Positions 1-64,000 of a stretch of DNA of 64,000 nucleotides are shown one piece after another. Numbering within the stretch: position 1 is the first letter of the stretch; every line of letters starts with the position of its first letter. The notes under the pieces were generated by a model. That model ran no database searches and was not told the origin of the DNA. It saw nothing but the letters and a program-made list of their open reading frames with translations. The stretch comes from Escherichia coli (lineage in GTDB: Bacteria > Pseudomonadota > Gammaproteobacteria > Enterobacterales > Enterobacteriaceae). The stretch is from the NCBI RefSeq assembly GCF_044324785.1, contig NZ_CP172127.1; one strand, written 5' to 3'. The translations under genes and the position numbers were made by a program.

Positions 1-1038
1 TGCCCATTTTTGAATTCTATTGTATCGAGAGGGCAATGTGAATTTTTTAACTTGTTTGTAACATTCCTTTTGGAATTCTTGCTGATATTTTATTATGTCG
101 TTGTATGAAAGATTGTTTACCCTGGTCTCTAATAATTCTATTATTGTCGAAGCAATTTCCGCTTTTGCTCTTAAAGAGTTGTCATTAATGGTTAATAATG
201 TTGAAAATAAACCATTGATTTGTTTGTCAAGATATTGTTCATCTTTATGTAATTTTGTGATAGGGTATTCCTTATGTGAAAAAATAGTATCAAATAAATT
301 TGCATCAGTGAAGTTTACATTAAGTAGATCTTCGAAATAAAACCTTGACAAGGTTAGAACGAACCCGGACAGATCCTGTCCTGTCATATTGAAATCAATA
401 AAGTTGGTTCCAGCAAAGACTTTCATCTTGTTTTCATTTTCACTGTTCTCAATATACAACCTTATCATTTTTTGGTACAAGCTTTGAATATCTTTTATAT
501 CAGTTGGTAAATCAGTTCGTTGCCCAGAAAAATTTTTATTTTCGGAAGAAACGGTTTGGACACTGAATCTTACTGGTATTCCCTCTTCTACGAGAATTTT
601 AGTTATGATTGGCTTATTGGGCTTAGGATTAAAGACAACAATGATTTTAGATTCAGAGTTTTTATTCTTTTCGTATCTAATGTTATTAATCTGATTAAGT
701 ATTGATTGTGTCTGTTGCGTAAGTGGTGTCGAACTTATCGTTTCAATGTTATTAATAAGACTTACAAGTTGAGCCACAACTTTTGAGTAGTCTGCATTTG
801 TATATGTGGTGTTCGTGTGGCACGCATTAATTTGTTGGAATTGTTGTTGCGCTAAATCAAATTGTTCAGCGTTATATCCTTCTTCAGACAATGAAAAATT
901 AATGGGTTGCTGTTCTTCCTGATTATCACAAGGCCACATCGGTGTGTCTGGTGTTTTAACATTGTCGGTATCTGTTGTGCGGTTATAAATATCGCCGTGA
1001 TATGTATTTATCATACCTGGGGTAAAGTCAATTGACAT
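1..1038 (-). CDS. Partial CDS (N-terminal ~346 codons; 3' end lies beyond the window start) for an AT-rich protein with pentapeptide-like repeats; possibly the yhiS-position gene
   Basis: Reverse-strand frame is open from ATG at 1038 to position 1 with no stop; AGGA-type RBS precedes the ATG; absent from the ORF track because no stop lies in the window; translation contains [19 protein letters not shown]...[10 protein letters not shown] repeats. Confidence 0.55.
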
Positions 1039-1618
1039 AACATTCCTTATTGTTCATCTATTTCGCTAAATTTTTGTAAATCGGAGAATTAGAGCAGGAA
1101 TGGATTTTCTTCTACGCGGAAATAAACACAATGCGTCATATCTTCCTGATATAATTACCTTTAACTTCCCTTTCATTTCCACCCGGTAATATTTGTGTAT
1201 AAAAAAAGGGCAGTGATAGTATCGTAAAGGAAAACGTTAACAACTATCAAAAAGCGCTCATTTTAAAAAGTTATGATGTTCACCGATAGTGTGTGAAGTG
1301 ATATTTTTGTGATGTTTTAGATGTGTAATAATGAACCAGGTTAAAGTGTATTTAAAAATGTGTTGTATTGGCGACTGAAATCTGCCCTTTAAAAGGGGGG
1401 ATAGCACTGAGACAAAGAGACATTGCTTCTCCGATAAAATGTCAGAGAAGCATGATTGCGTGGTGATTGTCGATTGATGACTTACTGACGGATCCGTCAT
1501 CATTCTCAAAGCATTAGTTCAATCATTTGTGATTTTTAAGGATTATCCTGTCTATGATTTTCTACTTAGAAGGATATGGCACTAACTATGCATCTTATAG
1601 TTTACTGTCGGCATCTAT

Positions 1619-2620
1619 TTAAAATAGCATTTGAGTCAAATAGCCCATCAAGATAGCCATACCTAAGATAACCGTCAGGAATGCAACTATCATCGGTATT
1701 CTGAACATTGATTTAAGTAATATCACTTCCGTCAAACTTGCTCCGGCACTGCCGATGATTAATGCCATTAATGCTCCCAGACCCATTCCTTTTGTCATCA
1801 AAACAGATGCCAGAGGGATAATCGCCTCTGCCCGGATATACAGCGGAATTCCGACAACGGCGCTCAATGGGATGGCGAAGGGATTATCTGCCCCTGCATG
1901 AGCGGCAATCCACTCTGAGGGAATAAAGCCATAAATAAAAGAGCCTATTAATACCCCTAACAAAAGATATGGCAGTACATCTTTAAACTGTTGCAACGCA
2001 TCTTTGGTGGCTAGTTTTATGGGATTAATACTTACCACAGCTTTGGTACTGCAACAGTTTACTACAGGTTTCTCAATGGCTTTAGCCGCTGGACTACAGC
2101 AACTCGCTTTTATCGGCGTATATGTCGTCCCCGGCGAAGTTTTGGCTGGAGCACAACAATTTGCTGATGAGCTTTTACTGGCAATGATATGACGTTCAAA
2201 TCCCAGAGAATCCAGGATAATACTGGCAAGTACGGAGACGCCGGCGGCGATAATCGCGTACAACAAGGTAACTTTCCAGCCAAAGGTCACCCACATTAAC
2301 CCGACGATAATGGGATTAAGTAATGGTGAAACAAATAAAAAAGTGAGAGTCGGACCAAACCCGGCTTTCGCTGATAACAATCCACGTAACATGGGGATTG
2401 TCGAGCAACTACAGAACGGGGTAACGGCTCCCAATAGAGCAGCCAGGAGATAGCCTCTCCCTTTTCTGGCCCCCATCATCTGCTGGATTTTATGGTCTGG
2501 CACCTTTTGTCTTATCAGGCTGACACCGGCACTTATCACTATAAACAGCAAAGAAAGCTCGACGGCGAGAAACACAAACATCTCTGCGGCATCTTGCAGC
2601 ATCGCAAGCCAACTACTCAT
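1619..2620 (-). CDS. arsP: ArsP-like (DUF318/YraQ-type) permease, putative organoarsenical efflux permease
   Basis: Multi-pass hydrophobic protein with an exact TPFCSCSxxP motif (TPFCSCSTIP) and a Cys-rich central loop; start chosen at ATG 2620 (GAGG RBS at correct spacing) rather than the ORF-track start at 2632. Confidence 0.6.
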   Translation of the reverse strand: MSSWLAMLQDAAEMFVFLAVELSLLFIVISAGVSLIRQKVPDHKIQQMMGARKGRGYLLAALLGAVTPFCSCSTIPMLRGLLSAKAGFGPTLTFLFVSPLLNPIIVGLMWVTFGWKVTLLYAIIAAGVSVLASIILDSLGFERHIIASKSSSANCCAPAKTSPGTTYTPIKASCCSPAAKAIEKPVVNCCSTKAVVSINPIKLATKDALQQFKDVLPYLLLGVLIGSFIYGFIPSEWIAAHAGADNPFAIPLSAVVGIPLYIRAEAIIPLASVLMTKGMGLGALMALIIGSAGASLTEVILLKSMFRIPMIVAFLTVILGMAILMGYLTQMLF

Positions 2621-2726
2621 ACGTAACCTCATTGAATAAATCTATATTTCCAGAATAATCGAAATGAAATTCAGATCAAGATATTTCTGGTATTATCGAA
2701 ATATCAACCAGACAAAGGGGTGTCAT

Positions 2727-3023
2727 ATGCAGTTGGAAGAAGTTGCTAAAGCGCTGAAAGAGCTAGGTCACCCGACCCGTTTGTTCATATTCAAACACCT
2801 GGTCAAAGCGGGGGAACAAGGTTTGCCGGTCGGTGAGTTGCAAAAGCAGCTTGGGATACCCGGCTCTACACTCAGTCACCATATTTCAGCACTGGTATCG
2901 GTAGGGCTGGTCAAACAAAACCGTGAGAGTCGAACGCTGATGTGTGTTTCGCAATACGCAATGCTGGAAGCGATAATTGAATTCTTACGCGAGGAGTGCT
3001 GCGTAAATAGCAAAATTGCCTGA
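2727..3023 (+). CDS. ArsR/SmtB-family transcriptional regulator, second copy, divergent from the ArsP-like gene
   Basis: HTH region HPTRLFIFKHL...GELQKQLGIPGSTLSHHISALVSVGLV; cysteines are C-terminal (CVSQY, ECC) and the canonical ELCVCDL site is absent; start at internal ATG 2727 with AAAGGGG RBS. Confidence 0.7.
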   Translation: MQLEEVAKALKELGHPTRLFIFKHLVKAGEQGLPVGELQKQLGIPGSTLSHHISALVSVGLVKQNRESRTLMCVSQYAMLEAIIEFLREECCVNSKIA

Positions 3024-3145
3024 TGCGCTACGCGCTACAGATTTCATGCTATGCACGGTTTTGTACGTCGGATAAGACGCGTTAGCGTCGCATCCGACAT
3101 AAACAAAGCGCACTTTACCAACTATGGGCAGTGGATATCGCCGCT

Positions 3146-3571
3146 TTATTTCAACCGTTTACCCGCCTCATCAACCACTTTCTCGCCATCTTCCTTGGTG
3201 AACGCGCCTTGTTGCGCATTTGGCAGAATTTCCAGCACCACTTCTGAAGGGCGGCACAGGCGAGTTCCCAACGGCGTCACCACAATCGGGCGATTAATCA
3301 GAATCGGGTGCTGAAGCATAAAGTCGATTAACCGATCGTCAGTAAATTTATCTTCTGCAAGGCCCAGTTCCTCATACGGCTCGACGTTTTTACGCAACAG
3401 CGCGCGTACGGTAATCCCCATATCGGCAATGAGTTTGACCAGCTCATCGCGCGTTGGCGGTGTTTCCAGATAATAGATAATGGTCGGTTCTGTACCGCTG
3501 TTGCGGATCATCTCCAGCGTATTACGCGACGTACCGCAGGCCGGGTTGTGATAAATGGTAATGTTGCTCAT
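3146..3571 (-). CDS. arsC: Arsenate reductase (glutaredoxin-dependent)
   Basis: 141 aa, MSNITIYHNPACGTSRNTLEMIR..., recognised as E. coli ArsC. Confidence 0.95.
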   Translation of the reverse strand: MSNITIYHNPACGTSRNTLEMIRNSGTEPTIIYYLETPPTRDELVKLIADMGITVRALLRKNVEPYEELGLAEDKFTDDRLIDFMLQHPILINRPIVVTPLGTRLCRPSEVVLEILPNAQQGAFTKEDGEKVVDEAGKRLK

Positions 3572-3583
3572 ATCAATATCTCA

Positions 3584-4873
3584 TTACAAAGTGAAAGAGA
3601 GACGTAGCGCCAGCGCAGCCAGCGTCACAAAAAGCACCGGCAGGGTCATGATAATCCCTGTACGGAAGTAATATCCCCAGCTGATAGTCATATTCTTCTG
3701 CGAAAGAACGTGCAGCCAGAGTAGCGTAGCCAGGCTACCAATTGGGGTAATTTTCGGTCCCAAATCGCAGCCAATCACGTTGGCATAAACCATCGCTTCT
3801 TTGATAACGCCAGATGCCGTGCTGCCATCAATGGACAACGCGCCAACCAGTACCGTCGGCATATTGTTCATAATAGAAGAGAGGAAGGCAGTGAGGAATC
3901 CGGTGCCGAGCGTCGCGGCCCACAGGCCGTTTTCAGCCAGCACGTTGAGTACGCCAGAAAGATATTCCGTTAGTCCGGCATTGCGCAGGCCATAAACCAC
4001 CAGATACATGCCGAGCGAGAAGATGACAATCTGCCAGGGCGCACCGCGCAGGACTTTACCCGTATTAATTGCATGACCGCGTTTAGCGACGGCAAATAAT
4101 ATCAGCGCGCCCACTGCCGCAATGGCGCTTACCGGAATGCCGAGCGGTTCCAGGACGAAAAATCCCACCAGCAGAAGCAGTAAAACAACCCAGCCAGCTT
4201 TGAACGTAGCAGGATCTTTAATCGCTTCTGCGGGAGATTTCAGCAGCGCCATATCGTAGTTCTGCGGAATATCTTTGCGGAAATAGAGATGCAACATCAC
4301 CAGCGTGGCAACAATTGCGGCGATATCCACCGGCACCATCACCGAGGCATATTCGCGAAAGCCGAGGCCAAAGAAATCTGCGGAAACGATATTCACCAGG
4401 TTGGAGACAATAAGCGGCAGGCTGGCGGTATCGGCAATGAATCCGGCCGCCATCACAAACGCCAGCGTCGTGCCTTTACTGAACCCTAAAGCCAGCAGCA
4501 TGGCGATGACAATCGGTGTCAAAATAAGCGCCGCGCCATCATTGGCAAACAGGGCGGCAACGGCAGCACCGAGCAGGACAATCCAGGTAAACAGCAAGCG
4601 ACCGCGTCCATTGCCCCAGCGTGAGACGTGCAGCGCCGCCCACTCAAAAAAGCCGGACTCATCCAGCAGCAGGCTGATGATAATGACGGCAATAAACGCC
4701 GCCGTCGCGTTCCAGACGATATTCCACACCACAGGAATATCACCCGGATGTACCACGCCCGTAACTAACGCCAGTACTGCGCCGAGTGTTGCACTCCAGC
4801 CGATGCCTAAACCTTTCGGCTGCCAGATAACCAATACGATGGTCAGGACAAAGATAGCGCCTGCCAGTAACAT
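3584..4873 (-). CDS. arsB: Arsenite efflux pump
   Basis: 429 aa from [13 protein letters not shown]...; polytopic membrane protein; GGGAGG RBS before ATG 4873. Confidence 0.95.
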
Positions 4874-4927
4874 AATGCCTCCCGGAAAAAACACATGTGC
4901 AAATCCATATGTGTTTAGATAAATTTT

Positions 4928-5281
4928 TTAACTGCAAATGTTCTTACTGTCTTCGGAACAATTTTGTCGAGCCAGGTTGCGGACAATCACCTGAACCTTT
5001 TCCTGTTCGCATCGCCAGGCCTGCTCAATAATTTTCGCGGCCCATGATGGAATATGCGGTGATAAGCGGTAATGAACCCACTTACCCTGCTTGCGATCCA
5101 GCAATAGCCCACTTTCACGCAGCAATGCCAGGTGGCGGGATATCTTGGGCTGCGACTGATCGAGGGCAGTACAGAGATCGCAGACGCATAATTCTCCCAG
5201 CTCGCTGAGCAGTAAAACGATGCCCAGACGGGTTTCATCAGCAAGAATTTTGAACAGTTGGATGGGTAACAGAAATGACAT
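4928..5281 (-). CDS. arsR: Arsenical resistance operon repressor
   Basis: 117 aa with the canonical metal-binding motif ELCVCDL. Confidence 0.95.
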   Translation of the reverse strand: MSFLLPIQLFKILADETRLGIVLLLSELGELCVCDLCTALDQSQPKISRHLALLRESGLLLDRKQGKWVHYRLSPHIPSWAAKIIEQAWRCEQEKVQVIVRNLARQNCSEDSKNICS

Positions 5282-5427
5282 ATTGCGCTCCTGATTGTTG
5301 CAGGTAGTGTCTCTCTTCGAAGCGGATAAGTCAAAAACATATATGGTTTAACGAATGTGTATGTGCAGAGGAAGGTAATAGGTGTGAATTTTGAGTTGGC
5401 TATTCATTTGAAAGGAGGTCTGAATCA

Positions 5428-5525
5428 GGACGTAAAAAAACCGACTTTGCGTCGGTTTTTTACTTCCCAGCCCTGAGTTGGTGGCTCTGGCTGGAGTGAG
5501 AGAGCTCTTATCTAACAGCTCAATA
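5428..5525 (-). ncRNA. agrA: agrA/agrB-type antisense sRNA repeat, copy 1 (which copy is agrA and which is agrB is uncertain)
   Basis: ~95 nt unit repeated at 5663-5762; on the minus strand it ends in a hairpin CCGAC-GCAAA-GTCGG followed by a T-run; unit is near-complementary to the dinQ 5' region at 5919-5953. Confidence 0.45.
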
Positions 5526-5662
5526 CTATTAGCCAGTGGCTAACATTGCAAGAATTAGCGATTTCTTCAGCTGGCGAAGGGACAGTTTGCTATACATGTT
5601 GGTGAAAGAGGATTTATATACTTTCATCGGGTCGCTGCCGTACCAAGCCTTGTCCGAATCCG

Positions 5663-5762
5663 GACGTAAAAAAACCGACTTCGCGTCGGTTTTTTACTTT
5701 CCAGCCCTGAGTTGGTGGCTCTGGTTGGAGTGAGAATGCCATCATCTAACGCATCAATGCTA
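5663..5762 (-). ncRNA. agrB: agrA/agrB-type antisense sRNA repeat, copy 2
   Basis: Second copy of the same unit with the same terminator hairpin; position matches the K-12 arsR-gor intergenic dinQ-agrAB locus. Confidence 0.45.
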
Positions 5763-6023
5763 ATACCATACTGAAACTATTGCAAGGACGTGCTGGTTTT
5801 ATAACCTGCATGTACTGTATGATTATCCAGTTAGCTCTGAGGCATTTTCACTCTGGTAATGCGCATAAACGCTTTCAAAGTCCTGGTCAGAAGTACGGGT
5901 GGTGCCGTTAACTGATGCTCTGGCCGGAGTGAGAGAGTTCTTATCTAACAATGAGACATGCGCCGTGACAGGCAGTGGATGAGTAAGCGGATGCATTCTC
6001 ACTCCATCGCATGGAGAAAACGG

Positions 6024-6107
6024 GTGATTGATAAAGCAATCATCGTTCTTGGGGCGTTAATTGCGCTGCTGGAACTGATCCGCTTTCTGCTTCAGCTTCT
6101 GAACTGA
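6024..6107 (+). CDS. dinQ: DinQ type I toxin peptide (27 aa, GTG start)
   Basis: Translation (V)IDKAIIVLGALIALLELIRFLLQLLN matches the DinQ peptide as I recall it; lies between the agr repeats and gor. Confidence 0.7.
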   Translation: MIDKAIIVLGALIALLELIRFLLQLLN

Positions 6108-6124
6108 TAGCGGAAACGTAACTA

Positions 6125-6153
6125 AGGGCAAAGAGCACACCACTCTTTGCCCT
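6125..6153 (+). terminator. Hairpin after dinQ, possible terminator
   Basis: AGGGCAAAGAG / CTCTTTGCCCT stem followed by TTAACATTT; weak U-tract. Confidence 0.35.
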
Positions 6154-6160
6154 TTAACAT

Positions 6161-7513
6161 TTAACGCATGGTCACGAACTCTTCTGCCGCCGTCGGGTGA
6201 ATGGCGACGGTATTGTCGAAGTCTTTTTTGGTTGCGCCCATCTTCAGCGCCACCGCGAAGCCCTGCAACATTTCATCCATACCAAAACCAATGCCGTGAA
6301 TTCCGACAATCTTCTCTTCCGGTCCAACGCATACCAGTTTCATGCGGCACGGCTGGCGGTGAGTGGTGACTGCGGTATACATCGCGGTGAAAGAGGATTT
6401 ATACACTTTCACCTGATCGTCGCCGTACTGCTCGCGCGCCTGCGGTTCCGTTAAACCAACAGTCCCAATCGGCGGATGGCTGAAGACCACGGTCGGAATG
6501 TTGCTGTAATCCAGATGCTCATCCGGCTTGTTATTAAACAGGCGTTCAGAGAGACGGCGACCCGCTGCAACTGCTACCGGTGTCAGTTCCACTGCCCCCG
6601 TGTTATCGCCCACCGCGTAAATACCTTCAACGTTGGTATTTTGATATTTATCGACGACGATATAGCCTTTTTCGTTAGTTTTAACGCCAGCGGCTTCCAG
6701 GTTGATGTTGTCATTGGCAGGCTCGCGACCAATCGCCCAAATCAGGCAATCTACCGTTTCACTGCGACCATCTTCCAGCTCCAGCGTCAGGCTGCCGTCG
6801 GCATTTTTCACCACCGCTTTCGGGATGGCGTTGGTGTGCAGCTGCGGGCCTTCGGCGTTCATCACTTCGACCAGCGTTTCAGAGATCATCGGGTCGAAGC
6901 TGCGCAGCGGCGCATGTTTACGCACAAACAGATGCGTTTTCGCGCCGAGGCCGTTAATCACGCCCGCCAGTTCAACGGCGATGTAACCCGCGCCAACAAC
7001 CGCTACGCGCTCTGGCAGCGCCGGCAGGGCGAAGAATCCATCAGAATCAATACCGTATTCCACGCCCGGAATATCCGGGTGGCTCGGACGACCGCCGGTG
7101 GCGATCAGAATATGATCGGCCGTGATGGTTTCGCCGTTTACCTCCAGCGTTTTGGCATCAACGAAGCGGGCAAAGCCTTTGATTACATCAACGTTATTTT
7201 TACCGAGCACGTTTTCATAGGAAGTATGAATACGGTCGATATAGGCGATACGGCTGGCGATCAACGTTTCCCAGTTGAATTTATTGATAGTGGTATCGAA
7301 ACCATAATCCGGACCGTACATGTGGATCGCTTCACGGATTTGCGCCGCGTGCCACATCACTTTTTTCGGCACGCAGCCGACGTTCACGCAGGTGCCGCCC
7401 AGTTCTTTGGCTTCAATCAGCGCGCATTTCTGACCGTACATAGCCGCGCGGTTGATGGAGGCGATACCGCCGCTGCCGCCGCCGATGGCGATGTAATCAT
7501 AGTGTTTAGTCAT
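6161..7513 (-). CDS. gor: Glutathione reductase
   Basis: 450 aa, [19 protein letters not shown]..., FAD/NAD-binding GxGxxG motifs, redox-active [10 protein letters not shown]. Confidence 0.97.
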
Positions 7514-7584
7514 GACAGAGTGTCCTTATCGTTGATTACCGCGATTGTAGCGCGAGACGTAATAGGTGCCAGCAATGGCTGCAA

Positions 7585-8427
7585 TTACTCCGGCACGATC
7601 CAGCTTACGGTGGCGTGCCCGGTGCCAGCCGGAACCAGTTTGCTGTGCAGCCACGGCAGCACGTTATTCATCTGCTGTTCCAGTTTCCACGGCGGATTAA
7701 TCACAATCATGCCGGAAGCGGTCATGCCACGGCGATCGCTGTCTGGCAGCACCGCCAGTTCAATTTGCAGAATTTTGCGAATGCCAGTCGCTTCCAGGTC
7801 GTGGATCATGCGCTTAATTTGCTGGCGCAACACCACCGGATACCACAGTGCGTAAGTGCCAGTGGCGAAACGTTTATAGCCTTCTGCTATCCCGCTGACC
7901 ACCGCCTGATAGTCGGTTTTCATTTCATACGGCGGGTCGATAAGGATTAAACCACGGCGGGAAACCGGCGGCAGTTTGGCCTTAAGCTGCTGGAAGCCAT
8001 CGGCTTTTTCGACGCGCGCACGGCTGTCTTTCTGAAATTCAGAACGCAGCAACGGGTAATCGCTCGGGTGCAGTTCGGTCAGTTGCAGGCTGTCCTGTTC
8101 ACGCAGTAGCTGACGAGCAATCAACGGTGAACCGGGGTAGTAACGCAACTGACCGCTACGGTTGAAGTGTTTTACCACATTGATGTACGCCTCCAGCTCC
8201 GCAGGCAAATCGTCCTGCTGCCAGATACGGGCGATACCTTCGAGATATTCGCCGGTACGCTCGGCATGTTCGCTGCCTAACTGATAACGCCCGGCCCCTG
8301 CGTGGGTATCGAGATAGAGAAACGGTTTATCTTTCTCTTTCAGCGACTCGATGATCAGGCTCTGAACGGTATGTTTAAGGACGTCGGCGTGGTTGCCAGC
8401 GTGAAAGCTGTGGCGATAACTGAGCAT
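7585..8427 (-). CDS. rlmJ: 23S rRNA m6A2030 methyltransferase
   Basis: 280 aa from MLSYRHSFHAGNHADVLKH; ATG at 8427 preferred over the ORF-track start at 8478. Confidence 0.9.
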   Translation of the reverse strand: MLSYRHSFHAGNHADVLKHTVQSLIIESLKEKDKPFLYLDTHAGAGRYQLGSEHAERTGEYLEGIARIWQQDDLPAELEAYINVVKHFNRSGQLRYYPGSPLIARQLLREQDSLQLTELHPSDYPLLRSEFQKDSRARVEKADGFQQLKAKLPPVSRRGLILIDPPYEMKTDYQAVVSGIAEGYKRFATGTYALWYPVVLRQQIKRMIHDLEATGIRKILQIELAVLPDSDRRGMTASGMIVINPPWKLEQQMNNVLPWLHSKLVPAGTGHATVSWIVPE

Positions 8428-8629
8428 GGGTAAAGGTGTTCCGGTAAGTAAAAATCGGCCCGTATTCGGGGCGCACAAAAGCCTATCAGGACAGTATACC
8501 GAAAAGAGGCCGCCGCCGCGAAAGCGTAACGTTTCTCATTGAAATTCACTACACTTAACCCCATGCTACAAACATTATGTAAAGCGCCTGTTGAGCGCTT
8601 CCTTAACCTCTTTAACCAGGACTGCGCTA

Positions 8630-10672
8630 ATGACGAATCCGTTACTGACTCCCTTTGAATTGCCTCCGTTTTCTAAAATTCTCCCGGAACATGTCGTTCC
8701 AGCCGTGACTAAGGCGCTGAACGACTGCCGCGAAAATGTGGAGCGCGTAGTAGCGCAAGGGGCACCGTACACCTGGGAAAATCTCTGCCAGCCGTTGGCG
8801 GAAGTGGACGATGTGCTGGGGCGTATCTTCTCCCCGGTCAGCCATCTGAACTCGGTGAAAAATAGCCCGGAACTGCGTGAAGCGTACGAACAAACCCTGC
8901 CGCTGCTGTCAGAATACAGCACCTGGGTAGGGCAACATGAAGGGCTGTATAAAGCATATCGCGACCTGCGCGATGGCGATCATTACGCCACGCTGAACAC
9001 GGCGCAGAAGAAAGCGGTTGATAACGCACTGCGCGACTTTGAACTCTCTGGCATCGGTCTGCCGAAAGAGAAACAGCAACGCTACGGCGAGATTGCCACT
9101 CGTCTTTCTGAGCTGGGCAACCAGTACAGCAACAACGTCCTCGATGCGACAATGGGCTGGACCAAACTCGTTACCGACGAAGCGGAGCTGGCGGGGATGC
9201 CAGAAAGCGCGCTGGCTGCGGCAAAAGCCCAGGCTGAAGCGAAAGAGCTGGAAGGTTATTTGCTGACGCTGGATATCCCAAGCTACTTGCCGGTAATGAC
9301 CTACTGCGACAACCAGGCTCTGCGCGAAGAGATGTATCGTGCTTACAGCACCCGCGCCTCCGATCAAGGCCCGAACGCCGGTAAGTGGGACAACAGCAAG
9401 GTGATGGAAGAGATCCTCGCGCTGCGTCACGAACTGGCGCAACTGCTGGGTTTTGAAAACTACGCCTTTAAATCCCTTGCCACTAAAATGGCAGAAAATC
9501 CGCAGCAGGTGCTTGATTTCTTAACCGATCTGGCAAAACGCGCGCGTCCGCAAGGTGAAAAAGAGCTGGCGCAACTGCGTGCCTTCGCTAAAGCCGAATT
9601 TGGCGTGGATGAGTTGCAGCCGTGGGATATCGCGTACTACAGCGAAAAACAAAAACAGCACCTCTACAGCATCAGTGACGAACAACTGCGTCCGTACTTC
9701 CCGGAAAACAAAGCGGTTAACGGCTTGTTTGAAGTGGTGAAACGTATTTACGGCATCACCGCTAAAGAGCGTAAAGATGTTGATGTCTGGCATCCGGATG
9801 TACGTTTCTTCGAGCTGTATGACGAGAACAACGAACTGCGCGGCAGCTTCTACCTCGACCTGTATGCCCGTGAAAACAAGCGCGGCGGGGCGTGGATGGA
9901 TGACTGCGTAGGCCAGATGCGTAAAGCCGACGGTTCGCTGCAAAAACCGGTCGCGTATCTGACCTGTAACTTCAACCGCCCGGTAAATGGTAAACCGGCG
10001 CTGTTCACTCACGACGAAGTGATCACCCTGTTCCACGAGTTCGGTCACGGCCTGCACCATATGCTGACCCGCATCGAAACCGCCGGTGTTTCCGGTATCA
10101 GCGGTGTGCCGTGGGATGCGGTCGAACTGCCGAGTCAGTTTATGGAAAACTGGTGCTGGGAGCCGGAGGCGCTGGCGTTTATCTCTGGTCACTACGAAAC
10201 CGGCGAACCGCTGCCGAAAGAGTTGCTGGATAAAATGCTGGCGGCGAAGAACTACCAGGCGGCGCTGTTTATTCTGCGCCAGCTGGAGTTCGGCCTGTTC
10301 GATTTCCGCCTCCATGCCGAGTTCCGCCCGGATCAGGGGGCGAAAATCCTCGAAACCCTGGCAGAAATCAAGAAACTGGTTGCCGTGGTACCGTCTCCGT
10401 CATGGGGCCGTTTCCCGCACGCTTTCAGCCATATTTTCGCCGGTGGTTATGCGGCAGGTTACTACAGCTACCTGTGGGCCGACGTGCTGGCGGCAGATGC
10501 CTTCTCGCGTTTTGAGGAAGAGGGCATTTTCAATCGTGAAACCGGACAGTCGTTCCTCGACAACATTCTGAGCCGTGGCGGTTCAGAAGAGCCGATGGAT
10601 CTGTTCAAACGCTTCCGTGGTCGTGAACCACAGCTGGATGCGATGCTGGAGCATTACGGCATTAAGGGCTGA
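8630..10672 (+). CDS. prlC: Oligopeptidase A (M3 family zinc metallopeptidase)
   Basis: 680 aa from [17 protein letters not shown]; HEFGH zinc-binding motif present. Confidence 0.95.
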
Positions 10673-10679
10673 TCATTCA

Positions 10680-11432
10680 GTGAAAATCTGCTTAATTGAT
10701 GAAACAGGCACCGGAGACGGTGCCTTATCTGTTCTGGCGGCCCGCTGGGGGCTGGAGCACGATGAAGACAACCTGATGGCGCTGGTGTTAACACCGGAGC
10801 ATCTGGAACTGCGCAAGCGTGATGAGCCAAAACTTGGTGGCATCTTTGTTGATTTTGTTGGCGGAGCGATGGCGCACCGACGCAAATTCGGCGGTGGTCG
10901 CGGTGAGGCGGTGGCAAAAGCGGTGGGCATTAAAGGCGATTATCTCCCGGACGTGGTGGACGCCACCGCAGGACTGGGGCGCGATGCCTTTGTGCTGGCT
11001 TCGGTCGGCTGCCGCGTGCGGATGCTGGAGCGTAATCCGGTGGTTGCTGCATTGCTCGACGATGGCCTGACGCGTGGTTATGCGGATGCGGAAATCGGCG
11101 GCTGGTTGCAGGAGCGGTTGCAGTTAATTCACGCTTCCAGCCTGACGGCGCTGACCGATATTACTCCGCGCCCGCAGGTGGTCTATCTCGATCCGATGTT
11201 CCCGCATAAGCAGAAAAGCGCGCTGGTGAAAAAAGAGATGCGTGTCTTTCAGTCGCTGGTGGGGCCGGATCTTGATGCCGATGGATTACTGGAGCCTGCA
11301 CGCTTGCTGGCGACCAAACGCGTGGTGGTAAAGCGCCCGGACTACGCGCCACCGCTGGCGAATGTCGCCACGCCAAACGCGGTTGTCACCAAAGGGCATC
11401 GCTTTGATATTTATGCAGGTACGCCGGTGTAA
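10680..11432 (+). CDS. rsmJ: 16S rRNA m2G1516 methyltransferase
   Basis: 250 aa from GTG at 10680 ([14 protein letters not shown]); the ORF-track start at 10575 would overlap prlC and is rejected. Confidence 0.85.
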
Positions 11433-11436
11433 AAGT

Positions 11437-11468
11437 AAAGCAGGGTAGCGTTATCGCTACCCTGCTTT
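11437..11468. terminator. Bidirectional rho-independent terminator between convergent rsmJ and dtpB
   Basis: Perfect palindrome AAAGCAGGGTAGCG-TTAT-CGCTACCCTGCTTT. Confidence 0.6.
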
Positions 11469-11480
11469 CTGCAAGAATAA

Positions 11481-12950
11481 TTAATGGCTTTCGGGCGTCG
11501 CAATCATTCGTTTCAGCCACGGCACCATCAGCAGCATCGCCACCGCAACGCCCAGCGTAACCAGGCCAATCTTACCAAACACGTTGGTATAGACGGGCAA
11601 CGTCTCAAGCGGATCGGTAATGTTGTCTGGTACTGCGGTAAATGTTGCCACATAGCCGCCCAGCAAGAACGCGGCAGCCTGCGTCAGGAACCACATCCCG
11701 AGAATAAAGCCCATCAAATGCTGCGGCACCAGGGCAGCAATCATCGCCAGACCCAGGGCGCTAATAAACAATTCACCCAGGCTCTGGAACAAGTAAACCA
11801 GCACGATAAACCACGGCGATGTCAGTCCTTGTGCATCAGCAAACCACATTCCCGCAGCGGCGGCTGTAAGAAAGCCCAGCGAGCACATAAACATGCCGAG
11901 AGTAAATTTCATCGGCATCGAGAGGTCTTTGCCTTTGTTACCCAGATGCGTGTAAATGCCTGCCAGTATTGGGCTGGCGAGTACCACCCAGAACGGGTTA
12001 AGCGCCTGGAAGCTGACCGGGTTGATGGAAAAGCCGAGAATTTCATGATGCACGTTGTTGATGGCAAAGAAGTTCAGCGACGTTGGCATCTGGGCGTAGA
12101 GAATGTAAAACACCACCGCTTCGAGCATCAGGACAAAGGCGACAAACATTTTATTGCGCCCGGTTTTATCCAGCTTGAATGCCTGACGAAAGAAAATGAT
12201 GGTGACGACGATGGAGAGAACAATCAGCACCAGATTGGCGACTTCTACGTTGTGCATCAGCCATGCACAGACGAAGATCATCACCACGCTGCCAAGTAAC
12301 ACGTACAACAGTTTGCTGAAGCTCATCGGCCGGAAGTCGGGTTCAGAACCAATGTCTTTCACCATTCCGCGACAGGCGATGTAAACCAATAGCGCGATAA
12401 TTAATCCCGCACCGCACAGGTTGTAGGTGACTGAATAGCCGAATCTATCAGCGATCACAGGGGCCAGCGATAACGCTATCAACGAGCCGATGTTGATCGA
12501 CATATAGAACAGGGTAAATGCGCCATCAAGCCGCGGATCTTTCGGCGGATAGCACTTCGAAAGCAAGCTGGCTGGGTTAGCTTTAAACAGGCCGTTACCG
12601 ACAGCGATAGTCCCCAGGGCGATGAAAATCAGGTCAGGCTTAAGTAGCGACAGGCCGGTCATGAAGTAGCCAATCGCCAGCACAAGTGCTCCGAGAACAA
12701 TGGTGCGTTTGGTCCCCAGCAGGTGGTCGCCGACATAGCCGCCAATGGAAATGAGGCCATAGACCAGCGCAGCAAAAGCACCAAAAGTGACAAAAGCCTG
12801 CTCTTGCGAGAATCCAAGCTGTTTAACGAAGAAAACCGCCAGTACGCCCTGCACGCCGTAGTAGCCGAATCGCTCCCATAACTCGACAAAAAAGATCATG
12901 AAAAATGGGCGAGGTTGCTGCAGCATCCCCATGGGTGTTGTTGTATTCAT
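11481..12950 (-). CDS. dtpB: Dipeptide/tripeptide:H+ symporter (POT family)
   Basis: 489 aa, [32 protein letters not shown]. Confidence 0.95.
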
Positions 12951-13205
12951 ATTTATTAACCTTCCAATACCATCCTGAAAAGTATGAACGCGTAAGGGAT
13001 AACGCGCGAAAAAGTTTACATCTGTCAGAGATTCTTAATATTGATGCGGTGAATAGATTAATACACTATTACAACAGAAAATAACCAGCTGATCACACTA
13101 ATGATGGAAAATATGATGGTGTTAAATGTTGTATTGGCTGGGGATTTTGATTGCGTACGCAGATCGTAGGCCAGATAAGGCGTTTACGCTGCAAGGTAAC
13201 AAGGC

Positions 13206-13240
13206 GCGCCAAAAAGCAAAACGCCCGCATATGCGGGCGT
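13206..13240 (-). terminator. Rho-independent terminator downstream of uspA
   Basis: ACGCCCGCATATGCGGGCGT hairpin followed on the minus strand by TTTGCTTTTT. Confidence 0.6.
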
Positions 13241-13265
13241 TCAGGAACACGTCGTAGAGGGAAGA

Positions 13266-13700
13266 TTATTCTTCTTCGTCGCGCAGCGGAACAATCAGCA
13301 TATCAACGTGAACGGTGTTGATCAGCTGACGTGCGGAAGACATCAGTTTGCTCCAGAAGTCCTGGTGGTGACCACAAACCACCAAATCCATATCGTATTT
13401 CTTGATTGCATCGACCAGAACCTGACCCAGGTCGCCGCTGCCGCTCAGGGTTTCAGTGATTGGGTAGCCTGCATTAGTGGAAAGCTCGGTCAGCGCATGA
13501 TGTGTCTCTTCAGAGATGCGTTTCTGCATATCACCCAGATTCACATCAATAAGCCCGGTGTATAGGTCAGAGTAGTTTACATCTACGTGGATCAGAGAAA
13601 CTTTCGCATTATAGGGGCGAGCCATAGAGACTGCTTTCTCTACCAGAACTTTGCTTTCCGGGGAGAGATCGACCGCGATGAGAATGTGTTTATAAGCCAT
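13266..13700 (-). CDS. uspA: Universal stress protein A
   Basis: 144 aa, [24 protein letters not shown]. Confidence 0.97.
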
Positions 13701-14090
13701 AGTGTTACTCCTTCCATAAAGTTGTCGATGACTGGCCAGCTAGCGTTTCTTGTGCCGTTACGTCACCCGCGTCCTGCGAACTACGTGCGCGGGGCTAACC
13801 CAGCCGTAAAGATTCAGTGTTAAGACCATCCTTACCTTATAGCGACCCGGATGATCCGTCAATCCGCCTTGCTTACCCGTTAGATAAACAAATTTTCGGC
13901 ATGAATATATTGATAGTGGTTAACCTTCTGGAAAAAAAACAACCTGATCTCCTACACTATCTATAGAGCCGCTCGGATGTTGGTCACCACAAAAGCGGTT
14001 TCTCCAGGACCTGGTGTTAACTGATTGGTAGCGTATCGGGAGCGGTAGCCCCGGGGTGGAACTCCGCGGGCAGGTCGCCGGGGAGGAGGT

Positions 14091-14426
14091 ATGATAAGCA
14101 CCGTCGCATTATTTTGGGCTTTATGTGTCGTTTGCATTGTTAACATGGCGCGCTATTTCTCATCACTACGCGCGTTGTTAGTGGTACTGCGTAACTGCGA
14201 TCCATTGCTCTATCAATATGTTGATGGAGGGGGCTTTTTTACCTCACATGGCCAACCCAACAAACAGGTGCGTCTCGTTTGGTATATCTATGCCCAACGT
14301 TATCGCGATCATCACGATGATGAGTTTATTCGCCGCTGTGAGCGGGTGCGTCGGCAGTTTATTCTGACCAGCGCATTGTGTGGTCTGGTGGTGGTCAGCC
14401 TGATTGCATTGATGATTTGGCATTAA
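14091..14426 (+). CDS. uspB: Universal stress protein B
   Basis: 111 aa two-TM protein, [23 protein letters not shown]. Confidence 0.95.
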
Positions 14427-14449
14427 GCACTTCAGCAAAAATAACGCAT

Positions 14450-14487
14450 AAAAAAAGCGGGCCAGTAAACTGACCCGCTCATTTTGG
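14450..14487. terminator. Bidirectional terminator between convergent uspB and pitA
   Basis: AGCGGGCCAG / CTGACCCGCT hairpin flanked by A-run upstream and T-run downstream. Confidence 0.6.
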
Positions 14488-14496
14488 TGCGTGCGA

Positions 14497-15996
14497 TTAC
14501 AGGAACTGCAAGGAGAGCCAGTAAAGCCCGCCGGAAAGCAGTACCGCAGCCGGAAGGGTAAACACCCAGGCCATCAGAATACTGGTCACGGTTTTACGCT
14601 GTAAGCCGCCGCCATCTACCACCATCGTCCCCGCGACAGAAGAGGAGAGTACGTGAGTGGTGGAAACCGGCATCCCGGTATAACTCGCCAGGCCGATGGA
14701 CACTGCCGCCGTCATCTGGGCAGACATCCCCTGAGCGTAGGTCATGCCTTTCTTACCGATTTTCTCACCGATAGTCGTTGCCACACGACGCCAGCCAATC
14801 ATCGTACCGATACCTAACGCCAGCGCGACCGCCATGATGATCCACACCGGTGCATACTCGATGGTGCTAAGCATGTCAGACTTCAGTTTCTTCAACAGGC
14901 GCTGATCGTCAGCACTCACGCCAGGCATCTTCACCACTTTGTCGATAGTGTCAGAAACGCACAGCATAATGCGGCGCATCTGGCTACGTTGATCAAGCGA
15001 CAGCTTATCGTAGCTTTCCACATCGGTAGTCAACATGCCTTTCAGGCGGTTGAGCGCGTTAATGGTATTCGACGGATGGCAATGGAACTCCGCAGGTTGC
15101 GTTGCGCCAGCTTCCGGAGCCGGTACTAACTGATCAGCACCGGTAGCCTGTTTCAGCAGCGCAGGGTGCTGCTCAAAGTAAGCTTCCACGTTGTTGATGG
15201 CATCACGGGTACGGGTGATTTCGTAGCCAGTGGCATTCATGTTCACCACGAAGCCTGCTGGTGCGACGCCAATCAATACCAACATAACCAGACCAATGCC
15301 TTTCTGACCATCGTTCGCGCCGTGCGAAAACGCCACGCCGATAGCGGAAAGGATCAGCGCAATACGCGTCCAGAACGGCGGCTTTTTCTTGCCGTCTTTC
15401 TTTTCACGCTCCGCTGGGGTCAGGTGGATACGGGCGCGTTTCTTGGTGCCGCTCCAGTAGCGACGCAGCAAGAAAATCAGACCGCCAGCAAACACCAGGC
15501 CGACAATAGGGGAAACGATCAGAGAACCGAAAATACTTAATACTTTCGGGATATTGAGTGCATCCACCACTGACGTCCCGGTCATCAACGCATTGGTTAA
15601 ACCAATCCCGATGATCGCGCCAATCAGCGTATGAGAGCTGGATGCAGGTAAACCAAAGTACCAGGTACCCAGGTTCCAGATAATCGCCGCCAGCAACATA
15701 GAGAACACCATGGCAAGGCCATGAGACGATCCCATATTAAGCAGCAGATCCGTCGGCAGCATATGCACAATGGCATAGGCAACACTCAGACCACCCAGCA
15801 AAACACCCAAAAAGTTGAACACCGCCGCCATAACCACGGCGAGCTGAGAACGCATCGCGCGGGTATAGATAACGGTTGCCACGGCGTTGGCTGTGTCATG
15901 GAAACCATTGATGGCTTCGTAGAACAGCACAAAAGCCAGTGCAAGCAATAATAACAGCCCGGTATGCAAATCCAGGCCAGCAAACAAATGTAGCAT
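14497..15996 (-). CDS. pitA: Low-affinity inorganic phosphate transporter
   Basis: 499 aa, [38 protein letters not shown]. Confidence 0.97.
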
Positions 15997-16227
15997 AGGA
16001 CGTTACGCCATTTTGAGGACATGAACGCGGCGCATTATCAGTGACTTTCGCGGCGCGGGCAAAGTGAAATATAGACTTTTTTTGATTTGCCTCCTGTATG
16101 GATTTCACTCAAAAAATAATTATCTTATATAATTCAGGCAAATACTTCCTTTTAGTAATATTGATGCTGGTGCGACCACTGAGGAATCTTTACAATTCAC
16201 GCCCGTTTTTTCTAAGAGGAGCGCAAC

Positions 16228-17430
16228 GTGGAAAGGTTTGATGCCATTATTATAGGCGCTGGTGCGGCGGGTATGTTCTGTTCTGCGCTGGCAGGTCAGG
16301 CAGGACGCCGGGTTCTGCTGATCGATAATGGTAAAAAACCAGGGCGCAAAATCCTCATGTCTGGCGGTGGGCGCTGCAACTTTACCAACCTTTATGTCGA
16401 ACCTGGCGCTTATCTGAGCCAGAATCCGCATTTTTGTAAGTCTGCACTCGCGCGTTTTACCCAGTGGGATTTCATTGATCTGGTCAATAAACACGGCATC
16501 ACCTGGCACGAGAAAACGTTAGGGCAACTCTTCTGCGATGACTCCGCGCAGCAGATTGTCGACATGCTGGTGGATGAGTGCGAGAAGGGCAATGTGACCT
16601 TCAGATTGCGTAGCGAAGTGCTGAGCGTGGAGAAGGATGATACAGGCTTCACGCTTGAACTGAACGGCATGACTGTCGGTTGCGAAAAGCTGGTCATCGC
16701 GACCGGTGGACTGTCAATGCCGGGGCTGGGCGCGTCGCCGTTTGGTTATAAGATTGCCGAACAATTTGGCCTCAACGTGCTGCCGACCCGCGCGGGACTG
16801 GTGCCATTCACTCTGCATAAACCGTTGCTCGAAGAGTTACAGGTGCTGGCGGGCGTGGCGGTGCCTTCCGTGATTACCGCTGAAAACGGCACCGTTTTCC
16901 GTGAGAACTTACTCTTCACCCACCGCGGCTTATCTGGACCGGCGGTGTTGCAGATTTCCAGCTACTGGCAACCGGGTGAATTTGTCAGTATCAATCTGCT
17001 ACCGGATGTGGACCTCGAAACCTTCCTGAATGAGCAGCGTAACGCACATCCGAATCAGAGCCTGAAAAACACACTGGCGGTTCATCTACCGAAGCGGTTG
17101 GTTGAACGCTTACAGCAACTCGGGCAAATCCCGGATGTTTCGCTAAAACAGCTCAACGTGCGTGACCAACAGGCACTGATTAGCACACTGACCGACTGGC
17201 GCGTACAACCCAACGGCACTGAAGGCTATCGCACTGCCGAAGTGACGCTCGGCGGCGTGGACACCAACGAACTCTCTTCACGGACGATGGAAGCGCGCAA
17301 AGTGCCTGGGCTGTACTTCATCGGCGAAGTGATGGACGTCACCGGCTGGCTGGGGGGCTATAACTTCCAGTGGGCGTGGTCGAGTGCATGGGCTTGTGCG
17401 CAGGATTTGATTGCAGCGAAGTCGTCCTGA
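16228..17430 (+). CDS. yhiN: Predicted flavoprotein (HI0933-like NAD(FAD)-utilising dehydrogenase)
   Basis: 400 aa, MERFDAIIIGAGAAGMFC with N-terminal FAD-binding GxGxxG. Confidence 0.9.
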   Translation: MERFDAIIIGAGAAGMFCSALAGQAGRRVLLIDNGKKPGRKILMSGGGRCNFTNLYVEPGAYLSQNPHFCKSALARFTQWDFIDLVNKHGITWHEKTLGQLFCDDSAQQIVDMLVDECEKGNVTFRLRSEVLSVEKDDTGFTLELNGMTVGCEKLVIATGGLSMPGLGASPFGYKIAEQFGLNVLPTRAGLVPFTLHKPLLEELQVLAGVAVPSVITAENGTVFRENLLFTHRGLSGPAVLQISSYWQPGEFVSINLLPDVDLETFLNEQRNAHPNQSLKNTLAVHLPKRLVERLQQLGQIPDVSLKQLNVRDQQALISTLTDWRVQPNGTEGYRTAEVTLGGVDTNELSSRTMEARKVPGLYFIGEVMDVTGWLGGYNFQWAWSSAWACAQDLIAAKSS

Positions 17431-17744
17431 CCTATTATCTAAAGATGAAAATTATTAGAGTCGCATTAAAAATGAGCTAATTTTGATAGTGGTTATCTTG
17501 TGATTATTTTCTAATGAGCCTGTGAACTGAAACCCTCCATGCTTAATATAAGGTGGAAGGAAAGGTGATTAAAACTCCCCCAGTGGCCAGATCTTTATAA
17601 AATATGAACAGGTTGAAAAAATCAGCAACTTTGCTGTTTTTTTATACTTAACCACTATGCATTAATTCTGCGTTATTTCATGATACCTGAGAAAAACCAG
17701 CGTTACGCAAATAATCAACGCTGGTTTTATCCGTTACGTTGCAA

Positions 17745-18797
17745 TTATTTTTTAGCAGAACCCGCTTCTAATATTGAAACGATTGAGAACAACGTAAAGC
17801 ATACCGCTCCCAAACCGACCAGAACCCGCGAAGGAATAAAATATCCCATGTCGGTCTGCGCCATTTCCGCAAGAAACGATGCCAGGAAAAGGCAAAACAG
17901 GCAGGTGAAGACGGGAATCATCGGTATTCTGTTGGCTAACGAACAGGTACGTCTCCAGACCAGTGCCAGTAGCCAGACTTTTGAGAATATGCTGTAACAG
18001 ATCATTCCGAGGCAAATGAGGATAATGCCGGGAGCCAGTCGGGCGCTTGCATCGGAGCTGACTAACACGTATATCCCCTGCAGCACCGTGACTGAGCCGA
18101 GAAAAATAACCCAATAACACCACAGCCAGTGCTCTTTGGATGAGAACGTATTACGTGTTTGATGGACGATTGTGGCAACAAGACCAATTAGACAGGCACA
18201 GATTGCGGTTAACCCAAGCAATACGTGACCGGCGACATAATGCGGAGTTATGTCGGCACTACGTAACAGCGTAATAGACCAAATGAAACCGAGCAGGGTG
18301 AGTAAAACGGGAACGGCAATGAGGCAATTACCGATTAATGACGAATAAGCCTGTACCGGTGTTCCATCGCTCTTGCTCCCTGCTGCGTTTTTGGGAATGA
18401 GCAGAAAGTGACCGGATGACGCTGCCACTGTCGATACACAGGCGGCAATCATACCAACGCCAAAAATAACATGGCCGGCAACAAACTCGTCTGCCATCAC
18501 ATCATTGCCTGCTAACAGTGCCCAACCCCATATCATGGTGATAATTGACCCCGCATAGCCAATAATGGGGAACAATGTATTGTAAAACGTATTAACGCCG
18601 CGCGTGAGCTGCGAAATGATAATAAATGCGGTAGTGAATAATGCCAGGCATATGGCTGCCAGAGAAATTAGCACATGACCCGCGACGAAATACTCGCTTT
18701 GCCCTGAACTTTCCAGCACAAAGCCACCTAACGCGATACAAATTAAGCCCATAATTAAAGGGATTAATTTGAAAAGCCACCCGATATATATGTTCAC
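17745..18797 (-). CDS. yhiM: Inner membrane protein YhiM (DUF2776)
   Basis: 350 aa from GTG at 18797 (VNIYIGWLFKLIP) with GAGGAG RBS; polytopic, AT-rich. Confidence 0.85.
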   Translation of the reverse strand: MNIYIGWLFKLIPLIMGLICIALGGFVLESSGQSEYFVAGHVLISLAAICLALFTTAFIIISQLTRGVNTFYNTLFPIIGYAGSIITMIWGWALLAGNDVMADEFVAGHVIFGVGMIAACVSTVAASSGHFLLIPKNAAGSKSDGTPVQAYSSLIGNCLIAVPVLLTLLGFIWSITLLRSADITPHYVAGHVLLGLTAICACLIGLVATIVHQTRNTFSSKEHWLWCYWVIFLGSVTVLQGIYVLVSSDASARLAPGIILICLGMICYSIFSKVWLLALVWRRTCSLANRIPMIPVFTCLFCLFLASFLAEMAQTDMGYFIPSRVLVGLGAVCFTLFSIVSILEAGSAKK

Positions 18798-19179
18798 TTT
18801 AAACTCCTCAGGTATCCCTGCTAATATTGAAATGTGCATTAATGATAATTTCAGCCTGTTAATATAATGACGAGATATCATTAAAGACAAATGCATAGCA
18901 TAACTATAGCGGGATTTACTTTGCAGAGCGCTACTTTTCAGCGTTCAAAAGGCCATGGTAAATAAATATTTATCCTAAGATTAATTCTTATTCTGTTGTT
19001 TTTTACAATTATCTTCCAGGGAGGGATTCTTTTTCATTATTTGGTAAAAGACCGGATGGTATCGGTGCTTAAAATCAGCGAGCATATACGCATTATTGCT
19101 TTATATCGTCGAAAATATGTCTTTCAGACATGTATTATTTATTTTGTTACAAACAAGTCAAAAATATCACAGGTTATTT

Positions 19180-20787
19180 ATGAAAGCAATTCACAATCAG
19201 ATTATAAACATCTCTTCAAGCCATCAAGATAAGCATTCAGATAAAGTTAACGGTCATCAACACCATGGCAAGGTTGATAAAAAACATCGTGCAAAGATAG
19301 TTGAAATTGATAAGCTGAATAAACATTCGCAAATAGATAACGATTTTGGCCTGCATATCATCTATTTCCTGCAACATGGTCACTGGAAGGTAAATGATCG
19401 TAGTCACCAGATGGAGAAAGTATGGTTTTACAATAGTGAACCTTTTATAGATATTCAAGAATATAATAGATTCGCCGACAATACTACTGACACGTTTATC
19501 TTTACAATTATACCAGACAATAACCATGTGTTAAAATTATCGTCTCCCATTACCGTTACTGTTGAGTGTAAGGGCGGTTATTATTTTATTAATTCCTCTG
19601 GAGATGAATCAGACATAATTTATAAAGTTGATGGACTTTCTATCATACCTGAAAATTTCTTTACTCTTCTTAGCGGTAATTTTAAACCTGACTGGCGTTG
19701 GGATGTCTCTAAAGAGACGTTTCCTAAGGATAAGTTTGATAGCTATGTTAATTCTGTGTTTTCAAAAATAGATTTTTATAAACAGTGTGGTGTGATTAAC
19801 CCACAAAATCCCAACACGGCTTATTTTGGCGATACAGATGGAAGAGTAGGCGCTGTACTTTATGCATTGCTCGTTTCAGGGCATATAGGCATCAGGGAAA
19901 AGGGTTGGAGTTTATTATGTGAATTATTAAAACACGAAGACATGGCTTCATCTGCATACAAACATAAAAACAATAAAGTGCTCTACGATTTATTAAATAC
20001 GAGAGACATGATCTTGAATGAGTTGCATCAACATGTTTTTTTAAAGGACGATGCGATAACCCCTTGTATCTTCCTTGGGGATCATACAGGCGATAGATTT
20101 AGTACTATTTTTGGTGATAAATATATCCTTACTTTGCTAAATTCTATGCGAAATATGGAGGGTAATAAAGATAGCCGTATTAATAAAAATGTCGTCGTTC
20201 TGGCTGGAAATCATGAAATCAATTTTAATGGTAACTATACTGCACGATTAGCAAATCATAAACTCTCTGCCGGTGATACGTATAACTTAATTAAAACGCT
20301 CGATGTTTGTAATTATGACTCAGAAAGGCAAGTTTTAACCAGTCATCACGGAATAATAAGAGATGAAGAAAAAAAATGTTATTGTCTCGGTGCTTTGCAG
20401 GTTCCATTTAATCAGATGAAAAATCCTACTGATCCTGAAGAATTAGCCAATATTTTTAATAAAAAACATAAAGAACACATGGATGATCCTCTATTCCATC
20501 TAATCCGAAGCAATACTTTGAAACCCACACCTGTATATGCTAATTATTTTGATAACACTACTGATTTCAGACCAACACGTGAACGTATCTTCATATGTGG
20601 GGAGACACTCAAAGGTGAAGACCCCAGCAAATACATTAGACAAAAATATGGGCATCATGGGCCCGGGGTAGATCAGAATCAACAATTTGATAATGGTATT
20701 ATGGGGCTAAATTCCCTGAAGGAAGCACGTGATAAAAATAATAAAATAATTTATTCCTCAGGGCTTAGTTGTTTTCAATCTCATTAA
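19180..20787 (+). CDS. yhiL: YhiL/YhiJ-family protein (DUF4049), apparently intact; C-terminal half carries diverged metallophosphoesterase motifs
   Basis: Paralogous to the downstream yhiJ, sharing YFGDTDGxVGAVLYAL, FLGDxTGDRF and LAGNHE blocks; start at ATG 19180 (MKAIHNQ) preferred, ORF-track start 19096 possible; ~33% GC. Confidence 0.75.
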   Translation: MKAIHNQIINISSSHQDKHSDKVNGHQHHGKVDKKHRAKIVEIDKLNKHSQIDNDFGLHIIYFLQHGHWKVNDRSHQMEKVWFYNSEPFIDIQEYNRFADNTTDTFIFTIIPDNNHVLKLSSPITVTVECKGGYYFINSSGDESDIIYKVDGLSIIPENFFTLLSGNFKPDWRWDVSKETFPKDKFDSYVNSVFSKIDFYKQCGVINPQNPNTAYFGDTDGRVGAVLYALLVSGHIGIREKGWSLLCELLKHEDMASSAYKHKNNKVLYDLLNTRDMILNELHQHVFLKDDAITPCIFLGDHTGDRFSTIFGDKYILTLLNSMRNMEGNKDSRINKNVVVLAGNHEINFNGNYTARLANHKLSAGDTYNLIKTLDVCNYDSERQVLTSHHGIIRDEEKKCYCLGALQVPFNQMKNPTDPEELANIFNKKHKEHMDDPLFHLIRSNTLKPTPVYANYFDNTTDFRPTRERIFICGETLKGEDPSKYIRQKYGHHGPGVDQNQQFDNGIMGLNSLKEARDKNNKIIYSSGLSCFQSH

Positions 20788-20850
20788 AACTCCATGAATA
20801 CGGTGGTATGTCTTTTTAATCCTGCCAGTATTTCATAGGTTTTCTTAATC

Positions 20851-20887
20851 GATTGTAGAGGCATGTTCTGATGACGCCTCTACAATC
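20851..20887. other. Perfect 12-bp inverted repeat (hairpin) between yhiL and yhiJ
   Basis: GATTGTAGAGGC-N13-GCCTCTACAATC; no clear U-tract. Confidence 0.5.
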
Positions 20888-21048
20888 TTTAGGGACTTTC
20901 TCTGCTATGAGATAAGAAATTTCATATTATGCTTTAAGGCTGAATGATTTGTGCAAAACATAATTATTTTTCCATCGAACATGAGGTGTATGTCATAAGA
21001 TTAAATGATAACTATGTATTCCTTGCGGTGAATTATATGAGGTAAAAG

Positions 21049-31240: not shown

Positions 31241-34200
31241 CTATCTTTTTTTATCGTTTGACTGTCTGGAGTGACGACAATTCCAGGCTTTCTGTGTGCT
31301 TTTTGCATCTTTAGCACTAATATCACCACAATCAATTAGTTCCTGAAGTACGTCACATCTGTCGGGTTTTTTCCCATCACTCCAGAATCTGTCATTTATT
31401 ATGTCATTGACACGATCAGTTATCCCTGTGTCTGCAACATTTCCACGAGAAGCTATCATTGTTATATCTAATGCTAGTCCCGGATTATTCAATATTAGAG
31501 AGTCAAATATTCTTTGTGATGCTGTATCGTTCCACCATTTTGTCAATGCTTTTGCAGCATTATCATCTGCTTGCTGCTGTGCAGGGCTTTTGGGCCATGG
31601 AATTGGCAAGGGGAATGGTCTAGGAAAAACTTCTAACCCCAGAGGATCTGTATTCGTAACTGGATTCAACGGATACTGATAAAAATTCCATCCGCCCTTC
31701 AGCCCAATCGGATCCTGAGTGATATACCGCCCCTGCAGCGGGTCATAATAGCGGTGGCGGTTGTAATACAGGCCGGACTCCTCATCATACTGCTGACCCG
31801 GCAGGCGGATGGGCTGCTGCAGTTGATGCGGGTTCTCTTCATTCAGCAGGTTGCCCCACTCATCGTATTCTGCGCACCATTCTGTTGCCCCTTCCGTGCT
31901 GACAAGCGCCAGCGGCAGGCCGCGATGGTCGCAGTGGTACAGGTGGATTTTTCGCGCCGGCGTGTACACCGGGTCCATCTGGTTTTGTATCTGCTCCACC
32001 GTCAGGCCGCACGATGCCAGCCAGCGGCGGCTTTCCTCACTCACCCGGTCAGCCAGGATTTCACTTTCCAGCCGGTCGAGCATCTGCACCAGCACCGGCG
32101 GGAACACCACACTGCCACCGTCTTCACCGCCGGACTGCTGAAGCGCATCCGCCAGGCTGCGGCGCTGCGTTTTCGCCAGCTCACCGGTGGCGGTTTCGAC
32201 CCTGATGAGTGGCGTGAAGCTCCCCGGCTGATAAACCGTCTGGATGCGGGTTCTGTCGTTCTGTATCGTGGTCAGCCGGTCGCCGTCCCAGCCGTACCAG
32301 GTCACTTCCGGTTTCCGTGACAGCGACATCCAGCCCGTCAGGTCCCGTTCACGCCGCCACACCCGTTTTGCCACCCTGCGGCCCAGCGGGTCGTAAAGAT
32401 AGCGACTTTCGACCAGCGGCTCTGCATATTGTGTCCGCGTGTAGTGCACCAGCCGGTGCCGGCTGTCGTAATGATACCGGTGAGTCCGCTCATCATCCGT
32501 GCGGATAACCCCTTCCGGGCTGAGGTCGGTTTTCTCCGTCAGCCTGCCGTGACGGTCATACCGGTAAAGATAGTGCGCGTCACGGGCGATACGGTTATCC
32601 GGCCATGCGCTGAGGGGGCTGTCCGGGTGCAGCTCCGGGTCGGGCAGGCGGTTGCCCGCCGGGTCCGTGGCATACGGGATGCGGATATCAAGGTTCGCTG
32701 CCGTGGTGTGGACGCCGGTCAGCCTGCCGGTGTCGCTGTAGCTGTAACTCCGGGTCTGGCGCGGGCTGCTGATGCGGATGAGTTCGCCGTTGTCGTTCCA
32801 GGTGTAATCGCGGTCATACTGCAGGCTGTTCAGGTGCTGGCTCTGTAACTGCCCGGCAGGGGTGTAAGCGGTGGTGAGTTCATAACGGCCGAAGCTGCGC
32901 AGCGTTTCCCGGTGCAGGCGGTCGCGGGTGAAATCCACCAGCGGTGTGTCGCCGAGTTTCATGCCTGACAGCCAGCCGCTGCCGTAGGTCAGCCATTCCA
33001 CGGCGGGCAGGCTGTCCGGTATACAGCGGTTCGCCAGTCCCTGCGCGTTGTAAGCGTGTCTGGTTTCATGCTGCCAGAGCAGTGCTTCCGTCTGCAGGTG
33101 ATGCACCGTCTGGCGCTCACCGGTCAGGCGGCCTTTCTCATCATACCCGTAATGCACCGTCACCCGGTGGCCTTCGCTGAGATGGCTGATGCCTGTCAGC
33201 CAGCCGCGTTCGTCATACTGCCACTGCTCTGCAGGTTCACCCTTCACGGTACGCTGCGTGATGCGGTCTGCTTCGTCATAGTGCCAGTGGGTGACCAGCC
33301 CCTCATCCTCGCTGCGGATAAGTTTGCCGGTCAGGTCGTGGTGATAACGCTGTGTGCGGCCGTCAAAGCCGGTTTCCTGTATCAGACGGTCAAGTACATC
33401 GTAACGGAAGGTGGTGTGGCTGCCGTTTTCACTGGTCAGGCGGATGACCCGTCCGGCAGCATCGTATTCCATACTGCGCGTCAGACCACCCTGCGTGGTA
33501 CGGATGGCCTTTCCCCACGTATCGTACTGTGTCCCGTTTCTGCTGCCGTCCGGGGCAATGACGGCGGTCAGGTCACCGGCGGCGTTGTATTCATACCGCG
33601 TTTCATGGCCCTGCATGTCTTTCACCGCAATTAACTGTCCACGGCTGTCGTATGCGCGGTACTGGCTCAGGCCTTCCTCGCGGTGCACCGCCGTCACCTG
33701 ACCAAAACGGTCATGGTCATAACGGGTTACATAACCGGAACAGTCAGTGACGGTCAGCAACTGACCGTAACGGCTCCATGTCATGGTTTTCCGGCTGCCG
33801 GTGGCATCTTCCGTTGCGCAGGGTAAGTCACTGTGTGGATTATCATAACGGTAGCGGGTGATATCGCCGTTGTGTGCGGTTTCCTGAATCAGACGGCCGG
33901 ATTCATCATATTCCCGGCGCAACTCCAGCCCGTCAGTCCCGGTGGCTGACGTTAACTGGTTGTGGTGGTTATAGTAAAACGCCGATGCCCTGCCATCCGG
34001 TGTGGTGATGCGCGTGATGAGTCCCGTCACCACATCCGGGCTGTACTCAGTCGTCCGGCCTGCGGCATCCGTCTGTGCCTTAAGCCTGCCCACCGCGTCA
34101 AACTGACTCTGCGTGACGCTGCCGTCCGCGTGTTCCTTTTTCACCACCCGCTTCAGCCCGCCTTCGCCCTGCGTGTGCAGGACTTCACGGCGGTCCAGGC

Positions 34201-35374
34201 TGTCGGTGATGGTGATGTGGTCTTTCTCATACTGATACGTGTAGCTTAAGCCTGCCGGGTTTAGCTGTTCTGTCACCCGCCCGTCACTGTCGTAACGGTA
34301 ACGGATTTCCGGCCGGCCCGTGTGACGGTGCGCCACCATCCGGCCCCGGTATTTATCATCGTAAGTAAAGCTGCGCACCTGTGTGCCGCTGCGGTCATAC
34401 ACCGCCGCCAGTTCGCCGCGTGGCGTCCAGCCATAGCGTACCAGCGGCGCGGCTGGCAGGTTGTCCGGATATTCCGGGTCGTGCGTCAGCCACACGGCAG
34501 ACAGACGGATGCCGTTGTCCCGGCCATATTCGGTGTAACCCGGCAGGGTATCAGGAAAAGCGGACGGTTCCGCCCCGCCGGAAATGGCCTGCTGCCGGGC
34601 CTCTTCTGCCCGCTGCGCCTGCGTGGTCAGTACCAGCCGGAAGTGACGCCCGGCACCATCCGTCACGCCGGTGATTTCGCCGCTGAATTCGCCGCCAGCC
34701 TCACGGTGGAACGTCTGTGTGCGCCCGAAGCGGTCCACCAGCCCGGTCAGTACCCGGTACGGCGGCAGCGGCGCGGGCAGCACCTCATCCGCCTCCGGCA
34801 CCCGCTCACACCAGCCGAGTACCCACCACGGCCCCTGCGGACTGTTTGTCGCCAGATAACGATGCGGACTCAGGCGAAGCTCTTCCGGCAGCGCCTGCCA
34901 GAGTGCGGCCAGCCGGTGACCTTCATCCAGTTTCGCCATGCCGCCGCGCACCAGCCAGAGTGACTCGCTGCGGCTGTAACCGTCCTCACCGGGAAACAGG
35001 TGCTCAAAATACAGGCTTCTGCCGCCGTTATCACTGAGTATCAGTGTGTTATCGCGCAGCTGTAAGCGGATATCCGCAGGCATTTTCCAGCCGGGGCCGA
35101 GGCTCCCCACCGGCGCGGGCGTTTTTGTCCGGTAACTGCTGTAGGTGCGGGAGAGGATGAACGGCAGCGGGCCGGGCAGGGCAAGGTCGGTTTCTCCGGG
35201 AAGGACCTTCGCACCGAGCAGCGGATTGACCGGATGGCCGGACGTCACCCCGCCGGGGCACACCGAACAGGCCACACCGGTGGGGGCACCGATGCGCACC
35301 CCGGCAGAACCCTGAACAATGCTACCGCCATACTGCGTCATGTCGCCCTGACGCGCCGCCGGTTTTCCGCTCAT
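31241..35374 (-). CDS. rhsB: Rhs-family YD-repeat polymorphic toxin; symbol assigned by synteny (nikR-adjacent locus) only
   Basis: 1377 aa; many YD repeats (RYRYD, YTYQYE, YDxxGR); conserved core end PxxxxDPLGL at ~31634; GC-rich core with an AT-rich C-terminal tip (31241-31633). Confidence 0.9.
31660..32092. repeat. Direct repeat of the Rhs core 3' end (main copy); partner at 29897-30336
   Basis: See partner repeat. Confidence 0.85.
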
Positions 35375-35576
35375 CGTAAAATCCTTTTCTATTATTTTAA
35401 TGACAGTATCTTCATACGAAAAAGCGAAGAAAAACTTGTGGTCACAATGAATTGAAGATTTTTAGGAATATATTTAGAACGTTACAAAAGAGAAGGTTCG
35501 GATAGGGTATTTAGAGAGGAATCAGGTGTGCTAGTGGCCCTTTGTTGATCGTTCACCAAAGGACCCAATAATAGGC

Positions 35577-38380
<2,804 letters not shown>

Positions 38381-38384
<4 letters not shown>

Positions 38385-39325
38385 GCGTGGGCTCCTTCAT
38401 GACGACGAATGCGCGGGTCCAGCGCGGCGTTGAGCAAATCGACAATCAAATTACAGACCACAAAAACCACCACCATCATCAGCGTAAAGCACTGGATCAC
38501 CGGATAGTCACGGTTAAAAATCGCCGACACCGCATAGCGCCCGACGCCCGGCCAGGCAAAGATGTTTTCGATAATCATCGTCCCGCCAATCAGTTCGCCA
38601 ATGTGCATCCCCACGGCGGTGATCATCGGCAGCGAGGCATTGCGCAGAATATGACGACGCTCGGTCTGTTTGTCATTCAGGCCGCGTAGCCGTGCCCAGG
38701 TGACGTGACGCTGACCGGCGACGTCCAGCATACTGGCGCGCAGCAGCCGCGCGTTAATCGCCAGCGACATAAAGGCAATGGAAACCGCAGGCAAAATGAT
38801 GTGCTGCCAGCCGCCGTAGCCCATCGCGGGTAGCCATTGCAGATATACCGAAAACGCCATCACCAGCAAAAACGCCAGCCAGAAGTTGGGCATCGATACG
38901 CCGAGAAACGCGATGAAACGTACGGCGAAATCCGGCAGACGATCGCGATGGCGCGCCGCCCAGATACCGAGCGGTACGGAAGTGAGCAGAATTAACACCA
39001 GCGCGGCACCTGCAAGTTCCAGCGTGGCGGGCAGGAAGTTCAGCATATCGTCCAGCACCGGGCGTTGGCTGGCGAATGAGATACCAAAGTCAAGATGCAG
39101 CGCCTTCCACAACCAGGTGCCGTACTGGACATACAGCGGCTGATCCAGCCCCAGCATGGTGCGTGTAGAGGCCAGCATCTCCGGCGTCGGCGGCAGGTTA
39201 GACAGACGCAGATAATCGAGCGCCGGGTCGCCGGTGCCGAGGCGCAGCATCAGAAAAATGATCACCGAGGCGGCGAGCACCATCGGGATCAGCAGCAGAA
39301 AGCGGCGTAATACGTAACGCAACAT
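38381..39325 (-). CDS. nikB: Nickel ABC transporter permease
   Basis: 314 aa polytopic, operon position. Confidence 0.93.
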
Positions 39326-40899
39326 TAAGGTTTCACCGGTTTAATCTGTTCGAACGGAATTTCGGTGGCGATCGGCGCGTAGGGGATGTTACCCAGCTCC
39401 GGTTTTGATACCACCATCATTGAGATGTAACTGATAGGCAGATAAACCGCCTCGTCATGCAGACGGGTCAGAATGTCGCGATACAGCGCCTGACGTTGCG
39501 TTTCGTCATGGGTTGCCAGCACTTCGCCGATCTCTTTATCAATCAGCGGCTTGTCGGCTAATCCTTGCTGTGCCTGGAAATCAGCGTGCGACGGTACGCG
39601 CATTGAACTCAGGAAGGCGTGTGGATCGTATGGCGCGCCCCAGGTGCGATGGAAAATCATGCCAAAACGACCGTCGCGCTGACGAGCATAGATACTGCTC
39701 TCTTCTTCGCCAATCAGTGAGACATCTGCGCCAATCTGGCGCATATCAGCCTGAATGATTTCCGCCATCGATTTGCTTAACGCATCGGTGCCGATGAACG
39801 ACAGTTCAATGCGCAGCGGCTGACCATTTTTCTCGCGGATGTCTTTGCCCGCAGGCAACGTCCAACCGGCTTTTTCCAGCAACGCTTTCGCTTTCTGCGG
39901 ATCGTACTGGCGCGGTTTCAGGCCGAGGTTGGCATAGGGCACAGAAGGAGCAAACAGGGTGTCGGCGACCTGCTGGGTGCCATACAACGCGTTATCAATC
40001 AGCGATTTTTTGTTTACCGCGTAATTGAGTGCTTCACGTACGGCCAGCTCGTTGGTGGGGGCTTTGGCGGTATTGAGTGCCAGCATCACGGTTTCGATCG
40101 GCTGTGACAGTTGGGTGTGGTAAGCCGGATTCTGGCTAAAGCGAGCGAAGGTATCGAGCGGTAATAACCCTTCGTTTCCGTACAGCAGGTCGATATCGCC
40201 AGTTTCAAACGCCACCGCGCGGGTAGTCGGGTCCGGGATGACGTTAAAAGTGATCTTCTTAATCGCCGGCTTCTCGCCCCAGTAGTTTTCGTTACGGACA
40301 AAGACATCGTACTGATTCAGTTTCGATTCCTGCAAAACCCACGGCCCGGTGCCAATTGGCGCTTTAATCCCGTTCATGGTTTCGTGGTTTTTAAACTGCG
40401 AGGGGGCGATAAAACGGAAAGGACGGGGCAGGGCCAGTTCTTGCAGGAAAGGATAGTAGGCGCTTTTCAGGGTGATTTGCAGCTCTGTTTTACTGAGTGC
40501 TTTGACATCAACAATCTGGTTTGCCAGCTCCAGCCAGGCGTGACGTTGACGGTTATCGAGCACTGCGCGGAAGTTTTCTGCCGCCGCCTCTGCATCAAAC
40601 GGTTCGCCGTTGGAGAATTTCACGTCATCACGCAGGGTGAAGGTCCAGGTTTTACCATCTTCTGAATGAGTCCAGCTTTTTGCCAGCCACGGGATCACCG
40701 AACCGTCTGCCTGATATTTCACCAGCGGTTCATAAACCATGCTCTGGGCGAACATCTGGTTAGGCGTGTAAAGGTGCGGGTTTAGTGGCCCGACATTCAC
40801 CGGCCAGGCGGTGGTGATTTCATCTGGTGCAGCGGCATGGACGATAAAAGACGCACAAGCCAGCAGCGCAAATAGAGTGCGGCGGAGTGTGGAGAGCAT
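39325..40899 (-). CDS. nikA: Periplasmic nickel-binding protein
   Basis: 524 aa with signal peptide [24 protein letters not shown]. Confidence 0.95.
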
Positions 40900-40936
40900 G
40901 GTAACCCCAATGGATTAAAATAGATGGCGGAAATAA

Positions 40937-40964
40937 GTATGACGATTTTAAGTATTCGTCATAC
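40937..40964 (-). promoter_or_regulatory. NikR operator (GTATGA-N16-TCATAC) in the nikA promoter region
   Basis: Inverted repeat GTATGACGATTTTAAGTATTCGTCATAC directly upstream of nikA. Confidence 0.8.
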
Positions 40965-41009
40965 TGATAACCTGTTCTGGATCAAAAGATGGACAGTCGG
41001 GTGGGCGGA

Positions 41010-41597
41010 TCAGTTAACTGAATCGATCCATTGCACACTGTCGGCGGAGAGCGTAAAGGGGGTGGGAGTGCAGATCGCCAGGCTTAAATTATCAAGCTGG
41101 CAATGGCTGACCGACAGTGATGACTGATAGGTGCTGTCTACGCTGACGATTTGCCAGGCGCTGCCGCCACGTTGTTTAACGATGGCTTCTTTGCGTGTCC
41201 AGATGCGCCAGAACATTTCCAGTTGCTGATCAGGATGCACGGCGTCCATCTCAGCGTGTTCCCCGAGGCTGAACACGGCGTTCGCCAGCCAACGCCAGTT
41301 GGCGCGCGGGCGAATCACTTCGATATCGCAGCCGACTTCGCCTTCATCGCTCAACAGCAGGGCGATATCGTCACCGCTATGGCTTAAGTTGAACCATAGC
41401 GGCGTTTCCGGCGCGAATGCCGGTTTGCCTTGTTCGCCATAGATGATCTCCGGTAGCGGGGAAAGCGTGTGCGAAAGCAATGCACGCCCCGCCAGCCAGC
41501 GTTCGCGTCGTGGACCTTGCGGTGCTTGCTCGCGTAAACCCGGTGGCAGTGGAGCTGCGCTTAAGGTCGAAACTTTCCCCAGAACTATCCGATACAT
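41010..41597 (-). CDS. acpT: 4'-phosphopantetheinyl transferase
   Basis: 195 aa, MYRIVLGKVSTLSAAPL, WTRKEA motif. Confidence 0.9.
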   Translation of the reverse strand: MYRIVLGKVSTLSAAPLPPGLREQAPQGPRRERWLAGRALLSHTLSPLPEIIYGEQGKPAFAPETPLWFNLSHSGDDIALLLSDEGEVGCDIEVIRPRANWRWLANAVFSLGEHAEMDAVHPDQQLEMFWRIWTRKEAIVKQRGGSAWQIVSVDSTYQSSLSVSHCQLDNLSLAICTPTPFTLSADSVQWIDSVN

Positions 41598-41651
41598 ATC
41601 AGGGCCAACGTTTAATGGAAAATGAAAGTGCGTATCGTATCACTTGTCGCC

Positions 41652-42701
41652 TCATCCCGGTAACCGACTTTTCGGTCTGCCTGGCCCCAGTAAAATCGCC
41701 AGTTTGCTACCGCCTTTCGTAGTTTCCATCCAGATTTTACACACGCTGGTTAATGGCACCGAAAGTAGCATCCCTACCGGGCCGAGCAGCCATCCCCAAA
41801 TTAACAATGAAAGAAATACCACCATGGTGGACATCCCCAGGCGATGGCCCATCATCCGTGGTTCTAAAATATTGCCGATGACCATATGGACAACTAAAAA
41901 CAATGCGCCGACCAGAATACATTCGTAAATACCATTAAACAGCAGCACCTGAATCATTGGCGGTACGGCGGAAATTACCGCGCCGATATTGGGCACGTAG
42001 TTGAGCAAAAACGCCAGTACTGCCCACATCAGCGCAAACTGTACGCCCATTAGCGCCAGCCCCAGCCAGACGATTACGCCTGTCCATAAACTTAGTAGCG
42101 TCTTTAACGCCAGATAATGCGAAACACCTTTTAAGGCGCGGTGTAGTCCGGCGATGTGAATCTGTGGATTATTCAACGCAAAACGCATTTTGTAAGGGAC
42201 GTGGCGCACTTCAAACAGCATGAAAACTACGGTCATCACCAGCAAAAGCACGCTCGCCATTGCCCCGGAAAGCCCGGTCATTAGCGCCGTGGTGAAGGTA
42301 ACCACTTTTTCCGAGTCCATCCGCTGCAGCATTCGCTCCGGTGACATATGCAAATTAAGAAAAGGCAACATCTCCTGCAATTTAAAAAGTTTGCGCGTCA
42401 GCTCCTTATTAAACTTCGGCAGCATAGAGATAAATTCGTTAAACGATGCCGCCAGTACGCCGACCAGCGCAGTTAGTGCGATCAGCATCACCACCACCAC
42501 AATCGTAATGGCAACGGGGCGTTGTACTCCCCGACGAATAAACCAGGTGACGAGCGGGTTGAGGACGATGGCAAAAAACAGCGCCAGTAACAGCTGCACA
42601 ATGATATCTGCCGCTGCGTGAATGCCCGCGAGGATCACTACCAGCGAGGCCAGCTTGAGCAGAATGTGCATGCCCGTTTTATCGGGTTGAGGGGTTTCCA
42701 T
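41652..42701 (-). CDS. yhhT: AI-2E family (PerM-like) transporter
   Basis: 349 aa from ATG at 42701 (METPQPDKTGMHILL) with AAGGAAG RBS. Confidence 0.85.
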   Translation of the reverse strand: METPQPDKTGMHILLKLASLVVILAGIHAAADIIVQLLLALFFAIVLNPLVTWFIRRGVQRPVAITIVVVVMLIALTALVGVLAASFNEFISMLPKFNKELTRKLFKLQEMLPFLNLHMSPERMLQRMDSEKVVTFTTALMTGLSGAMASVLLLVMTVVFMLFEVRHVPYKMRFALNNPQIHIAGLHRALKGVSHYLALKTLLSLWTGVIVWLGLALMGVQFALMWAVLAFLLNYVPNIGAVISAVPPMIQVLLFNGIYECILVGALFLVVHMVIGNILEPRMMGHRLGMSTMVVFLSLLIWGWLLGPVGMLLSVPLTSVCKIWMETTKGGSKLAILLGPGRPKSRLPG

Positions 42702-42832
42702 TGGGGCTTCCTTGTGACTTTTTGTATTAAGTGTAGCGGGAGTCACGCCAGCAATATTCTGATTCTTACTGCTGATTTTCACGTCAGCACGTGGTAAAAA
42801 TGAAACACTGTTGTAAAAATGTGGTGATCCTC

Positions 42833-44050
42833 ATGCCCGAACCCGTAGCCGAACCCGCGCTAAACGGATTGCGCCTGAATTTGCGCATTGTCTCTATAGT
42901 CATGTTTAACTTCGCCAGCTACCTCACCATCGGGTTGCCGCTCGCTGTATTACCGGGCTATGTCCATGATGTGATGGGCTTTAGCGCTTTTTGGGCAGGA
43001 TTGGTTATCAGCCTGCAATATTTCGCCACCTTGCTGAGCCGCCCTCATGCCGGACGTTACGCCGATTTGCTGGGACCCAAAAAGATTGTCGTCTTCGGTT
43101 TATGCGGCTGCTTTTTGAGCGGTCTGGGATATCTGACGGCAGGATTAACCGCCAGTCTGCCCGTCATCAGCCTGTTATTACTGTGCCTGGGGCGCGTGAT
43201 TCTTGGGATTGGGCAAAGTTTTGCCGGAACGGGATCGACCCTGTGGGGCGTTGGCGTGGTTGGTTCGCTGCATATCGGGCGGGTGATTTCGTGGAACGGC
43301 ATTGTCACTTACGGGGCGATGGCGATGGGTGCGCCGTTAGGTGTCGTGTTTTATCACTGGGGCGGCTTGCAGGCGTTAGCGTTAATCATCATGGGCGTGG
43401 CGCTGGTGGCCATTTTGTTGGCGATCCCGCGTCCGACGGTAAAAGCCAGTAAAGGCAAACCGCTGCCGTTTCGCGCGGTGCTTGGGCGCGTCTGGCTGTA
43501 CGGCATGGCGCTGGCACTGGCTTCCGCCGGATTTGGCGTTATCGCCACTTTTATCACGCTGTTTTATGACGCTAAAGGTTGGGACGGTGCGGCTTTCGCG
43601 TTGACGCTGTTTAGCTGTGCGTTTGTCGGTACCCGTTTGTTATTTCCTAATGGCATTAACCGTATCGGCGGCTTAAACGTGGCGATGATTTGCTTTAGCG
43701 TTGAGACAATCGGCCTGCTACTGGTTGGCGTGGCGACTATGCCGTGGATGGCGAAAATCGGCGTCTTACTCGCGGGGGCGGGGTTTTCGCTGGTGTTCCC
43801 GGCATTGGGCGTAGTGGCGGTAAAAGCGGTTCCGCAGCAAAATCAGGGGGCGGCGCTGGCAACTTACACCGTATTTATGGATTTATCGCTTGGCGTGACC
43901 GGACCACTGGCTGGGCTGGTGATGAGTTGGGCGGGCGTCCCGGTGATTTATCTGGCGGCGGCGGGACTGGTCGCAATCGCGTTATTACTGACGTGGCGAT
44001 TAAAAAAACGGCCTCCGGTGGAAGTACCTGAGGCCATCTCATCATCTTAA
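42833..44050 (+). CDS. yhhS: MFS transporter
   Basis: 405 aa from ATG at 42833 (MPEPVAEPALNGLRL); 12 predicted TM. Confidence 0.88.
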   Translation: MPEPVAEPALNGLRLNLRIVSIVMFNFASYLTIGLPLAVLPGYVHDVMGFSAFWAGLVISLQYFATLLSRPHAGRYADLLGPKKIVVFGLCGCFLSGLGYLTAGLTASLPVISLLLLCLGRVILGIGQSFAGTGSTLWGVGVVGSLHIGRVISWNGIVTYGAMAMGAPLGVVFYHWGGLQALALIIMGVALVAILLAIPRPTVKASKGKPLPFRAVLGRVWLYGMALALASAGFGVIATFITLFYDAKGWDGAAFALTLFSCAFVGTRLLFPNGINRIGGLNVAMICFSVETIGLLLVGVATMPWMAKIGVLLAGAGFSLVFPALGVVAVKAVPQQNQGAALATYTVFMDLSLGVTGPLAGLVMSWAGVPVIYLAAAGLVAIALLLTWRLKKRPPVEVPEAISSS

Positions 44051-44053
44051 AAC

Positions 44054-44611
44054 TTACTGAATAACCAGCGTATTAATGATGTTTTCTGCGGTGGTCTGTG
44101 CTTTTTGCTGATCGTCAGCTGGCAGCGTAATTTGCATGGTCAGCAGTTGGTTACCCACGTTACCCAGAATAACGGAAGAGTACGCCGTCTGGCCTTTCGC
44201 GGAGATAATGCTGTCTAACTGCTGCATTTTGTGACCTTTCAGCTCAATGGCTTTATTGGTTACCACTTGCAGCTGCGGATCGCGGCTACGTTGCTGATCT
44301 TCCAGGCGCTTCGCCAGCACCGCCAGATCTTCTTTCGGATCATCGCCCATGATGACGATGACTGCTTTTTGCCCGGTGGCGTCGGACCAGACATGCATGT
44401 TATTAGCCTGCGTTCCCAGCTTACCGCTCTGGTCGGTCATATCCGCTGGCAGCGAGAAACTTAACTTGCCATCAAGCAGGTTGACGGGATTCCCGGTAGC
44501 GTTACTTTCCGCGACCGAACCCTGCGCCGTAGCGTTAGTGTCTTTATCATCACAGGCCGCAAGCCCCATAACCAGCAGGCCAATTCCGACATATTTAACC
44601 AGATTGCGCAT
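44054..44611 (-). CDS. dcrB: Periplasmic lipoprotein DcrB
   Basis: 185 aa from ATG at 44611 ([22 protein letters not shown]) with lipobox. Confidence 0.88.
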
Positions 44612-44683
44612 TGACTTCTTCCTTTCGATAAACGGCCATAACGGCTCATTCATCCATCTTATCACAACTCTGATAACGAACCT

Positions 44684-45349
44684 TTAACTCGCCTGCAAAG
44701 CGTTGATTTCGGATTTATCTGCCAGTCTTTTCAACAGCATATTGAGTAATACACCATACATTGGTAGGAAGAAAACGATACTGATTAACACTTTGAAACA
44801 GTAATCGACCAGCGCGATTTCCATCCAGTGTTCAGCCATAAAGGCATCCGGGCTACGCCAGAAGGCAATGAAGAAAAAGGCCAGCGTGTCGCTGACGTTA
44901 CCGAACAGTGTGGAAGCCGTCGGTGCCAGCCACCAGCGGCGACTCTGACGCAGGCGGTTAAAAACGTGCACGTCGAGGATTTGCCCCAGCGCGTAGGCCA
45001 TGAAACTGGCGGTGGCGATACGGGCGACAAACAGGTTGAAGTGGGCGAGCGCGCCGAATCCCTGCCAGGAACCCATATAGAACAGCGACGAGATGACGTA
45101 GGAGATCAGTAACGCCGGGATCATCACCGCAAAGATGATACGACGGGCCAGCGGTGCGCCAAAAATACGCACAGTCAGGTCGGTAGCAAGGAAAATAAAC
45201 GGAAAGCTAAACGCGCCCCAGGTGGTATGGAAACCAAAAATGGAGATGGGAAGCTGAACCAGATAGTTACTGGAGGTGATCACCAGAAGATGAAATAACG
45301 ATAACCAGAACAACGCCTTATAGCGTTGAGTTTGCGAGAAAACGTTCAT
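44684..45349 (-). CDS. yhhQ: Queuosine precursor transporter
   Basis: 221 aa polytopic membrane protein. Confidence 0.9.
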   Translation of the reverse strand: MNVFSQTQRYKALFWLSLFHLLVITSSNYLVQLPISIFGFHTTWGAFSFPFIFLATDLTVRIFGAPLARRIIFAVMIPALLISYVISSLFYMGSWQGFGALAHFNLFVARIATASFMAYALGQILDVHVFNRLRQSRRWWLAPTASTLFGNVSDTLAFFFIAFWRSPDAFMAEHWMEIALVDYCFKVLISIVFFLPMYGVLLNMLLKRLADKSEINALQAS

Positions 45350-45569
45350 ATTGTACCTTTTTGATTAACCATTGGGGTGAGGGAACCCAATACGTACGAC
45401 ACGTCTGTTACCTTAACATAATAACGTGCTGACCCTTTTTTCGAGCCGCCGCATGATACTGCTTTACGTTGACAATGCAATGGTTAATTTTCACGCAATC
45501 GTTAACCTGGTTTGCTTACGGACTCACAGGGCGTAAACTAGCGCCGTTTTTTTATGTGATGAGAAGAAA

Positions 45570-45815
45570 ATGACCGATCTCTTTTCCAGCCCTGACCACA
45601 CACTCGACGCACTTGGCCTGCGCTGCCCGGAACCAGTAATGATGGTGCGCAAAACAGTGCGCAATATGCAGCCAGGTGAAACGTTGCTGATTATTGCTGA
45701 CGATCCGGCGACGACCCGCGATATTCCTGGGTTTTGTACCTTTATGGAACACGAACTGGTTGCTAAAGAGACGGATGGACTGCCTTATCGTTATTTGATT
45801 CGTAAAGGCGGTTGA
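45570..45815 (+). CDS. tusA: Sulfur carrier protein TusA
   Basis: 81 aa with CPxP active-site motif (LRCPEPVMM). Confidence 0.95.
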
Positions 45816-45916
45816 TGGGGGAAGATTGGCTTCGATGCCGCCTTTTCCCCTCACCCTAACCCTCTCCCCAGAGGAGCGAGGGGACCGATCGCGCTCAATG
45901 TTGCGATCGGTTTGCC

Positions 45917-48115
45917 TTATCTCCTGCGCAACAATCTTAACGCATTCGCTGTCACCAGCACCGTCGCACCCGTATCTGCCAGCACTGCCAGCCACAGTCC
46001 GGTCATCCCTAACAGCGTGGTGACGAGGAAGATCCCTTTCAGTCCCAGCGCAATGGTGATGTTCTGGCGGATATTGGCGTGAGTGGCGCGTGCCAGTTCA
46101 ATCATTTGCACCAGGCCGCGCAGGTGGTTATGGGTTAATGCTGCATCGGCGGTTTCCAGCGCCACGTCTGTGCCACTGCCCATTGCAATCCCGATGGCGG
46201 CGGCTTTCATCGCTGGCGCGTCGTTAATACCGTCACCGACCATCGCCAGCGGCGCATGTTGATTCAGCTCGGTCACCGCTTTGACTTTATCTTCCGGCAA
46301 CAGGCCCGCTTTAAACTCCAGCCCCAACTCTCCGGCAATTGCCGCCGCTGCGCGTGGATTATCGCCGGTGAGGATCACCCCTTTGACGCCCAGCGCGTTC
46401 AGTTCACTGATGGCAGTTGCAGCATCGGCGCGTAGGGTATCCTGCAATGCAATTACGCCAAGCACGTCATCGTTACGCACTACCAGCACTACCGTTTGCC
46501 CGGCGCTTTCCAGTTCATTAATCAAACCAGCAAATGCAACAGCCGGATGTTTTCCGGCAGCGCATATCAACACGCGCTCACCGTTAACCTGCGCTTCAAT
46601 GCCAGACCCGACCAGCGCCCGCTGTGATTCGGCGGCGGGAATGGCGAGTTCAGCAACCTGTGCTTCGCGTACGATGGCTTGCGCCAGTGGATGCGTCGCG
46701 CCTTGCTCGACCGCCGCCGCCAGTGTCAGCAGTTCAGATTCACTAATACCCGTTGCCGGATGAATCGCGGTAACGCGCGGTTTACCGACGGTCAGCGTAC
46801 CGGTTTTATCAAACGCCACCTGGGTAACACGACCCAGTTGTTCCAGCGCCGCACCGCCTTTAATCAACGCCCCACGACGCGCTGCTGCCGCCAGCCCGGA
46901 GGTAATCGCCGCGGGCGTGGAGATAACTAACGCACACGGGCAGCCAATCAGCAGCAGCGTCAGGCCTTTATAAATCCACTCTTGCCAGCTGGCGGCAAAC
47001 AGCAGCGGTGGCACCAGCGTTACCAGCAGGGCGACGGCCATAATCGCTGGCGTGTAAATACGGCTGAAACGATCGATAAACCTCTCAATGGGGGCGCGAC
47101 GCTCTTCGGCTTCTTCGATCAGTTTCAGAATCCGGTCAATGGCGCTGGCACCCGGTTCTGACAGCACTTCCAGCGTTACCAGACGGTCTACGCTGGTGGC
47201 TCCTGCAGGAACTTTTTCGCCCGTCGCGCGCTCCACAGGAATGGATTCTCCGGTCAGGGCGCTTTCATCAAAACTGGCAAACGGTGAGAGCAGTTTACCG
47301 TCGGCAGGCAAACGTCCACCTGCGGCGACTTCAATCACATCGCCAGGGCGCAGGCTGTTAATCGCCACCTCTTCACGCTCACCGTTACGCAGGCGCGTGG
47401 CGGTTTCTGGTTTCAGCGCCATTAACGCGCTAACGCCCTGACGCGCGCGGCTGGCGGCCCAGCCTTCCAGTCGTTCACCAATCAAAAACAGCAGCAACAC
47501 CATCGCAGCTTCAGCCGTTGCGCCAATAAACAGTGCACCAATAGCGGCTACGCTCATTAAGGTTTCAATAGCGAAGTAGCTGCCGGATTTGATCAGCCGT
47601 AATGCCTGACGAGCAATCGGGTACAGCCCAACCAGCGTGGTCGCGATAAACGCCAGTTGCCCGAACGGATGATTAAACTGTTCCAGCCCCCAACTGATTG
47701 CCATCAACACGATTAGCGTAATCAGCGGCAAATTCTCTTTCAGGCGTGATGCTTGCGGTTCGTCGGCGGACTGTTCATCGCGCAGGGAATAGCCCGCTTT
47801 TTGCACCGCAGATTCAACTTGTGCACGAATGTCATTGTCGGCATCGACCACCAGTTTTTCGGTGGCGAACAACACCTGCACCTGATTCACGCCTGCAAGC
47901 TGGCGCACGGCATTTTCTACCTTGCGCGCGCAGGCGGCGCAGTCCATGCCGCTGACTTTCCAGCTATAGCGGGTGCCGGAGACGTTTTCAGAGAGCGTTG
48001 GCGTGCTGGAACATGCGCCGTCGCAGCAACAGTCGTTGGTGTTCTGTACCGTAGTTAGCGGTTTGAACGCAGCAAATTGAGGGGCTTTCTTGCCGTGATT
48101 GTCAGGAGTCGACAT
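45917..48115 (-). CDS. zntA: Zn/Cd/Pb-exporting P-type ATPase
   Basis: 732 aa; N-terminal GMDCAAC metal-binding site, CPC membrane motif, DKTGTLT phosphorylation motif. Confidence 0.96.
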   Translation of the reverse strand: MSTPDNHGKKAPQFAAFKPLTTVQNTNDCCCDGACSSTPTLSENVSGTRYSWKVSGMDCAACARKVENAVRQLAGVNQVQVLFATEKLVVDADNDIRAQVESAVQKAGYSLRDEQSADEPQASRLKENLPLITLIVLMAISWGLEQFNHPFGQLAFIATTLVGLYPIARQALRLIKSGSYFAIETLMSVAAIGALFIGATAEAAMVLLLFLIGERLEGWAASRARQGVSALMALKPETATRLRNGEREEVAINSLRPGDVIEVAAGGRLPADGKLLSPFASFDESALTGESIPVERATGEKVPAGATSVDRLVTLEVLSEPGASAIDRILKLIEEAEERRAPIERFIDRFSRIYTPAIMAVALLVTLVPPLLFAASWQEWIYKGLTLLLIGCPCALVISTPAAITSGLAAAARRGALIKGGAALEQLGRVTQVAFDKTGTLTVGKPRVTAIHPATGISESELLTLAAAVEQGATHPLAQAIVREAQVAELAIPAAESQRALVGSGIEAQVNGERVLICAAGKHPAVAFAGLINELESAGQTVVLVVRNDDVLGVIALQDTLRADAATAISELNALGVKGVILTGDNPRAAAAIAGELGLEFKAGLLPEDKVKAVTELNQHAPLAMVGDGINDAPAMKAAAIGIAMGSGTDVALETADAALTHNHLRGLVQMIELARATHANIRQNITIALGLKGIFLVTTLLGMTGLWLAVLADTGATVLVTANALRLLRRR

Positions 48116-48157
48116 GGCATCCTCCGGTTAAGTTTTTTCTCATTAACCGAAGGATAC

Positions 48158-48179
48158 ACTCTGGAGTCGACTCCAGAGT
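48158..48179 (-). promoter_or_regulatory. ZntR (MerR-type) operator / zntA promoter palindrome
   Basis: ACTCTGGAGTCGACTCCAGAGT perfect palindrome ~45 bp upstream of the zntA start. Confidence 0.8.
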
Positions 48180-48188
48180 CAAGTTTTA

Positions 48189-48815
48189 TCAGAGATACAG
48201 CGAGCGGACGATGAGGAAGTGACCGGCAAAGTAGCAGGCCGCAGCAATCGCGTTATCTGCCCGGAAGCGGCGGCGATAGTGGCTACCCAGCCAGACAAAG
48301 TTACTGATAAACAGCAATGAAGCGCCAACAAACGCAGAGAGCGCCGGAGCGGTCGGACGGAAGAACCACAGTTCACCTGCCAGCCACACCATCACCAGCG
48401 TCATGCCGATAAACGTGCAGATAGGCCAACGATACTCTTCCAGCCGCGTCCAGATAATCGCCAGTAACAGAGCACCCAGAACCAGCAACACCAGTGGCAG
48501 AGGCCAGAAGAAAGAGAGCGTCATCTGACTGGCGAAATAGATGGTGTACAGCAGGTGCGAGAGGAAAAACGCGCCGATGGCGTACATCAGACGTTGACGT
48601 GGCAACAGGGTTAGCGCATCGCCCAGCAGTGAGGCGCACAGTCCCGCCAGCACCAGATAGCTAATGGCGTCGAACATTGGCGCTTGCCAGGCCAGTAACA
48701 GCAGGAGAAGAAGGGTTAACGGTTTAAATACCCAGCGTTGCCAGGTTGGCCCACGATACGATGCATCCACAGATAGCCATGCGGAAAGACAGACAGCGAT
48801 AAACGACCAAAGCAT
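48189..48815 (-). CDS. yhhN: YhhN-family integral membrane protein (lysoplasmalogenase-like)
   Basis: 208 aa polytopic. Confidence 0.88.
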
Positions 48816-48955
48816 CTTAGTTCCTTGAATTCGTTATTTTTTCGTAAGCGGAATGCCTACGGTCTTGCTTCCAGTTTAGTGGCGAGGGTGGACGGATGAC
48901 AACACCATAACTGGCAGGGTATGCTTAATTCCGCATTTTCCGATGAGGGATAAAG

Positions 48956-49315
48956 ATGAGCAAACCACCTCTTTTCTTTATTGTTATCATTGGCTTAATC
49001 ATCGTCGCCGCATCGTTTCGTTTTATGCAACAGCGACGGGAAAAAGCTGATAATGATATGGCACCGCTCCAGCAAAAGCTGGTGGTGGTGAGCAATAAGC
49101 GGGAAAAACCGATTAACGATCGCCGTTCGCGCCAGCAGGAAGTGACTCCGGCAGGCACCAGTATGCGCTATGAGGCAAGTTTCAAACCGCAAAGCGGAGG
49201 AATTGAGCAGACGTTTCGCCTCGACGCCCAGCAGTACCATGCCCTGACAGTGGGCGATAAAGGTACGCTGAGCTATAAAGGAACGCGCTTTGTCAGCTTT
49301 GTTGGCGAACAATAA
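48956..49315 (+). CDS. yhhM: DUF2500-family protein
   Basis: 119 aa with N-terminal TM, MSKPPLFFIVIIGLIIVAASF. Confidence 0.85.
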   Translation: MSKPPLFFIVIIGLIIVAASFRFMQQRREKADNDMAPLQQKLVVVSNKREKPINDRRSRQQEVTPAGTSMRYEASFKPQSGGIEQTFRLDAQQYHALTVGDKGTLSYKGTRFVSFVGEQ

Positions 49316-49317
49316 GG

Positions 49318-49587
49318 TTATTTTTTAACTTTAAATTTCTTCTGCCAGACCAGCAGTTCAAACACGCCGAAAAGGAAAATCCGCACCTTTTCGGCGGTGG
49401 TCATCTGCGGGCCATCTTTCGGTAAAGTGGATTTCAACAGCGCCAGCTGCATACCATGCATCAGCACGGTAAAAATCAGCGCCACGTTAACGAAAATATT
49501 CAGCGGACGCGGGAAGGGATGCACCAGGTTGAGGATTAAAAATCCCCAAACGCAGAGCATTAACAAACGTCCAATATTAATCAACAT
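49318..49587 (-). CDS. yhhL: DUF1145-family small membrane protein
   Basis: 89 aa from ATG at 49587 (MLINIGRLLMLCVWG); overlaps the rsmD 3' end by 11 bp. Confidence 0.8.
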   Translation of the reverse strand: MLINIGRLLMLCVWGFLILNLVHPFPRPLNIFVNVALIFTVLMHGMQLALLKSTLPKDGPQMTTAEKVRIFLFGVFELLVWQKKFKVKK

Positions 49588-50173
49588 CACTTTCTCCTTG
49601 TGCTTCGCGTTGATACAGCCGATAAGCCACCTGACCCGCCACTTTTTCCCGATGTAATGACCAGTTTGCCGGAACAGTGGGCAGACCGTTTTCGACTTCG
49701 CTTTCGACATAAATCAGGGCTTCGTCAGCCAGCCAGCCGTTATCTTCCAGTAAATTTATCGTCTCTTCTAACAAGCCACGGCGGAACGGTGGATCGACAA
49801 ACACGATATTATGCGGTGTGCCTTTTTGTGCCAGGAATGACATCGCGTTGCTGTTCACCACGCGCGCATTGCCTGCTTTTAGTGTCGCCAGATTCTTAAT
49901 TAACTGCTGAGAAACTGCACGATCCATCTCAATCAACGTGGCCCCCGCAGCGTAGCGCGATAACGCTTCCAGCCCCAGCGCGCCGCTCCCGGCGAAGCAA
50001 TCCAGACATTGGGCGTCAACAATGACCGGAGCCAGCCAGTTAAACAACGTTTCGCGTACGCGGTCGGTGGTGGGGCGCAGACCTGGACTATCAGGAACCG
50101 GGAGTTTACGGCCTCGCCACTGCCCGCCAATAATGCGGATTTGGCCGCTGCCGGAATGATTCGGTTTTTTCAT
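49577..50173 (-). CDS. rsmD: 16S rRNA m2G966 methyltransferase
   Basis: 198 aa, DPPF motif (VFVDPPFRRG). Confidence 0.93.
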   Translation of the reverse strand: MKKPNHSGSGQIRIIGGQWRGRKLPVPDSPGLRPTTDRVRETLFNWLAPVIVDAQCLDCFAGSGALGLEALSRYAAGATLIEMDRAVSQQLIKNLATLKAGNARVVNSNAMSFLAQKGTPHNIVFVDPPFRRGLLEETINLLEDNGWLADEALIYVESEVENGLPTVPANWSLHREKVAGQVAYRLYQREAQGESDVD

Positions 50174-50322
50174 GATAAATTGCTCAATCCGCCAGATAAC
50201 ACATACTTGCAGGCGGTGATGTGAATTAAGTTAAGTGATAGACTATTTCATCATTTTTTTAGCTGCTATGTACATAGCGTTAACGCTGTGCCATGAAGCA
50301 ACAGCGAGGAGTGTAGTCGCAA

Positions 50323-51819
50323 ATGGCGAAAGAAAAAAAACGTGGCTTTTTTTCCTGGCTGGGCTTTGGTCAAAAAGAGCAGACCCCGGAAAAAGAGACA
50401 GAAGTTCAGAATGAACAACCGGTTGTAGAAGAAATCGTTCAGGCGCAAGAGCCTGCGAAGGCTTCTGAACAAGCCGTTGAAGAGCAGCCGCAGGCGCATA
50501 CTGAAGCCGAGGCGGAAACTTTTGCTGCCGAAGTTGTGGAAGTCACTGAACAGGTTGCTGAAAGTGAAAAAGCGCAGCCTGAAGCGGAAGTCGTTGCACA
50601 GCCGGAACCGGTCGTAGAAGAAACGCCGGAGCCAGTGGCTATCGAGCGTGAAGAGCTGCCGTTGCCGGAGGACGTCAACGCCGAAGAGGTTTCGCCAGAA
50701 GAGTGGCAGGCCGAAGCGGAAACCGTAGAGATTGTCGAAGCGGCGGAAGAAGAAGCGGCTAAAGAAGAAATCACCGACGAAGAGCTGGAAGCACAGGCGC
50801 TGGCTGCCGAAGCGGCAGAAGAAGCGGTGATAGTGGTTCCTCCGGCAGAAGAAGAGCAGCCGGTGGAAGAAATCGCTCAGGAGCAGGAAAAACCAACCAA
50901 AGAAGGTTTCTTCGCGCGCCTGAAACGCAGCCTGTTAAAAACCAAAGAAAATCTCGGTTCCGGATTTATCAGCCTGTTCCGCGGTAAAAAAATCGACGAT
51001 GATCTGTTTGAAGAGCTGGAAGAACAGCTGTTGATCGCCGATGTGGGCGTGGAAACCACACGTAAAATTATCACCAATCTGACGGAAGGCGCATCCCGCA
51101 AGCAGCTTCGTGATGCCGAGGCGCTTTATGGCCTGCTGAAAGAAGAGATGGGCGAGATTCTGGCGAAAGTCGATGAGCCGCTGAATGTTGAAGGTAAAAC
51201 GCCGTTCGTGATCCTGATGGTGGGCGTCAACGGTGTGGGTAAAACCACGACGATTGGTAAGCTGGCACGTCAGTTTGAGCAGCAGGGTAAATCGGTGATG
51301 CTGGCGGCGGGCGATACTTTCCGTGCAGCAGCGGTTGAACAGCTTCAGGTCTGGGGTCAGCGCAACAATATTCCGGTGATTGCCCAGCATACCGGTGCGG
51401 ATTCCGCCTCTGTTATCTTCGACGCCATTCAGGCAGCTAAAGCGCGTAATATCGACGTCTTGATTGCCGATACCGCCGGACGCCTGCAGAACAAATCGCA
51501 CCTGATGGAAGAGTTGAAGAAAATCGTCCGCGTGATGAAGAAACTCGACGTTGAAGCGCCGCATGAAGTTATGCTGACTATCGATGCCAGCACCGGGCAG
51601 AACGCGGTAAGCCAGGCCAAACTGTTCCACGAAGCCGTTGGCTTAACCGGCATCACGCTAACGAAACTGGACGGCACGGCGAAAGGCGGGGTAATTTTCT
51701 CGGTGGCTGACCAGTTTGGTATCCCTATCCGCTATATTGGTGTCGGCGAACGTATTGAGGATTTGCGTCCGTTTAAGGCGGACGACTTTATAGAGGCACT
51801 TTTTGCCCGAGAGGATTAA
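50323..51819 (+). CDS. ftsY: Signal recognition particle receptor
   Basis: 498 aa; acidic E-rich N-terminal region then NG domain with GVNGVGKTTT. Confidence 0.96.
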   Translation: MAKEKKRGFFSWLGFGQKEQTPEKETEVQNEQPVVEEIVQAQEPAKASEQAVEEQPQAHTEAEAETFAAEVVEVTEQVAESEKAQPEAEVVAQPEPVVEETPEPVAIEREELPLPEDVNAEEVSPEEWQAEAETVEIVEAAEEEAAKEEITDEELEAQALAAEAAEEAVIVVPPAEEEQPVEEIAQEQEKPTKEGFFARLKRSLLKTKENLGSGFISLFRGKKIDDDLFEELEEQLLIADVGVETTRKIITNLTEGASRKQLRDAEALYGLLKEEMGEILAKVDEPLNVEGKTPFVILMVGVNGVGKTTTIGKLARQFEQQGKSVMLAAGDTFRAAAVEQLQVWGQRNNIPVIAQHTGADSASVIFDAIQAAKARNIDVLIADTAGRLQNKSHLMEELKKIVRVMKKLDVEAPHEVMLTIDASTGQNAVSQAKLFHEAVGLTGITLTKLDGTAKGGVIFSVADQFGIPIRYIGVGERIEDLRPFKADDFIEALFARED

Positions 51820-51821
51820 CA

Positions 51822-52490
51822 ATGATTCGCTTTGAACATGTCAGCAAGGCTTATCTCGGTGGGAGACAGGCGCTGCAGGGCGTTACGTTCCATATGCAGC
51901 CGGGTGAGATGGCGTTTCTGACCGGTCATTCCGGCGCAGGGAAAAGTACCCTCCTGAAGCTGATCTGTGGGATTGAGCGGCCCAGCGCCGGGAAAATCTG
52001 GTTTAGCGGCCATGACATCACGCGTCTGAAAAACCGTGAAGTTCCGTTTCTGCGCCGCCAGATTGGCATGATTTTCCAGGATCACCATCTCCTGATGGAC
52101 CGTACTGTCTACGATAATGTGGCGATCCCGCTGATTATCGCCGGTGCCAGCGGTGACGATATTCGTCGCCGGGTGTCGGCGGCGCTGGATAAAGTCGGGC
52201 TACTGGACAAAGCGAAGAACTTTCCTATTCAGCTTTCCGGCGGTGAACAACAGCGTGTTGGCATTGCCCGCGCGGTGGTGAATAAGCCCGCGGTACTGCT
52301 GGCGGACGAACCGACTGGTAACCTGGACGACGCGTTGTCGGAAGGCATTTTACGTCTGTTTGAAGAGTTTAACCGCGTTGGGGTAACCGTATTGATGGCA
52401 ACGCACGACATCAACCTGATTTCACGGCGTTCCTATCGCATGCTCACCCTGAGCGATGGTCACTTGCATGGAGGCGTGGGCCATGAATAA
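51822..52490 (+). CDS. ftsE: Cell division ATP-binding protein
   Basis: 222 aa, Walker [18 protein letters not shown]. Confidence 0.96.
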
Positions 52491-53541
52491 GCGCGATGCA
52501 ATCAATCATATTCGGCAGTTTGGCGGGCGTCTTGATCGCTTCCGTAAATCGGTCGGCGGCTCAGGCGACGGCGGTCGTAACGCGCCGAAACGCGCGAAAT
52601 CCTCGCCAAAACCGGTAAATCGCAAAACCAACGTTTTCAACGAACAGGTGCGCTATGCCTTCCACGGCGCATTGCAGGATCTGAAAAGCAAACCGTTCGC
52701 CACGTTTTTAACGGTGATGGTTATCGCCATCTCCCTGACGCTGCCCAGCGTCTGTTATATGGTGTACAAAAACGTTAACCAGGCGGCGACGCAATATTAT
52801 CCGTCACCGCAAATCACTGTTTACTTGCAAAAAACGCTGGACGATGACGCCGCTGCGGGCGTGGTGGCACAGTTGCAGGCCGAGCAAGGCGTGGAGAAAG
52901 TGAACTATCTTTCTCGTGAAGACGCGCTGGGCGAGTTCCGTAACTGGTCTGGTTTTGGTGGTGCGCTGGATATGCTGGAAGAAAACCCACTTCCGGCAGT
53001 GGCGGTGGTGATCCCGAAGCTCGACTTTCAGGGGACGGAGTCTCTGAATACGCTGCGTGATCGTATCACGCAGATCAACGGCATTGACGAAGTGCGGATG
53101 GATGACAGCTGGTTTGCCCGTCTGGCGGCGTTGACCGGGCTGGTCGGGCGCGTTTCGGCGATGATCGGCGTGTTGATGGTGGCGGCAGTGTTTCTCGTCA
53201 TCGGTAACAGTGTACGCCTGAGCATCTTTGCTCGCCGTGACTCCATTAACGTACAAAAACTGATTGGTGCGACGGATGGTTTCATCCTGCGCCCGTTCCT
53301 GTACGGAGGCGCATTGCTGGGATTTTCTGGCGCATTGCTGTCATTAATTTTGTCAGAAATTCTGGTACTGCGTTTGTCATCGGCGGTTGCGGAAGTGGCA
53401 CAGGTTTTCGGAACAAAGTTTGATATCAATGGCTTATCGTTCGATGAATGCCTGCTGTTGCTGCTGGTATGCTCGATGATTGGCTGGGTGGCAGCGTGGC
53501 TTGCCACGGTACAACATTTACGCCACTTTACGCCTGAATAA
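52483..53541 (+). CDS. ftsX: Cell division permease-like protein
   Basis: 352 aa from ATG at 52483 ([15 protein letters not shown]), overlapping the ftsE stop. Confidence 0.93.
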
Positions 53542-53785
53542 TAAAAGCGTGTTATACTCTTTCCCTGCAATGGGTTCCGTAGCAGGGAAAGAGACCCCGT
53601 TGTCTCTTCCCGGTATTTCATCTCTATGTCACATTTTGTGCGTAATTTATTCACAAGCTTGCATTGAACTTGTGGATAAAATCACGGTCTGATAAAACAG
53701 TGAATGATAATCTCGTTGCTCTTAAGCTCTGGCACAGTTGTTGCTACCACTGAAGCGCCAGAAGATATCGATTGAGAGGATTTGA

Positions 53786-54640
53786 ATGACTGACAAAATG
53801 CAAAGTTTAGCTTTAGCCCCAGTTGGCAACCTGGATTCCTACATCCGGGCAGCTAACGCGTGGCCGATGTTGTCGGCTGACGAGGAGCGGGCGCTGGCTG
53901 AAAAGCTGCATTACCATGGCGATCTGGAAGCAGCTAAAACGCTGATCCTGTCTCACCTGCGGTTTGTTGTTCATATTGCTCGTAATTATGCGGGCTATGG
54001 CCTGCCACAGGCGGATTTGATTCAGGAAGGTAACATCGGCCTGATGAAAGCAGTGCGCCGTTTCAACCCGGAAGTGGGTGTGCGCCTGGTCTCCTTCGCC
54101 GTCCACTGGATCAAAGCAGAGATCCACGAATACGTTCTGCGTAACTGGCGTATCGTCAAAGTTGCGACCACCAAAGCGCAGCGCAAACTGTTCTTCAACC
54201 TGCGTAAAACCAAGCAGCGTCTGGGCTGGTTTAACCAGGATGAAGTCGAAATGGTGGCCCGTGAACTGGGCGTAACCAGCAAAGACGTACGTGAGATGGA
54301 GTCGCGTATGGCGGCACAGGACATGACCTTTGACCTGTCTTCCGACGACGATTCCGACAGCCAGCCGATGGCTCCGGTGCTCTATCTGCAGGATAAATCA
54401 TCTAACTTTGCTGACGGCATTGAAGATGATAACTGGGAAGAGCAGGCGGCAAACCGTCTGACCGACGCGATGCAAGGTCTGGACGAGCGTAGCCAGGATA
54501 TCATCCGCGCGCGCTGGCTGGACGAAGACAACAAGTCCACGTTGCAGGAACTGGCTGACCGTTACGGTGTTTCCGCTGAGCGTGTGCGCCAGCTGGAAAA
54601 GAACGCGATGAAAAAACTTCGCGCTGCCATTGAAGCGTAA
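53786..54640 (+). CDS. rpoH: RNA polymerase sigma-32 (heat shock sigma factor)
   Basis: 284 aa, [24 protein letters not shown]. Confidence 0.97.
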
Positions 54641-54661
54641 TTTCCGCTACTAAGCAGAGAA

Positions 54662-54693
54662 CCCTGGATGAGAATCCGGGGTTTTTGTTTTTT
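54662..54693 (+). terminator. rpoH rho-independent terminator
   Basis: CCCTGGATGAGAATCCGGGG hairpin followed by TTTTTGTTTTTT. Confidence 0.65.
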
Positions 54694-54911
54694 GGGCCTC
54701 TGCAATAATCAGTTTCCCCCTCCGGCAAAACGCCAATCCCCACGCAGATTGTTAATAAACTGTCAAAATAGCTATTCCAATATCATAAAAATCGGGTATG
54801 TTTTAGCAGAGTATGCTGCTAAAGCACGGGTAGTCATGCATAAAACGAAATAAAGTGCTGAACAACAACATCACAACACACGTAATAACCAGAAGAATGG
54901 GGAACCTCAGG

Positions 54912-56015
54912 ATGAACATGAAGGGTAAAGCGTTACTGGCAGGATGTATCGCGCTGGCATTCAGCAATATGGCTCTGGCAGAAGATATTAAAGTCGCGGT
55001 CGTGGGCGCAATGTCCGGTCCGGTGGCCCAGTACGGTGACCAGGAGTTTACTGGTGCTGAGCAGGCGGTTGCGGATATCAATGCTAAAGGTGGTATCAAA
55101 GGCAACAAACTGCAAATCGTGAAATATGACGATGCCTGTGACCCGAAACAGGCGGTTGCGGTGGCGAACAAAGTCGTTAACGACGGCATTAAATATGTGA
55201 TTGGTCACCTCTGTTCTTCATCAACGCAGCCAGCGTCAGACATCTATGAAGATGAAGGCATTTTAATGATCACCCCAGCGGCAACCGCGCCAGAGCTGAC
55301 CGCTCGTGGCTATCAGCTGATCCTGCGCACTACCGGCCTGGACTCCGACCAGGGACCGACGGCGGCGAAATATATTCTTGAGAAAGTGAAACCGCAGCGT
55401 ATTGCTATCGTTCACGACAAACAGCAGTACGGCGAAGGTCTGGCGCGTGCGGTGCAGGACGGCCTGAAGAAAGGCAATGCTAACGTGGTGTTCTTTGATG
55501 GCATCACCGCCGGGGAAAAAGATTTCTCTACGCTGGTGGCGCGTCTGAAAAAAGAGAATATCGACTTCGTTTACTACGGCGGTTATCACCCGGAAATGGG
55601 GCAAATCCTGCGTCAGGCACGCGCGGCAGGGTTGAAAACTCAGTTTATGGGGCCGGAAGGTGTGGCTAACGTTTCGCTGTCTAACATTGCGGGCGAATCA
55701 GCGGAAGGGCTGCTGGTGACCAAGCCGAAGAACTACGATCAGGTTCCGGCGAACAAACCCATTGTTGATGCGATCAAAGCGAAAAAACAGGACCCAAGCG
55801 GCGCATTCGTTTGGACCACCTACGCCGCGCTGCAATCTTTGCAGGCGGGCCTGAATCAGTCTGACGATCCGGCAGAAATCGCCAAATACCTGAAAGCGAA
55901 CTCCGTGGATACGGTGATGGGGCCGCTGACCTGGGATGAGAAAGGCGATCTGAAAGGCTTTGAGTTCGGCGTATTTGACTGGCACGCCAACGGCACGGCG
56001 ACCGATGCGAAGTAA
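54912..56015 (+). CDS. livJ: Leu/Ile/Val-binding periplasmic protein
   Basis: 367 aa from ATG at 54912 ([23 protein letters not shown] signal peptide); ~80% identical to the livK product in this window. Confidence 0.93.
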
Positions 56016-56071
56016 TCATTAATCGGCAACTTGGAGTTGCCGCCAAATTGCTAATATCGAGTACGTTGCTT

Positions 56072-56176
56072 CATGCCGGATGCGGCGTATACGCCTTATC
56101 CGGCCTACAAGATCCAAAGAAATCAGTAAATTGCAGCACACATTGTAGGCCTGATAAGCGTAGCGCATCAGGCAAT
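56072..56176. repeat. REP/BIME palindromic elements in the livJ-panZ intergenic region
   Basis: GCCGGATGCGGCGTATACGCCTTATCCGGCCTAC and TGTAGGCCTGATAAGCGTAGCGCATCAGGCA, typical REP consensus. Confidence 0.75.
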
Positions 56177-56214
56177 TTCTCGTTGGTCGTCACTTTTGAA
56201 ATCAAACTTGACGA

Positions 56215-56598
56215 TTAACGCTTCTCCCAGCCGCCCTGTTGTGCCGTAAACCCCAGTGCCTGCATAAACGCTGTCATCACGCCGCGATCTTCCACGCCAG
56301 CATCCGCCATCCACCAATATGAAACGCCAGGATTGTTACGCAAAACCTCTTCCAGCAGATATTGCCCCACACCGCGACGGCGGGTGACTTCCCTCACACG
56401 CAGGGAATTCAGTGCCCCCTCGGTGCCGCTTAAGGTTACCCGCACGGCCGCGAGAAGGCGCTCGTTAAAACGCGCGGCGTAGATACGGTGGTTATCGTCA
56501 ACCTGTAAAGAGGAAGGGGAATACTCCGGCCAGATCTTTTGCAGGTCAATCCGGTCCTGGTCGCTAAAGTTTTCTAATCGAATGATGGTCAGCTTCAT
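56215..56598 (-). CDS. panZ: PanD maturation factor (GNAT-fold)
   Basis: 127 aa, MKLTIIRLENFSDQDRIDLQKIWPEY. Confidence 0.9.
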   Translation of the reverse strand: MKLTIIRLENFSDQDRIDLQKIWPEYSPSSLQVDDNHRIYAARFNERLLAAVRVTLSGTEGALNSLRVREVTRRRGVGQYLLEEVLRNNPGVSYWWMADAGVEDRGVMTAFMQALGFTAQQGGWEKR

Positions 56599-57021
56599 GG
56601 GTAACCCGTGTAAATCACAAAAGTGGAACCAGTGTAGCGAAATAATTTAATCGGAGGCTTTCTCTTTTTTAATTCTTTTGGCAGGTGATTAATTTTTTTT
56701 CAGCAATAATTACAAAGTTAAAACATTAGAGAATGAAAAATACCCAGCATAATCCCCTGAATGGTAGTGAATTATTCCGCCCTTTGTACCGTTATTTTAT
56801 GCTGACAACGGCGCTTTTTTCTGTTTATCTATCAATAAATTCAGAATATTATCTGTTCTTAATCGACTGAAAAATAGGGATTTTAATCGCTATCATCACA
56901 AAATACTGCGCTAAACCCTTAATCAGACAGGCAAAAACAGTGCAGTATAAAAAAAGAACAGTCTGATTTGTTAACACATAAGAACAAAGCAACACAACAT
57001 CACGAATGGGGATTTTTGACT

Positions 57022-64000: not shown

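Follow-up and report, generated by a model that had tools for sequence, protein, structure and literature searches.

What is the AT-rich frame that lies at the very edge of this 64,000-nucleotide stretch of Escherichia coli DNA (hereafter the window), and what could its product do for the cell? A first reading made from the sequence alone had taken it for a partial AT-rich gene of around 33% GC, open from an ATG at 1038 to the window start, and had described its product as a pentapeptide-repeat protein at the K-12 position of yhiS, with a possible kinship to secreted effectors or to DNA mimics and a horizontal origin. The frame itself is as it was described. Read directly from the sequence and its translation, it is free of stops on the minus strand from the ATG at 1038-1036 to base 1, representing 346 codons, and an AAGGA Shine-Dalgarno motif precedes the ATG with a 5-nt spacer. 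As an in-frame TGA lies upstream (Table 1), this ATG is the earliest possible start. The fragment has a GC content of 0.329 (0.306 at third codon positions) versus 0.514 for the whole window, and the GC content climbs to approximately 0.5 beyond the first 2.7 kb or so.

The frame almost certainly corresponds to the first (5') 85% of yhiS. Positions 1-3000 of the window were placed by megablast in E. coli chromosomes, where the frame is a 407-aa “hypothetical protein”, and all of the 346 residues align with the intact ortholog of CE10 (WP_000020630.1, 407 aa) at 96% amino acid identity. Over the same 346 codons, identities of 80% to 98% were obtained with nine alleles, including a reconstructed K-12 allele, and all yhiS alleles compared start with MSI(D/Y)FTP. 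The window cuts off the 61 final codons and the stop, which fall to the left of base 1. The frame runs on to a stop in the other intact alleles and in the nearest relative (L013, 98.5% nucleotide identity, with an intact 3' end), and the complete relatives have a 407-codon frame ending in NHYQNIIP. The position proposed by the sequence-only reading is also the right one: yhiS of K-12 (b3504, UniProt P37635) is annotated at this site with the same neighbours, between arsC and slp, and its product has the same MSIDFTPG start, which makes it the same gene. In K-12, yhiS is a pseudogene split by IS5T, whose joined fragments give 407 sense codons; once IS5 is removed, the window fragment is 80.1% identical to it at the amino acid level and 88.5% at the nucleotide level. 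The window allele belongs to a CE10/IAI39-like class (96-98%) that differs from the K-12 class. No interruption is seen in its readable part, whereas the K-12 copy is split by IS5 and the O157:H7 copy (ECs4376 in Sakai, Z4907 in EDL933) is frameshifted to 371 aa. The only description given of Z4907 is that of an “unknown gene” at the border of the acid fitness island (PMC9729726).

The gene order in the window is yhiS, an arsP-like gene, an arsR-like gene, arsC, arsB, arsR, agrA/B and gor. The slp-dctR genes, carried by the relatives on the other side of yhiS, would lie beyond the window. In E. coli chromosomes, slp-dctR flanks yhiS on one side, and a permease gene, a regulator gene of the ArsR type and arsCBR lie on the other; this site, at the margin of the acid fitness island with the ars operon and slp as neighbours, is constant. 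The ArsP-type permease and ArsR-type regulator genes are inserted upstream of the window copy, which is not the case in K-12. One cluster of these proteins (P0051) is labelled “YhiS” by one source. The gene is already catalogued, although uncharacterised, and is present in every E. coli annotation; it is not a known housekeeping gene, and the present finding mainly settles an identification.

Table 1. Features of the yhiS fragment and its upstream region, with window positions, strand and supporting evidence; ω, ratio of nonsynonymous to synonymous divergence
Feature	Position	Strand	Evidence
yhiS CDS, codons 1-346 of an expected 407	1..1038	-	stop-free translation, ortholog identity, synteny arsC-yhiS-slp
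Translation start: ATG 1038-1036, Shine-Dalgarno AAGGA 1048-1044, upstream TGA 1056-1054	1036..1056	-	direct reading
N-terminal region, codons 1-177: polar N-terminus, predicted helices, short strand-rich stretch	508..1038	-	ω; low-confidence AlphaFold2
N-terminus, codons 1-125			ω 0.53
Strand-rich stretch, codons 126-177			ω 0.80
Pre-repeat predicted helix, codons 178-205, candidate N-terminal cap	424..507	-	ω 0.11; hhalign; AlphaFold2 at low confidence
Ten tandem pentapeptide units, codons 206-255	274..423	-	shuffle test; PDB and library matches; ω 0.30
Sliding windows over codons 241-330			ω 0.24-0.28
Post-repeat helical region, codons 266-346	1..243	-	AlphaFold2 pLDDT 56-77, all helices; sliding ω 0.24-0.28 (241-330)
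Sliding windows towards the C-terminus			ω 0.65-0.71
Upstream intergenic region, 580 bp, GC 0.35	1039..1618		π 0.054

The product contains a block of ten consecutive pentads at residues 206-255, with L, F or M at the centre and D or N at position i-1 in six of them. An L/F/M run of period 5 reaching at least eight units was never produced in 20,000 composition-preserving shuffles, where the maximum was seven, and all ten centres are also hydrophobic in an allele only 64% identical. The pentapeptide-like units noticed in the sequence-only reading are present within this run and are thus genuine. Similarity searches lead to the same region. The PDB sequences retrieved by phmmer were pentapeptide proteins only (Rfr, 2f3l, E 0.0027; 3n90, E 0.34), and a profile of 16 alleles recovered 2f3l, 3n90 and, at E ~2, QnrB1 over residues 207-255. 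In a HMMER search of 1.84 billion representative proteins, the sole protein matched other than YhiS copies or fragments was P0151 (E 4.6e-5), which with 175 bits for PF00805 is a true pentapeptide protein and whose match covers only residues 178-250 of YhiS. The two proteins give a Smith-Waterman z of 12.3, and hhalign aligned YhiS 177-248 with residues 109-179 of this protein (probability 77%, E 2e-5), including the helix that precedes the repeats. All database similarities found with the whole protein (2f3l, 3n90, QnrB1 and P0151) consequently concern pentapeptide proteins and a single shared region.

YhiS shares with the pentapeptide-repeat proteins (PF00805; for example Cyanothece Rfr 2f3l, At2g44920 3n90 and Qnr/MfpA) the A(D/N)LXX-like pentads and their strict period of five and, as in many of them, a helix before the repeats. 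Unlike them, it has only ten units, corresponding to about 50 of 407 residues and to approximately 2.5 turns, and it remains below the Pfam gathering score, with 12.6 bits (E 0.1) for PF00805 against a threshold of 20.2 (11-14 bits for other yhiS alleles). Moreover, the inward-facing i-2 position is occupied by a small residue in only half of the pentads (T, S, V, A and T), the remaining five being K, F, Q, F and E, and such large or charged residues are unusual inside a canonical pentapeptide helix. No NCBIfam family was matched by YhiS, and apart from Pentapeptide the Pfam matches were noise below the thresholds. As the module is short, sub-threshold and assigned to a fold by sequence only, YhiS would contain a short pentapeptide-repeat module at most, and we did not file it as a member of the family. 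The designation as a pentapeptide-repeat protein thus applies to the units, which are real, but not to the protein in bulk, and the beta-helix is putative. The Gln/Asn-rich low-complexity segments that had also been reported did not stand out: their maxima, 9 Q+N per 20 aa and 11 per 30 aa, were equalled by 24% and 33% of shuffles, respectively, and hence reflect only the AT-rich composition of the gene (N 10.1%, Q 7.5%).

Outside the repeats, YhiS is a soluble 407-aa protein with neither signal peptide nor membrane segment; no hydrophobic signal or transmembrane stretch was detected in it, the maximum Kyte-Doolittle value over 19 residues being 0.94. Codons 1-177 are its least constrained part, and the segment that immediately precedes the pentads (codons 178-205) is the most constrained one; a low-confidence AlphaFold2 model has a helix at 181-198. 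The region following the pentads (codons 266-346), the only part of the model that reaches a pLDDT of 56-77, is predicted to continue past base 1 of the window as far as about codon 362 and is followed by a conserved C-terminal tail. A right-handed beta-helix was built in neither of two low-confidence AlphaFold2 runs: the mean pLDDT was 43.7 with 16 full-length alleles, and 45.7 for the core alone (175-370), where the pentads were modelled as helices. These models are too poor to be used, owing to the shallow alignment available for an orphan gene. A Foldseek search of the PDB with the full-length model (pLDDT 43.7) returned nothing at E<=0.001, with TM-scores of at most 0.17.

The distribution of yhiS is narrow. 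Among the 1.84 billion representative proteins, an exhaustive search found one full-length YhiS cluster at 50% identity together with fragments, restricting the protein to E. coli, Shigella and one close Escherichia lineage, and the 141 word-indexed homologs are all “hypothetical proteins” of E. coli or Shigella. The most divergent allele (P0120, 64% identity, 410 aa) occupies the same arsC-yhiS-slp position in a genome whose gor and slp are 95.5% and 99.1% identical to those of K-12, indicating that its carrier is a closely related Escherichia lineage. Within E. coli, 5415 of 5426 genomes carry yhiS, irrespective of their pathotype. In 100,044 species-representative genomes, a scan with peptide patterns confirmed no copy, and the only match of a scan with DNA patterns was a 409-bp contaminant contig of 0.77x coverage in an Ensifer assembly; these scans did not recover the E. 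coli representative itself and are no sensitive census, a possible explanation being that the copy of this representative is truncated like that of ST131. An origin from mobile elements was considered and rejected: no relative was found in phages by tblastn, and three “plasmid” matches proved to be mislabelled chromosomes of 4.8-4.9 Mb, no true plasmid carrying yhiS. The horizontal origin that had been suggested by the low GC content is therefore consistent with the composition of the gene, but no donor appears in phages, real plasmids or other species. No match to the PADLOC-DB defence models was obtained at E<=0.01.

Does selection maintain this frame? Among nine intact alleles, dN is 0.082 and dS 0.187 (ω 0.44), and Fisher tests on three independent pairs place ω significantly below 1 (p 7e-4 to 4e-7), so yhiS is under weak purifying selection. 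This constraint is structured along the protein, with values of 0.11-0.30 on the cap helix and the pentads versus 0.5-0.8 in the N-terminal region, which indicates that the frame is kept by selection and most strongly around the repeat module. The length is also kept: most alleles have exactly 407 codons while diverging by 10-19% at the nucleotide level, the allele with 64% amino acid identity has 410 (dS 0.62 and ω 0.32 with respect to its closest allele), and clusters of thousands of members are intact. Together, these data make it likely that yhiS is a real gene with a constrained core resembling pentapeptide repeats.

The alternative that survives best is that yhiS is an effectively functionless, silenced relic drifting to loss, the pentads being the fossil of an ancestral pentapeptide protein. 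Its ω is five to twenty times that of its neighbours (slp 0.018, dctR 0.084, arsC 0.082), and together with the frequent loss of the gene this value is also compatible with a drift towards decay. Four independent inactivating lesions are present in a handful of lineages, namely the IS5 insertion at about nt 745 of the gene in K-12, a 1-bp deletion at nt 1095 in O157:H7, a 1-bp deletion at nt 761 in strain 90-1, and a 3' deletion leaving the first ~390 nt in ST131. A contiguous match of at least 80% is missing in 26% of 5,415 complete genomes. The gene is clearly dispensable, and neither its deletion nor its clone gave a phenotype with chlorhexidine in K-12 (PMC8170033).

Published data on silencing and regulation would fit this alternative as well. 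The 580-bp upstream region must hold the yhiS promoter. It contains a terminator-like hairpin at 1452-1424 (minus strand), after the upstream permease gene, but a promoter and terminator scan of positions 1-1700 gave a hairpin and promoter-like matches at the level expected from shuffles, and no Rfam family was found within or upstream of yhiS. In K-12, YdeO, a neighbouring acid-resistance regulator, binds near yhiS without inducing it (PMC4222967). Two regions, the one between arsC and yhiS and that of insH11/slp, figure among the “promoter islands” in a section devoted to H-NS (PMC3661553), and yhiS is named among the high-affinity StpA sites (bioRxiv 10.64898/2026.02.10.705075). According to this literature, the region is bound by silencers of the H-NS/StpA type and does not respond to YdeO, the silencing data having been obtained in K-12, where yhiS is already broken. 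The literature searched mentions yhiS only in passing and yielded no study of its function.

Nevertheless, we regard a functionless relic as fairly unlikely. Its ω significantly below 1, the concentration of constraint on the cap and the pentads, the conserved length of divergent alleles and the large intact clusters all argue against it, as does the pattern of diversity at the locus. In most E. coli genomes, yhiS is 80-90% identical to the window copy, whereas the neighbouring housekeeping block keeps 95-99% identity in practically every genome. Over seven co-linear haplotypes, π is 0.092 in yhiS, with a peak of 0.155. In slp, at a distance of only 245 bp, it falls to 0.005, and the AT-rich intergenic regions on either side of yhiS have 0.033 and 0.054, the higher value being that of the upstream one. 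The Slp protein even has an identical accession across the genomes compared, and YhiS differs by up to ~20%. Neutral decay cannot raise the diversity of a coding region above that of the non-coding DNA beside it, and this excess is not what simple decay predicts. The alleles are also mosaic: yhiS of strain 2017.09 is 99.3% CE10-like at its 5' end and 97.6% K-12-like at its 3' end, and the Hudson-Kaplan Rmin for nine alleles is 16.

The same excess of coding diversity leaves room for a second alternative, in which yhiS is not merely decaying but is the target of long-term diversifying or balancing selection. Several ancient allele classes, diverging by 10-19% in nucleotides and by up to 36% in amino acids in a sister lineage, would have been maintained and recombined around a conserved mini beta-helix core, and YhiS would be an E. 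coli-specific participant in an antagonism with a host, a phage or a competitor, possibly secreted and effector-like. We consider this reading quite unlikely as a whole. Local hypervariability and mosaicism are the sole features of yhiS that are mildly surprising.

A more specific alternative, which develops the effector idea of the sequence-only reading, places YhiS among the type III secretion effectors with pentapeptides, like EspX, PipB2 and NleL; its beta-helix would bind a host target after translocation. Several points speak for it. Like the members of this group, and EspX1 (ECs0025) in particular, YhiS is AT-rich, restricted to Escherichia, and contains degenerate pentads among the non-repeat domains of a larger protein. 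EspX1 also stays below the Pfam threshold (18.2 versus 38 bits) and is widespread in E. coli, as is YhiS. The N-terminus of YhiS is polar and has no Sec signal. Hypervariability and recurrent loss, both displayed by yhiS, are typical of host-interaction genes. BLASTP gave a weak match between YhiS 268-368 and EspX1 386-471 (E 0.038), and a co-linear Smith-Waterman similarity was obtained over the full length (z 3.8, P~0.004); the post-repeat domains scored 62 versus 28.9±5.0 for shuffles in a comparison chosen after seeing the alignment. This lead was dropped following profile and control comparisons. With a YhiS profile, EspX1 ranked only tenth among 676 decoy ORFs (E 9.2), the reverse search with an EspX1 profile placed YhiS at E 0.24-0.3, behind a decoy, and hhalign gave the pair a probability of ~1%. 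Comparisons of the same kind with YjcF and YjbI gave z values of 1.4-2.0, and controls reached 1.6. Neither NleL (the solved NleL/EspX7 structure) nor SopA was among the PDB sequence matches. In addition, yhiS is present whatever the pathotype and is inactivated by its frameshift in O157:H7, and in the literature searched we found neither an effector study naming ECs4376 or Z4907 nor a report of type III-dependent translocation of the yhiS/ECs4376/Z4907 product. There is thus no reproducible homology between YhiS and the EspX group, as represented here by EspX1, NleL and SopA, and a role as an effector of this kind appears improbable.

Finally, a DNA mimic of the Qnr/MfpA/AlbG type, protecting gyrase or another DNA-binding enzyme, is hardly credible, although the pentapeptide signal is real and QnrB1 is among the PDB profile matches, since QnrB1 was matched only at E ~2, no Qnr model of NCBIfam was matched, three quarters of YhiS are non-repeat, and the known mimics MfpA and Qnr consist almost entirely of helix, with about 8-10 coils, and form dimers with the dimensions of B-DNA, a role for which the ten pentads of YhiS, with ~2.5 coils, would be too short.

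On balance, we favor the view that yhiS is a chromosomal gene of the E. coli lineage, AT-rich, weakly constrained, hypervariable, mosaic and repeatedly inactivated, whose pentad core is the best preserved part and whose product would have a role in interactions. YhiS would then be a conditionally expressed and dispensable interaction or adaptor protein, and not an enzyme, a DNA mimic or a housekeeping factor. As to the mechanism, a capped mini beta-helix of ~2.5 turns could form a rigid protein-binding surface between variable flanking domains, by analogy with pentapeptide modules elsewhere; such a binding scaffold is a tentative proposal, which we hold to be somewhat doubtful.

Overall, yhiS is a known, ordinary to mildly curious orphan gene with a putative function, and the pentapeptide block is a small but genuine refinement of its annotation. 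YhiS, until now listed as “hypothetical” and devoid of any domain, gains a statistically solid and constrained pentapeptide-like core that provides an experimental handle. With no full-length relative among 1.84 billion representatives, yhiS also illustrates cleanly how a gene that is confined to one lineage and silenced can still be maintained as an open frame in most strains. Neither these two points nor the diversity of the locus change current understanding unless a function for yhiS emerges. The sharp local peak of diversity and recombination that it forms beside an almost invariant gene makes it useful as a typing marker and a candidate for studies of selection.

Nucleotide diversity in yhiS was 0.092 across seven co-linear genomes (6320-11494 of L001, a yhiS neighbourhood, and the equivalent regions), reaching 0.155 in the 3' half of the gene. 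In the same seven genomes it was 0.03-0.05 in the intergenic DNA flanking yhiS and 0.005 in slp, which lies 245 bp away, so that the sharp diversity peak of this neighbourhood is limited to yhiS. Intragenic recombination is clear in the gene, with a Hudson-Kaplan minimum of 16 among nine alleles. Within yhiS, DNA conservation is highest at the 3' end, in the last ~40 nt, where 32 of 36 positions are invariant even when the most divergent allele (64%) is included; this may reflect protein function or a regulatory element upstream of slp that overlaps the gene. The features discussed here are collected in the table below.

Coordinates of features in the window and in the loci compared with it
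Feature	Sequence	Position	Strand	Detail
Terminator-like hairpin	window	1424-1452	-	11-bp stem, 5 GC pairs, T-rich tail
ArsP_1-family permease gene	window	1619-2632	-	Pfam E 9e-53
ArsR/SmtB-type HTH regulator gene	window	2664-3023	+	divergent from permease gene
AgrB match	window	5432-5515	-	Rfam, 104.5 bits
AgrB match	window	5666-5749	-	Rfam, 99.7 bits
yhiS 3' end, last ~40 nt	L001 (outside window)	7815-7860		encodes KRIRLS(N/T)HYQNIIP
espX1	L017 (O157:H7 Sakai)	8331-9752

On the ars side, a permease gene and an ArsR/SmtB-type regulator gene are placed between yhiS and arsC. The pair was also found in CE10, JNE23-001, MS1665 and others, and K-12, O157:H7, strain H3 and ST131 lack it. This presence/absence polymorphism enlarges the ars cluster. 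The terminator-like hairpin lies ~170 nt 3' of the permease stop codon, within the intergenic region upstream of yhiS. Its position after the permease gene suggests that yhiS is transcribed separately. Sites of this type are as numerous as expected from shuffled sequence. Further along, between arsR and gor, the two AgrB matches correspond to the agrA/agrB antisense sRNAs adjoining dinQ, as in the K-12 annotation.

The housekeeping block gor-rlmJ-prlC (window 6000-12000) reached a best identity of 98.1% among 5,426 complete E. coli genomes, and gor is 96.7% identical to that of K-12, so that this collection contains no close representative of the source lineage. In the assembly of Ensifer sp. 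MPMI2T, the 3' end of E. coli yhiS occurs on a contig (NZ_SRXN01000179.1) that is 409 bp long and has 0.77x coverage; this contig is almost certainly E. coli contamination of the assembly. Three PLSDB records of 4.8-4.9 Mb (NZ_CP134663.1, NZ_CP141089.1 and NZ_OL790696.1) are evidently E. coli chromosomes entered as plasmids.

The type III effector EspX1 resembles YhiS in that both score below threshold against the Pfam pentapeptide models. EspX1 ortholog protein clusters hold ~9,000 members, including one E. albertii protein with 69% identity, and the "effector-like" espX1 is therefore a widespread E. coli gene, with a distribution that goes far past the LEE-positive strains.

Follow-up and report, generated by a model that had tools for sequence, protein, structure and literature searches.

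The best described relative of the locus presented here is a gene pair of Shewanella putrefaciens 200, in which the genes for the repressor SpArsR (Sput200_1227) and for arsP (Sput200_1226) are divergently arranged. SpArsR is derepressed by MAs(III) and barely by As(III) (PMC11868830; PMC12124457; PMC13236881), and in an E. coli reporter 1 uM MMAs(III) led to 73% of full derepression compared to 9% for 50 uM As(III) (PMC12124457). A second MAs(III)-responsive repressor, NdArsR of Noviherbaspirillum denitrificans HC18, controls arsRM and has been reported to react to DMAs(III) as well and to show a greater response to As(III). Two further kinds of sensors are represented by AfArsR of Acidithiobacillus ferrooxidans (PDB 6J05), a type-2 As(III) sensor, and by the type-1 ArsR proteins of R773 and the E. 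coli chromosome, which carry the sequence ELCVCDL in the DNA-binding helix. The permease of S. putrefaciens was apparently named by homology, the tests in that strain having covered the promoter and the repressor. The only transport-tested member of the family is ArsP of Campylobacter jejuni, which exports MAs(III) and Rox(III). We take this protein to be about 315 aa long, and Chen et al. are said to have found in 2015 that it does not transport As(III).

In the 64-kb stretch of Escherichia coli DNA which we analysed (the window), a gene pair with the same divergent layout as in Shewanella lies directly beyond arsC. An earlier note on this DNA had placed an ArsR-type regulator gene and an ArsP-like permease gene at this position, and both open reading frames were indeed found there, the permease gene at 1619..2620 on the minus strand and the regulator gene at 2727..3023 on the plus strand. 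We consider it probable, based on sequence comparison, that the pair works as a unit of its own which senses and exports trivalent organoarsenicals, above all MAs(III) and probably also trivalent aromatics of the roxarsone type. The strongest evidence is the orthology, judged from aligned sequences, to the tested SpArsR/arsP system: a gapless match of 58% identity to SpArsR, aligned cysteines, the same 17-bp operator and a divergent arsP of 53% identity all support the organoarsenical reading, although identities of 58% and 53% are no guarantee of the same ligand or substrate. The earlier note had already read the pair as a module that extends arsRBC to trivalent organoarsenicals, and this appears to be the best-supported interpretation, by way of the SpArsR/arsP orthology rather than of the permease motif on which the note had relied. 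What our analysis showed directly is how the genes are built, their orthology, the conservation of the operator, their distribution and the purifying selection on them.

The arsenic genes beside the pair span 3146..5281 on the minus strand and comprise a canonical arsR (5281..4928; 231 bits, with ELCVCDL present), arsB (4894..3584 as open reading frame; 730 bits) and arsC (3571..3146; 305 bits), all of which score above the curated NCBIfam cut-offs. The permease gene lies about 1.05 kb past the arsC stop codon, separated from it by the divergent regulator gene and a REP-like spacer, and the canonical arsR copy is 2 kb away from the regulator gene. In S. putrefaciens the pair likewise adjoins other arsenic genes, but these are an LMW-phosphatase ArsC, a second ArsR/ArsP_1 pair, a thioredoxin and a GAPDH-ArsJ set instead of arsRBC. 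Together, arsRBC and the pair could provide cover against inorganic as well as methylated and aromatic trivalent arsenic. Rfam matches in the surroundings correspond to AgrB copies upstream of arsR, with none within the regulator/permease pair.

A small ArsR-type regulator with a Cys-X17-CysCys pattern

The regulator gene encodes 98 aa from a start codon which agrees with the RefSeq annotation and is preceded by AAGGGG; its RefSeq product name is 'ArsR/SmtB family transcription factor'. The protein matches the Pfam families HTH_20 (E=2.4e-14) and HTH_5 as well as the metalloregulator subfamily NF033788 of NCBIfam (61.9 bits, cut-off 55). Its AlphaFold model (pLDDT 93) has the order a1-a4, two strands and a5, and both the family matches and the model, with a TM of 0.89 to AfArsR, identify it as a member of the ArsR/SmtB winged-helix fold. 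AfArsR is also the closest solved structure by sequence (E=4.7e-10), followed by YgaV and BigR as second and third best matches. The match to SpArsR covers 92 gapless residues (E=3e-41), and SpArsR differs by a 10-residue N-terminal extension.

Three cysteines of the regulator are shared with SpArsR. Cys73 (codon 2943..2945, plus strand) is located in the second wing strand, spanning residues 70-75 of the model, and aligns with SpArsR Cys83. Cys91 and Cys92 (codons 2997..3002, plus strand) lie at the end of helix alpha-5, which in the model extends over residues 77-90 and stops just short of them, and they align with SpArsR Cys101/Cys102 as well as with AfArsR Cys95/Cys96. The cysteines at positions 83, 101 and 102 of SpArsR agree between the reconstructed and the database sequences. 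Among 121 homologues, Cys73 is kept in all, Cys91 in 118 and Cys92 in 117. The same Cys-X17-CysCys arrangement, with one residue in the wing and the pair at the end of alpha-5, occurs in NdArsR, which is more distant from the window regulator in sequence. AfArsR, in contrast, senses As(III) and has a third ligand, Cys102, whereas the window regulator ends before that position: its C-terminus (...CCVNSKIA) has six residues after Cys92 and no further cysteine. ELCVCDL is not present in the regulator and its first 72 residues contain no cysteine, so that the protein is not of the R773 type despite the shared fold. The earlier note had likewise described a regulator without ELCVCDL and with C-terminal cysteines instead, and these turned out to be Cys91 and Cys92, with Cys73 in addition.

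In our model, MAs(III), for which two sulfur ligands are enough, would bind to Cys91-Cys92 at the end of alpha-5 and thereby release the repressor. Since inorganic As(III) needs three ligands and no third cysteine is within reach, it is proposed to be a poor inducer. The inducer selectivity of the regulator is taken over by analogy from the literature on SpArsR; it has been measured only for the Shewanella protein, to which the window regulator is likened by sequence. Moreover, an invariant Cys73 must have some role beyond a two-ligand model. One such role would be the completion of a three-sulfur site, in which Cys73 of one subunit joins Cys91/Cys92 of the other, and the pair would then be a second system for inorganic As(III)/Sb(III) whose permease backs up ArsB. 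In the regulator model Cys73 lies just before alpha-5 and Cys91/Cys92 at its far end, so that they might approach each other in an antiparallel dimer. This arrangement, the invariance of Cys73, the direct proximity of arsRBC and the presence of ArsA and ArsD genes beside the pair in three loci would all suit such a system, but ArsB is already there and Campylobacter ArsP reportedly leaves As(III) untransported. SpArsR, with the same three cysteines, is barely responsive to As(III) (PMC12124457; PMC13236881), and we regard a second inorganic system as quite improbable.

The structural matches to YgaV and BigR raise another interpretation, namely that the regulator senses thiol redox state or reactive sulfur, as BigR, SqrR and YgaV do, and controls a permease for a sulfur compound. 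GST-like neighbours of the pair in Vibrio would be in line with such a function, as would a weak match of the regulator to the BigR model. This match reaches only 38.5 bits, far under the cut-off of 155, and membership in the BigR family was rejected. Since residues 1-72 are free of cysteines, the regulator does not have the alpha-2 cysteine which pairs with a C-terminal one in BigR and SqrR (PMC8960804), and its cysteine pattern fits the MAs(III) sensors. A redox or sulfur sensor therefore seems very unlikely to us.

The permease and its cysteine motifs

An in-frame ATG at 2632 would give a permease of 337 aa (open reading frame 2632..1619, minus strand). We took the second ATG at 2620 as the start, following the RefSeq annotation of a 98%-identical E. 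coli allele; this ATG is preceded by GAGG and results in a protein of 333 aa, named just 'permease' in RefSeq. A profile search, which the earlier note had proposed, identified the protein as a full-length member of the ArsP_1 family PF03773 (E=1.1e-52; residues 13-334, model positions 3-293 of 294), the Pfam family which also includes C. jejuni ArsP (PF03773/TCDB ArsP). Its identity to the Shewanella ArsP that is divergent from SpArsR is 52.7% (E=3e-115), compared to merely 29% for a paralogue in the same Shewanella island.

The sequence TPFCSCSTIP was found at 2393..2422 on the minus strand, corresponding to residues 71-80 of the 337-aa frame and placing the two cysteines at Cys70 and Cys72 in the 333-aa numbering. 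The earlier note had reported this exact motif, with an approximate position (2402-2422) that was slightly short at the low end. Within an alignment of 59 homologues, P68, F69, C70, C72 and P76 are invariant, and PFC.C is present in 78 of 95 (82%) full-length representatives of the nearest 50%-identity clusters. Judged from these sequences, the motif is a feature of homology and no chance match. Yang et al. divide ArsP proteins into two clusters, with 'tPF-CSC' as the signature of cluster 2, and found a C(S/T)C motif in all ArsP homologues (PMC4435449); the window permease bears the cluster 2 signature. A C-x-C pair in a membrane helix is common to C. jejuni ArsP and the window permease (PMC6205960, PMC4435449), which are likened here by family and motif.

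As a pointer to ArsP, the use to which the earlier note had put it, the motif carries less weight. CSC is the most conserved motif common to ArsP, the SO_0444 Cu/Zn exporters and SaoE (bioRxiv 10.1101/2022.07.06.499078), which belong to the same superfamily as the window permease. Because the motif is family-wide and is also found in these exporters, TPFCSCSTIP is a weak argument for arsenic specificity. This leads to the alternative that the pair exports and senses soft metals or organometallics with an affinity for thiols in general (Cu, Zn, Cd, Hg, Sb or unknown electrophiles), and its arsenic neighbourhood in Escherichia would be one recruitment among several. SO_0444 (NF033936) and SaoE (NF040736) are indeed the best NCBIfam matches of the permease, but the scores are far under the cut-offs (108.9 bits against 300 and 85.3 bits against 325, respectively), and membership in either family was rejected. 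Both also differ from the window pair in regulator partner and genomic context, and no Sao locus genes were seen near the pair. Moreover, two independent studies found the orthologue SpArsR to be MAs(III)-selective (PMC11868830; PMC12124457). We consider a general soft-metal exporter possible but on balance doubtful, and return to its genomic context below.

In the AlphaFold model (pLDDT 86.9), the permease consists of two helical halves, residues 2-144 and 200-332, and the motif is located at a helix break, with helices 52-66 and 71-83 on either side. No solved structure matches the permease by sequence, and a Foldseek search with the model gave no significant match (best E=0.6; TM 0.36-0.39 to INDY, YdaH and TRAP transporters). 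The halves are connected by a central hydrophilic loop of about residues 145-199 (2024..2188, minus strand), which contains the three vicinal pairs C155/156, C174/175 and C189/190. Shewanella ArsP has the same CSC motif and also three CC pairs in its central loop. The loop is net basic (8 K+R versus 2 D+E), disordered in the model (pLDDT ~50), and different in length and sequence from allele to allele; tandem repeats as a source of the CC pairs were not found at the DNA level. Among 49 permeases adjoining SpArsR-type regulators, 48 have at least two cysteines in the loop and 29 at least one CC pair. While a Cys-rich loop is generically metal-binding and would also suit an exporter of soft metals, under the organoarsenical reading the substrate would be exported through the Cys70-x-Cys72 pair at the helix break in the membrane, and the cytoplasmic loop with its three vicinal pairs may serve to capture it. 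The transport substrate, the role of the loop and the repression of both promoters are inferred.

The divergent control region

The two genes are separated by a control region of 106 bp (2621..2726), compared to 221 bp in Shewanella. The earlier note had delimited the intergenic promoter region in the same way, and its coordinates agree with the RefSeq-based start codons. An operator-like pattern has just two matches in the whole window, both of them in this region: site 1, TTTCCAGAATAATCGAA, at 2647..2663, nearer to the permease gene (-80 relative to the regulator start), and site 2, TTTCTGGTATTATCGAA, at 2684..2700 (-43 from the regulator start). The 17-mer of site 2 is identical in the S. 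putrefaciens 200 arsP promoter, where its spacing to the regulator start is the same, and this promoter served in a working biosensor (supplement, PMC12124457). The same 17-mer also occurs in a Shewanella contig (L099), Aeromonas, Citrobacter, E. whittamii and IncF/pESI plasmids.

To score operator conservation, a mismatch scan allowing up to 4 mismatches was carried out together with 696 control windows. Operator-like sites were detected in 72 of 86 regions upstream of regulators, mostly at about -42, versus 9 of the control windows. A second operator-like site recurs 37-50 nt upstream of the main one in many related loci. Thus, the layout of SpArsR-type systems, with an adjacent arsP and an operator in the common promoter region, is matched here at the sequence level. 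A promoter scan of the region was at chance level (3 found versus 3.4 expected), and consensus-like hexamers on both strands overlap the operator-like sites. We propose that a dimer of the 98-aa repressor would occupy the two 17-bp sites and repress the regulator gene itself as well as the permease gene. If this holds true, the locus would offer MAs(III) biosensors a repressor-operator pair that is native to E. coli; moreover, the operator motif and the C-X17-CC signature might serve as simple naming rules for this regulator family.

Distribution and gene context

Of 5426 complete E. coli genomes, 2222 (about two fifths) carry the pair next to arsC, presence being defined as at least 80% of window positions 1500-3150 in one place. 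In the remaining genomes, the search gave either nothing or merely short stretches that match the arsC end or a repeat element. This comparison of the arsC junction, which the earlier note had suggested, shows the pair to be a variable feature of E. coli, in line with the note's remark that it was not expected from the K-12 arrangement. The order arsRBC, regulator, permease is common to E. coli, E. fergusonii and E. whittamii. Other arrangements were found in a Citrobacter prophage, where arsRDABC is followed by regulator and permease, in IncF and pESI-like plasmids, where permease/regulator are followed by arsH and ArsD-like genes, and in Endozoicomonas and Aeromonas australiensis, where arsD-arsA adjoin the pair. 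The Shewanella pair lies within an ars island.

Arsenic genes adjoin the pair in five unrelated settings, which argues against a general soft-metal exporter. On the other hand, most homologous pairs are located away from ars genes, as are most of the distant relatives: arsA, arsD, arsC or arsB lie within 8 kb in just 4 of 80 species genomes having a regulator homologue, a count from a probe set without Acr3, ArsM, ArsI and ArsJ. In Aeromonas and many Vibrio the pair stands alone or together with genes for a SigZ-type sigma factor, a GST-like protein and a MAPEG-like protein. Regulators of the family are often followed by such genes, with a Cys cluster in the sigma factor and a Cys-rich tail in the GST-like protein, which would suit a soft-metal system. 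These contexts also leave room for a broader thiol-reactive inducer. One could even speculate, although we consider it rather unlikely, that the family is at its root no arsenic system but a stress module, widespread among gammaproteobacteria, which deals with thiol-reactive organometal(loid)s or electrophiles. A C-X17-CC repressor would then control a small regulon, made up of an ArsP_1 exporter whose built-in poly-CC loop captures substrate in the manner of ArsD, a Cys-tailed GST, a MAPEG-like protein and a SigZ-type sigma factor containing a Cys cluster, from which Escherichia and mobile elements kept only sensor and pump, docked to ars operons. In that case, the E. coli pair could be induced by compounds other than arsenicals, and the Cys-rich loop would represent a new kind of in-cis metallochaperone domain.

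The apparent absence of the pair from many E. coli lineages, together with a neighbouring AT-rich gene that is frameshifted in a reference strain, might also indicate that the pair is decaying and no longer has a function in this genome. However, neither gene is disrupted, and purifying selection acts on both. The permease has a dN/dS of 0.10-0.18 (versus three alleles), and the regulator differs from the E. fergusonii allele by 13 synonymous codon changes and 1 non-synonymous change, its synonymous to non-synonymous ratios ranging from 13:1 to about 10:1. A pseudogene was rejected on these grounds. Since the operator and ribosome-binding sequences are likewise preserved in the locus and the pair has been retained in 2222 genomes, decay is extremely unlikely.

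If the pair does act as an organoarsenical sensor and pump, some two fifths of the E. coli sequenced so far would carry a defence against methylarsenite and aromatic arsenicals, whereas K-12, which we take to be without the pair, would not. E. coli K-12 MG1655 has been reported to be sensitive to MMAs(III) unless given Campylobacter arsP (PMC11653729), and the pair would have a bearing on gut and soil competition with arsenic-methylating anaerobes. The same defence would extend to E. fergusonii and E. whittamii, to some Citrobacter prophages and to conjugative plasmids of the IncF and pESI-like types, of which hundreds, from poultry, pigs and people, carry the pair. It would also bear on whether arsenical feed additives co-select resistance plasmids; one plasmid copy is set among IS26, erm(B) and mph(A).

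Layout of the arsenic locus and assignment of the permease

The divergent regulator and permease genes beside arsC probably encode a methylarsenite-selective repressor and an organoarsenical efflux permease, which together would complement arsRBC. The observations obtained here concern anatomy, orthology, operator identity, cysteine conservation, selection and distribution. On the minus strand of the window, arsR (5281..4928, carrying ELCVCDL), arsB (4894..3584) and arsC (3571..3146) score above the curated NCBIfam cut-offs for As(III)-sensing ArsR, ArsB and glutaredoxin-dependent ArsC, respectively. A REP-like spacer of 122 bp (3024-3145) lies between the arsC stop and the stop of a small regulator ORF on the plus strand (2727..3023), and a further 106 bp separate the regulator from the permease ORF on the minus strand (2632/2620..1619). 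The earlier note had proposed a regulator and an ArsP-like permease at this place; both ORFs are indeed present and match the ArsR/SmtB and ArsP_1 profiles. In a 98%-identical E. coli allele, RefSeq sets the starts at 2620 and 2727 and uses only the names "permease" and "ArsR/SmtB family transcription factor", so that the chromosomal genes are left unnamed. One genomic survey has already reported "arsP" on E. coli plasmids (PMC13379246). Our literature search for the pair beside E. coli arsRBC found no description. The assignment will not surprise an arsenic specialist and provides a useful, testable annotation.

Several other elements surround these genes. The spacer 3024-3145 contains a REP-like palindromic element, of which ~3062-3099 matches many scattered sites in E. 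coli genomes. The left neighbour of the permease is an AT-rich ORF on the minus strand (<1..1038, cut by the window start; GC 34%, at least 346 codons), which is Q/N/T-rich and has no obvious domain; E. coli TUM14771 has at this place a gene for a hypothetical protein that is annotated as frameshifted, and further on slp and dctR. The dinQ region, upstream of arsR, contains two minus-strand copies of the AgrB antisense RNA (Rfam RF02891) at 5432-5515 (104 bits) and 5666-5749 (100 bits).

The permease is a full-length match to Pfam ArsP_1 (PF03773, E=1.1e-52). Its TPFCSCSTIP motif, noticed before, is present and spans nt 2393-2422, slightly more than first given. The 150 cluster representatives (50% identity) closest to the permease include 95 full-length proteins, of which 78 carry PFC.C, down to ~31% identity, and P68, F69, C70, C72 and P76 (333-aa form) are invariant in a 59-sequence alignment. 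According to Yang et al., every ArsP homologue has a C(S/T)C motif, preceded by "tPF" in cluster 2 (PMC4435449), and Haft described CSC as the most conserved motif common to SO_0444 Cu/Zn exporters and SaoE (bioRxiv 10.1101/2022.07.06.499078). Since ArsP, SO_0444 and SaoE have the motif in common, it marks the superfamily and says nothing on arsenic; TPFCSCSxxP, taken earlier as ArsP evidence, is therefore a real family feature but not a diagnostic one. As an SO_0444 exporter the permease was rejected by NCBIfam (109 bits against a cut-off of 300), as it was as SaoE (85 against 325). The permease is a predicted member of the ArsP family by virtue of its Pfam profile, its CSC pair and its context.

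A broader soft-metal or organometal exporter, which a motif common to Cu/Zn exporters would allow, is an alternative that we consider unlikely. The reading as an organoarsenical permease draws on the partner of SpArsR, the methylarsenite-selective repressor of Shewanella putrefaciens 200. In the Shewanella contig L099, a eukaryote-type glutathione synthetase gene adjoins the gene of a 332-aa ArsP_1 protein, which is divergent from SpArsR with 221 bp between them; a low-molecular-weight-phosphatase ArsC follows, then ELCVCE-type ArsR, a second ArsP_1, thioredoxin, GAPDH and an ArsJ-like MFS gene. To the first of these permeases the one in the window shows 52.7% identity (E=3e-115), to the second only 29%. 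The latter paralogue belongs to an ELCVCE-ArsR/permease/thioredoxin operon, with the GAPDH and MFS genes after it (4418-8496 of the contig).

The window permease and its Shewanella counterpart alike carry three vicinal cysteine pairs in a central hydrophilic loop, and cysteine-rich loops are the rule among permeases adjoining these regulators. In the structural model (pLDDT 86.9) this disordered loop connects two helical halves, residues 2-144 and 200-332, and CSC falls at a break between two short helices. With eight K+R against two D+E the loop is basic; one may speculate that it is cytoplasmic and that, like the vicinal pairs in ArsD, it could capture the substrate. The loop (2024-2188) is also the hypervariable part of the permease when compared with alleles in L001, L100, L010 and L003, with indels and length differences among E. 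coli, E. fergusonii, Citrobacter and plasmid alleles. The CC pairs are mostly kept, two or three per allele (two in Citrobacter and the pESI plasmid), and the range of homologue lengths, 322 to 402 aa, is mainly due to the loop.

Regulator cysteines and a shared putative operator

The regulator is an ArsR/SmtB winged-helix protein (Pfam, NCBIfam). As the earlier note had stated, it lacks ELCVCDL and has C-terminal cysteines instead: C73, C91 and C92 are its only cysteines. The nearest solved structure by sequence, AfArsR (6J05, E=4.7e-10), is also the best fold match (TM 0.89) of the AlphaFold model (pLDDT 93, standard fold), in which the second wing strand contains C73 and helix alpha-5 is closely followed by C91/C92. 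C91/C92 align with the As(III) ligands C95/C96 of AfArsR, whereas the regulator ends before the position of the third ligand, C102.

Exactly the same situation has been described for SpArsR. We took its CDS and the arsP promoter from a biosensor construct in the supplement of PMC12124457, corrected two reading errors by frame and checked the result against a 98%-identical database protein. Over 92 gapless residues the regulator is 58% identical to SpArsR (E=3e-41), and C73/C91/C92 align with C83/C101/C102. The C-X17-CC spacing recurs in a second MAs(III)-responsive ArsR of that supplement, from Noviherbaspirillum, and 121 homologues of at least 65% identity show no or almost no variation at the three cysteines. 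In an E. coli reporter, SpArsR yielded 73% of the fully derepressed signal at 1 uM MMAs(III) and 9% at 50 uM As(III) (PMC12124457). By analogy with this orthologue, the regulator would respond selectively to methylarsenite. A second As(III)/Sb(III) system, with C73 as third ligand, could build on the aligned C91/C92; beside the weak As(III) response of SpArsR with its equivalent cysteines, we regard it as improbable. Sensing of sulfide or redox state by such cysteines is more doubtful still; as BigR the regulator fell below the curated threshold.

The 106-bp spacer holds two related 17-mers, TTTCCAGAATAATCGAA (2647-2663) and TTTCTGGTATTATCGAA (2684-2700), and nowhere else in the 64 kb does the pattern match. 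The S. putrefaciens arsP promoter contains the second 17-mer without a change and equally far (~-42) from the start of the regulator gene; it is likewise unchanged in Aeromonas, Citrobacter, E. whittamii, one Enterovibrio and the plasmid copies of enterobacteria. When up to four mismatches are allowed, 72 of 86 regions upstream of regulator homologues have a site, as do 9 of 696 control windows taken at these loci, and a second site is often found 37-50 nt further upstream. The recognition helix PGSTLSHHISAL is invariant; the regulator is predicted to bind DNA at the two sites. Hexamers of the -35/-10 consensus overlap these sites on either strand, but here matches of that kind are no more frequent than by chance; the regulator may repress both promoters. 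Overall, SpArsR/arsP is the closest known system, and the pair shares every sequence-level feature by which we defined that family.

Genomic company of the pair

In 80 species genomes with a regulator homologue (59-99% identity), the permease adjoins the regulator in at least 50, mostly divergently. Only four of the 80 loci have arsA, arsD, arsC or arsB within 8 kb, as judged with probes that did not include Acr3, ArsM, ArsI and ArsJ, and in most marine relatives the pair stands alone. Arsenic genes accompany it in Escherichia, and a Citrobacter lambdoid prophage has the order arsRDABC-regulator-permease. On one side of this cargo (L010-L012, 3230-9092) are the replication genes for DnaT and lambda P, and on the opposite side genes for DinI, RusA, holin and lysozyme. 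The pair occurs with arsD and/or arsA in Aeromonas australiensis, Endozoicomonas and a Desulfobulbus MAG; arsD-arsA directly adjoin it in Endozoicomonas elysicola (L059, 4363-8294) and A. australiensis (L022, 8756-10983), in line with an older suggestion that permeases of the ArsP type can be partners of the ArsA ATPase (PMC6205960). A 36%-identical relative adjoins arsDA on Staphylococcus saprophyticus pSSP1.

IncF and pESI-like plasmids carry, in this order, permease, regulator, arsH, a SigZ-like sigma gene and an ArsD-like gene. The module matches 731 plasmid records, 250 with full permease-regulator-arsH, and bears on co-selection by feed arsenicals. Many of the records come from poultry and pigs. 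The module, for example in a Salmonella Infantis pESI-like plasmid (L003, 3770-7038) and an E. coli plasmid (L002, 7334-9707), is surrounded by IS26, Tn3 remnants and macrolide-resistance genes.

Downstream of the regulator, other relatives encode a SigZ-family sigma factor, a Cys-tailed GST-like protein and a MAPEG-like protein, which suggests a regulon larger than sensor and pump. The sigma factor, with a terminal Cys cluster (NF007215, 241 bits against a cut-off of 212), adjoins an SpArsR-type regulator in 16 species. Its gene shares the strand of the regulator, which it follows or overlaps, in 15 of them, Vibrio and relatives (L030, L032, L035-L037, L046, L048, L051-L053, L063, L075, L082, L088, L091), and lies on the opposite strand in Pseudoalteromonas (L076). 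Genes for the GST-like protein with its Cys-rich tail and the small MAPEG-like membrane protein often come next.

Distribution and selection

Of 5426 complete E. coli genomes, 2222 hold at least 80% of window 1500-3150 at a single place; the remainder have no match or just short matches to the arsC end or a repeat element. Since E. fergusonii and E. whittamii share the order arsRBC, regulator, permease, the simplest reading is that the ancestor of Escherichia had the pair and that some E. coli lineages have lost it, the polarity being our interpretation. The pair is also relevant to how K-12 differs from wild E. coli. A dead remnant, as might be imagined for genes missing from so many genomes, is the least probable explanation: the permease has a dN/dS of 0.10-0.18 against three alleles, and the regulator differs from the E. 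fergusonii copy by 13 synonymous codons and one non-synonymous codon, with similar ratios when it is compared with the copies from Citrobacter, plasmids and Aeromonas. Purifying selection acts on both genes.

Compared with E. whittamii, the regulator is 99% identical and the permease only 85%. Identity of the window to any complete E. coli genome tops out at 98.1-98.5% at the pair, and the same ceiling holds across 14.7 kb of neighbouring core genes (prlC, gorA, pitA, dtpB); the source lineage therefore seems poorly represented among complete E. coli genomes.

What the first reader, a model, noticed from the sequence alone, without database searches (positions are those of the whole stretch)
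2040..2170. Three Cys-Cys doublets in the central loop of the ArsP-like permease
Between the two membrane halves the protein has a Ser/Ala/Pro-rich linker with three CC pairs (NCCAP, SCCSP, NCCST) spaced ~15-18 residues apart. Vicinal cysteines like these could bind soft metals or metalloids, or act as a redox-sensitive regulatory loop.
Basis: seen in the sequence. Interest (0 to 1): 0.4.

Follow-up and report, generated by a model that had tools for sequence, protein, structure and literature searches.

The report
Cysteine-pair loop in an ArsP-type permease
An accessory Escherichia membrane exporter related to the organoarsenic pump ArsP has a flexible loop, probably facing the cell interior, that carries three adjacent-cysteine pairs; such pairs recur in variable numbers across this transporter clade and most likely grab thiol-loving toxic metalloids for export.

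Summary
The 337-aa ORF at 1619-2632 (minus strand) has CC doublets at residues 159-160, 178-179 and 193-194. Its only other cysteines are the family-invariant TPFCSCS motif. Shuffling the loop gives three or more CC doublets with P about 4e-4.

The protein belongs to Pfam ArsP_1 and is 32% identical to Campylobacter jejuni ArsP. It is transcribed divergently from an ArsR repressor whose EECC pair aligns on the As(III)-binding Cys95-Cys96 of AfArsR. The gene pair sits beside arsRBC here, and beside arsRDABC (with arsH in one case) in Salmonella and Citrobacter.

The loop sequence and length are hypervariable, but CC doublets are kept: 58 are observed against 11.7 ± 3.1 expected in 94 diverse homologues, and CxxC is absent. 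Doublets are gained by tandem duplication in other lineages. C. jejuni ArsP has one too.

AlphaFold2 predicts the loop as disordered. The fold resembles hairpin-containing elevator transporters, and the charge distribution places the loop in the cytoplasm.

Best reading: the loop is a dispensable cytoplasmic thiol tether that captures trivalent (organo)arsenicals or other soft species and feeds them to the CSC site. The substrate and the relay step are inferred, not shown. I rate this a new variant of a known kind, of moderate interest.

The parts
1619..2632 (-). ArsP-family (PF03773) permease gene. The ORF is 337 aa; the likely true start is M5 at 2620, giving 333 aa.
   Evidence: ArsP_1 scores 179.7 bits. 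The protein is 32% identical to C. jejuni ArsP. RefSeq E. coli annotates the 333-aa form as 'permease'.
2402..2422 (-). TPFCSCS motif (residues 71-77; C74 and C76), the family-invariant putative substrate site. It lies at the break between helices 59-70 and 75-87.
   Evidence: T71, P72, F73, C74, S75, C76 and S77 are each at least 90% conserved in 98 sequences. The helix break is seen in the AF2 model. The C(S/T)C motif is described in PMC4435449.
2024..2185 (-). Disordered, Ser/Ala/Lys/Pro/Thr/Cys-rich central loop (residues 150-203). The wider hydrophilic linker is residues 143-212, window 1997-2206.
   Evidence: AF2 pLDDT is 50-65 with no secondary structure.
2153..2158 (-). CC doublet 1 (C159-C160, NCCAP), the membrane-proximal and positionally most conserved pair.
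   Evidence: BLASTP aligns it with the SSCCS doublet of C. jejuni ArsP. The first CC lies 12-19 residues after the TM4-end anchor in 35 of 61 CC-bearing homologues.
2096..2101 (-). CC doublet 2 (C178-C179, SCCSP).
   Evidence: A 21-nt direct repeat (2088-2108 and 2145-2165, 76% identical, 57 nt apart) links doublets 1 and 2, which suggests an old 19-codon duplication.
2051..2056 (-). CC doublet 3 (C193-C194, NCCST).
   Evidence: It lies in a segment that is swapped or deleted among Escherichia lineages, while a CC is retained each time.
2636..2705 (.). Divergent promoter region with two conserved operator-like imperfect palindromes: O2 at 2636-2660 and O1 at 2680-2705 (GATATTTC-N10-GAAATATC).
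   Evidence: Inverted repeats were found. Both elements are conserved in E. coli, Salmonella, Citrobacter and Aeromonas intergenic regions. Binding was not tested.
2727..3023 (+). Divergently transcribed ArsR/SmtB repressor (98 aa) with invariant Cys73 (2943-2945) and an EECC motif (2991-3002; C91-C92).
   Evidence: NCBIfam HTH_metalloreg scores 61.9 bits against a cut-off of 55. The best PDB hit is AfArsR 6J05 (E 4.7e-10), with CC aligned on Cys95-Cys96. C73, C91 and C92 are conserved in 121, 118 and 117 of the 121 aligned sequences (the query plus 120 homologues).
3146..5281 (-). Adjacent chromosomal arsR-arsB-arsC operon: arsC 3146-3571, arsB 3584-4894, arsR 4928-5281.
   Evidence: All three pass the NCBIfam cut-offs: PRK10026 at 305 bits, ArsB at 730 bits and PRK10141 at 231 bits.

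Best explanation
The gene encodes an ArsP-family secondary efflux permease. It forms a self-contained, divergently transcribed module with an AfArsR-type repressor that senses through a vicinal CC pair. The module is attached to ars operons in enterobacteria.

The three CC doublets lie in an intrinsically disordered, lysine-rich loop. This loop connects the two inverted structural repeats on the cytoplasmic side, next to the cytoplasm-facing hairpin whose tip carries the invariant CSC motif.

Proposed mechanism: each reduced vicinal thiol pair reversibly binds one thiophilic substrate. The most likely substrate is a trivalent organoarsenical such as methylarsenite, which needs only two sulfur ligands. 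As(III), Sb(III) or a soft metal ion are possible alternatives. The flexible loop would thereby concentrate substrate at the mouth of the transporter and pass it by thiol exchange to the CSC site for export. It would act as a built-in, dispensable metallochaperone or antenna, comparable to ArsD handing As(III) to ArsA.

Shown here:
- The doublets exist and are non-random.
- They are retained and expanded across the clade.
- The loop is predicted to be disordered.
- Family membership and the gene contexts.

Inferred:
- The cytoplasmic location.
- The substrate identity.
- Binding and hand-off.
For: Identity:
- Pfam ArsP_1, E 9e-53.
- 32% identity over the full length with the C. jejuni ars-operon ArsP, E 2e-54.
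- TPFCSCS is invariant and is the 'tPF-C(S/T)C' cluster-2 signature of PMC4435449.

Context:
- The pair lies next to arsRBC here and in E. coli.
- It lies next to arsRDABC plus arsH (TIGR02690, 405 bits) on a Salmonella island, and next to arsRDABC in a Citrobacter prophage.
- It lies next to arsA, arsD and acr3 in Endozoicomonas.
- About 20 of 80 family loci are ars-linked.

Regulator:
- The best solved relative is AfArsR, with EECC aligned on its As(III)-binding Cys95-Cys96.
- The CC is conserved in at least 117 of the 121 aligned sequences.
- The same regulator type is adjacent in 22 of the closest loci and next to P0121, which has 7 CC.
- A two-Cys site of this kind is MAs(III)-selective in SpArsR (PMC11868830, PMC13236881).

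Selection on CC:
- 58 CC against 11.7 ± 3.1 in shuffles, with a maximum of 22.
- Cys makes up 4.3% of loop residues against 1.2% elsewhere.
- Cys-Cys spacings of 1 occur 59 times, of 2 occur 24 times, of 3 never.
- Close homologues keep 2-4 CC while loop length runs from 48 to 127 aa and the sequence is replaced.
- Loops of at least 45 aa have CC in 53 of 79 cases; shorter loops in 8 of 95; Spearman rho 0.66.
- Recent tandem DNA duplications of CC units occur in L033 and L016.

Location:
- The loop is disordered in the AF2 model.
- With re-entrant hairpins, K+R sums are 15.2 inside against 2.8 outside; a plain 8-TM model gives 7.5 against 10.6.
- Other members place Cys-rich, K/R-rich segments before exactly one extra TM helix.

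Chemistry precedent:
- ArsD has vicinal pairs Cys12-13, Cys112-113 and Cys119-120 (PMC4562236).
- An organoarsenical can 'walk' along a thiol track by exchange (PMC8395643).
Against: - No binding or transport data exist for this protein or its loop.
- The loop is dispensable for the family. Ars-linked Firmicute and other homologues have 28-41-residue loops with no CC pair, nearly all cysteine-free. One marine clade with the same regulator has only a 38-residue loop with C-x3-C.
- Individual doublets are gained and lost, for example CC to CR, GC or YC in Aeromonas and Salmonella, so no single site is essential.
- Characterised relatives differ in substrate: SO_0444 handles Cu/Zn (PMC3219624). 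Most marine regulator-permease pairs have no ars genes within 5 kb.
- One CC-loop homologue (P0140) sits with a PadR regulator, a CDF transporter and a ZraP-like gene. Arsenicals are therefore not the only candidates.
Confidence: 0.5

Rival explanations
1. The loop binds substrate but does not relay it. It acts instead as a sensor or gate, for example an autoinhibitory tether released on metalloid binding, or as a local metallothionein-like buffer that simply sequesters the toxicant at the membrane.
For: The comparative evidence for CC selection is the same. Variable copy number and tandem expansion fit a capacity or buffer role at least as well as a relay. The C-terminal vicinal pairs of ArsD are regulatory, not chaperone, sites (PMC4562236).
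Against: At most 3-7 sites per transporter molecule gives very little buffering capacity. Nothing in the AF2 model shows the loop docking onto the transport path. The membrane-proximal position of the first CC is conserved, which suggests that proximity to the entrance matters.
Confidence: 0.2
2. The permease-regulator pair responds to reactive sulfur species, electrophiles or oxidants rather than metalloids. The CC pairs and the regulator cysteines would act through disulfide or polysulfide chemistry, as in BigR, SqrR and YgaV-type ArsR regulators that control membrane proteins.
For: YgaV (3CUO) and BigR (3PQJ) are the second and third PDB hits of the regulator, at E about 2e-7. NCBIfam BigR gives a weak hit. 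Most marine pairs stand alone without ars genes. The invariant Cys73 has no counterpart in AfArsR.
Against: BigR scores 38.5 bits against a cut-off of 155. There is no cysteine at the alpha-2 position used by BigR and SqrR. The CC aligns exactly with the As(III) site of AfArsR. The pair is linked to ars operons repeatedly and independently. CxxC redox motifs are absent from the loops. The permease is homologous to a proven organoarsenical exporter.
Confidence: 0.12
3. The loop is a neutral, low-complexity linker. The cysteine pairs are by-products of slippage and duplication of short units and have no function.
For: The loop is hypervariable in length and sequence, and it is absent from many functional-looking family members. 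Tandem duplication can multiply any motif. Single doublets are often lost.
Against: CC pairs are fivefold over-represented against shuffles of the same loops, beyond all 2000 shuffles. Cys is otherwise rare, yet 74 of 79 long loops contain it. CC recurs in non-homologous loop segments, in independent lineages, and in N-terminal tails of other members. The position of the first CC is conserved from E. coli to C. jejuni.
Confidence: 0.1
4. The loop is periplasmic (plain 8-TM topology with the N-terminus out). The cysteines would form structural or redox-active disulfides, or receive the exported substrate outside the cell.
For: If each helix pair is a single spanning helix, an N-out protein would place the central loop outside. 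L1-2 and L7-8 are the most positively charged short loops.
Against: That model puts 10.6 K+R outside against 7.5 inside, whereas the hairpin model gives 2.8 against 15.2. The loop itself has 6 K+R and 1 D+E. The structural neighbours all have re-entrant hairpins and inverted repeats. In P0164 the CC-rich segment is flanked by KSKS and KKKFPFKK before an extra TM helix. Vicinal disulfides are strained and rare.
Confidence: 0.06

Closest known systems
ArsP of Campylobacter jejuni (TC 2.A.119; methylarsenite/roxarsone(III) efflux permease)
   Same: - Same Pfam family.
- 32% identity over the full length.
- Same TPFCSCS motif.
- Both are linked to an ars operon.
- Each has a hydrophilic central loop between two homologous halves, and C. 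jejuni ArsP also has a CC (SSCCS) at the equivalent loop position.
   Different: - The window protein has three doublets against one doublet plus a single Cys.
- It has its own divergent AfArsR-type regulator instead of sitting inside the arsP-arsR-arsC-acr3 operon.
- Its substrate is untested.
ArsD arsenic metallochaperone (R773)
   Same: It has three vicinal cysteine pairs that bind trivalent metalloids. One site hands As(III) to the pump, while the C-terminal pairs are dispensable and lie in a flexible tail (PMC4562236). This is the functional analogy proposed for the loop.
   Different: ArsD is a separate soluble thioredoxin-fold protein that serves the ArsA ATPase. It has no sequence relationship to the loop. 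Here the thiol pairs are built into the transporter itself.
AfArsR / SpArsR class of ArsR repressors (type-2 C-terminal site)
   Same: The neighbouring regulator's best solved relative is AfArsR, and its CC aligns on Cys95-Cys96. Like SpArsR, it lacks the Cys102 equivalent (PMC11868830).
   Different: It has an extra invariant Cys73 that is absent from AfArsR. It is only about 30% identical. Its inducer is unknown. It was not compared directly with the SpArsR sequence, which was unavailable.
SO_0444 Cu/Zn efflux and SaoE families (other PF03773 branches)
   Same: They share the fold and the CSC motif, which is sometimes USC (bioRxiv 10.1101/2022.07.06.499078), and an efflux role for thiophilic metals (PMC3219624).
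   Different: The window protein scores 109 and 85 bits against cut-offs of 300 and 325. SO_0444 is controlled by a ZntR/MerR-type regulator, not an ArsR.
Cys- or His-rich metal-binding tails and loops of metal transporters (N-terminal domains of P1B-ATPases, His-rich loops of CDF/ZIP, vicinal Cys pairs of MerT/MerC/MerF). These comparators are cited from general knowledge, not tested here.
   Same: All are flexible cytoplasmic segments rich in metal-ligating residues, attached to a transporter. They are variable in copy number and usually not essential for transport.
   Different: Those use CxxC, His-rich or membrane-embedded CC sites. Here the unit is a soluble CC doublet within an S/A/P/K/T-rich disordered linker, and CxxC is avoided.

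Membership tests
ArsP / PF03773 (TC 2.A.119) | Full-length match to the ArsP_1 domain above the gathering threshold | tested here: met
   179.7 bits against a cut-off of 32.3, covering profile positions 3-293 of 294.
ArsP / PF03773 (TC 2.A.119) | Conserved C(S/T)C motif in the first membrane half | tested here: met
   TPFCSCS at residues 71-77. Each of these positions is at least 90% conserved in 98 sequences. The motif is described in PMC4435449.
ArsP / PF03773 (TC 2.A.119) | Two homologous membrane halves separated by a hydrophilic loop | tested here: met
   The AF2 helix pattern is repeated across residues 2-142 and 204-336, with a disordered loop between them. PMC7176098 describes 4+4 repeats with a loop of variable size.
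ArsP (functional: organoarsenical efflux) | Genetic linkage to arsenic-resistance genes | tested here: met
   The pair is adjacent to arsRBC here and in E. coli, to arsRDABC ± arsH in Salmonella and Citrobacter, and to arsA, arsD and acr3 in Endozoicomonas. Aeromonas and most marine gammaproteobacterial pairs stand alone.
ArsP (functional: organoarsenical efflux) | Confers resistance to, and transports, MAs(III)/Rox(III) | not testable with these tools
   This needs expression in an ars-deleted host and vesicle transport assays.
SO_0444 family Cu/Zn efflux transporter (NF033936) | Score at or above the NCBIfam equivalog cut-off | tested here: not met
   108.9 bits against a cut-off of 300. P0043, P0121 and P0081 also score 108-121 bits.
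SaoE efflux transporter (NF040736) | Score at or above the NCBIfam equivalog cut-off | tested here: not met
   85.3 bits against a cut-off of 325.
AfArsR-type (type 2) ArsR repressor (neighbouring regulator) | Vicinal Cys pair at the end of the C-terminal helix, equivalent to Cys95-Cys96 | tested here: met
   phmmer aligns query EECC on AfArsR ENCC, PDB 6J05, E 4.7e-10.
AfArsR-type (type 2) ArsR repressor (neighbouring regulator) | Third ligand equivalent to Cys102 for three-coordinate As(III) | tested here: not met
   The tail VNSKIA has no Cys. The invariant Cys73 might substitute, which is untested. The absence of this ligand resembles MAs(III)-selective SpArsR (PMC13236881).
BigR/SqrR persulfide-sensing ArsR (neighbouring regulator) | NCBIfam BigR equivalog score | tested here: not met
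   38.5 bits against a cut-off of 155.

The most novel reading that the evidence does not exclude
ArsP-clade permeases carry a built-in, copy-number-variable 'cis-chaperone'. This would be a disordered cytoplasmic track of vicinal thiol pairs along which organoarsenicals (or other two-coordinate thiophiles) move by ligand exchange to the CSC site at the tip of an inward hairpin. The transporter itself would have an elevator, IT-superfamily-like fold rather than the TOG fold currently assigned. The number of doublets would be tuned by tandem duplication according to exposure.
Probability: 0.25. Interest if true: 0.6.

Novelty: new variant of a known kind. Interest (0 to 1): 0.42.

Why it matters
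About 41% of complete E. coli genomes (2224 of 5426), but not K-12, carry this uncharacterised regulator-permease module beside arsRBC. The same module travels with ars islands on Salmonella mobile elements and in a Citrobacter prophage.

If it exports methylarsenite or aromatic arsenicals, it would extend the arsenic resistance of gut enterobacteria to organoarsenicals. These compounds are produced by gut and soil microbes and were formerly used in poultry feed.

The CC-doublet loop gives a simple, testable handle on how ArsP-type permeases acquire substrate. No mechanism or structure is available for this family: no solved relative was found. The loop would also be a compact natural thiol module for arsenic biosensing or sequestration.

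Tried and rejected
- **Solved structure.** I looked for a solved structure of the permease and found none.
- **Primary papers.** I tried to read the primary ArsP and SpArsR papers (10.1111/mmi.13145, PMC4681449, PMC5653410). They are not held. Statements about Cys65/Cys67 rest on numbering derived from L076 plus my recollection.
- **Literature on a Cys-rich ArsP loop.** Searches found nothing relevant. Most 'arsp' hits were arsphenamine.
- **Domain fusions.** I checked ten longer homologues for Pfam domain fusions that could fix the topology. Only ArsP_1 was found. The N-terminal tails were then read by eye and by hydropathy.
- **Tandem repeats in the window loop.** TRF finds none. Only a weak 21-nt repeat is present.
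- **Plain 8-TM topology.** Considered and rejected on charge balance.
- **SO_0444 and SaoE equivalence.** Considered and rejected on NCBIfam cut-offs.
- **Fe-S cluster binding.** Considered and rejected. There is no CxxC, the cysteine number varies, and adjacent cysteines are poor ligands for a single cluster.
- **Within-E. coli polymorphism.** It spares all six cysteines, but by my own rough hand estimate (no tool call) that is expected by chance about 27% of the time. I did not use it as evidence.
Full report
**Observation**

The window's minus strand carries a 337-aa ORF at 1619-2632. Its translation contains SSSANCCAPAKTSPGTTYTPIKASCCSPAAKAIEKPVVNCCSTKA. The CC doublets are at residues 159-160, 178-179 and 193-194, which correspond to window 2153-2158, 2096-2101 and 2051-2056. 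Start-to-start spacing is 19 and 15 residues.

The protein's only other cysteines are C74 and C76 in TPFCSCS. The 54-residue segment 150-203 has the composition A9 S9 K6 C6 P5 T5. Shuffling the 67-residue loop gives three or more CC in 4.3e-4 of a million trials; shuffling the whole protein gives 8.5e-5.

An alignment of the upstream region with Salmonella, Citrobacter and Aeromonas shows a conserved ATG and Shine-Dalgarno sequence at M5 (window 2620). The real product is therefore probably the 333-aa protein annotated in RefSeq.

**What the gene is**

- Pfam assigns the whole protein to ArsP_1 (PF03773; 179.7 bits).
- NCBIfam's two curated branches of this fold score far below their cut-offs: SO_0444 Cu/Zn efflux at 109 against 300, and SaoE at 85 against 325.
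- A scan of reference genomes recovered the C. jejuni ars locus (L076), where a permease is followed by an Acr3 gene. The window protein is 32% identical to that permease over its full length (E 2e-54).
- TPFCSCS is nearly invariant in 98 aligned homologues. It corresponds to the 'tPF-C(S/T)C' signature of ArsP cluster 2 (PMC4435449).
- C. jejuni ArsP exports trivalent methyl- and aromatic arsenicals, but not arsenite (reviewed in PMC6205960).

**Genomic context**

The gene order in the window is the same as in E. coli: slp, yhiS, permease (leftward), then an ArsR-family regulator (rightward, 2727-3023), then arsC, arsB, arsR and gor.

The pair covers at least 80% of the query in 2224 of 5426 complete E. 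coli genomes. K-12 MG1655 lacks it. A blastn comparison shows a roughly 1.6-kb deletion there that leaves only the last ~70 nt of the regulator gene.

The same divergent pair occurs in other settings:
- In Salmonella it follows arsRDABC on a Tn3/IS66-flanked island, in one case with a bona fide arsH between (TIGR02690, 405 bits).
- In Citrobacter it follows arsRDABC inside a prophage.
- In Endozoicomonas it lies near arsA, arsD and acr3.
- In Aeromonas and most marine gammaproteobacteria it stands alone.

Across 80 diverse family loci, about 20 have ars genes within 5 kb. These include Firmicutes whose permeases have short, cysteine-free loops.

**The regulator**

Its best solved relative is AfArsR (PDB 6J05, E 4.7e-10). 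The alignment places the query's EECC exactly on AfArsR's ENCC, which is the As(III)-binding pair Cys95-Cys96 (site defined in PMC11868830).

The third AfArsR ligand, Cys102, has no counterpart. This is also true of SpArsR, which for that reason responds to methylarsenite but not arsenite (PMC11868830, PMC13236881).

Cys73, Cys91 and Cys92 are conserved in 121, 118 and 117 of the 121 aligned sequences (the query plus 120 homologues). The same regulator type lies next to the permease in 22 of the closest loci, and next to P0121, which has seven CC doublets.

The 94-bp intergenic region holds two operator-like palindromes, at 2680-2705 and 2636-2660. Both are conserved from Escherichia to Aeromonas.

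**Is the loop conserved?**

The sequence is not conserved, but the cysteine pairs are. Among 120 close homologues (Escherichia, Salmonella, a Proteus plasmid, Citrobacter, Aeromonas) the loop varies from 48 to 127 residues. Whole segments are replaced, yet nearly all intact sequences keep two to four CC doublets.

In 94 representatives of 50%-identity clusters:
- Loop length runs from 27 to 136 residues.
- Cysteine makes up 4.3% of loop residues against 1.2% of the rest of the protein.
- There are 58 CC dipeptides against 11.7 ± 3.1 in shuffles of the same loops (maximum 22 in 2000 shuffles).
- The spacing between consecutive cysteines is 1 in 59 cases, 2 in 24 cases, and 3 in none, so CxxC is avoided.

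Over 174 members:
- Loops of at least 45 residues contain CC in 53 of 79 cases and some Cys in 74 of 79.
- Shorter loops contain CC in 8 of 95.
- Loop length and CC count correlate (rho 0.66).
- The first CC lies 12-19 residues after the end of TM4 in 35 of 61 CC-bearing proteins.

BLASTP aligns the window's first doublet with the SSCCS doublet of C. jejuni ArsP.

In other lineages CC units have recently multiplied by tandem DNA duplication. L033 has a 60-nt unit in 2.7 copies at 97% identity, and L016 has a 33-nt unit in 2.8 copies. In the window only a weak 21-nt repeat links doublets 1 and 2, and TRF finds nothing.

A neighbour-joining tree of the membrane core places the short-loop (38-residue, G-C-x3-C) marine proteins as one derived clade nested among CC-loop bearers. 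This tree has no bootstrap support values.

**Where the loop is**

AlphaFold2 with a 98-sequence alignment gives a confident model (pLDDT 87.7) in which residues 150-203 are unstructured (pLDDT 50-65). Each half of the protein shows one long helix, two consecutive pairs of short helices, and another long helix. The first break falls exactly at TPFCSCS.

If the first short-helix pair of each half is such a hairpin, each half crosses the membrane three times. The lysine-rich central loop then lies on the same side as the two most positively charged short loops. Family-wide K+R sums are 15.2 on that side against 2.8 on the other. A plain 8-TM model gives 7.5 against 10.6, in the wrong direction.

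Independent support comes from other family members. Several carry Cys-rich, K/R-rich N-terminal tails followed by exactly one extra transmembrane helix. In P0164 a CC-rich segment is flanked by KSKS and KKKFPFKK before an extra helix.

I therefore place the loop in the cytoplasm, beside the hairpin that presents CSC. This is an inference. I could not inspect coordinates, and the His/Asp-rich N-tails of one subfamily remain unexplained by it.

**Mechanism proposed**

Reduced vicinal thiols bind trivalent arsenicals. A two-sulfur site suffices for R-As(III), as in SpArsR. ArsD uses three vicinal pairs, one of which transfers As(III) to its pump (PMC4562236). An organoarsenical can step along a row of thiols by exchange (PMC8395643).

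The most economical reading is that the loop is an accessory, copy-number-variable capture-and-relay module that feeds the CSC site. It would improve performance at low substrate concentration, and it is not essential, because loop-less relatives exist.

Alternatives are that the loop is a gate, sensor or buffer; that it takes part in a sulfur or redox response; that it is a neutral linker; or that it is periplasmic. Each is weighed in the rivals section. The substrate could also be another soft metal, because relatives handle Cu/Zn (PMC3219624) and one CC-loop homologue sits among metal-homeostasis genes.

**Novelty and verdict**

The protein is a member of a known family. Cys-rich metal-binding appendages on transporters are a familiar principle. 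In the literature I could search, I found no description of a conserved CC-doublet loop in ArsP-type permeases, of this E. coli module, or of its AfArsR-like partner.

I classify the finding as a new variant of a known kind. It is moderately interesting and readily testable.

Noticed in passing
[not shown]
   Followed up: partly
window 1358-2953 compared with K-12 locus L093 6876-6973: E. coli K-12 lacks the permease-regulator pair through a deletion of about 1.6 kb. Only the last ~70 nt of the regulator gene remain next to arsC. The window is only 94.7% (ars region) to 88% (yhiS) identical to K-12, so it comes from a divergent Escherichia lineage.
   Followed up: partly
window 2636-2705: Two conserved imperfect palindromes (TTTCGATAATACCAGAAAT and TTCGATTATTCTGGAAAT) lie in the divergent promoter. 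They are conserved from Escherichia to Aeromonas and are probably operators of the CC-type ArsR.
   Followed up: partly
L011/L012 (Citrobacter) and L007/L008 (Salmonella): The arsRDABC operon plus the regulator-permease pair is carried as cargo inside a prophage in Citrobacter (DinI, RusA, holin and lysozyme genes nearby). In Salmonella it sits on a Tn3/IS66-flanked island with arsH, a TauE-family permease and a ModE-like regulator.
   Followed up: partly
P0164, P0217, P0228, P0255, P0259, P0265; P0161, P0175, P0184, P0186: Other PF03773 members put Cys-rich modules at the N-terminus, followed by one extra TM helix. P0164 also has a MerT-like TM 'CC'. A subfamily with TPLCTFS instead of CSC has long His/Asp-rich N-tails, and still has a proximal CC in the loop.
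   Followed up: partly
L033 5499-5657; L016 4177-4267: There are near-perfect tandem DNA repeats (60 nt in 2.7 copies; 33 nt in 2.8 copies) that encode CC-containing peptide units inside the central loop of Lentisphaeria and Endozoicomonas homologues.
   Followed up: yes
L020 and L021 (same Psychromonas MAG): One genome carries both a short-loop (38 aa, C-x3-C) and a long-loop (87 aa, 4 CC) paralogue. This hints at functional differentiation between the two loop types.
   Followed up: no
window 5652-5768: A ~117-nt stretch between arsR and gor matches the K-12 agrA/agrB small-RNA repeat region beside dinQ. I did not examine it further.
   Followed up: no

What the first reader, a model, noticed from the sequence alone, without database searches (positions are those of the whole stretch)
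5428..6153. dinQ-agrAB type I toxin-antitoxin locus with tandem antisense sRNA repeats
The intergenic region contains two ~95-nt tandem repeats, each ending in a bidirectional hairpin and T-run, plus a third partial copy (5919-5953) inside the dinQ 5' region; the repeats are antisense to that region. The 27-aa DinQ ORF follows. This is a known system as I recall it, included because the ORF track misses it and annotation pipelines often do too. The two repeats differ at several positions in the segment that pairs with dinQ, which may matter for which copy represses.
Basis: partly seen in the sequence, partly recalled or inferred. Interest (0 to 1): 0.35.

Follow-up and report, generated by a model that had tools for sequence, protein, structure and literature searches.

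The report
Known dinQ-agrAB toxin-antitoxin locus

Summary
The finding is confirmed, and the system is already known. Window 5282-6160 is the E. coli arsR-gor intergenic region, in reverse orientation to K-12.

- **The parts.** Two Rfam AgrB (RF02891) matches lie on the minus strand: 5432-5515 (agrB) and 5666-5749 (agrA). The 27-aa DinQ toxin ORF is at 6024-6107, with a GTG start, and matches NCBIfam NF041472. K-12 annotates all three genes at the same positions.
- **Corrections.** The repeats are not head-to-tail. They are 114-136-nt direct repeats 234 bp apart, and Tandem Repeats Finder finds nothing. The third copy is at 5917-5950 and is the mapped AgrB target, dinQ nt 88-119.
- **This strain.** AgrB is the predicted antitoxin (-61 kcal/mol duplex). 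AgrA is mismatched (-44 kcal/mol).
- **A gor fragment.** The spacer holds a gor-derived relic (5588-5643) that ends at the repeat junction. E. albertii has matching relic pieces. This points to an old tandem duplication of agr-dinQ-gor 3' followed by loss of one dinQ.
- **Variation between strains.** The roughly 9-nt core of the dinQ target has at least five alleles in E. coli, and one agr copy always matches it. In roughly 30% of complete genomes the matching copy is the agrA-position one. About 15% carry a repeat-mediated deletion that removes both promoters.

I did not find the last two points in the papers I read.

The parts
5434..5515 (-). agrB small antisense RNA gene (82 nt). This is the copy next to arsR and the predicted cognate antitoxin in this strain.
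   Evidence: Rfam RF02891 at 5432-5515(-), 104.5 bits. K-12 agrB coordinates were mapped through alignment A1. The fold has two hairpins including the terminator, z = -5.0.
5523..5551 (-). agrB promoter: -35 TTGCAA (5546-5551), 17-nt spacer, -10 TAGTAT (5523-5528), transcription start at 5515.
   Evidence: Read directly from the sequence. It is identical in all sampled haplotypes. The start was mapped by primer extension in K-12 (PMC3567139). The consensus scan missed it because it matches only 8 of 12 positions.
5435..5461 (.). agrB terminator hairpin, flanked by an A-run and a T-run, so bidirectional in form.
   Evidence: Inverted repeat I1 and the Rfam structure line.
5588..5643 (-). Relic of gor coding sequence, equivalent to gor 6373-6428. 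It sits in the agrB-agrA spacer and ends at the repeat junction (5644-5651).
   Evidence: Local alignment score 77 against 31 +/- 3.8 (maximum 44) for shuffles. D3. Collinear relic pieces are present in E. albertii and L090.
5668..5749 (-). agrA small RNA gene (82 nt). This paralogue lies next to dinQ and is mismatched to this strain's dinQ.
   Evidence: Rfam RF02891 at 5666-5749(-), 99.7 bits. K-12 agrA mapping. Pairing is 25 Watson-Crick, 4 G.U and 5 mismatches. Predicted duplex -43.7 kcal/mol.
5757..5785 (-). agrA promoter: -35 TTGCAA (5780-5785), 17-nt spacer, -10 TAGCAT (5757-5762), transcription start at 5749.
   Evidence: Read from the sequence. The -35, spacer and start region are the same in all sampled haplotypes; the -10 is TAGCAT except in the O157:H7-type strain 120, where it is TAGTAT.
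5669..5695 (.). agrA terminator hairpin.
5813..5832 (+). LexA operator (TACTGTATGATTATCCAGTT) overlapping the dinQ -10 (TATGAT, 5818-5823). dinQ +1 is at 5830.
   Evidence: Window 5790-5856 is identical to K-12, where the operator and promoter were defined (PMC3567139). The +1 position was derived from the published numbering SD = G184-G187 (PMC5066626).
5830..6155 (+). dinQ primary transcript, about 330 nt. The processing site +44 is at 5873.
   Evidence: Numbering from PMC5066626, applied.
5845..5857 (+). dinQ sequence element 1 (U16-C28; nt 28 is U in this window). It pairs with element 2 in the inert +1 mRNA.
   Evidence: The MFE fold pairs 5845-5857 with 5923-5935 exactly. Model from PMC5066626.
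5917..5950 (+). Third copy of the repeat. It is the AgrB binding site (dinQ G88-A119) and contains element 2 (5923-5935) and the hypervariable core (about 5934-5944).
   Evidence: D2. Pairing tables. PMC5066626.
5996..6016 (+). Element 3 (5996-6007) and element 4 with the SD GGAG (6011-6016). Together they form the SD-sequestering hairpin.
   Evidence: pairs 6002-6007 with 6011-6016 in the +1 form. The inverted copy of GGAGTGAGA lies at 5997-6005.
6024..6107 (+). dinQ CDS: GTG start, 27 aa (MIDKAIIVLGALIALLELIRFLLQLLN) plus stop.
   Evidence: NF041472 at 54 bits. The peptide is identical to K-12's, with one synonymous difference. Annotated as dinQ in all sampled RefSeq genomes.
6124..6154 (.). 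Bidirectional terminator shared by dinQ (+) and gor (-).
   Evidence: I3 and the terminator scan.

Best explanation
The locus is the chromosomal dinQ-agrAB type I toxin-antitoxin system of E. coli.

**How it works (from K-12 experiments).** dinQ (+ strand, +1 at 5830) is transcribed from a LexA-repressed promoter after DNA damage. The full-length mRNA is translationally inert. Its element 1 (5845-5857) pairs with element 2 (5923-5935), which leaves element 3 free to lock the Shine-Dalgarno sequence (6013-6016) in a hairpin. Removing the first 44 nt frees element 2 to pair with element 3. This opens the SD and allows translation of the 27-aa membrane-depolarising peptide from GTG 6024.

AgrB is an 82-nt constitutive RNA made from the opposite strand (5515 to 5434). 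Its 5' 34 nt pair with dinQ nt 88-119 (5917-5950). This recaptures element 2, re-closes the SD hairpin and triggers RNase III cleavage.

**In this strain (inferred from sequence).** AgrB is the antitoxin. It has 32 Watson-Crick pairs, 1 G.U and 1 mismatch, with a predicted duplex of -61 kcal/mol. AgrA (5749 to 5668) has five mismatches and four wobbles (-44 kcal/mol), so it should not repress.

**Origin (inferred).** The two agr genes descend from a tandem duplication of a unit made of agr, dinQ and about 270 bp of the gor 3' end. The left dinQ copy was later lost, leaving a gor relic at 5588-5643.

**What is shown and what is inferred.** Sequence identity, family membership, complementarity and the +1 fold are shown here. 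Transcription, processing, toxicity and repression are taken from K-12 experiments and were not tested on this allele.
For: - **Family matches.** Rfam AgrB matches twice above the gathering score; these are the only Rfam matches in the whole 64-kb window. NCBIfam toxin_DinQ, an equivalog model, is matched.
- **K-12 comparison.** K-12 annotates dinQ, agrA and agrB at homologous positions. The 879-nt region aligns end to end with K-12, with 43 differing columns of about 880. These cluster in the agrB-agrA spacer, and the dinQ promoter, the AgrB target site, elements 2-4 and the peptide are identical; the only 5'-UTR difference is C28U in element 1.
- **Prevalence.** The region is present in 5422 of 5426 complete E. 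coli genomes.
- **Pairing and structure.** Pairing counts and duplex energies are. The MFE of the +1 mRNA reproduces duplex 1:2 and the SD hairpin. AgrB folds well, z = -5.
- **Published experiments.** PMC3567139 reports northern blots, primer extension, UV sensitivity of the agrB mutant and the 27-aa GTG product. PMC5066626 reports SHAPE, in vitro translation and RNase III cleavage. PMC12365149 shows that a 4-nt mismatch in the plasmid agrB abolishes repression of dqlB and that a compensatory change restores it.
- **Duplication model.**
Against: - No expression data exist for this strain.
- This window's AgrB differs from K-12's by one base (5505 C). That puts a G.U in the duplex, and its effect is untested.
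- MFE folding of the +44 form did not reproduce the published 2:3 duplex. SD unpaired probability rose only from about 0.06 to about 0.25.
- The consensus scans did not flag the agr promoters or terminators. The promoters match only 8 of 12 consensus positions; for the terminators the probable reason is that the scan absorbs the T-run into the stem.
Confidence: 0.95

Rival explanations
1. AgrA is not a decaying duplicate, as the published K-12 view has it. The two agr genes are two maintained 'slots' with different specificity cores, and which slot holds the cognate antitoxin depends on the lineage. Short gene conversion among the three direct repeats (agrB, agrA, dinQ target) keeps one copy matched to dinQ.
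For: - **Matching alleles.** Across 12 haplotypes, including E. albertii, the dinQ core has five alleles. One agr copy always matches it with 0-1 mismatch, while non-cognate pairs have 2-6. A permutation test gives 5e-5, but the haplotypes are not phylogenetically independent.
- **Role swap.** In 504211, EC9952 and XJ6.1 the agrA-position copy has a perfect core and the agrB-position copy has 5 core mismatches (6 over the 34 nt). The predicted duplexes are -56.5 and -44.3 kcal/mol. The caps21a, E69 and O157:H7 types also favour the agrA position.
- **Frequencies.** Haplotype counts at 99% identity or more are about 1252 + 309 + 146 with the agrA position as best match, against 1586 + 144 + 133 with the agrB position.
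- **Both copies are maintained.** Both agr copies keep intact promoters, stem-loops and terminators in every haplotype sampled.
- **Shared core alleles.** The window's agrA core (AATGCCATC) is the sole agr allele in UID2309.
Against: - This rests on sequence inference alone. No experiment exists outside K-12.
- The haplotype counts are upper bounds, because partial hits fall in the same identity band.
- The haplotypes share ancestry, so the number of independent switches is small.
- In this window, AgrA has no detectable alternative target within 64 kb.
Confidence: 0.6
2. In this strain both AgrA and AgrB repress dinQ, or AgrA is the real antitoxin.
For: AgrA keeps 25 Watson-Crick and 4 G.U pairs out of 34, and its promoter and terminator are intact. 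In K-12 both RNAs lower the level of full-length dinQ mRNA (PMC3567139).
Against: - The predicted AgrA:dinQ duplex is -43.7 kcal/mol against -61.2 for AgrB.
- K-12 AgrA, at -45.6 kcal/mol, neither repressed +44 translation nor changed SHAPE reactivity (PMC5066626).
- The window's AgrA also has a weakened first stem-loop, z = -2.4.
Confidence: 0.07
3. The repeats are only structural or terminator repeats, such as REP-like elements or leftovers of a duplication, with no RNA product.
For: The hairpins look like bidirectional terminators lying between convergent and divergent genes. The consensus promoter scan finds no promoter for them.
Against: - The covariance-model matches are far above threshold.
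- The -35, 17-nt spacer and -10 are conserved in every haplotype.
- Transcripts and 5' ends were mapped in K-12 for sequences nearly identical to these: the promoters are the same and the RNAs differ at 2 (agrB) and 5 (agrA) of 82 positions (PMC3567139).
Confidence: 0.02

Closest known systems
dinQ-agrAB of E. coli K-12 MG1655 (b4613, b4712, b4713; Weel-Sneve 2013, Kristiansen 2016)
   Same: It is the same locus, with the same flanking genes, gene order and orientations. The DinQ peptide, dinQ promoter, LexA box, elements 2-4, the AgrB target site and the agr promoters are identical.
   Different: - There are 43 differences in 879 nt, concentrated in the gor-relic spacer.
- AgrB has one base change, giving a G.U with dinQ.
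- The AgrA core is AATGCCATC here and ATAGCCATC in K-12.
- dinQ nt 28 is U here and C in K-12.
- This exact haplotype class is rare: 133 of 5425 matching records (5422 genomes) at 99% identity or more.
Plasmid dqlB-agrB addiction modules (pOXA-48, IncX3 pOXA-484; PMC12365149, PMC12317039)
   Same: These belong to the same toxin and antisense-RNA family. A region of about 35 nt in the 5' UTR is complementary to the 5' end of agrB. Base-pairing specificity was proven with compensatory mutants.
   Different: They are plasmid-borne and act in post-segregational killing. IncX3 plasmids are reported to carry a single agrB and no agrA. DNA identity to this window is only about 67-73% over dinQ.
tisB-istR-1 (E. 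coli)
   Same: It is a LexA-controlled type I toxin. The primary transcript is inert and is activated by 5' processing (+42 there, +44 here). The antisense RNA is divergent and trans-encoded, and it triggers RNase III cleavage (PMC5066626 discussion).
   Different: The sequences are unrelated. TisB uses a ribosome standby site rather than the four-element SD switch, and it has a single antisense RNA.
Multi-copy type I systems with paralogue-specific antitoxins (ibs-sib, ldr-rdl, zorO-orzO/zorP-orzP). This comparison is from my own knowledge and was not checked here.
   Same: Duplicated toxin-antitoxin units in which a few nucleotides decide which sRNA represses which toxin mRNA.
   Different: In those systems each antitoxin keeps its own toxin. 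Here one toxin gene was lost, and two antitoxin paralogues share a single toxin.

Membership tests
DinQ/AgrB type I toxin-antitoxin family | A small hydrophobic single-transmembrane toxin peptide of the DinQ family. | tested here: met
   NCBIfam NF041472 toxin_DinQ (equivalog) at 54 bits against a cut-off of 30. The peptide is identical to K-12 DinQ.
DinQ/AgrB type I toxin-antitoxin family | An antisense sRNA matching the AgrB covariance model: a 5' single-stranded antisense region, a stem-loop and a Rho-independent terminator. | tested here: met
   RF02891 at 104.5 and 99.7 bits against a gathering score of 40. The predicted folds agree.
DinQ/AgrB type I toxin-antitoxin family | The sRNA is encoded upstream of and divergent from the toxin gene without overlapping it. 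Its 5' end has about 31-34 nt complementary to the toxin 5' UTR. | tested here: met
   The 34-nt direct DNA repeat is transcribed from opposite strands (D2). AgrB pairs with 32 Watson-Crick, 1 G.U and 1 mismatch.
DinQ/AgrB type I toxin-antitoxin family | [quoted passage not shown] | tested here: inconclusive
   All four elements are present, differing from K-12 by a single base (C28U). The +1 MFE forms 1:2 and 3:4 exactly. The +44 MFE breaks 3:4 but does not form the published 2:3 duplex.
dinQ-agrAB locus proper (chromosomal, E. coli) | [quoted passage not shown] | tested here: met
   arsR is at 4928-5281(-) and gor at 6161-7513(-). The operator and promoter sequence are identical to K-12. LexA binding itself was not tested.
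Type I toxin-antitoxin systems in general | The toxin is toxic when overexpressed, and the antisense RNA blocks its translation or destabilises its mRNA. | not testable with these tools
   This was shown for K-12 (PMC3567139, PMC5066626) and for plasmid dqlB-agrB (PMC12365149). For this allele it is inferred.

The most novel reading that the evidence does not exclude
The role of antitoxin is not fixed to agrB. The core of about 9 nt in the dinQ target site is polymorphic in E. coli, with at least five alleles, and it co-varies with one of the two agr paralogues. In roughly a third of complete genomes, including the O157:H7 type and the common 504211 type, the dinQ-proximal 'agrA' copy is the matched antitoxin and 'agrB' is the mismatched one.

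The three direct repeats would exchange short patches by gene conversion. That switches specificity while keeping toxin and antitoxin complementary. The same repeats also mediate clean loss of the system: about 15% of genomes carry a deletion removing both promoters.

On this reading agrB is the orphaned antitoxin of a dinQ copy lost after an ancient duplication of agr-dinQ-gor'.
Probability: 0.55. Interest if true: 0.45.

Novelty: already known. Interest (0 to 1): 0.3.

Why it matters
The locus itself adds nothing new. It is a textbook chromosomal type I toxin-antitoxin system, and the window's copy should work as in K-12.

The strain comparison has modest value in three ways.

- **Annotation.** It suggests the K-12 labels 'AgrB = antitoxin, AgrA = degenerate copy' should not be transferred to other E. 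coli, such as O157:H7, without checking complementarity.
- **Mechanism of co-evolution.** It offers a simple explanation for how a trans-encoded antisense antitoxin and its target can change together: they are direct DNA repeats read from opposite strands, so gene conversion preserves pairing.
- **History of the locus.** The gor relic gives physical evidence for how the paralogues arose.

These points could guide sRNA annotation, and they could guide experiments on cross-talk with the widespread plasmid dqlB-agrB addiction modules.

Tried and rejected
- **Cross-species scan.** I scanned genome contigs with CTGAGTTGGTNGCTCT. With 15 specified bases the pattern was too short for 298 Gb. Only E. 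albertii, three Escherichia records, Citrobacter werkmanii, Hafnia paralvei, Serratia silvae and Photorhabdus khanii were real.
- **Strain N3 as a proxy.** I first took strain N3 (100% identical over 5282-6160) as the source of the window and fetched its annotation. The flanks are only about 97.5% identical, and N3 has a 1.7-kb insertion the window lacks. N3's annotation of the rest of the window was therefore discarded.
- **Tandem Repeats Finder.** It finds nothing, so 'tandem' in the strict sense is rejected.
- **Consensus scans.** The promoter and terminator scan missed the agr promoters and terminators. I read them by eye and from the Rfam structure instead.
- **LexA palindrome.** Searching for the perfect palindrome with up to 3 mismatches found nothing, because the dinQ box has 5 mismatches to it. 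I relied on identity to K-12's characterised operator.
- **+44 dinQ fold.** The MFE fold did not reproduce the published 2:3 duplex.
- **Possible dinQ-promoter relic.** A possible relic of a second dinQ promoter or LexA box at 5575-5600 (alignment, about 55% identity) overlaps the gor relic. It is too weak to claim.
- **Second AgrA target.** I looked for one in the window and found none.

Full report
**What is there**

Window 4928-7513 carries arsR (minus strand), an 879-bp intergenic region and gor (minus strand). arsB and arsC lie upstream and rlmJ lies beyond gor. This is the E. coli K-12 arsR-gor region in reverse orientation.

- The intergenic region aligns end to end with K-12 3647652-3648527. 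K-12 annotates dinQ, agrA and agrB there.
- Mapped through the alignment, agrB is window 5434-5515 (-), agrA is 5668-5749 (-) and the dinQ CDS is 6024-6107 (+).
- Rfam's AgrB model (RF02891) independently matches 5432-5515(-) at 104.5 bits and 5666-5749(-) at 99.7 bits, against a gathering score of 40. These are the only Rfam matches in the whole 64 kb.
- The 27-aa GTG-initiated ORF matches NCBIfam NF041472 'toxin_DinQ' at 54 bits, against a cut-off of 30. It encodes the same peptide as K-12, with one synonymous change.
- The region is found in 5422 of 5426 complete E. coli genomes.

**Checking the observation**

The two long repeats are real: 5418-5531 and 5652-5765, 114 nt ungapped at 87% identity. 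With one indel they extend through the -35 boxes to about 136 nt.

They are not tandem in the strict sense. Their starts are 234 bp apart with a spacer of about 120 nt, and Tandem Repeats Finder reports nothing.

Each repeat begins with an A-run/hairpin/T-run (5435-5461 and 5669-5695). On the minus strand this is the sRNA terminator.

The third copy is at 5917-5950, 94% identical to the agrB copy and 79% to the agrA copy.

The 9-mer GGAGTGAGA occurs four times in 64 kb against 0.21 expected, and all four are in this locus. Three are direct copies, in agrB, agrA and dinQ element 2. One is inverted, in dinQ element 3.

**Anatomy in the published numbering**

I took SD = G184-G187 from Kristiansen 2016 (PMC5066626) and applied it to the window.

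| Element | Window coordinates |
|---|---|
| dinQ +1 | 5830 |
| +44 processing site | 5873 |
| Element 1 | 5845-5857 |
| AgrB target (G88-A119) | 5917-5948 |
| Element 2 | 5923-5935 |
| Element 3 | 5996-6007 |
| Element 4 with SD | 6011-6016 |
| GTG start | 6024 |
| Terminator shared with gor | 6124-6154 |

- The LexA box TACTGTATGATTATCCAGTT (5813-5832) and the -10 TATGAT are identical to K-12.
- The agr promoters can be read directly from the sequence. agrB has -35 TTGCAA (5546-5551), a 17-nt spacer and -10 TAGTAT (5523-5528), with the start at 5515. agrA has TTGCAA (5780-5785) and TAGCAT (5757-5762), with the start at 5749.
- ViennaRNA folding of the +1 mRNA reproduces duplex 1:2 and the SD hairpin 3:4 exactly. 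The +44 fold loses the SD hairpin but does not form the published 2:3 duplex.
- AgrB folds into the expected two hairpins (z = -5.0). AgrA's first stem is weakened in this strain (z = -2.4).

**Mechanism**

This is established for K-12 and inferred here. LexA represses dinQ. The primary transcript is inert, and removing 44 nt opens the SD so that the toxic 27-aa inner-membrane peptide is made. AgrB pairs with nt 88-119, re-closes the SD hairpin and provokes RNase III cleavage. AgrA does not repress (PMC3567139; PMC5066626).

In this window AgrB pairs with dinQ through 32 Watson-Crick pairs, 1 G.U and 1 mismatch out of 34. AgrA has 25, 4 and 5. The RNAduplex energies are -61.2 and -43.7 kcal/mol. 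The experimentally inactive K-12 AgrA scores -45.6. So AgrB should be the antitoxin in this strain. The one base by which this AgrB differs from K-12's (5505 C) only converts an A-U pair to a G.U.

**A gor relic in the spacer**

The spacer between agrB and agrA contains a fragment of gor coding sequence: 5588-5643 corresponds to gor 6373-6428, in the same orientation. The local alignment score is 77, against 31 +/- 3.8 (maximum 44) for shuffles. The fragment ends at 5643, a few bases before the second repeat begins at 5652.

- In E. albertii a single agr gene is preceded by two collinear gor pieces. One is the last 30 nt of gor (window 6161-6190 equivalent, 87% identical). The other is the 19 nt just before the same junction (6411-6429 equivalent).
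- Another Escherichia genome (L090) keeps the relic plus a remnant of the agrB promoter.

The simplest reading is a tandem duplication of a unit made of agr, dinQ and about 270 bp of the gor 3' end, before the E. coli/E. albertii split. Deletions then removed the left dinQ. On this reading agrB is the orphaned partner of the lost dinQ, and agrA is the original neighbour of the surviving one.

Weel-Sneve 2013 only says the sRNAs were 'presumably tandemly duplicated' and does not mention the relic.

**The dinQ target and the agr copies co-vary between strains**

I sampled 15 E. coli loci across the identity range, plus the genome-collection hits. The core of about 9 nt after GGAGTGAGA in the dinQ target is hypervariable, and in every case one agr copy matches it.

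| dinQ core | Strains | Matching agr copy |
|---|---|---|
| GAGTTCTT | K-12, window | agrB position |
| AATGCCCAC | JNE120442 | agrB position |
| AATGCCATT | 504211, EC9952, XJ6.1 | agrA position, perfect core; the agrB-position copy has 5 core mismatches (6 over the 34 nt) |
| ATAGTCGTC | caps21a, E69, E. albertii | agrA position, one G.U |
| AATACCATT | O157:H7 type | agrA position is the best match |

- The predicted duplex energies flip accordingly. In 504211 the agrB-position copy scores -44.3 and the agrA-position copy -56.5 kcal/mol.
- Randomly re-pairing dinQ alleles with agr sets gives a mean best-copy penalty of 2.1, against 0.46 observed. A fraction of 5e-5 of the permutations reach the observed value. 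The haplotypes are not phylogenetically independent.
- Both agr copies keep intact promoters, stem-loops and terminators in all haplotypes. That is not what a decaying pseudogene would look like.
- The haplotypes differ by at least 19 nt, so counts at 99% identity or more to full-length queries approximate their frequencies.

| Haplotype type | Records at 99% identity or more |
|---|---|
| K-12 | 1586 |
| 504211 | 1252 |
| O157:H7 | 309 |
| caps21a | 146 |
| JNE120442 | 144 |
| Window | 133 |

These counts come, in which 5422 of the 5426 genomes have a match. They are upper bounds, because partial hits fall in the same identity bands.

I did not find this variation or role swap in Weel-Sneve 2013, Kristiansen 2016 or T1TAdb (PMC8594479), nor through three full-text searches. 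The published view is that agrA is a degenerate, non-functional copy.

A few mismatches are enough to abolish repression in this family. This was shown with compensatory mutants for plasmid dqlB-agrB (PMC12365149).

**Copy-number variants**

Recombination between the repeats produces two kinds of variant.

- Single-agr loci: 2011C-4251, UID2309 and N66.
- A deletion fusing an agr copy to the dinQ copy within the 34-nt repeat: A26 and 2547. It removes the agr promoter, the dinQ promoter with its LexA boxes, and dinQ nt 1-87.

In one search, 828 of 5422 genomes covered less than 80% of the query. All three rows of that class in the spread listing were the 50%-coverage kind, and the two I examined (A26 and 2547) are this fusion.

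**Wider family**

The conserved scaffold of terminator plus stem-loop, with a variable 5' antisense segment, recurs in several relatives, each with a matching target next door. Citrobacter werkmanii has six agr-like copies and at least three targets. Hafnia paralvei has three copies at one locus and a single copy at a second. Photorhabdus khanii has one.

The toxin recurs on about 2400 plasmids as dqlB.

**Verdict**

The system is already known, so novelty and interest are low.

The strain-level co-variation and role swap and the gor relic are modest additions that I did not find in the papers I read. Both are sequence inferences that need experiments.

Noticed in passing
window 5588-5643: A fragment of gor coding sequence (equivalent to gor 6373-6428) lies between agrB and agrA and ends at the repeat junction. 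It is the most polymorphic part of the intergenic region: 16 variable sites in 5581-5610 among 10 haplotypes.
   Followed up: yes
L004 (E. coli A26) about 700-800; L015 (strain 2547): Recombination within the 34-nt repeat fuses an agr copy to the dinQ copy. It deletes the agr promoter, the dinQ promoter with its LexA boxes and dinQ nt 1-87, and leaves a promoterless dinQ ORF next to arsC. The class with under 80% coverage contains 828 of 5422 genomes.
   Followed up: partly
L006 848-1063(-); L003 908-1081(-); L011 and L013 839-1012(-): RefSeq annotates 'hypothetical protein' CDSs on the minus strand over agrA and the gor relic, or antisense to the dinQ 5' UTR, while leaving agrA and agrB unannotated. 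These ORF calls look spurious.
   Followed up: no
window 1-8443 and 8443/8607, compared with L136 (strain N3): The intergenic region is 100% identical to strain N3, but the flanking 8 kb is only about 97.5% identical. N3 also carries a 1.7-kb insertion (YwqG-family protein plus a hypothetical protein) between rlmJ and prlC that the window lacks. The same dinQ-agr haplotype therefore sits in diverged backgrounds, which may reflect recombination.
   Followed up: partly
window 5857: dinQ nt 28 (element 1) is U here and in the 504211-type and 2011C-4251-type strains, and C in K-12. This gives a G.U with G94 at the end of the 1:2 'lock' duplex.
   Followed up: no
window 5993-6006 versus 5726-5739: The + strand of this strain's agrA copy is perfectly complementary over 14 nt to dinQ element 3 and its upstream extension (GCATTCTCACTCCA). 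dinQ alleles with an AATGC core would extend the 2:3 'open' duplex: predicted -25 to -26.5 kcal/mol, against -20.3 for the K-12/window allele. Alleles may therefore differ in how easily translation is activated.
   Followed up: partly
L020 4741-5777 plus L021 671-974 (Citrobacter werkmanii BBMW01000020); L084 (Hafnia paralvei): These loci carry arrays of three to six agr-like genes about 115 bp apart, with differing 5' cores, next to dinQ-like genes. Unlike in E. coli, these are close to true tandem arrays.
   Followed up: partly
window 1-2954: The region upstream of arsC aligns only in patches with K-12's yhiS/IS5 region: 87-89% identity over 1-1357 and nothing over 1358-2953. I did not examine its content.
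   Followed up: no

Follow-up and report, generated by a model that had tools for sequence, protein, structure and literature searches.

The perfect 12-bp inverted repeat located between the paralogous genes yhiL and yhiJ of Escherichia coli most probably represents an ordinary RNA stem-loop rather than a new type of element, and it probably matters little beyond annotation. We tentatively read it, at slightly short of even confidence, as a sense-strand stem-loop that sets and shields the 3' end of yhiL mRNA, of the type found on Rho-dependent transcripts and lacking a U-tract. The original prediction had offered either a protein-binding palindrome or an RNA processing or stability element. 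The RNA element is the best-supported of these options, based on the stability of the plus-strand fold, variants that form G.U pairs, a Rho termination region in K-12 and a location upstream of a candidate promoter, whereas the protein-binding palindrome is disfavored.

A perfect inverted repeat downstream of yhiL

All coordinates below refer to the window, that is, the whole stretch of 64,000 nt of E. coli DNA that was analyzed. Both direct reading and a repeat search identified two 12-bp arms that are 100% complementary and separated by 13 nt (Table 1), exactly as they had been described. The hairpin starts at the 64th base past the yhiL stop codon (TAA at 20785-20787), the distance given originally, and lies 161 nt ahead of the yhiJ ATG. 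Its placement between two paralogs is also correct, as both flanking proteins contain a DUF4049 domain according to Pfam; the names yhiL and yhiJ are those annotated at the homologous loci of K-12 and O157. The window runs as the reverse complement of MG1655, in which the hairpin occupies minus-strand positions 3632788-3632752 of NC_000913.3.

The sequence following the stem is TTTAGGGACTTTCTC, with 3 U's in 8 nt. There is no U-rich tract on the 3' side (tail UUUAGGGA) and no A-tract on the 5' side (UUCUUAAUC), and a U/C-rich run, CUUUCUCU, is found 9 nt further on. The earlier statement that the hairpin has no U-tract is therefore accurate except for the three U's right after the stem. A 14-codon ORF, MTPLQSLGTFSAMR (20871-20915), begins in the loop and crosses the right arm; it has no Shine-Dalgarno sequence and is thus probably meaningless.

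First-order Markov simulations gave 0.145 expected perfect 12-bp inverted repeats with loops of 3-30 nt per 64 kb, and at least one such repeat appeared in 10.5% of the simulations. Six loci of this kind were observed in the window, which means that the class is strongly enriched, at ~40 times chance. Several of the others can be recognized as terminators, among them those of AgrA and AgrB and ones situated between convergent genes. Two near-identical hairpins of the form A6-stem-T6 are located at 5435-5461 and 5669-5695: the former coincides exactly with the 3' terminus of the K-12 small RNA AgrA, and the latter, judging from its position, should terminate AgrB in the dinQ-agrAB locus. Further perfect stems with no clear U-tract were noted at 6124-6154 and 61866-61896.

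Table 1. Features of the yhiL-yhiJ region in window coordinates
Feature	Position	Strand	Sequence, basis or remark
yhiL, intact, 535 aa, DUF6860 + DUF4049	19180-20787	+	ORF, Pfam; hairpin in 3' untranslated region
C-over-G zone, C/G 1.6-2.4	20404-20585	+	Inside 3' part of yhiL; candidate rut if untranslated, as in K-12
Upstream weaker AU-rich hairpin	20792-20839	+	~-10.8 kcal/mol; directly 3' of yhiL stop; fold prediction
Possible extended helix	20842-20895	+	UUCUUAA (20842-20848) with UUAGGGA (20889-20895); MFE and centroid fold
Left (5') arm	20851-20862	+	GATTGTAGAGGC
Loop, 13 nt	20863-20875	+	ATGTTCTGATGAC
Right (3') arm	20876-20887	+	GCCTCTACAATC, then UUUAGGGA
Candidate sigma-70 promoter of yhiJ	20934-20964	+	TTAAGG-19-CATAAT (K-12: TTGAGG-19-TATAAT); 47 nt past hairpin
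yhiJ, 540 aa, DUF4049	21049-22671	+	ORF, Pfam

Folding of the sense-strand RNA

The 51-nt plus-strand RNA around the repeat has a predicted folding energy of -19.7 kcal/mol (z = -4.46), a value that none of 200 shuffled sequences equaled. It is the most stable 51-nt plus-strand fold within 18900-22700, the 3.8-kb yhiL-yhiJ island, and only 0.2% of windows with a GC content of at most 45% across the entire 64 kb match its stability. Half of the pairs in the stem (6 of 12) are G-C, and the 12-bp stem is part of the MFE structure as well as the centroid structure predicted for its 143-nt context (20788-20930). If three weak additional pairs (GUU/GAC) form, the loop shortens to an apical loop of 5 nt.

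The helix may also be extended at its base, below a small internal loop, by 7 pairs (three of them G.U) to a total of ~19 bp, although this extension is not strictly kept, as C20844A/T and T20889C variants occur. Such a helix could serve as a site for RNase III (or another endonuclease) in a yhiL-yhiJ co-transcript, where a cut would uncouple the stability of the two cistrons: the 12 perfect pairs together with the extension make up nearly two helical turns, and the two genes are co-oriented and only 261 nt apart. Nevertheless, we consider a processing site of this kind quite improbable, considering that the internal loop interrupts the extension, that the haplotypes just mentioned lose it, and that yhiJ appears to own a promoter.

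Between the yhiL stop codon and the strong stem, a weaker AU-rich hairpin is predicted, followed by UUUUCUUAAU (20840-20849) with 6 U's in 8 nt. Its basal stem is retained in most haplotypes, and A>G changes within it give G.U pairs. The terminator scan made no call at this hairpin.

Distribution of the hairpin and its genomic island

Using a 61-nt query, we located the hairpin in 4170 of the 5426 complete E. coli genomes, at one place per genome and in every case on the chromosome, while both the hairpin and the whole island are missing in ~23% of E. coli. The island is a yhiM-yhiL-yhiJ block (~18300-22819) with a GC content of 35-37%, compared with 51% for the window, and is absent from ~1250 of the 5426 genomes; in these, similarity to the window begins only at 22805-22819, ahead of yhiY and yhiI. 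A search for the same palindrome elsewhere in the genome had been proposed, and across the 4170 genomes no other place was found. Within the window, no second copy of the 12-mer exists, even when one mismatch is allowed. No Rfam match was detected at the hairpin (scan of 18000-24000, E <= 10) and no phage sequence matched it; three matches in a plasmid collection are records of 4.8-4.9 Mb and hence chromosomes, leaving no true plasmid match. An origin as the end of a mobile element or as phage- or plasmid-derived sequence was rejected on these grounds, since phages, plasmids and the rest of the genome yielded nothing similar. In several strains, the yhiL-yhiJ locus is broken by insertions of IS1 or IS2. 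One of them, strain PSS-15, carries IS1A in the yhiL-yhiJ spacer (3248-3945 of its locus L004), so that its match to the window resumes at 20928.

A peptide-pattern scan derived from the YhiL/YhiJ alignment detected no DUF4049 relatives in 100,044 species-representative genomes. Among the best 120 of 233 protein matches, all share at least 80% identity, with the exception of one shorter local match at 70%, and every match with a named source comes from E. coli or Shigella. The gene family thus appears to be confined to E. coli and Shigella, which makes cross-species covariation impossible and leaves within-species variation as the only source of comparative evidence.

Polymorphism of the stem among E. 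coli strains

We collected 98 sequences (89 metagenome contigs and nine genome loci) representing 19 haplotypes. The pattern used for the metagenome contigs was anchored on invariant flanks, and the hairpin itself was left free to vary. Four of the 24 stem positions vary in this set. The most common change, C20862T, occurs in ~23% of the sequences and turns the closing pair into U.G in plus-strand RNA; C20880T (three sequences) and C20878T (one sequence) likewise give G.U pairs in that strand. The only pair-breaking changes are G20855A and G20855T, found in one sequence each. In minus-strand RNA, the C>T changes of the stem become A.C mismatches, and in DNA they break the dyad. Variant haplotypes are predicted to fold more stably as plus-strand than as minus-strand RNA (-16.4 vs -14.3, -15.7 vs -13.4 and -13.7 vs -7.9). 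In total, 99.1% of cells in the 98 sequences are paired and three pairs show a one-sided change; no pair is changed on both sides in any of the 19 haplotypes, that is, there is no strict covariation.

The loop is variable at three of its 13 positions (20865, 20867, which is common, and 20873), and ~20% of sites in the rest of the spacer are variable in at least two sequences. Taking this spacer rate (~0.20) and assuming that one third of random substitutions preserve pairing, about 3 pair-breaking stem sites with variation in two or more sequences would be expected and none was seen (a rough Poisson P of ~0.04 that ignores relatedness). When all variable sites are counted, the stem (3-4 of 24) falls only mildly short of the spacer background. 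Polymorphism offers modest evidence for the retention of pairing in sense-strand RNA, and it speaks against a symmetric DNA site.

The latter point bears on the proposed protein-binding palindrome, in which a dimeric regulator would occupy two 12-bp half-sites ~100 bp upstream of the yhiJ start. The dyad symmetry is perfect here, and the repeat lies upstream of the candidate yhiJ promoter. However, neither the window nor any of the 4170 genomes contains the motif a second time, and C20862T, together with C20880T and C20878T, destroys the symmetry yet keeps RNA pairing. In addition, the arm centers are 25 bp apart, which places the half-sites on different faces of the helix. Older K-12 numbering runs ~1977 bp lower than that of NC_000913.3. 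If the published genomic SELEX and promoter-island positions are taken to follow it, they lie within yhiL and in the spacer between yhiL and yhiM, and not at the hairpin. Genomic SELEX papers name only RNA polymerase and H-NS for the yhiL-yhiJ spacer, and no transcription factor besides H-NS is reported there in the literature searched. A LexA operator was also considered and rejected: no CTGT-N8-ACAG match lies near the hairpin, the nearest being at 18993, upstream of yhiL. Taken together, a DNA operator is extremely unlikely.

A second alternative is that the palindrome has no function, that mutation, for instance template switching at a quasi-palindrome, created or perfected it, and that it only looks conserved because strains differ by just 2-4% in this region. 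Since the spacer is 96-100% identical among strains, invariance of the stem indeed carries little weight, and the lack of any double compensatory change, a variable-site density not far under that of the flanks, the poor expression and H-NS binding of the locus, and the absence of the element with its whole island from nearly a quarter of E. coli (~23%) all fit this explanation. On the other hand, the enrichment of perfect 12-bp repeats in the window, several of which are recognizable terminators, and the fact that all stem changes at appreciable frequency preserve pairing through G.U on the sense strand speak against it, and we regard this explanation as unlikely. It should be mentioned that the polymorphism analysis may also serve as a methodological example: flank-anchored population polymorphism can separate RNA constraint, seen as tolerance of G.U on one strand, from constraint on a DNA palindrome, and such a test is usable where no other species carries the locus.

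Possible transcription termination in the yhiL-yhiJ spacer

The original prediction also held that the hairpin is not a classic intrinsic terminator, and our analysis agrees. Intrinsic terminators were defined here by a loop of 3-8 nt on a G+C-rich stem and at least 5 U's in the 8 nt directly 3' of the stem. The hairpin, with its loop of 13 nt and its 3 U's, falls outside both the loop and the U-tract limits, and a consensus scan found no terminator in 20300-21500.

A weaker form of this function was also considered, in which the hairpin acts as a leaky intrinsic terminator or a hairpin-dependent pause, releasing or pausing polymerase without Rho or helping Rho to catch up; the AU-rich hairpin upstream, with its UUUUCUUAAU tail, may perhaps contribute. 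In favor of this possibility, the stable stem is directly followed by UUU, with CUUUCUCU a short distance on, the upstream hairpin precedes a stretch rich in U's, and the site, past a stop codon and ahead of the next promoter, is the usual place for a terminator. Against it stand the negative scan, the long loop and the 3/8 U's, as well as one natural haplotype in which UUU is changed to UCU with the stem intact. The AU-rich upstream hairpin, at -10.8 kcal/mol, is weak. Moreover, the drop in coverage at this locus in K-12 is sensitive to bicyclomycin and hence appears to depend on Rho. We therefore find a weak terminator or pause site doubtful.

The K-12 evidence comes from Adams et al. 2021 (supplementary file 2), who used DirectRNA-seq with and without bicyclomycin and reported a Rho termination region with a peak at 3632784(-). 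Upstream and downstream reads were 73/36 without and 182/249 with bicyclomycin (Rho score 2.77, P = 5e-6). The peak corresponds to window position 20855, inside the left arm of the hairpin; because the Rho score is computed from 800-nt windows, this match is coarse. No Term-seq RNA 3' end at 36327xx is listed in the tables of Adams et al. 2021, and three control hairpins of the window are equally missing from them, so that the absence of an end at the hairpin says little. The supplement of the SMRT-Cappable-seq study has no entry for the yhiL-yhiJ locus.

It is important to note that yhiL is a pseudogene in K-12, where a single-base deletion in an A run at window position 20369 leads to a premature stop near 20418. 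This frameshift leaves ~370 nt untranslated, including the C-over-G zone (Table 1). Downstream of the hairpin there is no such zone, C/G being 0.4-1.0 over 20846-21100. Thus, the Rho signal of K-12 may reflect pseudogene polarity, and it need not occur in the strain analyzed here, in which yhiL is intact.

Flanking genes and a candidate yhiJ promoter

YhiJ is 34% identical to YhiL. Both proteins contain GDxxGDR and LAGNHE motifs, which are typical of calcineurin-like metallophosphoesterases; the Pfam Metallophos model reaches YhiJ only with a score short of its cut-off (E 0.0086), and PADLOC gave no defense-system match. Sequence divergence among strains is far higher in yhiL than in its surroundings, specifically over 19900-20760 and especially 20500-20760: measured per 100 nt against strains E597 and O157, identity is 62-85% there, compared with 96-100% in yhiM, yhiJ, yhiI and the spacer, and YhiL protein alleles share between 81% and 96% identity. 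The idea that the hairpin marks the boundary of this hypervariable segment was discarded, as homology is back at ~20758, shortly ahead of the stop codon and 90 nt upstream of the hairpin.

A one-mismatch LexA box, CTGTTGTTTTTTACAA (18993-19008), precedes the start of yhiL by ~170 nt. According to reviews, yhiL is one of the genes that may carry an SOS box. RNA of both yhiL and yhiJ goes up late after ciprofloxacin treatment.

For the yhiL-yhiJ spacer, Shimada 2014 described a constitutive RpoD promoter, 'TTGACG-19-TATAAT', marked HNS. The sole near match to these hexamers in the K-12 locus (L001 3235-3265) corresponds to the candidate yhiJ promoter at 20934-20964. Position 20959 is C in the window and T in K-12, O157 and E597, changing the candidate -10 element from TATAAT to CATAAT, and it is invariant among 67 metagenome sequences with full flanks. 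The elements of the region therefore follow one another in the order of yhiL stop codon, weak AU-rich hairpin, strong hairpin, candidate yhiJ promoter and yhiJ, which is the layout expected for a 3'-end element of the yhiL unit.

Proposed role of the stem-loop

In the protective role that we tentatively favor, transcription of yhiL would allow the 12-bp stem, possibly extended to ~19 bp, to fold in the plus-strand 3' untranslated region. The stem would be inefficient as an intrinsic terminator. Polymerase would continue past it, and the read-through would be stopped diffusely by Rho, or the RNA would be cut further downstream. PNPase and RNase II may then shorten the tail as far as the stem; published work on Rho-dependent 3' stem-loops has shown that these two enzymes trim RNA back to such stems. 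The outcome would be a stable 3' end of the yhiL message, set apart from a yhiJ unit with its own candidate promoter. Three points of this scheme are inferred: the identity of the hairpin with the true 3' end, the arrest of exonucleases at it and its importance for the level of yhiL mRNA. If the protective stem-loop is confirmed, it would add one more 3' stem-loop without a U-tract to the transcript-end map of E. coli and mark where the yhiL unit of transcription gives way to that of yhiJ, which would be useful for these uncharacterized, E. coli-restricted DUF4049 genes.

A more elaborate scenario, in which the hairpin is a structured RNA or DNA control point where a specific factor or nuclease decides whether transcription proceeds from yhiL into yhiJ, is very unlikely. 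If true, it would mean that E. coli-specific, H-NS-silenced and SOS-linked DUF4049 paralogs are produced in a set ratio, and only under stress.

Comparison with known systems

Intrinsic terminators resemble the yhiL hairpin in having a stem-loop past a stop codon and some U's directly 3' of it. They differ from it in that only 3 U's and a loop of 13 nt are present here, the scan does not detect it, and the signal in K-12 appears to be Rho-dependent. REP/BIME elements, which stabilize the mRNA upstream of them, share the character of an intergenic palindrome between co-oriented genes, with a proposed role in blocking 3'-5' exonucleases. REP palindromes are GC-rich. Moreover, REP/BIME elements occur as repeated copies with a consensus, whereas the yhiL hairpin is single-copy, AT-rich and without an Rfam match.

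Within the window, a parallel in architecture is a hairpin in the ftsX-rpoH spacer (CTCTTTCCCTGC...GCAGGGAAAGAG at 53557-53593, corresponding to K-12 3600976-3601012). It likewise has a perfect 12-bp stem, a loop of 13 nt and no U-tract, although its sequence is unrelated. The two hairpins also share their placement, directly past the last gene of one unit and ahead of the promoters of the next co-oriented gene.

With regard to Rho-dependent termini, these show on average a mild excess of C over G downstream, a tendency and not a requirement; here, the excess of C over G lies upstream and is exposed only in the frameshifted K-12 allele. Compared with the protective 3' stem-loops of Rho-dependent transcripts, the yhiL hairpin differs in that its 13-nt loop is long and its 3' end is a predicted one. 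What it shares with them is a stable stem-loop just past the coding region, with neither a U-rich tail nor an A-tract, within a region where bicyclomycin raises read-through in K-12 (measured in 800-nt windows and with a frameshifted K-12 yhiL).

Follow-up and report, generated by a model that had tools for sequence, protein, structure and literature searches.

The C-terminal toxin domain Ntox34 was described by Zhang et al. (2012) as all-alpha, with the motifs GNxxD, K, C, C, K and WxCxH; it is carried on Rhs proteins, with export through T2SS or T6SS, and its immunity partner is Imm-HEAT. The work of Vlazny & Hill (1995), as reported by Poole et al. (2011), indicated that RhsA's C-terminal region, expressed alone, keeps cells in stationary phase from recovering, and that yibA neutralises this effect. 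K-12 yibA::Tn5 mutants are viable, and are more readily killed by nalidixic acid, mitomycin C, H2O2, UV and SDS. In Neisseria cinerea, the PAAR-Rhs-Ntox34 protein Nte2 lowers viability when it is made in the cytoplasm of E. coli, and the product of the adjacent gene, Nti2, rescues the cells. Reviews class the Rhs-CT proteins of E. coli as PAAR-Rhs and also describe 'neighbourless' Rhs genes, i.e. those without linked type VI genes.

The locus analysed here lies in a 64-kb stretch of E. coli DNA (the window). It is, with high confidence, an E. coli RhsA-type polymorphic toxin cassette, composed of a YD-repeat core, a linker with an Ntox34 tip, and the immunity gene yibA. The locus is real but ordinary, because its tail has long been known as RhsA's toxic C-terminus and YibA is the known antidote. 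Its sequence, its family, its toxin-immunity phenotype and the structure of the immunity protein are already public.

When compared with rhsA of K-12 MG1655 (b3593), the tip is identical at 130 of 130 residues, as are all of the last ~175 residues (100%), and the whole Rhs protein shows 96.3% amino acid identity. The DNA of the tail and yibA is 99.7% identical, and YibA differs from that of K-12 (b3594) in one residue, K169T. Both loci have the same gene order, with rhs, a spacer of 20 nt from the rhs stop to the yibA start, yibA, an orphan rhs fragment and a Sel1/YibG-like gene. The site differs, given that the K-12 rhsA lies between yibF and yibH, whereas the element studied here lies between nikR and yhhJ, the position of rhsB in K-12. 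Moreover, the orphan tip is intact here, unlike the yibJ pseudogene arrangement of K-12. With the Ntox34/Imm-HEAT pair of Zhang et al. (2012) the locus shares the HMM, the motifs, the predicted helical fold, the Rhs carrier and the HEAT neighbour, and no difference was found; the tip belongs to the E. coli group at the centre of family PF15606. Nte2/Nti2 has the same toxin family, an Rhs carrier and an adjacent neutralising immunity gene, and the Ntox34 domains of Neisseria are 58-65% identical to the tip. The strain that makes Nte2 has a demonstrated type VI system, whereas the window has no type VI gene.

Two published primers, rhsAF and rhsA1R, have exact matches in the window (32385-32404 and 31605-31624, respectively) and predict the reported product of 800 bp. 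They were published for the EDL933 locus z5014 (2001 genome) and for rhsA of E. coli HB101. The z5014 tip has been described as PF15606, and has been judged absent from the real EDL933, in which the orphan tip downstream has become joined to rhsA. A review equates z5014 with the Rhs-CT5 of Ma et al., yet labels it 'Toxin_55'.

The Rhs protein and its C-terminal tail

The features of the locus are collected in Table 1. The RHS_core equivalog of NCBIfam scores 2620 bits against the Rhs protein (cutoff 2000) and spans aa 1-1247; it stops at the same residue as the Rhs_assc_core profile (aa 1170-1247). YD repeats were matched, with multiple RHS_repeat matches in Pfam. At the N-terminus, the residues KPAARQGD are present at aa 4-11; the Pfam PAAR_motif gives no match there even at E <= 10, and DUF6531 (aa 46-123, E = 1.4e-17) is the sole N-terminal match.

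Table 1. Positions of the features of the rhs-yibA locus in the window.
Feature	Position	Strand	Basis
Rhs gene, RhsA type, intact 1377-aa ORF	31241..35374	(-)	ORF, NCBIfam and comparison with K-12
Rhs N-terminal region, aa 1-123	35006..35374	(-)	KPAARQGD at aa 4-11, DUF6531 at aa 46-123
PxxxxDPLGL demarcation motif, aa 1238-1247, end of the conserved core	31634..31663	(-)	Read from sequence
Pre-toxin linker module, tip residues 1-50	31484..31633	(-)	Recurrence before other domains
Ntox34 toxin domain, tip residues 51-125	31259..31483	(-)	Pfam PF15606
yibA, 280-aa HEAT-repeat immunity protein	30378..31220	(-)	1OYZ identity, PRK09687, HEAT_2
GGAGG ribosome-binding site of yibA	31229..31233	(-)	8 nt upstream of ATG 31220
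Orphan rhs fragment: ~430 bp of core 3' end, DPFGL, different 169-aa tip	29371..30336	(-)	RHS_core profile
Sel1-repeat gene, YibG-like	28878..29357	(-)	'sel1 repeat family protein' at the equivalent position of N3
ISAs1-family (H-repeat) transposase fragment, end of the Rhs element	28114..28485	(-)	NCBIfam transpos_ISAs1

The DPLGL residues are aa 1243-1247 of the Rhs protein and the proline of the demarcation motif is P1238. A first-pass annotation, made from the sequence alone, had placed a 130-aa AT-rich tail after this motif, at 31241-31633, and had noted a sharp drop in GC from the core to the tip and the immunity gene. Both observations were borne out. The tail has exactly 130 aa, coded by 31244-31633 and followed by the stop codon at 31241-31243, and the GC content, which is 0.621 in the core, falls to 0.402 for the tail and 0.339 for the gene downstream, the value for the whole window being 0.514. 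When calculated over 300 nt at a time, the fall begins at ~31650-31700, at the DPLGL codons.

The same annotation left the tail in an unassigned family, and this was wrong. Pfam PF15606 (Ntox34, 'Bacterial toxin 34') matches the tail over positions 1-80 of the 80 in the model, with E = 8.1e-44 and 148.1 bits, its name in RefSeq is 'polymorphic toxin type 34 domain-containing protein', and all of its residues are those of K-12 RhsA. Membership of a known toxin family had been named beforehand as counting against the annotation, and as far as the family assignment is concerned Ntox34 is such a family. The whole signature of the family is found in the tip: GNxxD (G64, N65, D68), C93, K115 and WxCxH (W117, C119, H121). 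In an alignment of 18 toxin domains, N65, T113, K115, C119 and S122 are invariant and G64, D68, C93, L96, A116, W117 and R123 nearly so; the His of WxCxH (H121) varies among the relatives. Since only 41 relatives were found at E <= 0.001 among 1.84 billion representative proteins, the Ntox34 family is small. PADLOC gave no match to the tip.

Ntox34 does not include the opening ~50 residues of the tail. The same stretch of ~40-60 aa also precedes unrelated C-terminal domains in other proteins (P0013, P0019, P0022 and P0024), and the tip can therefore be described as bipartite, with a shared linker and the toxin proper. Structure prediction, which had been suggested as a check on the tip, gave an AlphaFold2 model composed of helices only. 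Those of the toxin domain span tip residues 69-86, 92-102 and 107-116, with a block-mean pLDDT of 92-97 across residues 71-120, and helices are also predicted in the linker (block-mean pLDDT 68-86). The Ntox34 domain is thus predicted to be an all-alpha domain of ~75 aa with three helices. A fold search with the confident model of the toxin domain found structural relatives only inside its own family. Searches of the PDB remained at chance level, both with the single sequence of the tip (best E = 0.74) and with its profile (best E = 0.019, the pilin ComGC).

YibA as the partner of Ntox34

The protein coded directly downstream is identical at 279 of 280 residues to chain A of PDB 1OYZ, 'hypothetical protein YibA'. 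It scores 465 bits with the NCBIfam equivalog PRK09687 (cutoff 275), and HEAT_2 of Pfam matches it three times at E <= 8e-6, the best at E = 3e-8. In RefSeq the gene is 'yibA: HEAT repeat domain-containing protein', with a length of 843 nt. The HEAT/ARM-like protein of 285 aa that had been noted at this place holds as to its ORF (30378-31235, from the ATG at 31235) and its repeats, and its length needs correction. The most likely start is ATG 31220, giving a product of 280 aa, not 285, because ATG 31235 overlaps the ribosome-binding site of ATG 31220; the crystallised protein also has 280 aa. YibA has no hydrophobic N-terminus (Kyte-Doolittle maximum of -0.09 with an 11-residue window over the first 45 aa), in agreement with the earlier claim that a signal peptide is absent, and this fits a cytoplasmic location.

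The proposal that this HEAT protein is the cytoplasmic immunity partner of the tip finds support in its identity with YibA, in the Imm-HEAT pairing and in the published neutralisation. Six distant relatives of Ntox34 were looked up, their listed identities being 28-49% across the part that matched. A YibA-like HEAT gene lies directly downstream of Ntox34 in all five of the loci where the downstream gene can be read, the contig of the sixth stopping too early to show it. The YibA-like proteins of these five loci score 16-67 bits against YibA, and the carriers are an Rhs protein of 2102 aa, short fragments of Rhs C-termini and an eCIS_core protein. The linkage at distant loci therefore gives independent support for the toxin-immunity pairing. 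Charge complementarity between toxin and immunity protein was also considered as an argument for nucleic-acid mimicry, and was dropped as inconsistent across pairs.

Mode of action and biological role

By what is established for Rhs proteins in general, the YD-repeat core would enclose the tip as a shell, and the protease activity of the core itself would cut off the tip between DPLGL and the following E. The Rhs protein may be delivered into neighbouring cells on the spike of a type VI secretion system whose genes lie elsewhere in the genome. There, the basic Ntox34 domain, a predicted RNase, might halt growth by acting on nucleic acid, a step with about an even chance of being correct, and the producer would be protected through one-to-one binding of YibA to the toxin domain. 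No type VI gene (vgrG, Eag chaperone or other) occurs among the ORFs of the window, and none in the corresponding annotated region of strain N3. Because of this, and because the N-terminus has no PAAR_motif match, delivery from the rhs locus is putative.

Nucleic acid is the best guess for the target of Ntox34, at a probability that we put no higher than roughly even, because the C-terminal segment KAWxCRxSRxSKD is conserved and strongly basic. The last 26 residues of the tip, which include this segment, carry a charge of +5.8 at pH 7, which would fit phosphate binding, and databases and reviews annotate the domain as a predicted RNase or nuclease. The labels of secondary sources conflict, however, given that Ntox34 appears as a predicted RNase, as a DNase, or in lists of nuclease domains. 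Neither an enzymatic assay of Ntox34 nor primary biochemical evidence of nuclease activity was found in the accessible literature, where 'RNase' comes from a database description and from secondary citations. It is possible, though we do not favour it, that Ntox34 is not a nuclease and acts by another route, for instance by binding an essential protein and blocking it, or by a Cys-dependent modification. The domain has merely ~65-75 aa, fold searches give no known relative and sequence searches no solved relative, and the five invariant residues, with C93 and R123 nearly so, are accompanied by no conserved His. Against this reading, certain RNase toxins, those of the RelE family, function without His.

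It seems rather unlikely that Ntox34 will turn out to be a toxin of ~70 aa with a fold unlike that of any solved or annotated protein, for which the label 'RNase' is wrong and whose mechanism is new to polymorphic toxins; in that case, no HEAT-solenoid immunity protein before YibA would have had its mode of inhibition defined. The question of mechanism belongs to the whole named Ntox34 family and not to the rhs-yibA locus in particular. This historic Rhs toxin is of interest in that a confident model has no fold relatives outside its own family, and the activity label is that of a predicted RNase.

The main rival to a role as a weapon against neighbours is an intracellular one, in which the rhs tip and yibA would form mainly a toxin-antitoxin-like module for survival in stationary phase or under stress. 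This role has some support, and we consider it improbable. The sole phenotype reported for the exact tip is the intracellular block in stationary phase that yibA relieves, and the stress hypersensitivity of K-12 yibA::Tn5 agrees with it, as does the lack of type VI genes in the window. Rhs elements of Salmonella have also been reported, in PMC7043789, as type II toxin-antitoxin modules. However, the 1995 phenotype was obtained with the C-terminal region by itself, according to Poole et al. (2011), and a fused Rhs core of 1247 aa would be purposeless in a plain toxin-antitoxin pair. Furthermore, the Ntox34 of Neisseria rides a PAAR-Rhs type VI effector, and the distant relatives are found on other export carriers, among them the 2102-aa Rhs protein and the eCIS_core protein.

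The chance is far smaller that the tip and yibA no longer function and are a remnant in decay, carried along at a rearrangement hot spot. K-12 and related laboratory strains are not known to have a type VI system, which would agree with such decay. BL21 retains only a truncated gene of 873 bp with the Ntox34 tip, and IS fragments occur on the flanks of the element. Against this, the ORF and the tip are intact, the tip being identical to that of K-12, and yibA has a good ribosome-binding site. The tail and the downstream gene were also found, in a DNA search at >= 80% coverage of both, in 1756 of 5426 complete E. coli genomes, mostly at >= 99% identity. In addition, there are experimental reports of both the toxicity and the protection.

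Genomic context and exchange of the tip

The rhs element is bordered by nikABCDER on one side and by yhhJ-rbbA-yhiI on the other. It occupies the rhsB position and yet carries an rhsA-type set, composed of the Ntox34 tip, yibA, the orphan rhs fragment, the Sel1-repeat gene, and IS630 and ISAs1 fragments. Among complete genomes, that of E. coli N3 is the closest (99.1% identity) and has the same arrangement. The match to transpos_ISAs1 (E = 5e-38) covers only positions 1-102 of the 314 in the profile, and its counterpart in N3 is a partial pseudogene.

The core remnant of the orphan fragment is ~99% identical to the 3' core of the main gene over ~430 bp and matches RHS_core positions 1111-1261. 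This length and identity are enough for recombination that would delete Ntox34-yibA and join the core to the orphan tip; through homologous recombination, the shared core could thus let the cassette be removed and the orphan tip be installed in its place. The fusion of rhsA to the orphan tip, the expected product of such a deletion, has been described for the rhsA locus in O157:H7 EDL933. For the 169-aa orphan tip, Pfam, NCBIfam and PADLOC gave no family and the PDB no relative by sequence; the Sel1-repeat gene is presumed to be the partner of this tip.

The low-GC tip and the immunity gene are a swappable cassette. The idea of a swapped toxin cassette, which the first-pass annotation had drawn from the drop in GC, is strengthened by the orphan ~430 bp of core and by other strains that have a different tip at the site. 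With an RhsA-type cassette at the rhsB site, and sister strains in which the tip was displaced and yibA kept, the locus offers a clean natural example of tip displacement with retention of the immunity gene. In strain 746, the nikR-linked Rhs protein has a different tip, and yibA persists 3 kb downstream, with several other immunity genes in front of it.

Linker and tip of the Rhs element

The linker of the main tip is common to the proteins P0013, P0019, P0022 and P0024, whose C-terminal domains are unrelated. The linker is a module of its own, which separates the toxin from the Rhs core.

The position occupied by the Rhs element of the window (28000-35500) is the rhsB site of Escherichia coli K-12, which extends from nikR to yhhJ. 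Despite this location, comparison with K-12 indicates that the tip, the immunity gene and the orphan set of the element are all of the rhsA type. In strain 746, a different tip is found at the nikR-yhhJ site, whereas the window has the rhsA-type tip there. Moreover, strain 746 retains yibA, the HEAT-repeat immunity gene of the main tip, as an orphan immunity gene behind the NTF2-fold, DUF6258 and pentapeptide-repeat genes. Truncated transposase fragments are located at the distal end of the element (see table).

Features of the Rhs element, with positions in the window
Feature	Coordinates	Strand	Description
Linker, main tip residues 1-50	31484-31633	-	Proline-rich and helical
Orphan tip, from the rhs fragment at 29371-30336	29371-29880	-	169 aa after DPFGL, ending ...SDIK
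Sel1-repeat protein gene, after the orphan tip	28878-29357	-	Presumed immunity protein
Truncated transposase fragments, ISAs1 (H-repeat) and IS630	28114-28812	-	Distal end of the Rhs element, adjoining yhhJ

The orphan tip and its Sel1-repeat partner

The main tip is assigned to a family, Ntox34; in contrast, the orphan tip is truly without family assignment. Pfam, NCBIfam and PADLOC gave no family match for it, and the PDB holds no protein related to it in sequence. The tip contains a GGHG motif, followed about 45 residues further on by FSCG, and these motifs could form a His/Cys catalytic pair.

The N-terminus of the adjacent Sel1-repeat protein (MKRFLFILIANIFFFSCG) looks like a lipoprotein-type signal peptide, and the presumed immunity protein may therefore be exported. 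If this is the case, the periplasm would be the site of action of the orphan toxin.

Comparison with strain N3

The nik operon region shows 99.1% identity to strain N3, versus 97.7% to the best other complete E. coli genome (35300-41000, 28000-35500). The window probably belongs to a somewhat divergent Escherichia lineage, near N3. Over approximately positions 1-11000, colinearity with N3 is lost upstream of prlC: strain N3 has additional genes between rlmJ and prlC, one for a member of the YwqG family and one for a hypothetical protein, for which the ORF spacing of the window leaves no room. The position of gorA is shifted by about 1.7 kb between the window and N3.

Follow-up and report, generated by a model that had tools for sequence, protein, structure and literature searches.

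The rsmD-yhhL overlap in Escherichia coli: a conserved yhhL start, a drifting rsmD stop and probable independent initiation

The closest described systems are pairs of co-directional genes that overlap by a few bases and are translationally coupled. Of the 14 overlapping pairs tested by Huber et al. 2019, 13 were strictly coupled, all of them of the -4 or -1 type, even where the downstream gene had a Shine-Dalgarno (SD) sequence, so that a strong SD does not exclude strict coupling. A 2025 review (PMC12548453) reported that coupling works best at spacings between -4 and +3 nt and suffers more from a shift to negative values than from one to positive values. In a systematic series described in the same review, coupling became weaker the further the spacing moved from -4, with none left at -25. 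The only enriched spacings are -4, -1 and -8. The pair considered here has also been described. Sergiev et al. 2012 (PMC3384335) stated that yhhL "partially overlaps" rsmD and suggested testing the association of the two genes, while Shimada et al. 2014 (PMC3946193) described an rsmD-yhhL operon with the promoter TTCACA-18-TGTTAT.

The DNA analysed was a stretch of 64,000 nucleotides from E. coli (contig NZ_CP172127.1), referred to below as the window. It is reversed in orientation relative to MG1655 and corresponds to roughly 3.59-3.65 Mb of that genome. The features at the junction are as follows.

49577..50173, minus strand: rsmD (yhhF), 198 aa, 16S rRNA m2G966 methyltransferase by ORF, Pfam and PDB match; stop codon TAA at 49579..49577.
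49318..49587, minus strand: yhhL, 89 aa, a DUF1145 small membrane protein; start codon ATG at 49587..49585, supported by Pfam, RefSeq, coding signature and homologues.
49577..49587, minus strand: the 11-base overlap, comprising yhhL codons 1-3 and two bases of codon 4 (ATG TTG ATT AA), which read (G)AT GTT GAT TAA in the rsmD frame.
49594..49599, minus strand: yhhL SD, AAGGAG, 6 nt upstream of the ATG and within rsmD codons Gln192-Gly193-Glu194.
49580..49609, minus strand: variable C-terminal tail of RsmD, residues ~189-198 (REAQGESDVD), past the conserved methyltransferase fold and holding the yhhL ribosome-binding site.
49558..49560, minus strand: ATG of Met10, the one rival start further downstream that is conserved, found at +27 in each of the 83 loci compared; rejected.

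The junction reads CAAGGAGAAAGTG ATG TTG ATT AAT ATT GGA on the minus strand. Direct reading of the sequence and the ORF list both gave 11 bases, 49577-49587, shared by rsmD and yhhL. The rsmD frame runs ..GGA GAA AGT GAT GTT GAT TAA, ending in the stop codon, and the yhhL frame, which is +1 relative to that of rsmD and is open across 49318..49710 in the ORF list, begins ATG TTG ATT AAT. In E. coli, the TAA of rsmD is built from yhhL codons: the T of this stop is the last base of Ile3, and its two A residues open the Asn4 codon. The ATG of yhhL sits 8 nt upstream of the rsmD stop codon, a spacing of -11, and the start and stop codons themselves are disjoint.

The same overlap is annotated in RefSeq MG1655 (NC_000913.3), where rsmD (b3465) occupies 3604393..3604989 and yhhL (b3466) 3604979..3605248, and strain A37 is annotated likewise. 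The K-12 genome has the same genes, order, 11-bp overlap, SD and ATG as the window, and the proteins are 99.5% (RsmD) and 98.9% (YhhL) identical. Within the overlap one base differs, at 49584, where the window has TTG and K-12 has CTG; the difference is silent in YhhL (Leu2) and changes Ala197 of the RsmD tail in K-12 to Val in the window. With a 1.5-kb stretch as query, the region was found in 5425 of 5426 complete E. coli genomes (92-99% identity), and both genes were annotated under the match in 12 of 12 records among the matches listed. The rsmD-yhhL overlap is already known, because it is present in the RefSeq K-12 annotation and was mentioned in print in 2012, and the junction is an ordinary one. 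An earlier note on this DNA had placed the start of an 89-aa YhhL at 49587 with an 11-bp same-strand overlap, and its coordinates and gene names were borne out by the sequence, the ORF list and RefSeq. The word "convergent" in its title was wrong, because rsmD and yhhL run the same way; the convergent pair is yhhL/yhhM.

Several observations around the locus may be recorded here. The best match to positions 48900-50400 of the window among the 5426 complete E. coli genomes was 99.0% over 1.5 kb; since it was only 99.0%, the strain comes from a sparsely sampled lineage. The convergent genes yhhM (stop 49313..49315, plus strand) and yhhL (stop 49320..49318, minus strand) end 2 bp apart, and a simple scan found no intrinsic terminator between them. 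Because of both circumstances the two transcripts must overlap, and yhhL-yhhM is an excludon candidate in ExcludonFinder 2025. The ends of yhhS and dcrB (44050/44054) are similarly close, 3 bp apart. Codons ~64-75 of yhhL (49365-49396) contain an inverted repeat, CGCCGAAAAGG / CCTTTTCGGCG, whose 11-bp arms pair perfectly and enclose a loop of 10 nt. As RNA, it folds far better than shuffled sequences on both strands (z = -3.56 and -3.45; 0/200 shuffles), and on the plus strand it lies ~50 nt downstream of the yhhM stop, without a U-tract. The repeat is perfect (11/11 pairs) only in the 7 Escherichia loci, with 5-10 pairs elsewhere; it is either a candidate lineage-specific 3'-end or stability element of the converging transcripts or a product of chance.

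RsmD of the window matched Pfam PF03602 (Cons_hypoth95) over residues 12-188 with E = 8.9e-64 (214.9 bits versus a cut-off of 24) and the PDB entry 2FPO, 'methylase yhhF', with E = 8e-132 and 197 of 198 residues identical. By these matches, it is a member of the m2G966 methyltransferase family near-identical to the characterised E. coli enzyme. The conserved fold ends at about residue 189: the Pfam model stops at 188, and the alignments with PDB homologues stop at 189-191. The tail that follows differs among species in both length and sequence (REK, REI, REAQGAA, REAQGESDAD and REAQGEKHAAVD, each running to its stop codon), and in E. coli it extends to the first in-frame stop.

The downstream product, YhhL, matched Pfam PF06611 (DUF1145) with E = 1.6e-26 (92.4 bits versus a cut-off of 21), and positions 1-58 of the 58 in the profile map onto YhhL residues 1-58. 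The family is small, with 88 representative clusters in an exhaustive search. That search also returned P0146 from the representative library, a predicted protein of 3349 aa that matches YhhL in 8 separate stretches (24% identity, E = 1e-16); its size and its repeated DUF1145-like segments are odd for a family of ~90-aa proteins.

For a single junction of this kind a comparison with chance was judged unsuitable, and conservation was used as the test. The loci compared were 83, taken from 80 species-representative Enterobacteriaceae genomes, two E. coli references and the window. The entropy at codon positions 1/2/3 was 0.64/0.03/1.04 for yhhL codons 2-9 and followed the same pattern, 0.37/0.12/1.16, for codons 11-40, and upstream of the ATG the periodicity was confined to the rsmD frame. 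An ATG or GTG was present at the homologous start position in 71 of the 83 loci, and the other 12 (Kosakonia, Cedecea) had an ATG 6 nt upstream. Moreover, several of the 83 loci had no start candidate besides the homologous start and Met10, and full-length homologues down to ~30% identity retained the 9-residue N-terminus with a basic residue at position 7. The start of yhhL is, on this comparative evidence, almost certainly the ATG at 49587, and the reference start of this little-studied small membrane-protein gene was confirmed as sound.

A start further downstream, outside rsmD, was the counter-case raised in the earlier note. A true start at Met10 (49560..49558) would lie past the rsmD stop, leaving the genes without an overlap and shortening YhhL to 80 aa. 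The ATG at +27 was kept in 83 of 83 Enterobacteriaceae loci, and the database proteins P0145, P0150, P0154 and P0161 are called from there. However, codons 2-9 carry the coding signature, with the second-position entropy of 0.03, the DUF1145 profile begins at Met1, and no SD precedes Met10, the preceding sequence being AUUGGACGUUUGUUA. The N-terminal segment is retained in distant homologues, and the residue aligned with Met10 is Tyr, Ala, Thr, Phe or Leu in many of them. The genes called from Met10 encode MIMPGRIL or INLGRLF immediately upstream, and two such calls proved to be gene-caller artefacts. In one (L089), MIMPGRIL is encoded upstream from a GTG that makes a classic GTGA overlap with rsmD, while in the other (L090), from a contig of 1× coverage, INLGRLF is still encoded upstream. 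Initiation at Met10 is thus disfavoured by the SD, the Pfam profile, the coding signature and the distant homologues and is very improbable.

A start upstream of 49587, which would lengthen the overlap, is even harder to credit. The candidates were the GTG at 49590 and the 130-aa ORF that begins at the ATG at 49710. The GTG, 3 nt upstream of the ATG, is present in Escherichia and some Kluyvera, and in the window no stop interrupts the frame as far back as 49710. However, the GTG is replaced by GCG, ACG, GGG or AAC in other genera and lies merely 3 nt after the SD. The extension has no coding signature in the yhhL frame, and several species have an in-frame stop just ahead of the ATG. In the 130-aa ORF, the DUF1145 match begins only at residue 42, which is Met1 of the 89-aa YhhL. 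The TTG at 49584 (+3) was also considered as a start codon and was rejected, as the position is not conserved.

With the start placed at 49587, AAGGAG and an ATG or its equivalent were found at fixed spacing in 83 of 83 Enterobacteriaceae loci. The position of the rsmD stop relative to the yhhL start was distributed over the same loci as follows.

17-nt overlap: 6/83 loci.
11-nt overlap: 53/83 loci.
7-nt overlap: 6/83 loci.
1-nt overlap: 7/83 loci.
1-nt spacer: 1/83 loci.
10-11-nt spacer, the stop being the TAA of TAAGGAG, an arrangement seen in some Citrobacter and Buttiauxella: 10/83 loci.

Beyond these loci, eight distant DUF1145 genes had enough flanking DNA for comparison. An RsmD-family gene was directly upstream on the same strand in 8 of 8, at stop-to-start distances of -4, -4 (after start correction), -1, +3, +9, +10, +11 and +17 nt, and ftsY was divergent in three of the eight. 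(The ftsY gene of the window, 50323..51819, itself varies in length, encoding 498 aa as against 497 in K-12 and 474 in A37.) Over both sets together, the gene immediately preceding that of the DUF1145 protein was rsmD in 91/91 loci, and the stop-to-start distances ran from -17 to +17 nt.

As judged from these alignments, the yhhL ribosome-binding site and start are conserved, and the overlap length is variable. No dual-coding constraint was apparent on the last base of the Ile3 codon (T at +8) because ATT persists in 23 of 24 loci in which the rsmD stop lies elsewhere. Given the drift of the stop and the variability of the tail, the value of 11 nt looks like a by-product of the placement of the ribosome-binding site. 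The downstream ribosome-binding site would have been fitted into a dispensable rsmD tail, and the overlap length itself would then not be a selected device. That overlap length can drift while the downstream ribosome-binding site stays fixed is a caution against inferring coupling from every overlap.

The question of coupling also depends on how the genes are transcribed. The overlap shows co-orientation, and co-transcription rests on the published operon assignment; according to that literature, rsmD and yhhL are co-transcribed from a promoter upstream of rsmD, which can be located in the window.

50196..50225, minus strand: published sigma-70 promoter of the rsmD-yhhL operon, TTCACA-18-TGTTAT, just upstream of rsmD.

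This motif had one match in the window versus 0.02 expected by chance, and a scan of the minus strand found nothing resembling a promoter within rsmD.

The earlier note had read the overlap as implying translational coupling. The overlap does permit coupling, but it does not imply it: the spacing of -11 is outside the optimum, the SD is strong and predicted to be accessible, no masking structure is predicted and the stop position drifts. The computed free energy of the duplex between the yhhL SD and the anti-SD at the 3' end of 16S rRNA was -8.5 kcal/mol, which ranks 10/46 among the window genes, as compared with -4.8 for rsmD. The predicted opening energy of positions -18..+12 at yhhL was 5.3 kcal/mol, the sixth lowest of the 46 genes, with a window median of 8.1. 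No occluding RNA structure beyond chance was predicted at the yhhL start, where a segment of 131 nt had a minimum free energy of -26.2 kcal/mol versus -28.2 ± 3.2 kcal/mol for shuffled sequences (z = +0.63). The fold, opening and duplex values therefore do not support the RNA-unfolding form of coupling, and they predict that independent initiation is possible.

Taken together, the observations argue that yhhL is probably initiated mainly independently, at its own SD, with the overlap a by-product of packing and with room for partial coupling. Translation of yhhL would proceed mainly by ordinary initiation at the strong, accessible SD. Ribosomes that end rsmD translation 8-11 nt downstream may contribute some re-initiation, resulting in partial coupling, and ribosomes on the final rsmD codons would transiently mask the yhhL site. 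We lean slightly towards some measurable coupling between rsmD and yhhL, and the coupling, if any, is likely to be partial. Since the site is strong and accessible and coupling weakens past 4 nt, partial coupling is plausible, and strict coupling is only a proposal.

Under strict coupling, yhhL would be translated essentially only by ribosomes that had just terminated on rsmD and re-initiate 8-11 nt upstream, so that YhhL output would track that of RsmD. Such a mechanism is consistent with two genes that are on the same strand, overlapping and co-transcribed, with the strict coupling of 13 of the 14 pairs studied by Huber et al. and with the location of rsmD directly upstream, at -17 to +17 nt, in 91 of 91 loci. 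Some distant DUF1145 members, moreover, combine weak SDs with very short distances, and the confinement of the stop-to-start distance to within about ±17 nt across the 91 loci could itself reflect selection for coupling. On the other hand, the coupled pairs of Huber et al. were spaced at -4 or -1, and efficiency drops with overlap until none is left at -25. The yhhL SD is strong and accessible, with no predicted occluding structure, and the rsmD stop drifts among close relatives while the SD and ATG are unchanged. Strict coupling is consequently considered unlikely, although it is the most credible of the competing explanations. The literature searched yielded no direct experimental data on the yhhL start or on rsmD-yhhL coupling: yhhL was not found in the TRAINSPOTTER, Huber 2019 and Burkhardt 2017 supplements, and the lone INRI-seq match for yhhL was in the antisense off-target list.

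The same junction could in principle give rise to an RsmD-YhhL fusion by a programmed +1 frameshift near the rsmD stop, as in prfB. The yhhL frame is indeed +1 relative to that of rsmD, there is an SD ahead of the rsmD stop, and a fusion-like database protein of 254 aa (P0140) exists. In prfB, the SD lies about 3 nt from the stop. At the rsmD stop, by contrast, the SD is 14 nt away, GAU as the final codon before UAA offers no slippery re-pairing and the stop position is not conserved, so that neither the slippery codon nor the SD at ~3 nt nor the conservation of a prfB-type site was found. In P0140, the N-terminal part of RsmD is joined to full-length YhhL via a non-coding extension in the yhhL frame (..KAKSKTVYRRYRQTG..). 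Its frame is shifted far upstream and the non-coding extension is read across rsmD, a pattern typically left by sequencing frameshifts. P0140 is most likely an assembly frameshift error and no real fusion, and a programmed frameshift at this site is barely conceivable.

The pairing of the two genes is of more general concern. The rsmD-DUF1145 linkage is unbroken from Escherichia to homologues of ~30% identity (91/91 loci), often with ftsY divergent next door, and this pairing, which hints at a functional link, is the only lead of wider interest from the locus. A joint role of RsmD and the small membrane protein YhhL is a slim prospect. If there were one, YhhL might serve as a membrane-bound partner by which late 30S methylation is localised or regulated, and the tight junction would ensure co-production. 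No function for DUF1145 was reported in the literature searched.

Overlaps are frequent elsewhere in the window. Of the approximately 30 adjacent gene pairs that run in the same direction, ten overlap: the shared stretch is 4 nt in five pairs, 1 nt in three, 8 nt in one and 11 nt in one. This count agrees with the general figure in the literature, which puts overlapping genes at up to one third of those in prokaryotes. The pairs other than rsmD/yhhL are the following.

yhiI/rbbA: 4 nt overlap.
nikB/nikC: 4 nt overlap (GTGA).
nikD/nikE: 4 nt overlap.
livH/livM: 4 nt overlap.
livM/livG: 4 nt overlap.
rbbA/yhhJ: 1 nt overlap at the RefSeq start.
nikA/nikB: 1 nt overlap.
nikC/nikD: 1 nt overlap.
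ftsE/ftsX, 52483..52490: 8 nt overlap (ATGAATAA).

The last three were absent from the earlier note, which had given 4-bp overlaps for the first six. Five of these were found as described, yhiI/rbbA, nikB/nikC, nikD/nikE, livH/livM and livM/livG, but rbbA/yhhJ overlaps by 1 bp when the RefSeq start is used. The rbbA/yhhJ junction, AGGAGGG ATG ATG, has a tandem ATGATG at 26833-26838. The first ATG (26833) would give a 4-nt ATGA overlap; with the second, which RefSeq uses as the start, the overlap is 1 nt (TGATG). From the end of the AGGAGG it is 1 nt to the first ATG and 4 nt to the second. Further along the window, the rhs region (~27960-35374) is unlike that of K-12. The alignment of RhsB covers only residues 1-1250 of 1411 (95% identity), and therefore its C-terminal tip differs from that of K-12. 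There was no match to yhhH or yhhI in the window, and ~3.3 kb between yhhJ and rhsB are unexplained by K-12 genes.

Within the window, the overlap most like that of rsmD and yhhL is ftsE/ftsX. In both, the two genes are on one strand, the overlap exceeds 4 nt and belongs to the +1 frame class (8, 11, 14 ...), and the SD of the second gene is located within the first. Unlike rsmD/yhhL, however, the products of ftsE and ftsX form a complex; FtsEX is an established complex, whereas we know of no partnership between RsmD and YhhL. The canonical coupled pairs (ATGA at -4, TGATG or TAATG at -1; Huber 2019) resemble rsmD/yhhL in that the latter genes are likewise co-directional and co-transcribed, with a short overlap and the SD inside the upstream gene. 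The difference is in the spacing: at -11, rsmD/yhhL belongs to none of the enriched classes (-4, -1 and -8) and falls where the efficiency of coupling declines.
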